Shown here: piece after piece, positions 1-28,080 of the stretch | How the letters are laid out: every line of letters begins with the position of its first letter | How positions within the stretch are numbered: the stretch's first letter is position 1 | Virus record (IMG/VR): IMGVR_UViG_2565956624_000022 | Span: 1 to 28,080 of that record | DNA from: a virus | Lineage: Duplodnaviria > Heunggongvirae > Uroviricota > Caudoviricetes | Reading direction: 5' to 3' (one strand) | DNA: 28,080 nt | The notes under the pieces: model-generated | Seen by the model: the letters and a program-made list of their open reading frames with translations, nothing else | Told to the model about the DNA's origin: nothing | The model's database searches: none | Program-made: the position numbers and the translations under genes

Positions 1-438
1 ATGAGTCGGTTAACCGCGATTATCTCCGCTCTGGTTATCTGCATCATCGTCTGCCTGTCATGGGCTGTTAATCATTACCGTGATAACGCCATCGCCTACA
101 AAGAACAGCGCGATAAAGCCGCATCCACAATCGCTGACATGCAGAAGCGTCAACGTGATGTAGCAGAACTTGACGCCAGATACACAAAGGAGCTTGCTGA
201 TGCTAACGCGACTATCGAAAGTCTCCGTGCTGATGTTTCTGCTGGTCGTAAGCGCCTGCAAGTCGCCGCCACCTGTGCAAAGTCAACGACCGGAGCCAGC
301 AGCATGGGCGATGGAGAAAGCCCAAGACTTACAGCAGATGCTGAACTCAATTATTACCGTCTCCGAAGTGGAGTCGACAAGATAACCGCGCAGGTTAACT
401 ACCTGCAGGAATACATCAGGACGCAATGCCTGAAATAA
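1..438 (+). CDS. Rz: Rz i-spanin (inner-membrane spanin subunit), lambda-like
   Basis: 145 aa; N-terminal TM anchor ([18 protein letters not shown]) followed by a charged coiled-coil region; near-collinear with my recollection of lambda Rz ([30 protein letters not shown]); contains an embedded +1-frame lipoprotein ORF. Confidence 0.9.
200..385 (+). CDS. Rz1: Rz1 o-spanin (outer-membrane lipoprotein) embedded in Rz in the +1 frame
   Basis: ATG at 200 preceded by AAAGGAG (186-192); signal peptide ending in lipobox LVVSAC; Pro-rich mature part ([13 protein letters not shown]); wholly inside Rz as in lambda. Confidence 0.8.
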
Positions 439-470
439 TTTTTTTGCAAATCACAAAGTCCATTTAATGA

Positions 471-493
471 GCCTCGCGATGCGGGGCTTTTTT
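471..493 (+). terminator. Rho-independent terminator downstream of the lysis cassette
   Basis: GCCTCGC-GAT-GCGGGGC stem-loop (one G-U pair) followed by TTTTTT. Confidence 0.5.
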
Positions 494-640
494 ATGTCCG
501 CAGTAAACGCGCTTCACACGCGCGACTTATGAACACAGAGCCTTTCAGGATGACCCTTGAGGATGCCGGTTTGGTTATCGGTGCCTTTCTGTGGGCCGGA
601 ATCCTGTGTGACAAGGTTCATCACTAAAAGGTAATTACCG

Positions 641-1183
641 ATGAATTATCCAACTATCGTTGACGGCATTGATTTCAAAGAACTGGTTTTTATTACCAAC
701 AATGACCCTGTCACCGATTCATTTATGGTGGCGAAAGCATTTCGTAAGCGACATGACAACGTTGTGCGTGATGTAGAAAGAACTATCGCTGCTTGTCCTG
801 AAGAGTTTGATACAAAACTCAATTTTGAGGTTTGCTATAAAAACAATGAGTTACAGAATGGTAAGCCACAAAAATTCTATCGGCTACGTAAGGATGGGTT
901 GATGCTTTTGGTTATGTCCTACACCAAAAAAGAAGCAATGCGTATCAAAATTGCTTACATCAACGCATTCAACTGGATGTACGCCATGCTTCAGGTTGGT
1001 AATCGTCAATTTGAAGAAGAGCGAAATTCCGTAATGCTGGAGTACATGAAAGAGAAGGATGTTGCCAGCATGTCAGGTCGCCTGCTTAATCGCTGGGGAA
1101 AAATTAAGAAGCCTCAGCTACTGGCGAGAATTGAACGCCTTGAACAGCACGGGCAAACCGTAATCCCCGGACTCACTAATTAA
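641..1183 (+). CDS. Rha-family phage regulatory protein
   Basis: 180 aa; N-terminal KRHDNVVRDVERTI signature typical of the Phage_pRha domain; sits between lysis cassette and terminase. Confidence 0.7.
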   Translation: MNYPTIVDGIDFKELVFITNNDPVTDSFMVAKAFRKRHDNVVRDVERTIAACPEEFDTKLNFEVCYKNNELQNGKPQKFYRLRKDGLMLLVMSYTKKEAMRIKIAYINAFNWMYAMLQVGNRQFEEERNSVMLEYMKEKDVASMSGRLLNRWGKIKKPQLLARIERLEQHGQTVIPGLTN

Positions 1184-1412
1184 CGGCAGTACCACGAAGC
1201 AACCCAAGCCAGTAAGTGGGGAAATAACACTGGCAGCCACTGAAAGATGAACATCCTGCCTTATGGCAAAAAAGATTCTTTGTGGTGGCGGACTGATGGA
1301 AAGACATCGGTTATTGCAGAGACCATTCAATGAGTGGTCTCGACAATGGCTTATACCCTACACGGGATAACTTAACTGATATCCCTTTTAACGGATAAAC
1401 GGAGCACAAATA

Positions 1413-2003
1413 ATGGCAAAGCTCACCGACAAACAAGAGCTGTTTGCCCGTGAGTACCTGAAAGATCTGAACGGCACACAGGCAGCTATCAGGGCGGGCT
1501 ACAGCGAGAAGACCGCCAATGAGCAGGCATCTCGATTATTAGCAAATGTTAATGTTCAAAAATTCGTTGCTGAACTTAAATCCGCCCGCGTTGAACAGAC
1601 GGGCATAGATGCAGCCTATGTTCTTCGTAGATTGGTTGAAATCGACCAGATGGATGTGCTCGACATTCTCCTGCAAAACGGTGAGCTAAAGCCCATTAAA
1701 GACTGGCCTAAAGTATGGCGCACAACGCTATCAGGAATGGATGTCGTGGAGATGGCATCCGCAGATAGCGCCGCACTTCTGAAGAAAATTAAATGGCCTG
1801 ATAAGGTCAAAAACCTCGAACTTCTTGGTAAGCATGTTTCTGTTCAGGCGTTTAAAGAGCAAACATCTACAGAAATAACTGGCGCTGATGGCGGGCCTGT
1901 ACGTTATGCCGATATGTCAGAAGAGTTACTTGAAGAGAAACTGAAGGAGCTTGGTAATGGCAGGCGCTCCAATCAGCTTGAATCGAAACGCTCAGATTTA
2001 TGA
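1413..2003 (+). CDS. terS: Terminase small subunit
   Basis: 196 aa; N-terminal MAKLTDKQELFAREYL...NGTQAAIRAGYSEKTANEQASRLL typical of the small-terminase HTH family; directly upstream of the large terminase. Confidence 0.75.
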   Translation: MAKLTDKQELFAREYLKDLNGTQAAIRAGYSEKTANEQASRLLANVNVQKFVAELKSARVEQTGIDAAYVLRRLVEIDQMDVLDILLQNGELKPIKDWPKVWRTTLSGMDVVEMASADSAALLKKIKWPDKVKNLELLGKHVSVQAFKEQTSTEITGADGGPVRYADMSEELLEEKLKELGNGRRSNQLESKRSDL

Positions 2004-3477
2004 GTTGCACAAAGAGCTGGCTATCCGCTCAGCAAGAAAAAAACTTCTCGATTTCACCTTATACACTAATCCGCAATACGAAACAGGTTGGTTTAACGAG
2101 CTGCTTTGTGCTGAGCTAGATCACTTTCTGGATGAAGTTAAAGCCGGAAACATGCCCAGGCTAATGGTGTTTGCCCCTCCGCGCTCAGGAAAGAGTGAGT
2201 TGTGCTCTCGCCGCTTCCCAGCGTATGTGTTAGGACAGCATCCATCATGGAACATTATTTCGTGCTCATATTCTTCTGACCTGTCAGACCGAATGAGCCG
2301 TGACGTTAAACGCATTATCACCTCTGACAAGTACGCTGATGTTTTCCCTGACGTGAAAATACCTTCAGGACGTAGTTTGGCGGGAGGCATCAACAAAACC
2401 GAGCTATGGGAACCAGTGGATGCCAAAGGCGAACTACACGGCGGCTCATATCGTTCTGCTGGTGTTAACGGTGGTATCACCGGTCAGGGTATGAACATTG
2501 GGGTTATTGATGACCCCGCGAAAGATTACAAAACCGCATCGTCTCCAATTTACCAGGAAGCGGTGATGGACTGGTATGACACGACATTCTTCACTCGTGT
2601 TGACCCGAAGATAAACGGCATCGTCATCATCCTGACACGCTGGCATCAAAACGATCTCGCCGGGCAGTTATTAAAACTAGCTGAAGAGGGCGGGGAACGC
2701 TGGCGCGTAGTTAGCTTCCCAATGGAGGCTGAAAAGGAAGAGATTCATGAACTCAACGGTAATGTGTATCGACTGCGCAATCCCGGTGAAATTCTGTTCC
2801 CTGAGCGCATGCCGAGAGAGTTCGTAGAGAAATGCAAACAGCGCGGTTCCCTTGTATGGAATGCTCTTTATCAGCAACGACCAACCGCCAAAGGCGGGGG
2901 GCTTATTAAGTCTGAATGGTTTGGTGAATATTCGGTACTCCCTCCCATGCAATGGCGTGCCGTCTATGGAGACACCGCACAGAAAACAAAAGAGGTCAAC
3001 GACTTCTCAGTATTCGAGCACTGGGGGCTTGGTACTGACGGGTACATCTATCTGATCGATATGATTCGCGGTAAATGGGAGGCCGATGAATTACAACGCC
3101 GTGCTGTTGCATTCTGGGAAAAGTGCAAAACTCTGAAGAATGGGCCGCTTCGCCACATGGCGATAGAGGACAAGTCATCTGGCACAGGCCTGATACAGAA
3201 CATCCGTAAAAAAGCGATATGCCCCATCAAAGCAATTCAGCGCGATAAGGATAAGTACACGCGACTGATGGACGTACAGGGTTATATCGAGTCCGGTTAC
3301 ATCAAGTTGCCCAGCAGCGCACCATTCATCAACGACTTCCTCGTTGAGATGGAAGCCATTAATCCTGATTTCAATACGCACGACGACCAGCTTGATCCGA
3401 TGATGGATGCCATCGATGAGATGAAAAATGGCAATGGTCCGTTACGTATATCTGAAGACCTTTTGAGGCTCGCATAG
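1957..3477 (+). CDS. terL: Terminase large subunit
   Basis: About 506 aa from ATG 1957 (GAAGGAG at 1944-1950; the ORF track begins at TTG 1951); Walker-A-like [13 protein letters not shown]ase N-terminus and nuclease-like C-terminal half; overlaps the terS 3' end. Confidence 0.8.
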
Positions 3478-5012
3478 TGTTTAATTTTTTGAGAAAGAAA
3501 AAATCTGAGCCTCAGAAAGAAGAGGCGAAACAGCCAATGTCTCTGGCGAATGTTCTTGCGATTATTAACGAACAGGAGCGAATTAAAAATGAAGGCGAGG
3601 CATTGCGTAGAATTGAGAGATACGTACCCCCGCCAGGCGTTATTCCTGAACATATTGGGGAGTCAGCTCTGGCGATGGACTCCACGCCGTACAGTTACCT
3701 TAACTCAGCAAACATCACCGCATATGGCTACGGTGGATTTCCTGGCTACCCATATTTGTCTCAACTTGCTCAGTTGCCGGAGTATCGCAAGATTACTGGC
3801 ACGATAGCAGAAGAGATGACGCGAAAATGGATTGAGCTGAAGCATGTAGGTAAAGACGATGGTGACGACAAGGCCGATAAGATTCGCCAGCTTGACGACG
3901 CATTAAAGCGTTTCAGAGTGCGAGAGAAGTTTCGCGAGGCGGCAGAACATGACGGTTACTTCGGGCGCGGACAGATTTATATCGACGTGAAGACGCCAAG
4001 CGGTAACTCAGCCTGGCTGGTTCCCGACGAACTGGATAAGAAGCTCTATATCAGCCCGCGCAAGATTACCAAAGGAAGCCTGAATGGTTTCCGCGTTATC
4101 GAGGCCATGTGGACATACCCTGGTGTGTATAACGCTGATAACCCTCTCAGTCCTGATTTCTTCAATCCATCTGAATGGTATGTCATGGGGCGCACGGTTC
4201 ACGCCAGCCGTATGTTGACAATGATTTCTCGCCAGGTGCCAGACATTCTCAAAGCGGCGTACAACTTCGGCGGCTTGTCGCTGAGTCAGATGGCAGAGCC
4301 ATACGTGCAGAACTGGTTGAGAACACGTGACAGCGTTAGCGATCTGGTTCATTCGTTTGTGGTCTATGGGCTGAAGACGAACATGCAGAATGCCTTGTCT
4401 GGAATTGCAGACCAAAACCTGTTTATGCGTGCCGAGCTCTTTAATAAGGTACGCGACAATCGCGGAATGTTCCTTATTGATAAGGATGCGGAAGAATTCT
4501 TCCAGTTTGTGACAAGTCTGTCTGGAGTCGATGCTCTTCAGGCGCAAGCGCAGGAACAAATGGCATCGGTATCAAGCATTCCTCTGGTTAAGCTCCTTGG
4601 CATCACTCCTAACGGGCTAAACGCTTCATCTGATGGCGAAATCCGCGTCTTCTATGACTCAATACACGCCATGCAGGAGAATCTGTTCAGGGTGCCGCTG
4701 AAAACAGTGCTGGATGTTATCCAGTTGAATGAATTTGGCGAGATTGACCCTGACATTGATTTTGAATTCCTGCCGCTGTACGAGCTTACAGAAGCAGAGA
4801 AAGCCGAGATCATGAAACATCAGTCTGAGGCTGATAAGAACTATGCCGAAGCTGGCGTGTTTGACCTTGATGCAATAAGAAGTATGCGCCAGTCGGATAA
4901 GGCCAGCCCATACCACATGATGGAATCTGAATATGACGAAGAAGAGTACGAAAACGAGTCCATCGAAGAAGGATTTGAAGACCAGGAAAACCCTTCGTCC
5001 AGTCAGAGCTAA
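3477..5012 (+). CDS. Portal protein (putative)
   Basis: 511 aa immediately after terL (GTG start overlapping the terL stop); size, position and very acidic C-terminal tail ([19 protein letters not shown]) fit a portal; family assignment not verified. Confidence 0.65.
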
Positions 5013-5751
5013 CGCCGGAGTTCATGAGTGGTATCGCTCTGAGCTTCTCAAGCTGGTTAGGGAGATGGATAAGTCATACCGATACTGGCTTGAGGGCGCA
5101 TACAAAAACAACATGGCGATGGATTCCAGCCCCGCGAATGAGTTAAAGCGTAGATTGTCCAGACTAGGCAAGCAGTGGGAGCATAAATTCAATGAACTGG
5201 CTAAGAAACTGGCTGATCGCTTCGTTGATAAGACACTGCGCAACACCGACGTTTCGTTACACTCAGCGTTAAAGGCTGGCGGATTTACCGTTAAGTTCAC
5301 AATGAATGACGAGCTTAAGAACGTGATGCAGGCTGTCGTTAACGAGAACGTCAACCTGATTAAATCCATACCTGAACACTATCACACACAGGTTGAGACG
5401 ATAGTCATGCAGTCTGTCAGCCGTGGTCGTGACCTTGGCTATCTCACTGATGAACTGGTTAAGCGATATGGCATTACACGCAGACGCGCTGAGACGATTG
5501 CACGCGATCAGAACAACAAAGCTACAGCGGTAATTCAGTCTGAACGGCAGAAGAGGTTAGGAATCACCAAAGGAATCTGGCGTCACTCACACGCCGGGAA
5601 GCAGCCAAGGCCATCCCATGTGAAAGCTGACGGTAAAGAGTTCGACCTCGATAAAGGGCTGTATCTCGATGGTGAATGGGTGCTGCCGGGAGAGGCTATC
5701 AACTGCCGTTGTACGTGGTCTCCTGTTATCCCTGGGATAGATAGAAAATGA
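4933..5751 (+). CDS. Head morphogenesis protein, Mu gpF / SPP1 gp7-like
   Basis: 272 aa; C-terminal region with INCRCT motif characteristic of MuF-like minor head proteins; follows the portal; 5' end overlaps the portal 3' end in another frame, so the true start is uncertain. Confidence 0.7.
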
Positions 5752-5840
5752 TTGAGGTTTTATGGTCTCTGGGCTTAGTGTTGATTTTTGGTTGCTTAAT
5801 GATTGCACTACTGAAAATAGCTATGCCCAAGAGGAAATAA
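5748..5840 (+). CDS. Small hydrophobic peptide (30 aa), function unknown
   Basis: ATG overlaps the stop of the upstream gene (ATGA); [30 protein letters not shown] is one predicted TM helix plus a basic C-terminus; followed by a terminator; too short for the ORF track. Confidence 0.35.
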   Translation: MIEVLWSLGLVLIFGCLMIALLKIAMPKRK

Positions 5841-5842
5841 TG

Positions 5843-5862
5843 GCCGCTACTGCGGCTTTTTT
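5843..5862 (+). terminator. Rho-independent terminator
   Basis: GCCGC-TACT-GCGGC hairpin followed by TTTTTT. Confidence 0.55.
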
Positions 5863-5885
5863 ATTGCCTGCCGAAAGGTAAAAGC

Positions 5886-7112
5886 ATGACATTACGCAAA
5901 GTTAAAGGCGACTGGCAATGGGGATATCACGGATTGGCATTCGACAAGGCAACGGTGCGCTCCTTTGATAAGGATGGGCGTTTGCATATCGAAGTGACGC
6001 CAATCAGTAAGGCTAACGTTTGCCCTTATTATGGACGTGAAATCCCTAATTACAGATCGCTAGGTTTACAGCCTGACAAGGTTTACTACCTGCTTCGTGA
6101 CCCGAAAGAGTTAGCCAAAGCAGCATCTACATTCAACAACATCCCGCTCCTTAACGAACACATTCCGGTTACTGCTTCAGACCCTCATAAAATGGCTGTG
6201 GTTGGTTCTACTGGTACTGATGCTGAGTTTGACGGGACTTATCTCAAGAATTCGCTTGTTGTCTGGGACGCAGATTCTATCGCTGGAATAGAGACAGACG
6301 AGAAGAAAGAACTTTCGTCGGCCTACAGATATGTAGCTGACATGACCCCCGGCGTGCATGAAGGACAGCCATACGATGGTGTAATGCGCGATATCGTCGG
6401 GAACCACGTTGCTCTCGTAACAGAGGGAAGAGCCGGATCCGACGTTGTTGTCGGGGATTCAATACCAACAGGAATGAAATCAATGTCAGAACTTACTAAA
6501 AAGTTGATGGCAGTTATCACGCCGATGCTGGCCAGTGATGAGAAGCCAGAAGAAGTGGAAAAGAAAGTGCAAAAGGTTGTTGAAGACGAAGCCTCTCAGG
6601 CTGAGAGAGATAATGAGTCAGAAGCAGAGCGTCTGAAACGTGAAGAGGATGAACTAAAAGAGCGTGAAGAACGTGAGCGAAAGGATCGCGATCGTGACCG
6701 CAAAGAAGCGGAAGACGAAGATGATGACGGCAAGGATAAAAAGACTGCCGAGGATGAAGACGATGATGAGAATAAAGCAGCTATGGATGCCGCATTGATT
6801 CGAAAAGCTGAAGAGAATGTGATGGGGCGTATCCGTCAAGCCAATGAGGCTCGAGAATGTGTTCGTGCTTTGGTTGGTGATGTGAGTCTGGTCGCTATGG
6901 ATTCCGCAGAGTCTATTTATCGCTTTGCTCTTGATTCAATCGGTGCCGAACATAAAGGCGTTCATCCTTCAGCACTTAAATCGATGGTTGAATTTGCTAT
7001 CAGCCAGAAAGCGGTAGTTCGCAAACCATCTCATGGTATGGGTATGGATGCTGCCGCAACCAATTCTTTCGCCAAGGCATTTCCTGGCGCAACTAAACTG
7101 AAACGGAGCTAA
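5886..7112 (+). CDS. Putative capsid scaffolding protein / prohead protease
   Basis: 408 aa between head morphogenesis and decoration/capsid genes; central highly charged low-complexity tract ([45 protein letters not shown]) typical of scaffolds. Confidence 0.5.
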
Positions 7113-7115
7113 GAA

Positions 7116-7595
7116 ATGAGTGGCTTTCAAAGTGTAATTAACCAGCAACAGGCACCGGGAGTTGAAGGAGATTTCGCTTCGGCTAACCCTAAAGCAAGTC
7201 TTCTTGCAGGTGAGGGCGCTCTTGTTGCCGGTGCAAATGGGGTTGTTGTTGGTCGCTTTGCATGGGTAAGCAATGGTGTTGTCAATAACACTGGAACCGG
7301 TGCTCCTGCCGGTTTCGTTCATCGGGAAGGGCAGGCGTCTGTCACCACATGGCTTGGTGAGTCATCTATGACTATTCAGCCTGGAGTTCAGATGACATTG
7401 ATGACTGCTGGTGACTACTGGGTGAAAACTGCCGGTGCGGCAACCGTAGGACAGAAGATTTTCGCCAAGCTGTCAGATGGAACTATTACCGCTGGCGATG
7501 CCGGGGCGTCAATTTCGGATTACGTTGAAACAAAATTTGTTGTTGGCAGTGCTGGCGAGGCTGGCGAGTTGATTCAGATGGGCACCTGGAGCTAA
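7116..7595 (+). CDS. Putative head decoration / cement protein
   Basis: 159 aa, Gly/Ala/Val-rich beta-type protein directly upstream of the major capsid gene; position-based call. Confidence 0.45.
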   Translation: MSGFQSVINQQQAPGVEGDFASANPKASLLAGEGALVAGANGVVVGRFAWVSNGVVNNTGTGAPAGFVHREGQASVTTWLGESSMTIQPGVQMTLMTAGDYWVKTAGAATVGQKIFAKLSDGTITAGDAGASISDYVETKFVVGSAGEAGELIQMGTWS

Positions 7596-7598
7596 TAC

Positions 7599-8639
7599 AT
7601 GAATAACGCAGAATTTTTACAACATAAAGCTATGGCTGAGCGAGATTACGGTGTAATCCTTCCGGAAGCCAAAGCCTATCTGACGGAGGCTGTTGCTAAT
7701 AGCTATTCCTATGCAATGGACTCTCAGCCTTCACTGGTAACAACCAGCAACTCTGGCATTCCATGGTACTTCACTAATTACGTTGACCCGGAACTGATTC
7801 GCATCCTTGTCACTCCGATGAAAGCGGTGGAAATTCTGGGGGAAACGAAGAAGGGAGACTGGACCACCATGACCGCACAATTCCCGGTTGTGGAATCAAC
7901 GGGTCAGGTTTCCAGTTATGGTGACTACAACAATAATGGGCAGGTAAATGCTAACGTCAACTGGGTTGCTCGTGAGTCCTATCTGTACCAGACCATTACT
8001 CAGTGGGGTGAGCTGGAACTTGACCGTTACGGTGAAGGCCGCATTGCATGGGCTCAACAACTGAATACTGCTTCTGCGCTGACCCTGAATAAGTTTCAGA
8101 ACAAGTCCTACTTCTTCGGCATTGCTGGCCTGAAGAACTACGGCATTCTGAATGACCCTAACCTTCCGGCATCAATCACCCCGGGTGCAACTGGTGCGAG
8201 TGGCGGAACAACCTGGGCAACCAAAGACGGTCAGGCGGTGTATGACGATATCCAGGCGCTTTACATGCAGTTAGTGAAGCAGACCAAGGGGTACGTTGAG
8301 CGAGACAGCAAGATGACGCTGGCGATGAGTCCAGAGTCAGAAGCAAATCTGACCAAGACTAACATGTACAACGTCAACGTGTCTGATCAGCTGAAGAAAA
8401 ACTTCCCGAACCTGCGTGTTGTCACTGCTGTTGAGTACAAAACCGAATCCGGCGAACTGGTTCAGTTGATTGCCGACGATTTGGATGGTCAGGACACCGG
8501 CTACTGCGCATTTACCGAAAAAATGCGTGCGCATCCGGTTGTTGTTGACCTGTCCGCGTACAAACAAAAGAAAACCGGTGGCACCTGGGGCGCAATCATT
8601 CGCCAGCCGCTGGCATTTGCAAGCATGTTGGGGGTTTAA
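7599..8639 (+). CDS. Major capsid protein (putative)
   Basis: 346 aa, the largest head-module protein after scaffold/decoration genes; tight coupling to neighbours. Confidence 0.65.
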
Positions 8640-8642
8640 TTC

Positions 8643-8990
8643 ATGGCAGAAATGGTAAGTGTTGGCTGCAAATTGCCAAATGGCCTTCAGGTAACCCTGG
8701 ATGGCAAAACAGTAATCCTGAACGGGGCGGCAACAACCGCCCTCCGTGGTCTTGATGGTGCAATTCCTGAGGGGGCTTTCGGAGTTACCATGGTCGAGAA
8801 AGACTTCATGGATAAGTTCATCGAGACCTATAAGGATGCTGCGTATATTCAGAACAATGCAATCTTCATTCAGAAAGATATTCGCAGTCTGAATGCGCAG
8901 GGTAAAGATCTGAAAGAATCAAAAACTGGCCTCGAAGGCCTTGACCCGGAAAATCCGGCTCCGGGCGTAAAAAAGGCTGACGAAAAATAG
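8643..8990 (+). CDS. Hypothetical head-module protein
   Basis: 115 aa ORF tightly packed after the capsid gene; no recognisable motif. Confidence 0.5.
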   Translation: MAEMVSVGCKLPNGLQVTLDGKTVILNGAATTALRGLDGAIPEGAFGVTMVEKDFMDKFIETYKDAAYIQNNAIFIQKDIRSLNAQGKDLKESKTGLEGLDPENPAPGVKKADEK

Positions 8991-9002
8991 CGGGAGCAGC
9001 AA

Positions 9003-9434
9003 ATGGGCGTCGTAATCTTTGACCCCTCCGCATTTAAGCTACGCTATCCTGAATTCTCATCTGTCGACGACGCACTTCTTCAGCAGTATTTCACGCAAGC
9101 AACCATTTATCTCGATAACACAGACTCAAGTCGTGTGTCGGATTTGGCTGTACGCTCAATGCTGCTGAATATGCTGGTTGCCCATATCGCCTGTTTGTAT
9201 TCAGGAGCGAATGGGCAGTCTCCATCCGGATTGGTTGGAAGAATCGACAGTGCTTCAGAGGGTTCGGTTAGCGTTCATGCCGATATGCCAGGGGGAACAG
9301 CAAATTCAGCATGGTACATGCAAACAAAGTACGGGGCTGATTACTGGAATGCTACGGCGCCGTTTCGCACCTTCCAGTATATAAGCGGGCATTCTCCATC
9401 AAATTACCCGTATGGGTATTACCGGAGGTACTAA
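9003..9434 (+). CDS. Putative head-tail connector protein
   Basis: 143 aa; position after capsid genes; resembles DUF4054-type connector proteins from memory. Confidence 0.5.
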
Positions 9435-10000
9435 TGGATAAGGTGATGGAGTTCCTTGATTCAGTTAGTAGTGAGTTGTCCTCAAAGCAATTGAAGGTCG
9501 GGTTTCTTGAAGGTGCTACCTATCCAGATGGTACTTCTATGCCAATGGTTGCAGCATCTAACGAATTTGGTAACCCGGCAAGTGGAAGTCCGCCAAGGCC
9601 ATTCTTCAGGAATGCTATAGCTTCTAAATCTGAAGAGTGGTCAGAAAAGGTCGAAAAGCTCATGAAATCGCATGACGGAGATACGGATACTGTTCTGAAT
9701 CTTATCGGCGAGATCATAAAAGCAGACATCCAGGAATCCATTCGAACTATTCAAGAGCCGCCATTAAGCCAGGTAACAGTACTTCTAAGAAGTAGATTCC
9801 CTAATAACAGGGCGGAAATGACTAAGTGGGATGTAGTGAAGGCCAGAGAAGATGTTTTTGGTGGTCCGGGCTATTTCGGTCCGGTGAAAAAGGTTGATGT
9901 TGATATGAGCAACAACAAGCCTCTCATATGGACCGGGGACATGTTAAGGGCTGTTGATTATGAGGTAGGTGAAATTGAATCTTCGACAGATAGCCAATAA
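9434..10000 (+). CDS. Putative neck / head completion protein
   Basis: 188 aa; ATG overlaps the upstream stop; position-based. Confidence 0.45.
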   Translation: MDKVMEFLDSVSSELSSKQLKVGFLEGATYPDGTSMPMVAASNEFGNPASGSPPRPFFRNAIASKSEEWSEKVEKLMKSHDGDTDTVLNLIGEIIKADIQESIRTIQEPPLSQVTVLLRSRFPNNRAEMTKWDVVKAREDVFGGPGYFGPVKKVDVDMSNNKPLIWTGDMLRAVDYEVGEIESSTDSQ

Positions 10001-10346
10001 CGCGATCACAAGCATTAACCCCAACATCCCGGCAATCCTGAAAAAGTATGCAGGTGAAACTATCGGCCCCGGTCGCAAGCCGATTCCGTCTTATCTCCCT
10101 GACCAGAACGTTACCATTCAACTACAGCCAATCAGTCGCGGCGACATGCAACACGTCGATGGATTGAATATTCAGGGGCTGGCAAAAGTGATTTACGTCA
10201 ATGGTAATTACTTCAGTGTGCAGCGAGAACTGGAGCAGGGCGGAGATATCTTCGTGATTAACGGGGAACAATGGCTTGTTGTTGAGCCAATAGAGTTGTG
10301 GCCTGACTGGTGCCGGCTGATTGCTGTATTGCAGGTAAGCCCATGA
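9969..10346 (+). CDS. Putative neck / tail completion protein
   Basis: 125 aa; GTG start with GAGG upstream; position-based. Confidence 0.4.
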   Translation: MKLNLRQIANNAITSINPNIPAILKKYAGETIGPGRKPIPSYLPDQNVTIQLQPISRGDMQHVDGLNIQGLAKVIYVNGNYFSVQRELEQGGDIFVINGEQWLVVEPIELWPDWCRLIAVLQVSP

Positions 10347-10858
10347 ATGATTTCACTGTCGATAATATTATCGATGTACTTGCTGGCTACATAGAACCTA
10401 TCGCTGGTAAATGCCTGCAGGCTCAGGCTAACCGTGTACCAATGCCCAAAGATCAGTTCTGTATCCTGACCCCTTTGCGATTCACCAGACTATCCACGAC
10501 GAGAGAGATTAAGCAAGATACCGGCTCTCCGGACACAAGCACCATGGGATATACGGAAGTTCGCCAGGCTGATATTCAGGTAGATATCTATGGTCAGGGG
10601 GCAGGGGATAGAGCTATTGCACTGGAAACAACATTCACCAGTGGATATGGCTACGACATCATCAAGGCTATTGATGCACGGCTTGCGCCGCTTTACTCAT
10701 CTCCTGCCATTCAGGCGCCGATGATCAACGCCGAGAGTCAGTGGCAGGAGCGTTACACGTTAACTCTTTCCCTGCAAGCACACATCACCGTGTCGTTCCA
10801 GCAGGACTATTTCGACAAAGCAGAAATTTCAACTGAACAGGTGGATAACCGCCCATGA
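10343..10858 (+). CDS. Putative tail completion / sheath terminator protein
   Basis: ATG 10343 overlaps the upstream stop (ATGA); the ORF track frame opens at 10310. Confidence 0.45.
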   Translation: MNDFTVDNIIDVLAGYIEPIAGKCLQAQANRVPMPKDQFCILTPLRFTRLSTTREIKQDTGSPDTSTMGYTEVRQADIQVDIYGQGAGDRAIALETTFTSGYGYDIIKAIDARLAPLYSSPAIQAPMINAESQWQERYTLTLSLQAHITVSFQQDYFDKAEISTEQVDNRP

Positions 10859-12345
10859 GCACAATCCCTTTATCTGTAGATTTTAATATCACGCCCAATG
10901 TCGTTACGCCTGCCGGTTCTGCGGTTGATGCTAACGGCCTGATGTTGACCGATAACGAGCTTATCCCGGTTGGCGCGGTACAATCTTATTACTCCTCATC
11001 TGATGTATCAGCTTTGATGGGGAGTGAATCGAAAGAATTCCTCGCAGCACAACAGTATTTTAACGGATACGAAAACTCATCCGTTATTCCTGGTGAACTG
11101 CTGATGTATCGTATTGTTACTTCACCAGTGGCTGGGTATCTTCTGTCCGGCAACCTGAAAGGTGTTTCCCTGGCAACACTGAAAGCGATTCCAGCAGGAA
11201 CAATCACCCTTTCCATTGACGGTGAGTCGACTACCAGCACATCAATTGATTTGTCCACAGCCACAAGTTTTAGTGACATTGCGTCCAAGTTGCAGGTTGG
11301 AATTGGTGCAAGCAAGGTGGTGGTTGAATGGTTGCCAATCGCTAACCGATTCATCATTCGCTCTGCCACTACTGGCGCAGAGAGTGAAGTGTCTTATGCC
11401 TCTGCTGGCGCTCTGGCTACCGGCTTGTTACTGACGCAGGATTCCGCAGCGATTGTATCACCGGGTTCTGATGCGGTAACTCTGACAGACACGATGAACA
11501 ACATCATCAACGTCAACCAGAACTGGATCCTGTTTAACTCGCTGGTCGAACTGACCGATGACCAGAAAACAGAATTGTGCGCATGGGCAAGCAGCAGTAA
11601 AAACCGATTTGGATATGTTGTTCACGACACCACTTCAGCAGGAACGGTAGCCAATAATGCCAATTGCTTTGTGCAGAAAGTGGTTGTGGCAAATGGCTAC
11701 GAGAACATTTTTCCGGTGTACGGAACATACCTGTATAGCGTTACAGCACTGGCATATGCTGCATCCGTGGATTTTGCACGCACCAATGGGCGTATCTCGT
11801 TCAAGTTCCGTGGATTTTCAGGGTTAGCACCCAACGTCAGCGATCTGGCTACCGCTCAGGCACTGAAGTCAAACGGTTACAACTTCTACGGCTCATACAG
11901 CCTGAACAAAACAATGGCGCAGTACGCATCTGATGGTGCCATTACTGGCAAGTTTGTATGGCTGGACAGTTTTATTAATCAGGTATGGATTAATGCCAAT
12001 CTGGTTAGTGCTTTTGCCAACCTGTTCACCAATAACCAGTCTTACCCGTTCAATGATACAGGATACGGCGCAGTGTCTGCCGCTGTTATTGATGTTGCTG
12101 AACAGGCTCTCAATTTCGGGGCTATTCAGCGTGGCGTGAAACTTGATAATGCGCAAACCAGAATTGTGAATAACACAGTTGGAAAAGATATCTCATCGAC
12201 GCTGTATTCACAGGGCTGGTTCCTGTACATCCCGACACAGTCAGGCTCTGCACGCATTGAGCGCGACCTGAAAGGTGTCATTTTCTATTATGTCGATGGT
12301 CAGTTAATCCAGTCCATCACAATGTCCTCAACCGCGATTTTATAA
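10855..12345 (+). CDS. Putative tail sheath protein
   Basis: 496 aa; ATGA-coupled; largest protein at the head of the tail module, followed by a small tube-like protein, chaperone pair and tape measure. Confidence 0.5.
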   Translation: MSTIPLSVDFNITPNVVTPAGSAVDANGLMLTDNELIPVGAVQSYYSSSDVSALMGSESKEFLAAQQYFNGYENSSVIPGELLMYRIVTSPVAGYLLSGNLKGVSLATLKAIPAGTITLSIDGESTTSTSIDLSTATSFSDIASKLQVGIGASKVVVEWLPIANRFIIRSATTGAESEVSYASAGALATGLLLTQDSAAIVSPGSDAVTLTDTMNNIINVNQNWILFNSLVELTDDQKTELCAWASSSKNRFGYVVHDTTSAGTVANNANCFVQKVVVANGYENIFPVYGTYLYSVTALAYAASVDFARTNGRISFKFRGFSGLAPNVSDLATAQALKSNGYNFYGSYSLNKTMAQYASDGAITGKFVWLDSFINQVWINANLVSAFANLFTNNQSYPFNDTGYGAVSAAVIDVAEQALNFGAIQRGVKLDNAQTRIVNNTVGKDISSTLYSQGWFLYIPTQSGSARIERDLKGVIFYYVDGQLIQSITMSSTAIL

Positions 12346-12356
12346 GGGAATAAATC

Positions 12357-12791
12357 ATGCCTATAGATATCACCTCGGCAAACAGTAAGCTGCGAATCGT
12401 CGTCCCCGCTTACTACCCTGGCGGTTTTGATGTTGACGACTACGCAGCTGATAACATGTTTGAAACTGGCGCACTACAGAACAAAGAAGACATGATGTCA
12501 GCGGACGGTAAATACCATGCTGGTTTTATCTTTAACCCGACAGAGTTCACCATCAACCTGATGCCCACATCCAATGCTGGCTCGCTGATTGATGACTGGT
12601 ATGCAGCAGAGAGAACTGCAATTTCAGCGTTTCAGTGTAATGCGGTGCTTACAGTTCCGGCTCTCGGCGCGAAGTGGAATTTTGTGAACGGGGTTCTTTA
12701 TACATGGACTCCAACCCCTCCGGGTCGGCGCGTACTGCAACCACGCCCGGCAGTATTTCACTTTGAGTCTGTAACACGGAGCACTATCTGA
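12357..12791 (+). CDS. Putative tail tube protein
   Basis: 144 aa immediately after the sheath-like gene. Confidence 0.5.
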   Translation: MPIDITSANSKLRIVVPAYYPGGFDVDDYAADNMFETGALQNKEDMMSADGKYHAGFIFNPTEFTINLMPTSNAGSLIDDWYAAERTAISAFQCNAVLTVPALGAKWNFVNGVLYTWTPTPPGRRVLQPRPAVFHFESVTRSTI

Positions 12792-13198
12792 TGGCACGTA
12801 AAGAAATCCCCTTTATCGTGGAAGACGATAATCGCGACAATGGGAAGGAGTTCATTATCACAGAGATGTCGGCATGGGATGCCGACGAACTGGCACAGGA
12901 TTTATTCCGCTCCATGGGGGAATCGGGATTCTCTGGCATTCCTGCTGATGTGATTGCCATGGGGTGTGCTGGCCTTGCCACCCTTGGTCTGAATGTTCTT
13001 TCTGCCGCATCGCCGGAAGTCGCCAGAAAACTTCGTGATCGCCTGATGTCAACTGTGCAAATTGTGATTACACACGAAGGCAGCAGACAGGTGCGAACCG
13101 TGAAGCCAGTCGACTTTGAAGAGGTATCAACCATTCGTCAGGTAATGGATAAGGTATTTAAAGTCAATTTTGATTTTTTAACGATCGCCGGAGAGTGA
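12791..13198 (+). CDS. Tail assembly chaperone (gpG-like)
   Basis: 135 aa acidic protein between tube and tape measure; ends just after a T_TTT_TTA slippery heptamer. Confidence 0.55.
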   Translation: MARKEIPFIVEDDNRDNGKEFIITEMSAWDADELAQDLFRSMGESGFSGIPADVIAMGCAGLATLGLNVLSAASPEVARKLRDRLMSTVQIVITHEGSRQVRTVKPVDFEEVSTIRQVMDKVFKVNFDFLTIAGE

Positions 13199-13413
13199 AG
13201 TACCCGTTCATGGAGGAGGAGACTCTTCCGGCAAAACTCGTTAGCCCCGTAAACGTCACACCATCAATGAACGCCATTATCTGTTCAGGAAAAGCCACTT
13301 ATACCGATTTGCAGGAACGGTTATCTGTTCGTGATATGTATAACCTTCTGGAAATTATCTCGGTGGAATCATTTAACAAGCGGGTCTGGAATAAACATCA
13401 GGAGCAGCGATGA
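13177..13413 (+). CDS. -1 frame extension of the tail assembly chaperone (gpGT-like product)
   Basis: The -1 frame is open from the slippery site at 13174-13180 to 13413 and abuts the tape measure start; classic G/GT arrangement. Confidence 0.45.
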   Translation, partial: FNDRRRVKYPFMEEETLPAKLVSPVNVTPSMNAIICSGKATYTDLQERLSVRDMYNLLEIISVESFNKRVWNKHQEQR

Positions 13414-15224
13414 TTATCAATGAGTTGGCCTACAAGGTCACAATTAAGGCCGATGAATTCCTGAATGGAAAACGGAAAGTAAAAGATGAAGTTAGTAAAT
13501 TAAACAAAGATCTTTCCAGGGCTGAGAAGGAAAGGCTAAAGGAACTTGAAAAACAGCGGCAGGAAACGGAGAGGTTCGGTAAAACCGCTGTTTCAGCTTT
13601 CCGCAACGTGACAACAGCAGCCGCTGGATTTTTGGGAATTGGCGCCGGGTTGTATGGAATTAAGCAACTTTTTACATCTACTGCCAACGAAATTGTGAGG
13701 GCCAGCCAACAGGCCAAGTTTTTCGACTCTGATGTTAATAAGATGTTTGGTGTTCAGCGGGGATTTCGCCAGGCTGGTCTTAACGGTGACTCGTTCATTT
13801 CATCTTCTGGGAATGCCAGAATGGCTTTGGCAAATATTGCCGATCCGACTGTTATGGGAGGGCTTACTGGCGCTGCCCAAAATTTGCTGATTCTTGGAGC
13901 TCGTACCGGATTAGATATCAATAAGCTCGGCGACCCAAACAAGGCTCTTGCTGAGTTTTCTCGCTATGGCAAGACTCATTCTCAAGAAAACCTGATGCAG
14001 GTGATGGCTGCCGCAGGGTTCGATCCGACAGATGCCGCTAAAATAAAATCAGGGGAACTTAAGCAGCTTGTCGATTCAGAAACAAAGAAATCCCGTATTA
14101 CAGCACAGCAGGTAAAAGAGCAGGAGAAGGTTGCTGCCACTCTTGGGCAACTTGATTCAGAGTTTTCCCGATTAAAGCAAAATTTAGCCATGGCATTCGC
14201 TCCAGACGTTATTGACGGGATGAAGGCTTTTGGTTCCTGGATTGAGAAACATCATGGCGACATCATTGGCTTTTTCAATGACGCCGGGAATATGACTAAG
14301 CAATTCACAAAGGCAGTTGGTGGTGCGGAAGAGGCTCTGAAGCTATTGGCAGCAGCATATGTAGGAAGCAAACTTACAGGCGGCGCCCTTCCTCCATGGT
14401 TAGCAGGGTTAATAGCATATGGTTTGTATCTCTACAATGACAGGGAAAACATTGAGGGTGCTGCTAAAGGATCGTTTGATTACTCTAAGCGTGAACTTGG
14501 AGATACCATGCGCAGCATGGGGTTTGATACCGATTTTGGGCGTAGAGGCGATGAGATTTATGGCAATAACATTCAGCCAGATATCCCTCTCCCTGACGGA
14601 GTAAAGCCAGTAAGCATGGATTCTCTCCTTGATGCCATTCGTGAGGTGGAATCGAGCGGTGGCAAAAAACTTTATAGCCCGAAAGGTGCTGTTGGTCCGT
14701 ATCAGTTCATGAAGGATACTGCCATAGCGTACGGGTTAAAGGTCGGGGATGGGATTGATGAGCGTCTTGATGAAGTGAAATCTCGCGCTGCTGCTGAAAG
14801 GTTCATGAGGGATTTGCTAAAGCACTATAAAGGCAATGTTAACCATGCGCTGATGGCTTACAACTGGGGGATGGGCAATGTAGACAAAAAGTTAAAATAC
14901 ATATCCAGTACCGGGTTTGATTCACCATCATCCAAATACTGGAACACCCTGCCGAAAGAAACGCGAGAATATGTACCAAAGATTCGCGCCGCTCTTAATG
15001 CAAAAGAAAACGAGACGCTGGCTTACTATCAGCAGCAGCAACGCATCGCCTCAACACCAAACCAGACAACATCAAAAATTGACAACAGCCGTAGCAGCAG
15101 TACAACTATTGGCACGGTAGTTGTTAACAGTAACCCGACAACAGTTGATGCTCTTACCAGAAGCGTCAATCAGCAAGTTAGCCGGGCGTCAACAAACGCG
15201 GCATTTTCCAGTGCAATGCCTTAG
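13410..15224 (+). CDS. Tail tape measure protein with C-terminal lytic transglycosylase (SLT) domain
   Basis: 604 aa; coiled-coil N-terminus (EKERLKELEKQRQETERFGK); SLT-like motifs (AIREVESSGG...GAVGPYQFM...ALMAYNWGMG). Confidence 0.65.
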   Translation: MIINELAYKVTIKADEFLNGKRKVKDEVSKLNKDLSRAEKERLKELEKQRQETERFGKTAVSAFRNVTTAAAGFLGIGAGLYGIKQLFTSTANEIVRASQQAKFFDSDVNKMFGVQRGFRQAGLNGDSFISSSGNARMALANIADPTVMGGLTGAAQNLLILGARTGLDINKLGDPNKALAEFSRYGKTHSQENLMQVMAAAGFDPTDAAKIKSGELKQLVDSETKKSRITAQQVKEQEKVAATLGQLDSEFSRLKQNLAMAFAPDVIDGMKAFGSWIEKHHGDIIGFFNDAGNMTKQFTKAVGGAEEALKLLAAAYVGSKLTGGALPPWLAGLIAYGLYLYNDRENIEGAAKGSFDYSKRELGDTMRSMGFDTDFGRRGDEIYGNNIQPDIPLPDGVKPVSMDSLLDAIREVESSGGKKLYSPKGAVGPYQFMKDTAIAYGLKVGDGIDERLDEVKSRAAAERFMRDLLKHYKGNVNHALMAYNWGMGNVDKKLKYISSTGFDSPSSKYWNTLPKETREYVPKIRAALNAKENETLAYYQQQQRIASTPNQTTSKIDNSRSSSTTIGTVVVNSNPTTVDALTRSVNQQVSRASTNAAFSSAMP

Positions 15225-15281
15225 TCACCTGTAACGTTTTCTCTGTTTGTGCCTGTTGACTGAAGTCGGACGGTAAAAATG

Positions 15282-15307
15282 AAAACCCACCGTCAGGTGG
15301 GTTTTTT
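15282..15307. terminator. Bidirectional Rho-independent terminator
   Basis: AAAA-ACCCACC-GTCA-GGTGGGT-TTTTT: A-tract / perfect 7-bp stem / T-tract; between the convergent tape measure (+) and Mnt-like (-) genes, overlapping the latter's stop codon. Confidence 0.7.
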
Positions 15308-15613
15308 GTTTAGCAGTTCTCTCAACTTTTCGTTCTGCTCTCTGAACTTTTCCTGTATTTCTTTTTGCATGGCGATAACCTGGGCTTGAAGTTGAACTAG
15401 CGCATCAACATTTAGCGGAACCGAGACGCTGTTGATTTTATCTGCTATTTCCCCAAGAGTATTTTCTGCATTCAAGGCATCTTCCAGTATCTGCACAATC
15501 TCTGAGTTCATTGATCTGCCGTTTCGTTTGGCTCGTTCAGCTATAGCATCTCGCATCCCGTCAGGGAAACGCACAACAAACTTTTCGTAATCTTTAACCT
15601 GCTTTTCAGCCAT
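15293..15613 (-). CDS. mnt: Ribbon-helix-helix repressor, P22 Mnt-like
   Basis: 106 aa; N-terminal FVVRFPDGMRDAIAERAKRNGRSMNSEIVQILEDAL matches the Arc/Mnt RHH signature (NGRSMNSE); C-terminal coiled coil; divergent from an Arc-like/Ant pair as in P22 immI. Confidence 0.7.
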   Translation of the reverse strand: MAEKQVKDYEKFVVRFPDGMRDAIAERAKRNGRSMNSEIVQILEDALNAENTLGEIADKINSVSVPLNVDALVQLQAQVIAMQKEIQEKFREQNEKLRELLNKKPT

Positions 15614-15632
15614 AACATCACCTCAAAAAAAA

Positions 15633-15693
15633 CAATGATGGCATATTGCTATTTATATTCAATGATGGCATATTGCTTTCAAGGCATAATGCC
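15633..15693. promoter_or_regulatory. Divergent promoter/operator region
   Basis: Two identical 18-bp direct repeats CAATGATGGCATATTGCT (15633-15650 and 15660-15677) plus an 11-bp palindrome GGCATAATGCC (15683-15693) sharing the TGGCAT half-site, between two divergent RHH genes. Confidence 0.6.
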
Positions 15694-15715
15694 ATTACGT
15701 AAAAAGGAGTGATCA

Positions 15716-15877
15716 ATGGAAAAGAATGAAGTGAAGACAACTCTTCGGTATCCGTACCGTTTTAAGGAGGAGGTGAAACGCATCGCTAAGGAAGAGGGGA
15801 TGTCAGAAAACTCAGTGTTGGTTCAGGGACTTGCTTGGTGGTTGAAGTACCGGGAGAAAATGCGGAATGCTCTCTAA
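15716..15877 (+). CDS. arc: Small ribbon-helix-helix regulator, P22 Arc-like
   Basis: 53 aa (MEKNEVKTTLRYPYRFKEEVKRIAKEEGMSENSVLVQGLAWWLKYREKMRNAL); AAGGAG 7 nt upstream; beta-strand then two helices as in Arc; directly upstream of an antirepressor; too short for the ORF track. Confidence 0.55.
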   Translation: MEKNEVKTTLRYPYRFKEEVKRIAKEEGMSENSVLVQGLAWWLKYREKMRNAL

Positions 15878-15948
15878 AAATAACGAAGCCCCGACAGCGG
15901 GAACTGGCGAGGCTTCTACATCAACAAATCTGATCGGGAAATATTGAC

Positions 15949-16827
15949 ATGAAAAGTATAGCAAAGGCACAAAACGATTTCACCATCTTCAAATTCGGCG
16001 ACAGTGAAATCCGCGTCATCAACAAGTGCGGTGAGCCGTGGTTTGTAGCAAAAGATGTTTGTGATGCTTTAACCCTGACTAACTCACGCAAGGCGCTTAC
16101 TGCACTTGATGACGATGAGAAGGGAGTAACTTTAAGTTACACCCTTGGTGGTGAGCAGAATTTAAGCATTGTGAGCGAATCAGGTATGTATACATTGGTT
16201 TTGCGCTGCCGCGATGCCGTCAATAAAGGTTCAGTCCCGCACAAATTCCGCAAGTGGGTAACAGCAGAAGTTCTGCCTTCAATTCGCAAATATGGCGAGT
16301 ATGTGAAAGGCAAGAAAACCACAGTTGAGGAAAGAACACCGCTACGCGATGCAGTAAACATGCTGGTAGGAAAGAAAGGACTTCGCTATGACGATGCATA
16401 CAATATGGTTCATCAGCGTTTTGGTATTGACAGCATTGATGAACTTTCAATTGAACAAATCCCGCAAGCCGTAGAGTACATCCACAGGGTAGTGCTTGAA
16501 GGTGAGTTCATTGGCAAGCAAGAGAAGAAAGCAAACGAGCTTTCTGCAAAAGAAGCAAACAGCCTTGTATGGTTATGGGATTATGCCAACCGCTCACAGG
16601 CATTATTCCGCGAACTGTATCCGGCATTAAAACAAATTCAATCGAACTATTCCGGCAGATGCTACGACTACGGCCATGAGTTTTCGTATGTTATCGGAAT
16701 GGCGAGAGACATTTTAATAAAACACACACGAGATGTTGATATCAATGAGCCAGACGGACCAACGAATCTTTCCGCATGGATGAGACTTAAGAATAAAGAA
16801 TTACCTCCTTCAGTACATAACTACTGA
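15949..16827 (+). CDS. ant: Antirepressor, Bro-N domain family (Ant-like)
   Basis: 292 aa; N-terminal [30 protein letters not shown] is a classic Bro-N signature; downstream of the Arc-like gene. Confidence 0.8.
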
Positions 16828-16845
16828 CAGATAAACAACGCAACG

Positions 16846-16869
16846 ACCCAGCTTCGGCTGGGTTTTTTT
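16846..16869 (+). terminator. Rho-independent terminator (copy 1 of a repeated terminator)
   Basis: ACCCAGC-TTCG-GCTGGGT followed by TTTTTTT; near-identical to the terminator at 17715-17739. Confidence 0.7.
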
Positions 16870-16937
16870 ATACCCAAAATTCACCGTGTCCACGCTTAGG
16901 TAATGAGCTTGAAGGAGAGCACTACACAAAAAGTGTA

Positions 16938-17483
16938 GTGCAAAAAGCGAACAAAACTTCGATGGTTATCATTGAGATGTCAATCAAGCAAGCATTGCGA
17001 GTTGCCGCTCGCGAGTCAAAAGCCGTTCGCCGCTCACTGGTAGACCAACTTGAAAGTATGCAAGAAGCGCACATTAAAAGCGGTAAATCAGCGAGTGGAC
17101 TTGTTGAGTATCGTCAAGCGCGAACATTGAAAATGACGGTTGAAGCTGTTACCAATCTGTTCGATCTGATGCCAAATCTTGCGCCTGAGGCAAAGCAGAC
17201 AGCGGCAGCAAGTATAATCAACCCGCTCGTTGGTTTTAATGCAATACCTCTTCCGGCAATAGAAGAGCATTACTACTCAGCAGGGGAGGTTGCAGAGCAG
17301 CTTGGAGTAACGGCCAACAAGATTGGTCGCATTGCTAACGCAAACAACATCAAAACTGAGCAGTACGGGAAGTTCTTCCTGGATAAATCGGCGCATTCCA
17401 GCAAACAGGTGGAAGCATTCCGCTACAATGCGGAAGGTGTTAAAGCACTACAACACCTGATTCATGGGAGTAATGTTGCATAA
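16938..17483 (+). CDS. Hypothetical protein, possible DNA-binding protein
   Basis: 181 aa; GTG start at 16938 (AAGGAG at 16912-16917; alternative ATG at 16962); C-terminal stretch YSAGEVAEQLGVTANKIGRIANANNIKTEQYGKF looks HTH-like; no family recognised. Confidence 0.55.
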   Translation: MQKANKTSMVIIEMSIKQALRVAARESKAVRRSLVDQLESMQEAHIKSGKSASGLVEYRQARTLKMTVEAVTNLFDLMPNLAPEAKQTAAASIINPLVGFNAIPLPAIEEHYYSAGEVAEQLGVTANKIGRIANANNIKTEQYGKFFLDKSAHSSKQVEAFRYNAEGVKALQHLIHGSNVA

Positions 17484-17704
17484 TGGCAAAGAAAAAATAT
17501 GGCATTATGCCGCCAAGAATCAAAGGAAGAGCCAGGGTAAAAGGCGATGCTGGGAGATATCACATTCTTGGTGTTTTGTGGCATGAGAGAGCTTTAATTT
17601 TAAGCAGACCTCATGGGTACATTGAAAAGGTATCTATAGATAGAATTGAGATTCTTCCCCTTACTCCTGAAGAAGAAGAAACGTACGGACTTTTTGATAA
17701 CTAG
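17483..17704 (+). CDS. Hypothetical small basic protein
   Basis: 73 aa; start overlaps the upstream stop (TAATG); basic N-terminus; no family recognised. Confidence 0.5.
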   Translation: MAKKKYGIMPPRIKGRARVKGDAGRYHILGVLWHERALILSRPHGYIEKVSIDRIEILPLTPEEEETYGLFDN

Positions 17705-17714
17705 CCAATTCACT

Positions 17715-17739
17715 AAACCCAGCTTCGGCTGGGTTTTTT
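17715..17739 (+). terminator. Rho-independent terminator (copy 2)
   Basis: AACCCAGC-TTCG-GCTGGGTT followed by TTTTTT; same stem-loop as 16846-16869. Confidence 0.7.
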
Positions 17740-17755
17740 GTTTAATGGAGAGTAG

Positions 17756-18571
17756 ATGGGCATAATCGATTTAAACACAGCAGACATATTCAATGCTATC
17801 GGTGGCGGCTCTCCGCTTTCGATTATCGACAGCGTTCTGCATCCCCAGTATGTGATTCGTGACAGGGAAACTGGCGAGGTTGCTCTTGAGTTCAGTGGTA
17901 TGGCATCCGTGCAGCCAAGTGGCAGGGCGCAAATAACAAACGCTCCGGTGGAGAAAGGGAAATACCAGTCCATCAACAAAGTTAAAGAACCCGCCAGGGT
18001 AAGATGCGCAATCATCGTAAATGGTCTTACTGGTTTTTCCGGCAATATCCCGAATATTTTCGATCTCACATTCACAAGCCAGAACAGCACGCTGAACACA
18101 ATCAAAACGATGCTGTCCTCTGCAAAAACATACGATATTGAAACGCCAAAGGAAACTCTGGAGAGTTTCGACCTTGTTGACCACTATTACGAAGTTAACT
18201 CTCAAAAAGGGGTGACTCTTCTGACGGTTTATCTTGATTTTCAGGAGGTCATTCAGCAAATGGAAGTTATTCTCTCTGGATCTCAGTCAGAACAGAAGCC
18301 AACGGATAACAATAAGTCACAGGGTGATGTAGGAGTTGATCCGCAAATAACCAATGGCGGAGCCAGGGAATCTACTGTCGATGAGCTAAGTAAATCATGG
18401 TCATCACTGAAGTCATCTGTTGGCGAAATCACTGGAAAAATCTCCGGCACAATAAAGACTGAATTTCAGAGTGCTCTTGATACGGTGTCTAAACCAATAC
18501 TCGAAGTTACAAACAGCGCAACAAAAAAAGCGGCAGATATTGCAAAAAATATAGTTAAGGCGAGTACATGA
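17756..18571 (+). CDS. Putative tail/baseplate protein
   Basis: 271 aa; GGAGAG RBS; first gene of the distal tail module; position-based. Confidence 0.45.
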   Translation: MGIIDLNTADIFNAIGGGSPLSIIDSVLHPQYVIRDRETGEVALEFSGMASVQPSGRAQITNAPVEKGKYQSINKVKEPARVRCAIIVNGLTGFSGNIPNIFDLTFTSQNSTLNTIKTMLSSAKTYDIETPKETLESFDLVDHYYEVNSQKGVTLLTVYLDFQEVIQQMEVILSGSQSEQKPTDNNKSQGDVGVDPQITNGGARESTVDELSKSWSSLKSSVGEITGKISGTIKTEFQSALDTVSKPILEVTNSATKKAADIAKNIVKAST

Positions 18572-18870
18572 TTACAGTATCTGTTCTTCCCAGCAAATCT
18601 CAGTCCATTTCGGTAAGTCTGGCTGGTCAGCAATGTAATATAAAACTTGTTCAGCGACAGAGTTTTATGTACATGGATTTAACTGTTAATGAAGTCCCAA
18701 TTATGCAGGGCGTTCCATGTCTGTATGGGAATAAGATGGTAAGATATTCCTACCTTGGATTTAAGGGAGACCTTATTTTCATTGATAATGATGGGGAATC
18801 AGACCCGCAATGGGAAGGCTTGGGTAGTCGTTACTTGCTGTACTACATCGAGGAAAACGAGCTTGTATAA
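18568..18870 (+). CDS. Putative baseplate assembly protein
   Basis: 100 aa; ATGA-coupled to the upstream gene. Confidence 0.4.
   Translation: MITVSVLPSKSQSISVSLAGQQCNIKLVQRQSFMYMDLTVNEVPIMQGVPCLYGNKMVRYSYLGFKGDLIFIDNDGESDPQWEGLGSRYLLYYIEENELV

Positions 18871-28080: not shown

Follow-up and report, generated by a model that had tools for sequence, protein, structure and literature searches.

What is a block of non-structural genes doing in the tail region of a contractile-tailed prophage? The window, i.e. the whole stretch of 28,080 nucleotides that was analysed, belongs to a lambdoid prophage of E. coli that occupies the lambda attachment site, between ybhB and ybhC, and carries a CI-like LexA-family repressor, Cro, CII, a Q antiterminator, a lysis cassette, Rha and gtrABC. 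At positions 15282-17739, a block without structural genes separates the tape-measure/transglycosylase gene from the first gene of the baseplate. Both flanks are backbone genes on the + strand. The left one (13410-15224) encodes a tape-measure-like tail protein with an SLT lytic transglycosylase domain (Pfam SLT 2.3e-20; PHROG 2013 "lytic tail protein" 2e-191), and the right one (17756-18571) encodes a Dit-like protein of 271 aa (PHROG 1830; Pfam Dit_like match below cut-off) and is followed by a baseplate plug gene (Pam3_gp18 plug match 1.7e-24).

The initial annotation had proposed that this block is acquired regulatory or anti-defence cargo unrelated to virion assembly, and had singled it out as a candidate for an undescribed system. 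ORF, profile and terminator scans recovered every part that it had described, in the same positions. Their arrangement points to an established identity, however. The block, in which two small repressors are combined with an antirepressor and an antisense RNA and a broken second antirepressor-like gene follows, is very probably the P22-type immunity I (immI) region, or "ant moron", lying here in the late operon of a contractile-tailed lambdoid E. coli prophage. Since the annotated P22 immI region is matched part for part and the ant moron has already been described (PMC2629481), we reject the proposal of an undescribed system. Judged from its sequence, the block is real accessory cargo and an already-known regulatory cassette, with no new system in it.

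Block edges and the cargo junction

Alignment to sister prophages reveals that homology stops at 15213-15265 on the left and restarts at 17715-17717 on the right; because it breaks at both edges, the block is truly accessory. The immI block common to loci L002 and L035 starts at 15282/15283. The junction has no insert (0 to ~270 nt) in related prophages from Arsenophonus, Izhakiella, Symbiopectobacterium and Ewingella, and in sister E. coli prophages it holds other cargo, including a SocA/Panacea antitoxin pair, P63C proteins, DUF2513 and LexA-family repressors, with 11 configurations in about twenty-two E. coli genomes. Several sister prophages have degraded ant genes. On these comparisons cargo turns over quickly at the tape-measure/baseplate junction of this prophage lineage, a junction that in other strains also gathers SocA/Panacea toxin-antitoxin pairs and LexA-type repressor-antirepressor units. 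The check across relatives that had been suggested therefore finds the block missing from the junction in some genera and swapped for other cargo in the E. coli sisters, which supports its reading as acquired, variable regulatory cargo without a virion role; the contrary outcome, in which these genes would be conserved core tail genes in relatives, was not found, as the block is absent or replaced there. A moron is defined by variable presence among phages with syntenic flanks and by its own promoter and terminator, and here the junction is empty or varied, with terminators at both block edges.

The ant moron was named for P22-like phages by Villafane et al. 2008, who described a fast-changing insertion in the late operon (PMC2629481). 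There, as here, a variable non-morphogenetic insertion occupies one fixed late-operon site, often carries ant with mnt and arc, and is sometimes degraded; ten types were counted in sixteen P22-like genomes (PMC2629481), against the eleven configurations in our set. The P22-like moron has a short-tail backbone and another insertion point, whereas the tail here is GF-2-like and contractile, and in the sister strains the cargo also includes the SocA/Panacea pairs, P63C, DUF2513 and LexA-family repressors. The place of Mnt at this same junction is taken in sister E. coli prophages by a repressor with HTH and S24-peptidase domains (LexA family), upstream of an Ant gene, so that the module is a generic unit of repressor, small ORF and antirepressor. 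That tail or late operons should as a rule be uninterrupted is a premise contradicted by P22, where immI lies between genes 16 and 9, by Stx/lambda-like phages, which have mnt-arc-ant between minor tail genes, and by the myovirus GF-2, where the module occupies this same junction.

A terminator scan of positions 12000-21000 gave 18 terminator-like sites against 7.5 +/- 2.6 expected. The best three are at 15282-15305, 16845-16864 and 17715-17736, with hairpins of -14 to -17 kcal/mol and z = -3.8 to -5.2 relative to shuffles. Two strong terminators had been proposed to bound the block; strong terminators are present, but they number three in the forward direction, plus a fourth hairpin that belongs to the antisense RNA. 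The left-edge element (15282-15305) is a bidirectional intrinsic terminator (-17.1 kcal/mol on the + strand, -15.1 on the - strand) that ends both the tape-measure transcript (+) and the mnt-like transcript (-), with the stop codon of the RHH gene inside its loop. The terminator after ant (16845-16871, + strand; -14.1 kcal/mol, U7 tail) has a stem, ACCCAGCTTCGGCTGGGT, identical to that of the right-edge terminator (17715-17742, + strand; -15.6 kcal/mol), and leads straight into the baseplate gene in Z1323CEC0001, TW10590 and E423. The right-edge terminator is kept upstream of the baseplate gene regardless of the preceding cargo and, with the ribosome-binding site of the baseplate gene (TTTTTGTTTAATGGAGAGTAGATG), makes up a right boundary of the hotspot that is conserved. 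Terminators are to be expected within a lambdoid late operon because Q-modified polymerase ignores them, and the Q antiterminator that the prophage encodes explains how late transcription could cross those found here.

Repressors, antisense RNA and antirepressor

The first gene of the block (15293-15613, - strand) encodes a mnt-like maintenance repressor of 106 aa (Pfam Arc 1.6e-19; PDB 1mnt, the Mnt repressor, 3.2e-6), with an N-terminal ribbon-helix-helix (RHH) domain and a longer, helix-rich C-terminal tail. It is 47% identical to P22 Mnt over the RHH domain (E 2e-11) and lies divergent to arc as in P22, 102 nt away, as a Mnt-type repressor gene should. P22 Mnt is shorter, at 83 aa, and the C-terminal tails of the two proteins differ. 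On the other side of the control region, the first gene of the ant operon (15716-15877, + strand) encodes an arc-like repressor of 53 aa (PHROG 582 "Arc-like repressor" 1.6e-10). Its length of 162 nt equals that of P22 arc, and the protein is 38% identical to P22 Arc over the RHH domain (BLASTP, E 3e-5); the Pfam Arc match falls under the cut-off (17.5 vs 20.4 bits) and there are PDB matches to Arc structures. An Arc-type RHH repressor thus stands first in the ant operon. Both the Mnt-like and the Arc-like protein are identical across several genomes.

The divergent control region between the two genes (15614-15715), equivalent to Pant/Pmnt, contains two identical 18-bp repeats, CAATGATGGCATATTGCT, at 15633-15650 and 15660-15677, and a perfect 11-bp palindrome, GGCATAATGCC, at 15683-15693. 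A candidate Pant can be drawn as TTGCTA (15646-15651), 17 nt and CATATT (15669-15674). The repeats and the TTGCTA-17-CATWWT layout are conserved in GF-2, whose Arc is 94% identical. A sigma-70 consensus scan of the control region gave no promoter at the scan threshold, and we infer the sites of Pant and Pmnt only from position and from conservation in GF-2. Repeats and palindrome are putative operators for the two repressors, present and conserved in GF-2, next to promoters that are weak by consensus.

The antirepressor gene ant (15949-16827, + strand) starts 71 nt after arc, compared with 68 nt in P22, and is followed by its terminator after ~18 nt. The 292-aa product fuses an N-terminal Bro-N domain (Pfam 5.6e-20) to a P22 antirepressor C-terminal domain (P22AR_C 5.4e-29), and matches PHROG 245 "anti-repressor Ant" at 3.6e-111. 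Its C-terminal 171 aa are 83% identical to P22 Ant, which identifies the gene as a homologue of P22 ant, and the whole protein shares 97.9% identity with the anti-repressor annotated in Lederbergvirus Kapi1. The N-terminal half is Bro-N in place of the P22_AR_N domain of P22 Ant, so that target specificity, and even the mode of action, could differ.

A sar-type antisense RNA is predicted over the ant ribosome-binding site at 15875-15948 on the - strand, with a 5' hairpin and a terminator hairpin (about 15885-15916). The match to Rfam RF00262 (sar) is full length (1-68/68) at 28.5 bits (E 0.0068), a score under the gathering score of 43. The region aligns with the annotated P22 sar, and homologues occur in the same position in five other loci, including Kapi1 (72.4 bits), EC16 (42.2), GF-2 (32.1) and TW10590 (28.7). 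The consensus fold has two hairpins in which 6 pairs are changed on both sides, and the minimum free energy is -24.9 kcal/mol (z = -4.1). Inside the first 35 nt of ant, on the - strand, lies a Psar-like promoter (15955-15983; GTGAAA, 17 nt, TG-TATACT). Its position at ant +7 to +35 is the offset of the annotated P22 Psar (15097-15125, with P22 ant from 15091), and its -10 block, TTGCTATACT, is conserved with P22. The block so carries a predicted sar across the ant ribosome-binding site with a promoter within ant.

As a whole the block shares with P22 immI its gene order, strands and spacing, two small repressors that are both RHH proteins, an Arc of 53 aa and a terminator after ant, and both are embedded between virion genes in a Q/gp23-dependent late operon. 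The operators, i.e. the two direct repeats and the palindrome, are unrelated in sequence to P22 Oarc and Omnt, and the neighbours are contractile-tail tape-measure and baseplate genes where P22 has gene 16/sieA and the tailspike gene; sieA is absent here. A close arrangement is that of GF-2, with the same tail backbone and the same junction order of transglycosylase/tape-measure, mnt-like (-), arc, ant and baseplate. Identity to the block is 94% for Arc, 72% for the Mnt N-terminus and 59% for Ant, and the operator repeats are conserved; GF-2 differs in its host genus, in having extra genes on the left side, in the annotation of arc and ant as overlapping, and in lacking the remnant gene and the 73-aa ORF discussed below. 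ImmI has been recognised in the GF-2-like Edwardsiella myovirus Edno5 (PMC6372524). Stx/lambda-like siphophages (e.g. phi330, 2851, YYZ-2008, 1717) show ~90% nucleotide identity over parts of the mnt-arc-ant module, which again lies inside the tail gene cluster, between minor tail genes. Their tails are non-contractile and lambda-like, in contrast to that of this prophage, with another insertion point and an Ant variant of 334 aa.

The trailing remnant gene, hairpin and small ORF

Behind the ant terminator, and so outside the regulated operon, lie two further reading frames that had been described as a two-gene cassette of unknown function. For the second this description holds, but the first can be assigned. 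It is the 5'-truncated remnant (16893-17483, + strand; a PGAP pseudogene with an ORF of 181 aa at 16938-17483) of a gene for a 242-aa antirepressor-family protein. In DNA and protein alignments it lacks its native upstream region as well as the 52 codons at its start, with homology to full-length copies beginning at 16903, and the match to PHROG 1726 (9.7e-81) covers only profile positions 76-264. The antirepressor-family gene (PHROG 1726) is named "KilA protein" in phage JEP4, and the predicted model of a full-length relative matches viral antirepressor/KilAC proteins with E values down to 2.9e-10. The full-length family combines an N-terminal beta-alpha domain (model residues 17-85, cut at residue 52 in the remnant) with a C-terminal winged-helix domain; the remnant encodes only residues 53-242, and does not amount to a complete two-domain antirepressor/KilAC-type protein of ~242 aa. 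It is a broken copy of a second antirepressor-family gene and probably inactive.

Inside the remnant gene, on the + strand at 16919-16941, is a perfect in-frame palindrome, GCACTACAC AAAAA GTGTAGTGC, that can form a hairpin and shows covariation. Across 86 loci (19 distinct sequences) the hairpin is kept through compensatory, amino-acid-changing substitutions: 96.7% of the alignment cells are paired, five of the nine pairs are changed on both sides, the covariation score was reached by none of 500 shuffles, and the stem has outlasted three or more sets of compensatory changes with altered amino acids. The copies in the window and in locus L119, which were truncated independently, both break just upstream of the hairpin; L119 has the hairpin in tandem duplicate.

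The second reading frame, a conserved ORF of 73 aa (17483-17704, + strand; PHROG 4977 5e-54), starts in overlap with the remnant stop (ATAATG) and travels with the antirepressor-family gene from which the remnant derives. Its close relatives form only 8 clusters, in E. coli and Salmonella. Scans against Pfam, NCBIfam and PADLOC gave no match, and its low-confidence model (pLDDT 63), a small beta-sheet with a helix, gave no significant fold match. One could imagine that the trailing cassette is more than debris, i.e. that the hairpin marks an uncharacterised control element, RNA or DNA, by which a short C-terminal isoform is driven or stabilised along with the 73-aa protein, as a separate small mobile regulatory or anti-immunity unit riding in ant morons; we consider this unlikely.

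Proposed working and alternative readings

By analogy with P22 immI, whose functions are documented (PMC2629481, PMC11016777, PMC12197685) and which lends its biochemistry to the anatomy observed here, the cassette would work as follows. The Mnt-like repressor, expressed in the lysogen from a promoter of its own, would bind the putative operators at 15633-15693 and keep Pant shut, so that no antirepressor is made. Upon infection, or when Mnt is lost, Pant would fire briefly to give Arc and Ant, and Arc would then turn it off. An RNA of ~70 nt, sar, from the promoter in the 5' end of ant would pair with the ant ribosome-binding site and block Ant translation, including that from late read-through transcripts. 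Ant itself is predicted to bind and inactivate CI/C2-type repressors, possibly the prophage's own LexA-family CI and probably the CIs of other lambdoid prophages; its activity would tilt the choice between lysis and lysogeny and could induce prophages. The terminators would insulate the cassette, preventing antisense transcription of the tape-measure gene from mnt and keeping Pant transcripts of the lysogen out of the baseplate genes, while Q-modified RNA polymerase from the late promoter would pass them to reach the baseplate and fibre genes. Other antirepressor modules are linked to the SOS response, such as the LexA-repressed antirepressors of the Gifsy prophages and 186 Tum; the window, by comparison, has an RHH Mnt-type repressor without an S24 domain, and direct SOS input is not predicted.

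An alternative raised by the initial annotation is that the small regulators control inhibitor genes (the 181-aa or 73-aa ORF, or Ant) as anti-CRISPR/Aca-type anti-defence cargo. The accessory nature of the block, its place in a hotspot whose sister cargo includes the SocA/Panacea antitoxin pair and P63C proteins, and a 73-aa ORF without assignable function are compatible with this. Yet both regulators are Arc/Mnt homologues laid out exactly as in P22 immI and controlling a P22-type Ant, the 181-aa ORF is a truncated antirepressor-family gene, and the remnant and 73-aa ORF sit past the ant terminator, beyond the regulated operon; immI accounts for all intact genes but one. An anti-CRISPR locus would have small inhibitor genes in one operon with an Aca autorepressor downstream, an order that does not fit here, where the regulators precede a 292-aa Ant and diverge from it, and no hint of Acr or Aca came from scanning with Pfam, PHROG, NCBIfam and PADLOC; the PADLOC and NCBIfam matches, with E values of only ~1e-3 and ~15 bits, are not meaningful. 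The suggestion is left unsupported, and we regard it as very improbable. A toxin-antitoxin or partition module built on the RHH protein is more improbable still, to the point of being barely credible. It is prompted by the "partition protein ATPase" labels on the PHROG 795 and 2685 matches of the 106-aa protein and by its Pfam FitA-like_RHH match (3e-08). The same label is attached to P22 mnt in its RefSeq record, however, and is therefore an annotation artefact, the best matches are Arc/Mnt family proteins, and the RHH gene, monocistronic and running into a terminator, has no ATPase gene beside it, nor the co-transcribed toxin gene of a type II toxin-antitoxin system.

More weight, though still little, can be given to the reading that the cassette no longer controls the immunity of its own prophage. 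Ant would then act only in trans on other lambdoid phages, resident or incoming, or as a DNA-binding regulator instead of a repressor binder, or the module would mainly tune late read-through to the baseplate genes. Its Ant has an N-terminal domain unlike that of P22 Ant, the degraded ant genes of several sisters show that Ant genes are dispensable, and besides ant the prophage carries Rha and, in the nin region, a KilAC-domain protein, two further genes that look like antirepressors; for the ant moron of P22 a role in modulating read-through to the tailspike gene has been suggested (PMC2629481). Against this, mnt, arc, sar and ant are all intact, the identity of Mnt and Arc across genomes argues for a kept function, and the resident CI, 40% identical to P22 C2, is C2-type, the class known as the target of P22 Ant. 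A P22-type immI region remains our preferred reading.

The apparent mystery cargo that splits the tail operon is, on this identification, the secondary immunity system classically known from P22-like phages. One and the same immI module moves among short-tailed, lambda-like and contractile-tailed phages, always inside the late or tail operon. Such antirepressors can cross-induce other prophages, which bears on prophage induction in E. coli strains with multiple lambdoid or Stx phages.

An immI-type module between the tape-measure and baseplate genes

The window matches a prophage of E. coli FDAARGOS_1288 at 100% identity; in it, a 2.4-kb block (15282-17739) without virion genes separates a tape-measure-like gene with an SLT domain (13410-15224) from the first baseplate-region gene (17756-18571). 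A scan of 12000-21000 returned 18 terminator-like sites against 7.5 ± 2.6 expected, the top three being those at 15282-15305, 16845-16864 and 17715-17736, with hairpins of -14 to -17 kcal/mol (z = -3.8 to -5.2). The left terminator is predicted to act on both strands, and its loop contains the stop codon of the minus-strand gene. The terminator-bounded, non-structural block of the initial annotation is thereby confirmed, with one terminator more than the two it listed. In base composition the island does not stand out, either by GC or by skew.

The minus-strand gene (15293-15613) encodes a 106-residue RHH protein that matches Pfam Arc (1.6e-19) and the Mnt repressor structure 1mnt in the PDB (3.2e-6), with 47% identity to P22 Mnt (RHH domain). 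On the plus strand, a 53-residue protein (15716-15877) matches PHROG 582 (1.6e-10) and shares 38% identity with P22 Arc (E 3e-5), its Pfam Arc match falling under the cut-off, and a 292-residue antirepressor (15949-16827) carries Bro-N and P22AR_C domains. P22 Ant is 83% identical to the last 171 residues of this antirepressor, and over its whole length the protein shares 97.9% identity with the anti-repressor annotated in Kapi1, a P22-like phage.

The order of these elements reads as in the P22 immunity I region (immI; termed an "ant moron" as a late-operon insertion), which is annotated as the mnt terminator, mnt on the minus strand, overlapping Pant and Pmnt with Oarc and Omnt, arc, the 70-nt sar antisense RNA, ant, the ant terminator and the tailspike gene. 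The arc gene is 162 nt in both, the arc-ant gap is 71 nt in the window and 68 in P22, and the window has a terminator 18 nt downstream of ant. The intercistronic DNA can be aligned with that of P22, with conservation of the terminator stem and of the -10 block TTGCTATACT. A minus-strand promoter-like site (GTGAAA, 17 nt, TG-TATACT) at 15983-15955 spans ant +7 to +35, the identical offset to that of P22 Psar. The two regions differ in the N-terminal half of Ant, which is Bro-N in the window and P22_AR_N in P22.

The Rfam sar family gave a full-length match at 15881-15947 on the minus strand, with 28.5 bits (E 0.0068) against a gathering score of 43, which it does not reach. In five further loci the model matches the minus strand at the corresponding place, between ant and the small regulator: Kapi1 (72.4 bits), EC16 (42.2), GF-2 (32.1), TW10590 (28.7) and KCJ3K291 (28.5). 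A consensus fold of the six sequences forms both hairpins that are expected, six base pairs having changed on both sides, and for the window sequence the folding energy is -24.9 kcal/mol (z = -4.1). On these sequence comparisons we take a sar antisense RNA to be present in the window.

The 102-nt gap between mnt and arc holds two identical 18-bp repeats at 15633 and 15660, spaced 27 nt, and a perfect 11-bp palindrome at 15683-15693. No strong sigma-70 promoter emerged from a consensus scan of this control region, and Pmnt has no confident assignment. The motif TTGCTA-17-CATWWT is a candidate Pant, on which the repeats would cover the -35 and -10 elements and the palindrome would lie at the start site; phage GF-2, whose Arc is 94% identical, retains both the repeats and this arrangement.

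Cargo at the junction in related prophages

The tail backbone occurs in about 22 of 5,426 complete E. coli genomes, and these carry at least 11 cargo sets at the junction. The sets include mnt/arc/ant only; mnt/arc/ant to which a 157-aa gene and a P63C protein are added; a SocA/Panacea pair and a P22_AR_N Ant, with a LexA-family repressor and then a 57-aa ORF between them; a short Bro-N Ant accompanied by an HTH-S24 repressor; other Arc-family pairs; and sets with ant split, fragmentary or absent altogether. In Arsenophonus, Izhakiella, Symbiopectobacterium and Ewingella the tape-measure gene lies directly beside the baseplate gene, with a gap of 0 to ~270 nt. Immunity I-like modules fill the junction in Pluralibacter, Yersinia nurmii and phage GF-2, and ImmI (Ant, Mnt, Arc) has also been reported from Edno5, a GF-2-like myovirus (PMC6372524). 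In two relatives with the same tail backbone such a module lies several kb downstream of the junction instead: L014 (16851-18798; labelled Chryseobacterium, with a sequence that looks enterobacterial) and L018 (15219-16356; Izhakiella) have a Mnt-like gene and a divergent antirepressor-type gene 6-8 kb downstream of the baseplate start. Stx-converting and lambda-like siphophages carry a ~90% identical module, placed between minor tail genes.

Varied cargo was seen at the same junction in other E. coli strains (L003 3632-4499, L035 and L037). In sister prophages a SocA/Panacea antitoxin-like gene precedes a 139-aa gene whose PADLOC match, to NsnC, is weak (5.9e-6). Elsewhere the junction holds P63C-domain and DUF2513 proteins and tail-fibre fragments, and the match list of one strain includes an IS4-family element. 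The SocA/Panacea and 139-aa genes and other junction cargo are possible defence or addiction cargo. In some relatives (L003 4512-6591, L011 2634-4248, L006 1631-3257) and in the P22-like phage JEP4, the Mnt slot is taken by an HTH + S24-peptidase (LexA/C2-like) repressor, followed by a 57-aa ORF and an antirepressor, a domain composition which suggests an SOS-cleavable version of the mnt-type module.

Homology between the window and its sister prophages always ends at 15213-15265 and restarts at 17715-17717, and the terminator and baseplate ribosome-binding site are kept in relatives irrespective of the preceding cargo. The ant terminator (16846) and the right-boundary terminator (17717) have the same stem and bracket a two-gene trailing insertion; these two copies of one stem suggest that the module joints at terminators are recombination sites. 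As a separate observation, the two boundary terminators (15283-15312 and 17715-17744) are 87% identical over 30 nt, all differences being compensatory changes in stem and loop. The right boundary takes either stem variant in relatives, SC407 having the left-type variant there.

The trailing cassette

The insertion consists of an antirepressor-family remnant (16893-17483) and a 73-aa ORF (17483-17704). PGAP annotates the former as a pseudogene without its N terminus, and the ORF at 16938-17483 matches PHROG 1726 'anti-repressor' at positions 76-264 only. Aligned with full-length 242-aa copies, the remnant lacks both the native upstream region and the first 52 codons, in place of which ~35 nt of unrelated sequence follows the ant terminator. 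The 242-aa family comprises over 1,000 Enterobacterales clusters; in one of its members the N-terminal domain is a Rha domain instead. Pfam gave no match for the remnant, its full-length relative or the 73-aa ORF. The structure predicted for a full-length relative with 95% identity (pLDDT 71) combines a beta-alpha domain at the N terminus, long helices and a winged helix at the C terminus; it matched antirepressor/KilAC proteins in a viral fold library (E down to 2.9e-10), and its PDB fold matches were weak winged-helix ones (RacA/MerR/Xis) to the C-terminal domain only. The 73-aa ORF belongs to PHROG 4977 and has few relatives, and its model is weak (pLDDT 63), with nothing below E 0.3 in the PDB fold search. 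In JEP4, a 241-aa 'KilA' gene and the 73-aa ORF lie in the immI region between a Rha gene and mnt.

The start of the 73-aa ORF (17483-17530) contains ATGGCATTATGCC, the same sequence as the operator palindrome at 15683-15695. In relatives, a frameshift in the preceding A-run alters the first ~19 of the 73 residues, with the DNA conserved and the protein core conserved from about residue 20. We rejected the 13-nt palindrome copy (17499-17511) as a remote operator; it is probably coincidental, since it moves with the cassette in JEP4 and STEC299, which have unrelated repressors, and EC16 has a mutated version.

A perfect in-frame hairpin, GCACTACAC AAAAA GTGTAGTGC, lies within the remnant at 16919-16941, 16 nt past the truncation joint, and recurs in L006, L011, L014 and L039-L118 of the compared loci. 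Across 86 loci (19 distinct sequences) the stem falls into four sequence classes, kept by paired amino-acid-changing substitutions (for example His/Val, Thr/Gly and Phe/Lys as reverse-complement codons). Its cells are 96.7% paired, five of nine pairs are changed on both sides with zero G-U intermediates, and none of 500 shuffles reached the covariation score. Elsewhere in the window there is no enrichment of the half-site GCACTACAC, so a role as one of several operators found no support. A second remnant-type copy, of 168 aa and truncated independently, was seen in L119 (Logan contig ERR212609_74, 3900-4010), in a siphovirus-type prophage where a moron cluster separates the genes for the tail assembly chaperone and the tape measure; the truncation is again just upstream of the hairpin, which is there in tandem duplicate. 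The hairpin may be an RNA element or a DNA site, and we think it improbable that the cassette bearing it is more than debris, with the hairpin marking a control element.

Late transcription and the proposed circuit

As a whole, the element is a lambdoid prophage lying between ybhB and ybhC, the attachment site of lambda. It encodes an integrase, RecT, Ral, SieB, a LexA-family CI (WP_000428318.1; 40% identical to P22 C2), Cro, CII, replication and nin genes, a Q-family antiterminator, two tRNAs, a lysis cassette, Rha, terminase, head and contractile-tail genes and gtrABC. Two more antirepressor-like genes are present: a Rha-family gene (641-1183) placed, like P22 rha, between terminase and the lysis genes, and a KilAC-domain gene in the nin region, beyond the window (NZ_CP070007.1 5054-5776). 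The prophage end adjoining host ybhB carries a gtrA/gtrB/gtr-specific O-antigen modification cluster on the minus strand (24407-27155 and 27604-28080). A tail-fibre-assembly fragment (~24080-24364), annotated without its N terminus and overlapping an intact opposite-strand tail-fibre-assembly gene, may be left over from an invertible or alternative fibre cassette. By megablast against isolated phages, the tail backbone matched only Vibrio phage IKEMa6-1 (70%), so the lineage is known mainly from prophages and the GF-2 group.

In a lambdoid late operon, the polymerase modified by Q (gp23 in P22) ignores terminators, so those in the window would leave the tail operon unbroken, their role in the lysogen being, by analogy, to insulate the cassette. 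In P22, late transcription passes through immI to gene 9 (PMC2629481). Mnt represses Pant in the P22 lysogen, on infection Arc stops Pant after a burst, sar pairs with the ant ribosome-binding site and blocks ant translation, Ant binds C2 non-covalently and can inactivate it, and deletion of immI lowers the lysogeny frequency (PMC11016777; PMC12197685). We propose that Mnt, Arc, sar and Ant of the window would act likewise: the anatomy and homology of the circuit are established from sequence, and its binding steps are those expected from P22. The target range of Ant may differ from that of P22 Ant, since its N-terminal half is Bro-N and not P22_AR_N.

The initial annotation saw acquired regulatory or anti-defence cargo here and speculated on an anti-CRISPR/Aca-type locus. 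The gene order is wrong for the latter, immI accounts for all intact genes but one, and PADLOC and NCBIfam searches with five island proteins and four cargo proteins of relatives gave noise-level matches only; an anti-defence locus of either kind is not supported. A toxin-antitoxin or partition module would rest on a mislabel that P22 mnt carries identically. The most serious alternative is a module that does not control the immunity of its own prophage, acting only in trans or merely modulating read-through, which we regard as unlikely beside the immI circuit. The block is real and accessory, as first proposed; the suggestion of an undescribed system does not stand, immI being a kind of system that has long been known.

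Follow-up and report, generated by a model that had tools for sequence, protein, structure and literature searches.

A P22 immunity I-type antirepressor cassette in the contractile-tail operon of an Escherichia coli prophage

What is a group of genes resembling the immunity I (immI) switch of phage P22 doing among the tail genes of a temperate phage, and are all parts of the switch there? The question is raised by a window of 28,080 nucleotides (the whole stretch of viral DNA analysed here, positions 1 to 28,080 of IMG/VR record IMGVR_UViG_2565956624_000022), in which an earlier note had read a Mnt-like repressor, an Arc-like regulator and a Bro-N antirepressor arranged around one promoter, inside the tail region of a phage with a lambda-like backbone. 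The three open reading frames lie where that note had put them, one on the minus strand (mnt-like, 15293..15613, 106 aa) and two on the plus strand (arc-like, 15716..15877, 53 aa, directly 5′ of ant; and ant itself, 15949..16827, 292 aa), and matches to Pfam, PHROG and P22 proteins identify them as genuine genes. The mnt-like gene diverges from arc-like and ant, which is the P22 order just as had been proposed, and the location in the tail region is also correct: the cassette, extending from about 15214 to 17715, is found 3′ of the tail sheath gene, flanked by an SLT/tape-measure gene (13410-15224) on the left and by the baseplate genes (from 17756 on) on the right. We will argue that the cassette is a complete but ordinary copy of the P22 immunity I switch. 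It is in our view quite likely that the region represents a P22 immI-type “ant moron”, a self-regulated antirepressor cassette of ~2.5 kb in a variable late-operon slot, which would work by homology with P22.

Both small proteins contain the RHH motifs that had drawn attention to them, RNGRSMNSEI in the 106-aa protein and EEGMSENSV in the 53-aa protein, and alignment to P22 Arc, Mnt and Ant, a check suggested at the outset, revealed homology for all three proteins of the trio. In the Mnt-like protein the RHH domain occupies the N-terminal part (residues ~8-54). The protein matches Pfam Arc (PF03869) with 69.9 bits and an E-value of 1.6e-19, over the curated cutoff of 20.4, its RHH domain is 47% identical to that of P22 Mnt over 43 aa (E 2e-11), and a sequence search of the PDB returned AmrZ (6e-9), Mnt (1mnt, 3e-6) and Arc (1e-3). 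Structure prediction, also suggested as a check, agrees with this picture, as the AF2 model of the Mnt-like protein matches RHH structures in Foldseek (AmrZ with a probability of 1.0, Arc with 0.96). When the models of both small proteins were compared with the PDB, nothing was returned at E <= 0.001, and only the ranking, in which low-rmsd RHH proteins come up, is informative. AF2 placed a helix where the N-terminal strand of the Mnt-like protein was expected, which we set aside as an artefact of modelling a monomer; it gives the beta-ribbon no support. Further along the chain a long C-terminal helix is predicted (residues 69-102, pLDDT ~88-92), and the family ends in a conserved NKKPT tail. 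The Mnt-like protein may oligomerise, and the sequence of its C-terminal domain does not resemble the tetramerisation domain of P22 Mnt; with 106 aa against 83 aa it is a longer protein with an unrelated C-terminal domain.

The 53-aa protein was recognised as an RHH Arc, as in P22, through several comparisons. It matches phrog_582 “Arc-like repressor” (E 1.6e-10) and aligns in register with P22 Arc (38% identity over 29 aa), and a profile built from its family aligns, again in register, with the solved P22 Arc structures (E 1.4e-4), whereas its score of 17.5 bits against Pfam Arc stays below the cutoff of 20.4. The Arc-like and Mnt-like families were matched to each other by hhalign (84%, E 8e-6), and their beta-strand recognition patterns are alike, K-x-T-x-R in the Arc-like and K-x-V-x-R in the Mnt-like protein. 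The AF2 model (pLDDT 80), with an extended N-terminus followed by two helices, is RHH-like.

Two RHH proteins side by side may also be taken for a partition, plasmid-stability or toxin-antitoxin system instead of an antirepressor switch. RHH folds are common in antitoxins, relatives of these proteins are labelled “plasmid stability protein” in some sources, and PHROGs 795 and 2685 bear the label “partition protein ATPase”. However, the cassette contains no gene for an ATPase or a toxin, and what lies across the divergent spacer is an operon for a P22-type Ant with a sar RNA. Since RefSeq puts “partition protein ATPase” on P22 mnt too, the label is a propagated mis-annotation; we rejected this reading as an annotation artefact and give it hardly any credence.

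The antirepressor gene was first noticed for its Bro-N domain, which is indeed present at the N-terminus (residues 20-110; Pfam, E 5.6e-20), but the protein is not merely Bro-N. Its C-terminal part (residues 122-292) is of the P22 Ant type (P22_AR_C, E 5.4e-29, 100.6 bits) and shares 83% identity with P22 Ant over these 171 aa. The protein also matches phrog_245 “anti-repressor Ant” (E 3.6e-111), and a sequence search of the PDB gave no match for it. The N-terminal 121 aa do not align with P22 Ant, whose N-terminal domain is P22_AR_N in place of the Bro-N of the cassette. Judged by these domain matches, Ant is a chimera in which only the N-terminal domain has been swapped relative to P22 Ant, and because this domain is unlike that of P22, its target range may differ. 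The resident repressor (WP_000428318.1), a protein of 238 aa composed of HTH and S24 parts, has 40% identity to P22 C2, and its C-terminal domain is well conserved.

By analogy with P22, Ant would act as an antirepressor and might mediate cross-induction between prophages. The exchange of P22_AR_N for Bro-N invites another reading, in which the cassette is intact and Ant spares the resident repressor, acting mainly in trans on other prophages or phage-inducible islands of the same cell, or in which Bro-N makes Ant a DNA-binding regulator and not a classical antirepressor that binds repressors. Such a role would suit a cassette that moves freely among phages with differing immunity regions and a prophage that has two further Rha-type antirepressor-like genes, and trans-acting antirepressors are documented (PMC3121763). 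The close identity of the Ant C-terminus to P22 Ant, together with a resident repressor that resembles C2 and has kept its C-terminal domain well, speaks against this reading, which we regard as unlikely. P22 Ant is broad-range, and action in cis and in trans are therefore not mutually exclusive.

If Ant is to be kept under control as in P22, the spacer between mnt-like and arc-like should hold promoters and operators. A standard promoter scan reported none in this spacer, and for that reason we used a laxer scorer of our own, which recovers the annotated Pant and Pmnt promoters of P22. Its best sigma-70-like sites lie at distances equivalent to those in P22, and six cassette types have kept them. 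One is a candidate Pmnt-like promoter on the minus strand (15635..15662, TTGAAT-16-CATCAT with a TG extension), located 21 nt before the mnt ATG, a position kept in other cassette types. The other is a candidate Pant-like promoter on the plus strand (15646..15674, TTGCTA-17-CATATT with a TG extension), where the distance from the end of the -10 to the arc ATG is 41 nt, compared with 39 nt in P22 and 39-45 nt in five other cassette types. Both agree with the consensus at only 8 of 12 positions. The two candidates overlap by 17 bp, and divergent transcription, which had been attributed to one promoter, would thus start from two overlapping divergent promoters and not from a single shared one.

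The putative operator region (15633..15696) is made up of repeats, a palindrome and three GGCATAWTGC cores. An 18-nt perfect direct repeat occupies 15633-15650 and 15660-15677, the palindrome GGCATAATGCC is found at 15683-15693, and an imperfect inverted repeat of 31 bp spans 15665-15695. Exact cores start at 15640, 15667 and 15683, which makes three in 54 bp with only one other in the 28 kb. As with Omnt in P22, the palindrome falls at about +1 of the Pant-like candidate, and a box lies over the -10. Comparison of the intergenic region with P22 Oarc and Omnt gave no alignment and no similarity, and in this respect the cassette differs from P22, the GGCATAWTGC repeats being unrelated to the P22 operators. 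The boxes are conserved or co-varying in related cassettes. When box sequences were compared across loci with the beta-strand sequences of the two repressors, boxes 1 and 2 went with the Mnt type in two Arc contexts and the palindrome with the Arc type (locus L042). Any assignment of boxes to one protein or the other on this basis is confounded by physical linkage, since every box adjoins the gene with which it varies, and cassettes of the GF-2 type depart from the pattern.

The fourth component of immI, a sar-type antisense RNA, did not figure in the earlier note. A sar-like RNA of ~73 nt is located on the minus strand at 15876..15948, where it is antisense to the spacer between arc and ant and covers the ant ribosome-binding site. 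The layout is that of P22: sar occupies the arc-ant spacer, has a promoter that lies within ant and ends with a terminator at the stop codon of arc. The Psar-like promoter was reported by the promoter scan in the 5′ end of ant (15955..15983, minus strand, GTGAAA-17-TATACT with a TG extension), at the position of the annotated P22 Psar; its -10 is conserved in 15 or more loci and invariant in P22 and Kapi1, with which the RNA itself was aligned. The RNA is shaped as a 5′ hairpin, whose loop presents an anti-Shine-Dalgarno sequence, and a terminator hairpin that leads into a U-run at the 3′ end. Rfam RF00262 matches it over the full length; with 28.5 bits (E 0.0059) the match does not reach the gathering score of 43. 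Covariation was counted in the terminator stem only, because the MAFFT register in the 5′ hairpin is not structure-aware, and there 97% of cells are paired and 7 of the 14 pairs are compensatory; none of 500 shuffles matches these values, and slid controls collapse. For the 5′ hairpin each sequence was folded singly, and the two-hairpin fold turned out to be common to all of the 14 diverse homologs (14/14, each folded alone). Position, promoter, terminator, fold and covariation all point to a putative sar RNA that covers the ant ribosome-binding site.

Terminator hairpins delimit the cassette. The terminator scan identified T1 (15283..15312), a bidirectional hairpin of repeat family D1, and T2 (16844..16873, plus strand), which follows ant and belongs to the repeat family; T3 (17715..17744, plus strand) repeats the hairpin of T2 and shares 87% identity with T1. 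T1 ends both the upstream tail transcript and the mnt-like transcript and forms the left boundary; its loop contains the mnt stop codon, and its arm the codons for the final N-K-K-P-T. T3 forms the right boundary, 11 nt before the ATG of the baseplate gene (17756), and the backbone homology of relatives restarts at 17715-17717. A more speculative picture has two parts. With recognition patterns as similar as those of the two repressors, the circuit may be a simplified immI, in which both compete for the same three GGCATAWTGC boxes and do without separate Oarc and Omnt operators; and the T1/T2/T3 hairpin, encoding NKKPT, could be the recombination joint by which the cassette moves between podovirus, siphovirus and myovirus tail operons. 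Taken as a whole, we consider this possible rather than probable.

Two further reading frames lie between T2 and T3. The first is the 5′-truncated remnant of a second antirepressor gene (16938..17483, plus strand, a 181-aa ORF), which matches phrog_1726 “anti-repressor” over profile positions 76-264 of 264; RefSeq treats 16893-17483 as a pseudogene “missing N-terminus”, and matches 91-98% identical to the fragment adjoin tailspike genes in P22-like loci (L045-L059). The second is a 73-aa ORF of unknown function (17483..17704, plus strand; phrog_4977, 5e-54) that co-occurs with the second antirepressor gene. This truncation means that the region does decay, and the trio could then be a decaying and functionally inert passenger as well, a moron remnant without influence on lysogeny. 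The weak promoter matches would fit such a fate, as would the ant morons of HK620 and Scho1, known to contain degraded ant genes (PMC2629481), and the fact that some relatives are without the cassette altogether. Yet all three ORFs are intact, and several independent loci in different contexts conserve them at 97-100%; the repeats of the boxes are perfect, and the sar hairpins keep their pairing through compensatory changes. Near-full copies of the cassette are moreover present in 12 complete E. coli genomes. We hold an inert passenger to be very unlikely, and the reading of the region as a P22 immI-type ant moron is the one we follow.

The host element is a prophage of E. coli FDAARGOS_1288, integrated at the lambda attachment site between ybhC and ybhB-bioA. 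The “lambda-like backbone” ascribed to it is right for the genes of early functions, regulation and lysis, most of them outside the window and arranged in the lambda-type order according to the RefSeq annotation (int-xis, CI/Cro/CII, O/P-like, nin, Q, lysis), but wrong for the virion genes. A tail sheath (phrog_205, 1.3e-103), a baseplate hub and baseplate J are not of the lambda (siphovirus) type, and the virion gene set is that of a GF-2-type myovirus with a contractile tail. When the whole window was compared by Megablast with 50,697 phage records, nothing closely related to the structural genes came up; the context was taken from E. coli genomes and from a more sensitive search, which found GF-2.

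Edwardsiella phage GF-2 (Gofduovirus), a temperate myovirus, shares the sheath, tube, SLT “lytic tail protein” and baseplate set as well as the lambda-type cI/cro/cII regulation, and in the equivalent slot it carries a trio of Arc-like (minus strand), Arc-like (plus strand) and Bro-N Ant. DNA identity reaches only about 75% across arc and the beginning of ant, and about 65% in the baseplate genes. In contrast to the cassette described here, the GF-2 Ant is without P22_AR_C, and its Mnt-like protein is shorter (89 aa), with an extra gene adjoining. In Edno5, a temperate myovirus related to GF-2, Ant, Mnt and Arc have been described as parts of an “ImmI” region (PMC6372524); the host of both phages is Edwardsiella, compared with E. 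coli here.

The switch of P22, too, lies beside tail genes in the late operon, and gtrABC stands at the prophage end in both, whereas the virion is that of a podovirus in P22 and of a myovirus here. In P22-like phages (epsilon34, Kapi1, L and others) the “ant moron” is known as a highly variable, independently regulated late-operon insert, often consisting of mnt-arc-sar-ant (PMC2629481, 2008), from which the present moron differs by its place in a contractile-tail operon. Kapi1 is 96% identical in DNA over its sar and ant part, while its Mnt and Arc are of a different type and not closely related. Stx-converting and related lambdoid siphophages (for example 2851, YYZ-2008 and 1717) have ~89% DNA identity across the mnt-like gene and the left-hand half of the intergenic spacer, and their Arc, of 57 aa, is different. 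Their cassette is likewise placed within the tail operon, between lambda-type tail genes, and their Ant has a C-terminus of the P22_AR_C type but is otherwise P22_AR_N-type. Most Stx-type IMG/VR loci gave no sar-like match, L020 and L032 being the exceptions. The mnt-like gene is unannotated in several Stx-type phage records, and in the record of phage 2851 arc and ant are annotated as overlapping. The slot varies among E. coli relatives, the cassette is mosaic and mobile, and with GF-2, Edno5 and the P22-like ant moron as precedents, the trio in a tail slot is not unusual.

Following the P22 example, the working of the cassette can be pictured in this way. In a lysogen, the 106-aa Mnt-like protein would be made from the weak leftward promoter and would bind the GGCATAWTGC boxes that overlap the rightward promoter, keeping arc-ant silent. 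After infection, or after loss of Mnt, the rightward promoter would fire briefly until it is shut off by the 53-aa Arc-like protein, and on read-through transcripts the ~73-nt sar-like RNA would pair with the ant ribosome-binding site and block ant translation. Ant, if made, would bind and inactivate a CI/C2-type repressor, in the resident case the 238-aa HTH + S24 protein, and so might derepress its own prophage or other prophages. RNA-seq of Kapi1 has shown that mnt is not expressed in lysogens (PMC12922286), and regulation may therefore deviate from that of P22; the Kapi1 papers contain no experiment with its Ant.

As the system is textbook, one more copy adds little conceptually. What the locus does provide is a clean example of a four-part switch, antisense RNA included, transplanted into a contractile-tail operon, and with it a clean example of domain swapping in Ant and of terminator hairpins serving as module boundaries. 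About 21% of complete E. coli genomes carry parts of the cassette. Antirepressor cassettes offer a second, SOS-independent route of induction and can cross-induce co-resident prophages, and carriers of an intact mnt-arc-sar-ant therefore matter for predicting prophage stability and gene transfer.

A cassette resembling the immunity I (immI) region of phage P22 lies among the tail genes (~15214-17715), where it carries mnt-like and arc-like repressor genes, a sar-like antisense RNA, the antirepressor gene ant, a remnant of a second antirepressor gene (ant2) and a 73-aa ORF. The earlier note had proposed such a module from three ORFs, of 106 aa (15293-15613, minus strand), 53 aa (15716-15877, plus strand) and 292 aa (15949-16827, plus strand); all three occur exactly there and are ruled out as chance ORFs, and both motifs it had quoted, NGRSMNSE and EEGMSENS, were found. 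The module is confirmed as an observation, and its interpretation is supported, with corrections.

Pfam Arc (PF03869) detects the 106-aa Mnt-like protein at 1.6e-19, and the protein is 47% identical to the ribbon-helix-helix (RHH) domain of P22 Mnt over 43 residues. Among solved structures its sequence matched AmrZ (6e-9), Mnt (3e-6) and Arc (1e-3), and its predicted structure (pLDDT 79.5) matched AmrZ (prob 1.00) and Arc (0.96). Beyond the RHH part the model has a confident long C-terminal helix (69-102) and fits a Mnt-type design of RHH plus a presumed oligomerisation helix. This C-terminal part has no sequence similarity to that of P22 Mnt; among family members it is exchanged freely, in contrast to the highly conserved RHH domain. 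PHROGs 795 and 2685, two families matched by the protein, are labelled “partition protein ATPase”, as is P22 mnt in RefSeq (locus L003, NC_002371, 14519-14770); since P22 mnt itself carries this label, we rejected it as a propagated mis-annotation.

Evidence is weaker for the 53-aa Arc-like protein, which scored 17.5 bits against Pfam Arc, under the cutoff of 20.4. It matches phrog_582 “Arc-like repressor” (1.6e-10) and is 38% identical to P22 Arc over 29 aa in an in-register alignment, and its family profile matches P22 Arc structures (E 1.4e-4) and the RHH domain of the Mnt-like family (hhalign 84%, E 8e-6). In the predicted structure (mean pLDDT 80) an extended N-terminal segment precedes two helices (16-27 and 31-52), the topology of an RHH monomer. 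Foldseek gave no statistically significant match for this very small protein; its low-rmsd matches were nearly all RHH proteins (AmrZ, Arc, CopG, VapB, MazE6). In three Salmonella variants (P0004, P0006, P0007) the octapeptide EEVKRIAE is tandemly duplicated once or twice inside helix A.

The 292-aa protein, described earlier as a Bro-N antirepressor, does contain Bro-N (5.6e-20), but can be named more precisely by its P22 antirepressor C-terminal domain (5.4e-29). Its residues 122-292 share 83% identity with residues 130-300 of P22 Ant, whereas the N-terminal 121 residues do not align with P22 Ant. P22 Ant combines P22_AR_N with P22_AR_C, an architecture shared by the Ant of Stx phages, and the Ant of Edwardsiella phage GF-2 joins Bro-N to a different C-terminus, while the protein in the window joins Bro-N to P22_AR_C. 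From this domain comparison, the sequence therefore identifies it as a chimera, a genuine homolog of Ant whose N-terminal domain has been exchanged.

The earlier note overlooked the fourth immI component, the sar antisense RNA. In the P22 record sar is annotated on the minus strand of the arc-ant spacer, with its promoter within the first ant codons and its terminator abutting the arc stop codon, and the window has the same layout. A sar-like RNA is predicted at ~15876-15948 (minus strand) from a promoter-like site (GTGAAA-17-TATACT with a TG extension, 15983 to 15955, minus), a terminator-like hairpin (15905 to 15887, minus), alignment with P22 and Kapi1 of the -10, the complement of the ant start codon and the hairpin, and an end-to-end match to the Rfam sar model RF00262 (15881-15947, minus; E 0.0059), which at 28.5 bits is under the gathering score of 43. 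Among 15 distinct sar-like sequences gathered from related loci, 97% of cells in the terminator stem are standard pairs, with changes on both sides in 7 of 14 pairs; none of 500 shuffles was as good, and sliding the partners by 1-3 columns reduced pairing to 30-50%. Folded singly, 14/14 gave the same two-hairpin shape despite differing stem sequences, and in each the loop of the 5′ hairpin holds the anti-Shine-Dalgarno sequence. The annotated ant starts of Kapi1 (L006 2499-2570) and GF-2 (L004 7368-7490) overlap arc and cross conserved sar-like hairpins, and in the window an in-frame stop lies in the region of these 5′ extensions. Both records likely over-extend ant and omit sar; translation probably begins further downstream, at an ATG that is conserved.

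Between mnt and arc lies a spacer of 102 bp that aligns with its counterparts in GF-2 and Stx phage 2851, though not with that of P22. Within it an 18-nt sequence is repeated perfectly in direct orientation (15633-15650 and 15660-15677), the segment GGCATAATGCC (15683-15693) forms a perfect palindrome, and an imperfect inverted repeat covers 31 bp (15665-15695). The core GGCATAWTGC occurs in three exact copies within 54 bp, the third inside the palindrome. One other exact copy exists in the 28-kb window (GGCATAATGC, minus strand, 17502-17511), where the 73-aa ORF begins. A standard promoter scan found nothing in the spacer; a laxer purpose-written scorer, whose top hits in P22 were the annotated Pant and Pmnt, gave two weak matches that we infer to be promoters. 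The rightward candidate (TTGCTA-17-CATATT, 15646-15674) leaves 41 nt between its -10 and the arc ATG (39 nt in P22), and the leftward candidate (TTGAAT-16-CATCAT, 15662 to 15635) ends 21 nt before the mnt ATG; both distances recur across six cassette types, several with near-consensus hexamers. As in P22, the predicted promoters overlap, with a box over the rightward -10 and the palindrome at about +1. In some recombinants boxes 1 and 2 follow the Mnt beta-strand type and the palindrome follows the Arc type, although physical linkage ties every box to the gene it follows, and spacers of the GF-2 type do not fit the pattern.

Homology with the backbone of E. coli relatives stops at 15213 and restarts at 17715-17717. 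A 30-nt terminator hairpin present in three direct-repeat copies, T1 (15283-15312, overlapping the end of mnt), T2 (16844-16873) and T3 (17715-17744), brackets both the whole cassette and the ant2/73-aa ORF sub-segment, and the stem differences between T1 and T3 are compensatory. T1 holds the mnt stop codon in its loop and the last codons, N-K-K-P-T, in its arm (15293-15310, minus), so that NKKPT is kept at the end of an otherwise variable C-terminus because the arm encodes it, and its conservation probably reflects the terminator and not protein function. Since the hairpin is the sequence common to every junction examined with relatives of differing cargo, it is suggested to be a recombination joint. 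Downstream of ant lies the 5′-truncated ant2 (16938-17483; phrog_1726 positions 76-264 of 264; a RefSeq pseudogene), followed by the 73-aa ORF (17483-17704); their matches (91-99% identical) adjoin tailspike genes in P22-like contigs (L045-L059).

In GF-2, a myovirus with the same tail genes, an Arc-like(-)/Arc-like(+)/Ant trio occupies the same slot, between the tape-measure and baseplate genes. One E. coli relative has another Arc/Ant cassette in this slot, along with a gene pair of the Panacea-domain kind, and a second relative has no immI genes there. The Panacea-domain protein and its 139-aa partner (L087 3632-4499; L088 4210-5077), found with or without an immI-type cassette, may be toxin-antitoxin or defence cargo. 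The mnt-like gene also occurs, at 89% identity and together with arc-ant, between the lambda-type tail genes of Stx siphophages such as 2851, and in P22-like Kapi1, whose “mnt-arc-ant locus” was mentioned recently (PMC12922286), a 96% identical sar-ant segment lies between ejection protein and tailspike genes. Across 80 viral contigs with a Mnt-like gene, identical mnt and arc occur in myovirus (L007-L010, L012) and P22-like (L011) contexts, and the same mnt is paired elsewhere with other Arc and Ant types; the cassette is a mosaic. Its parts occur in 1138 of 5426 complete E. coli genomes, the near-full combination in 12. Casjens and colleagues named such a variable late-operon insert the “ant moron” and counted sar as one of its components (PMC2629481).

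A prophage of E. coli FDAARGOS_1288 is 100% identical to the window and is inserted at the lambda attachment region, with ybhC on one side and ybhB-bioA on the other. The proposed lambda-like backbone holds for its early half (int, xis, recT, sieB, HTH and S24 repressor, cro, cII, replication genes, nin region, Q and lysis genes) but not for the virion half, which by gene content is not lambda-like: a DUF1073 portal, an SLT-containing tape-measure-like protein, a tail sheath (phrog_205, 1.3e-103), baseplate hub and J proteins and a fibre, then gtrABC. The gtrA/gtrB/type-specific gtr O-antigen modification operon (24407-27155, minus) stands at the prophage end adjoining ybhB, the same relative position as in P22. 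The resident repressor and P22 C2 share 40% identity, with conservation strongest in the C-terminal domain. Two more antirepressor-like genes are present, Rha plus ORF11CD3 past the lysis genes (window 641-1183) and Rha plus KilAC (ANT) in the nin region (prophage locus L002, 5054-5776).

By homology with P22 (PMC2629481, PMC12922286), the Mnt-like protein would keep the rightward promoter silent during lysogeny, the Arc-like protein would close it after a burst during infection, and sar would pair with the ant ribosome-binding site to block translation. Ant, once made, would inactivate a CI/C2-type repressor and lift immunity, possibly in trans on other prophages. The homology, architecture, RNA structure and repeated boxes are shown by the analysis; we infer the promoters, the operator assignment, oligomerisation and the activity and target of Ant. 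Against a simple carry-over of the P22 model stand the differing operators, the swapped Ant N-terminal domain, the weak promoter matches, Arc and sar scores under curated thresholds, and the reported lack of mnt expression in Kapi1 lysogens (PMC12922286). The system is well known, and the same arrangement in the same phage type is already in the literature: a 2019 paper on Edno5, a GF-2 relative, explicitly noted that these lambda-regulated myoviruses bear an ImmI region like that of P22, comprising Ant, Mnt and Arc (PMC6372524). To this we make modest additions, namely the full four-part switch including sar, a chimeric Ant, a common operator core, and terminator hairpins as candidate module joints.

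Follow-up and report, generated by a model that had tools for sequence, protein, structure and literature searches.

Two copies of a single stem-loop with a T-tract bracket a pair of open reading frames at 16846-17739 of a 28,080 nucleotide stretch of tailed phage DNA (the window), which raises the question of whether the pair and its terminators form a mobile unit. A first-pass annotation had read the arrangement as the signature of a mobile moron. An autonomous moron of this type would consist of the two genes plus flanking terminators, inserting into phage operons and benefitting the lysogen through phage exclusion or anti-defence. We instead consider it likely, with a probability of roughly 80%, that 16846-17739 is the distal and partly decayed end of a P22-type immI module, an arrangement that ordinary phage mosaicism would produce and that requires no new mobile unit.

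The window is a 100% match to NZ_CP070007.1 and belongs to a myovirus-type prophage of E. coli FDAARGOS_1288. The PGAP gene order at this location reads tail genes, Arc, ant, a pseudogene 'missing N-terminus', a 73-aa CDS and baseplate genes. The non-virion genes are thus positioned inside the late (virion) gene cluster, between an SLT tail gene (13410-15224), the left neighbour of the immI-like module, and the first baseplate-region gene of the backbone (271 aa, 17756..18571, + strand), which forms the right edge of a variable cargo site. This backbone is rare among E. coli (21 of 5,426 genomes). The site is hypervariable, with six or more cargo variants that measure between 1.7 kb and over 3.1 kb. 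A sister prophage contains an 'empty site' with a single terminator at the equivalent position, and cassette-type DNA is present in some phages and absent at the same position in close relatives, as would be the case for a moron. The cassette is accessory and moron-like DNA, and this part of the earlier proposal stands. Other observations speak against an autonomous unit. The GC content of the cassette (0.41-0.49) does not deviate from that of the flanks (0.40-0.48), with no compositional anomaly relative to the surrounding phage DNA. No sigma-70-like site was detected on the + strand between 15600 and 17750; this counts only weakly, given an insensitive scan that also missed the expected ant promoter.

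The region directly upstream of the cassette resembles P22 immI. Its left edge is formed by a gene on the - strand (15293..15613) for a 106-aa Arc-family (Mnt-like) ribbon-helix-helix repressor (Pfam Arc 1.6e-19; PGAP 'Arc family DNA-binding protein'), with a terminator hairpin at 15282-15305. The divergent promoter region contains repeats at 15633..15695, read from the sequence as two copies of CAATGATGGCATATTGCT plus an inverted GGCATAATGCCAT that form an inverted repeat, and their position suggests an operator-like function. The first ORF of the ant operon is a small Arc-like ORF of 53 aa (15716..15877, + strand), with a weak Pfam Arc match (0.0038) and annotated as a CDS in the source genome. 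Between this gene and ant, a match to the P22 antisense RNA sar (Rfam RF00262) was found on the - strand at 15881..15947. The match is below threshold (28.5 bits versus a gathering score of 43, E = 0.0059), with position and strand in agreement with P22 immI. The antirepressor gene ant itself (292 aa, 15949..16827, + strand) encodes Bro-N (5.6e-20) and P22_AR_C (5.4e-29) Pfam domains and matches phrog_245 'anti-repressor Ant' (3.6e-111). The combination of an antirepressor gene encoding Bro-N and P22AR domains with nearby Mnt/Arc-type ribbon-helix-helix proteins as its putative control identifies the surrounding module as a P22-type immI or 'ant moron'. The latter term is applied to the immI region in P22-like phages by Villafane et al. 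2008 (PMC2629481; Sauer et al. 1983 as cited there), who describe the ant moron as being in rapid flux, with degraded ant genes common.

The 23-nt ACCCAGCTTCGGCTGGGTTTTTT occurs exactly twice in the window, at 16846-16868 and 17717-17739, both on the + strand, which confirms the repeated stem-loop reported earlier; zero matches are expected from shuffled sequences, even with three mismatches allowed. Both copies resemble intrinsic terminators, with 8-9-bp stems, a UUCG loop and 6-7 T, and have fold energies of -14.1 and -15.6 kcal/mol (z = -3.5 and -4.5, respectively). As a 23-bp direct repeat bracketing the cassette, they could be taken to favour an autonomous moron. Alignments reveal the first copy to be the ant-operon terminator, with the same sequence located after ant in P22-like phages and annotated as a rho-independent terminator in phage Emek. 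The second copy, directly 5' of the baseplate gene, closes the module. It precedes the baseplate gene in all backbone relatives examined, irrespective of whether ant, the 242-aa gene (the full-length form of the first ORF, see below) or the 73-aa gene is located upstream, and in KCJ3K291 follows the 242-aa gene without a 73-aa gene. In P22-like prophages, a different hairpin that lacks a T-tract lies upstream of the pair, and a convergent mnt gene together with another hairpin lies downstream. Neither terminator flanks the pair in any of the three loci examined outside the backbone (JEP4, MS10495 and MDR_56). The terminators thus belong to the context and not to the pair, with the left copy having arrived with ant, and they do not mark the boundaries of the pair itself. 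Duplicated terminators around genes are by themselves no evidence of a mobile cassette, and their reading as a mobile-moron signature does not hold.

Between the terminators, 181-codon and 73-codon ORFs are present as previously described, the TAA stop of the former and the ATG of the latter overlapping by one base (TAATG). The first of these, called mechanically from a GTG start (16938..17483), had been regarded as encoding a 181-aa protein without a nameable family. It matches phrog_1726 'anti-repressor' (1e-80), and is what remains of a 241-248-aa gene that has lost its 5' end: the ORF covers positions 76-264 of the 264 in phrog_1726, compared to 1-264 for full-length homologues. A total of 859 homologues were found, with nearly all of the 120 listed 241-248 aa in length. 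The corresponding 5'-truncated pseudogene extends over 16893..17483 on the + strand (PGAP 'incomplete; missing N-terminus'), and in alignments its first ~62 residues have no counterpart; start codon and RBS are gone as well. Full-length copies contain an RBS followed by ATGACTTTTAAG..., and no in-frame start codon is present upstream of 16938 in the window. In the AlphaFold2 model, the truncation point is predicted to fall within the N-terminal domain, halving that domain. Truncation of the first gene is seen in a single one of 5,426 E. coli genomes, FDAARGOS_1288 itself, which speaks against an autonomous moron. Judged by its sequence, the 181-codon ORF appears to be a non-functional pseudogene remnant, lacking the start and RBS of the full-length two-module gene. 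Across its 181 codons, the remnant ORF contains neither frameshift nor internal stop, and it shares 97% identity with a full-length relative; either the truncation is very recent, or some selection persists. Proteus/Morganella-type prophages commonly carry an independently truncated version of 168 aa, with 42 index blocks listing it, which could mean that the C-terminal fragment has a use.

The possible helix-turn-helix previously noticed near the C-terminus is borne out by weak HTH_17/HTH_31 matches at residues 110-140 of the 181-aa ORF. Furthermore, residues 176-241 of the AlphaFold2 model adopt a helix-helix-strand-strand-helix arrangement, a predicted winged helix for which Foldseek returns the DNA-binding domains of RacA, MerR and Xis (TM to target ~0.7, probability ~1, E 0.15). 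An antirepressor role for the 242-aa family is suggested by its labels in PHROG and UniRef, by its gene position and by a weak resemblance to the C-termini of Ant proteins. The N and C modules of the family also occur apart, with other partners. Scans of both proteins of the pair and of full-length homologues with Pfam, NCBIfam and PADLOC gave nothing above threshold, only weak HTH and excisionase matches, and PDB sequence-profile searches with alignments of both proteins yielded zero matches. Literature searches on the SPC32H antirepressor and the 'ant moron' yielded nothing specific to either the 181-aa or 73-aa protein.

The second gene (17483..17704, + strand) is intact and likewise belongs to a family already catalogued, matching phrog_4977 (unknown function) over positions 1-73 of 73 (5e-54). 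A match of both proteins to known virion or regulatory families had been named earlier as counting against the moron reading; the first gene is a pseudogene of a family labelled as antirepressor. With dN/dS of ~0.03-0.13 among six copies, the 73-aa gene is real and under purifying selection. The encoded protein is net basic as noted before (pI 9.4), but its charge is bipolar, with ~ +9 over residues 1-45 and ~ -6 over residues 46-73. A confident model (pLDDT 88) predicts an SH3/Tudor/KOW-like beta-barrel, flanked by a basic N-tail and an acidic C-terminal helix. A hairpin at 17478-17510 that might sequester the start codon was considered and rejected, being no better than shuffles (z = -1.1).

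Whether the pair co-occurs elsewhere had been posed as a test of the moron idea. It does so in 54 of 5,426 complete E. coli genomes, with the 73-aa gene each time directly after the 242-aa gene; the number of genomes holding at least 80% of the cassette is also 54. A close form of the 73-aa family is also found in one sequenced phage, JEP4, adjoining an antirepressor-like gene. While joint occurrence could be expected of an autonomous moron, the 73-aa gene is never found without the 242-aa gene in E. coli, and hence behaves as an operon member rather than an independent cassette. The accessory surroundings of distant relatives (30-47% identity) are varied. Two lie in prophages, one podovirus-like in Klebsiella and one in Serratia, where an ORF6N antirepressor is the neighbour; others were found in the early region of a phage, beside HigB in a Vibrio element, and on a Salmonella island that also carries TIR/SLATT/toxin-antitoxin genes. 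Such accessory locations, together with the lack of a known function, would suit an autonomous moron; PADLOC gave no matches of note. No consistent partner gene emerged among the distant relatives, and Pfam matched nothing in the C-terminal extensions that longer relatives possess. The 73-aa family is small, unnamed, narrowly distributed and strongly conserved.

The origin of the arrangement can be approached through homology breakpoints. A junction segment at 16870..16958 (+ strand) was defined by alignment with P22-like phages: 16870-16887 corresponds to the sequence after the ant terminator in these phages, and from ~16888 onwards it is left over from the 242-aa gene (codons ~45-70). P22-like prophages contain the entire segment as an unannotated scar before their tailspike genes. 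The stretch 15885-16958 shares 95-96% identity with BEN2908 and MB06171, both P22-like prophages, and 16911-17708 is 98.1-98.5% identical to the full-length pairs of MS10495 and MDR_56. These two homology segments overlap at 16911-16958, a 48-bp region around a conserved hairpin. We propose that recombination between ant-moron variants joined a P22-like 'ant + terminator + scar' arrangement to a 'full gene + 73-aa + terminator + baseplate' arrangement, with the joint located within the 48-bp stretch common to both parents. The left stem-loop terminates the arc-ant operon, and the one on the right is the same terminator species, closing the cargo site before the baseplate gene; the terminator duplication would be a by-product of the exchange. 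The truncation could stem from recombination in the hairpin segment; alternatively, a 5' deletion such as that in the window could be the ancestor of the scars. As the cassette is without a recognisable promoter, its transcription would depend on polymerase reading through the first terminator, either from the ant promoter or in antiterminated late transcription. Translation of the 73-aa gene is probably deprived of its usual coupling to the upstream gene.

The hairpin within the pseudogene (16919..16941, + strand) consists of GCACTACAC-AAAAA-GTGTAGTGC, a palindrome of 9-10 bp with a minimum free energy of -15.9 kcal/mol (z = -5.4). In an alignment of 29 distinct homologous sequences, pairing is seen in 91.7% of cells compared to 27-52% in slid controls, and double-sided changes occur in 7 of 10 pairs. 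Its covariation of 0.515 is not reached by any of 500 shuffles (0.167 in shuffles). The compensatory double changes span at least 10 enterobacterial genera and rewrite seven codons. Furthermore, the hairpin alone persists in non-coding scars before P22-like tailspike genes, as two compensated alleles, and adjoins the 5' breakpoint in both E. coli and Proteus, whose truncations are independent, with a tandem duplicate in the Proteus copy. A terminator role was discarded given there is no T-tract on either strand, no Rfam match was obtained at E <= 1, and wobble pairs give a contradictory strand assignment. Tentatively, selection may maintain the hairpin as an element of ant-type modules that acts in cis, at the RNA or DNA level. 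If so, it could be a regulatory target (of an antisense RNA, a nuclease or a protein) or a preferred recombination joint of module variants, and the operon would include, in the 73-aa SH3-like protein, one more component yet to be characterised.

The intact remnant and its hairpin also bear on a different explanation, in which an internal start serves to produce just the last ~168-181 residues, comprising the helical middle part and the winged helix, for example as a stand-alone regulator or dominant-negative partner, the conserved hairpin and the GGAG upstream being part of the expression signal. Phage P1 produces two forms of Ant from one reading frame, and such a short isoform would fit the uninterrupted ORF, a Met75 that is nearly invariant across the family, and the separate occurrence of N and C modules. 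It would also fit the Proteus-type prophages, where the common independent truncation, leaving 168 aa, falls just 5' of the hairpin and likewise lies behind a terminator. However, a usable Shine-Dalgarno sequence is missing from every in-frame start: the GGAG is 21 nt before the GTG at 16938, which itself lies within the hairpin stem, the ATG at 16962 lacks a Shine-Dalgarno sequence, and the ATG at 16977 has a GAG directly abutting. In addition, PGAP calls the locus a pseudogene, and full-length genes contain the same internal sequence, such that nothing has been specifically gained in the window copy. We therefore regard a functional short isoform, including the proposed role of hairpin and GGAG in its expression, as unlikely. 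The autonomous moron fares worse still, and given terminators that are absent around the pair at every locus examined outside the backbone, a first gene truncated in one genome only, and a second gene that follows the first throughout E. coli, we consider it very improbable.

As the decayed end of an immI module, the cassette is one more variant of the fast-changing ant-moron region, here in a myovirus-type prophage, and as such adds little. The locus does illustrate how short conserved joints, i.e. the terminator and the 48-bp hairpin segment, would let unrelated phage morphotypes exchange regulatory cargo. Two by-products deserve follow-up: the covarying hairpin in a coding region, without known Rfam family, and the 73-aa family of unknown function, which by its model can be likened to small beta-barrel proteins of the SH3/Tudor/KOW-like type.

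Classical morons of the HK97/lambda type (sensu Hendrix/Juhala) are extra genes located between their own promoter and terminator. The window cassette resembles these in being present or absent among relatives at the same site and in being followed by an intrinsic terminator. In contrast to them, it has no promoter of its own detectable by the insensitive scan, shares its module-joint terminators, has no compositional signature and includes one pseudogene. The full-length E. coli pairs and JEP4 (JEP4_17 'KilA protein' and JEP4_18) are closer, with 93-98.5% nucleotide identity to the cassette, the same one-base stop/start overlap, and a location within an immI-like operon where an ant-type gene lies upstream. 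Unlike the window copy, these have a complete 5' end with RBS and are preceded by a hairpin without T-tract, with a convergent mnt gene following in P22-like prophages; the window copy lacks ~62 codons and has two ant-type terminators around it. P22 immI itself is similarly an accessory module within a late operon, with a Mnt/Arc-type ribbon-helix-helix repressor divergent from an arc-like gene and ant, a terminator after ant, fast gene turnover and frequent degraded genes. It differs in location, P22-like podoviruses carrying the module between genes 16 and 9, whereas that of the window is placed in a myovirus-type tail/baseplate cluster. The latter additionally contains a distal unit made up of the 242-aa remnant and the 73-aa gene, a duplicated terminator and, in the place of the P22 sar antisense RNA, a sar-like match that scores below the gathering score.

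The interval 16846-17739 is the decayed distal end of an immI/ant moron module carried by an unusual host backbone. Sequence comparison indicates that it holds a pseudogene and a conserved small gene, with a terminator that was apparently duplicated via module shuffling. The 181-codon ORF (GTG at 16938 to 17483, + strand) gives a 9.7e-81 match to phrog_1726 ("anti-repressor") that is confined to profile positions 76-264 of 264. In other E. coli prophages and in phage JEP4, the full-length homologues have 241-242 aa and span positions 1-264. A set of 5.8 billion proteins yielded 859 relatives; of the 120 listed, nearly all have 241-248 aa, and they come from Escherichia, Salmonella, Serratia, Pantoea, Morganella, Proteus and others. 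Protein alignment shows the conserved first ~62 residues to be absent from the window copy. DNA homology with the full-length genes starts at ~16893-16911, and the ribosome binding site and ATGACTTTTAAG... start of the relatives are missing. No in-frame ATG, GTG or TTG lies between the upstream stop (16818-16820) and 16938, and PGAP labels 16893-17483 as "incomplete; missing N-terminus". The truncated left junction occurs in the source genome only, among 5,426 complete E. coli genomes. On these alignments, the ORF is a 5'-truncated pseudogene or remnant, whichever history holds. The first-pass annotation had read the interval as a 181-aa gene with a TAATG-coupled 73-aa ORF; the two ORFs and their one-base overlap stand, while the former is not a whole gene. 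Nor is it without a nameable family, as had been thought of both proteins; the 73-aa product matches a family of unknown function.

An AlphaFold model was made from a 97%-identical full-length relative (pLDDT 70.6). It predicts an N-domain (residues 17-109) of beta-alpha-alpha-beta-beta-alpha order, a winged helix at the C-terminus (176-241) and a helical stretch between the two. From the N-domain, the truncation would take away both helices, the first strand and one strand of the hairpin. The C-terminal domain resembles the DNA-binding domains of RacA, MerR-family proteins and Tn916 Xis (Foldseek probability ~1, TM to target ~0.7, E ~0.15), in keeping with the HTH suspected near this end from the sequence. 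The N- and C-modules are each found apart, with other partners, in many genomes, and a Rha domain replaces the N-module in some relatives. The name antirepressor is putative for the 242-aa family, being based on database names, weak similarity to the Ant C-terminus and gene position.

Close to the truncation lies a perfect 9-bp inverted repeat, GCACTACAC-AAAAA-GTGTAGTGC (16919-16941; -15.9 kcal/mol, z = -5.4), corresponding to codons 56-64 of the parent gene. Despite sequence change, a 9-10-bp hairpin is formed by the same codons in all 29 distinct homologous DNA sequences compared, which represent at least 10 genera (homologous loci L002, L003, L005, L017-L027 and L048-L073). The outer arms are CAC/GTG, ACC/GGT or TTT/AAA and the inner parts ACAAAAAGT, GAAATTTTC, AAAATTTTT, GAAACTTTC or AAAAGTTTT, with seven codons altered and the peptide rewritten as HYTKSVV, TYTKSVG, FYKIFVK, HYEIFVV and others. 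Across the alignment 91.7% of cells are paired, compared to 27-52% in slid controls, and 7 of the 10 pairs have double-sided changes; the covariation score is 0.515 against 0.167 in shuffles (0/500 as high). A terminator can be ruled out because neither strand has a T-tract, and the hairpin matches no Rfam family. A regulatory RNA structure and a recombination-prone joint are the candidate roles. In a Proteus-type prophage (locus L091, 2340-2510), a member of this gene family has been truncated independently, with the breakpoint just 5' of the hairpin and behind a different terminator; there the hairpin unit of 21 nt is present as a tandem duplication. The 168-aa ORF that results was found in 42 index blocks of the assembly collection (23 contigs read).

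The stem-loops seen on either side of the ORF pair prove to be exact copies of ACCCAGCTTCGGCTGGGTTTTTT (16846-16868 and 17717-17739, both +), with no third copy at up to 3 mismatches in the window and none expected by chance. Each has an 8-9-bp GC-rich stem, a UUCG loop and then T-runs (-14.1 and -15.6 kcal/mol; z = -3.5 and -4.5), and a terminator scan flags both. The proposal that they frame a mobile moron is mostly wrong. In the P22-like prophages JEP4, MS10495 and MDR_56, the full-length pair is preceded by another hairpin, CCGCCAG-TGTGCTG-CTGGCGG, which has no T-tract, and downstream of it lies a convergent mnt-type gene that has a hairpin of its own. The terminators are thus part of the surrounding context, not of the gene pair.

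Homology breakpoints were used to reconstruct how the arrangement arose. Window 15200-16290 is ~98% identical to myovirus relatives; 15885-16958, comprising ant, the terminator and 89 bp beyond, is 95-96% identical to the P22-like prophages BEN2908 and MB06171; 16911-17708 shows 98.1-98.5% identity to the full-length pairs of MS10495 and MDR_56; and backbone sequence runs from 17716 onward. In many P22-like prophages the 89-bp piece (16870-16958) is an unannotated scar that separates the ant terminator from the tailspike gene and represents what is left of codons ~45-70 of the 242-aa gene. These scars keep the hairpin intact with diverged flanks, in two compensated alleles: CAC..GTG and, in LR-64-1, ACC..GGT. 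The simplest history would be homologous recombination inside the 48 bp shared by the two tracts (16911-16958), between a scar-bearing "ant + terminator" segment and a "full gene + 73-aa + terminator + baseplate" segment. As an alternative, a window-like 5' deletion may have been ancestral to the P22-like scars. Under the recombination history, a single exchange would yield both the 5'-truncated gene and the second terminator copy.

The 73-codon ORF (17483-17704, +), whose ATG shares one base with the upstream TAA, matches phrog_4977 end to end (5e-54). Only 8 clusters of close relatives exist, an exhaustive HMMER search of 1.84 billion representatives gave 10 matches at E <= 1e-3, and a profile search found 42 proteins, from Serratia, Klebsiella, Salmonella, Citrobacter, Pseudomonas and Vibrio, none with a name or Pfam domain. 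Distant relatives occupy assorted accessory regions of phages and islands, with no constant neighbour. The gene is clearly under purifying selection, since dN is <= 0.012 while dS reaches 0.22 among six E. coli/phage copies. Its product, earlier described as basic, is bipolar: the N-half is basic and the tail acidic. Several database copies (relatives P0003, P0004 and P0006) have frame-shifted N-termini starting at the A-run AAGAAAAAATATGG (window 17483-17540), with the core from VKGDAGRY onward unchanged; the cause is either sequencing error in the homopolymer or genuine slippage. More work is warranted on the hairpin and on the 73-aa family.

The pair does recur elsewhere, and JEP4 alone encodes the 73-aa protein among 50,697 phage records. 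The cassette was matched in 144 of the 5,426 E. coli genomes, at >=80% of its length in 54; the 73-aa gene is likewise present in 54, and therefore always lies directly behind the 242-aa gene. The one-base stop/start overlap is the same at every locus inspected. Roughly a third of genomes with the 242-aa gene, e.g. KCJ3K291, have it without the 73-aa gene.

Cassette GC content is unremarkable, and a scan of low sensitivity found no promoter-like sites within it. The 16 bp between the second terminator and the baseplate genes contain no promoter, and hence late transcription would have to cross both terminators. Late transcription of P22 is antiterminated, and by analogy the crossing presumably occurs in antiterminated form here, with the cassette transcribed as a passenger. 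The 73-aa gene, whose GGAG is 13 nt upstream of the ATG, has probably lost its former translational coupling because the upstream gene would be untranslated.

Window 15200-17800 is 100% identical to E. coli FDAARGOS_1288 (NZ_CP070007.1), where RefSeq annotation places the prophage next to ybhB-bioA and lists genes for terminase, portal and capsid, for a sheath-type DUF3383 protein, for a tail protein carrying an SLT domain and for baseplate J, besides gtrA/gtrB. The prophage end beside ybhB-bioA is occupied by an O-antigen glucosylation cluster of the gtrA/gtrB type, with a third gene of 491 aa (24407-27155, -, and 27604-28080), and a tail-fibre-assembly pseudogene fragment lies at ~24080-24205. 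The backbone is rare (21/5,426 E. coli genomes), and its SLT tail/baseplate site is a cargo hot spot. Comparison of window 15225-17755 with the same site in five homologous loci (L001, L002, L005, L092 and L093) revealed at least 6 different cargoes of 1.7 kb to >3.1 kb, among them repressors of the Arc, HTH or LexA type, genes with P63C and Panacea domains, ISVsa5 and fragments of tail fibres.

On its left the immI-like block is bordered by the SLT tail gene (13410-15224), and on its right by the baseplate region, whose first gene starts at 17756. It contains an Arc-family RHH repressor (15293-15613, -; Pfam Arc 1.6e-19), a divergent Arc-like ORF of 53 aa (15716-15877) and, at 15949-16827, an antirepressor that has both Bro-N and P22AR_C domains; next to it lies the first terminator copy. 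Exactly between the arc-like gene and ant is a sub-threshold match to the P22 sar antisense RNA (15881-15947, -; Rfam 28.5 bits vs gathering score 43), suggesting that the myovirus-borne module may retain antisense control. Operator-like repeats, two copies of CAATGATGGCATATTGCT plus GGCATAATGCCAT, occur in the divergent promoter region (15633-15695). The exact reverse complement of the operator-like 13-mer, ATGGCATTATGCC, is found again at 17499-17511, in early codons of the 73-aa gene that encode the conserved YGIMP motif; an 11-nt inverted repeat that contains it, around the start codon, folds no better than shuffles. Villafane et al. 2008 (PMC2629481), who gave such blocks in P22-like phages the name "ant moron", describe a rapidly changing accessory region within the late operon, in which several phages carry truncated or degraded genes. 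The window block reproduces the P22 immI layout in the interval from the SLT tail gene to the baseplate genes.
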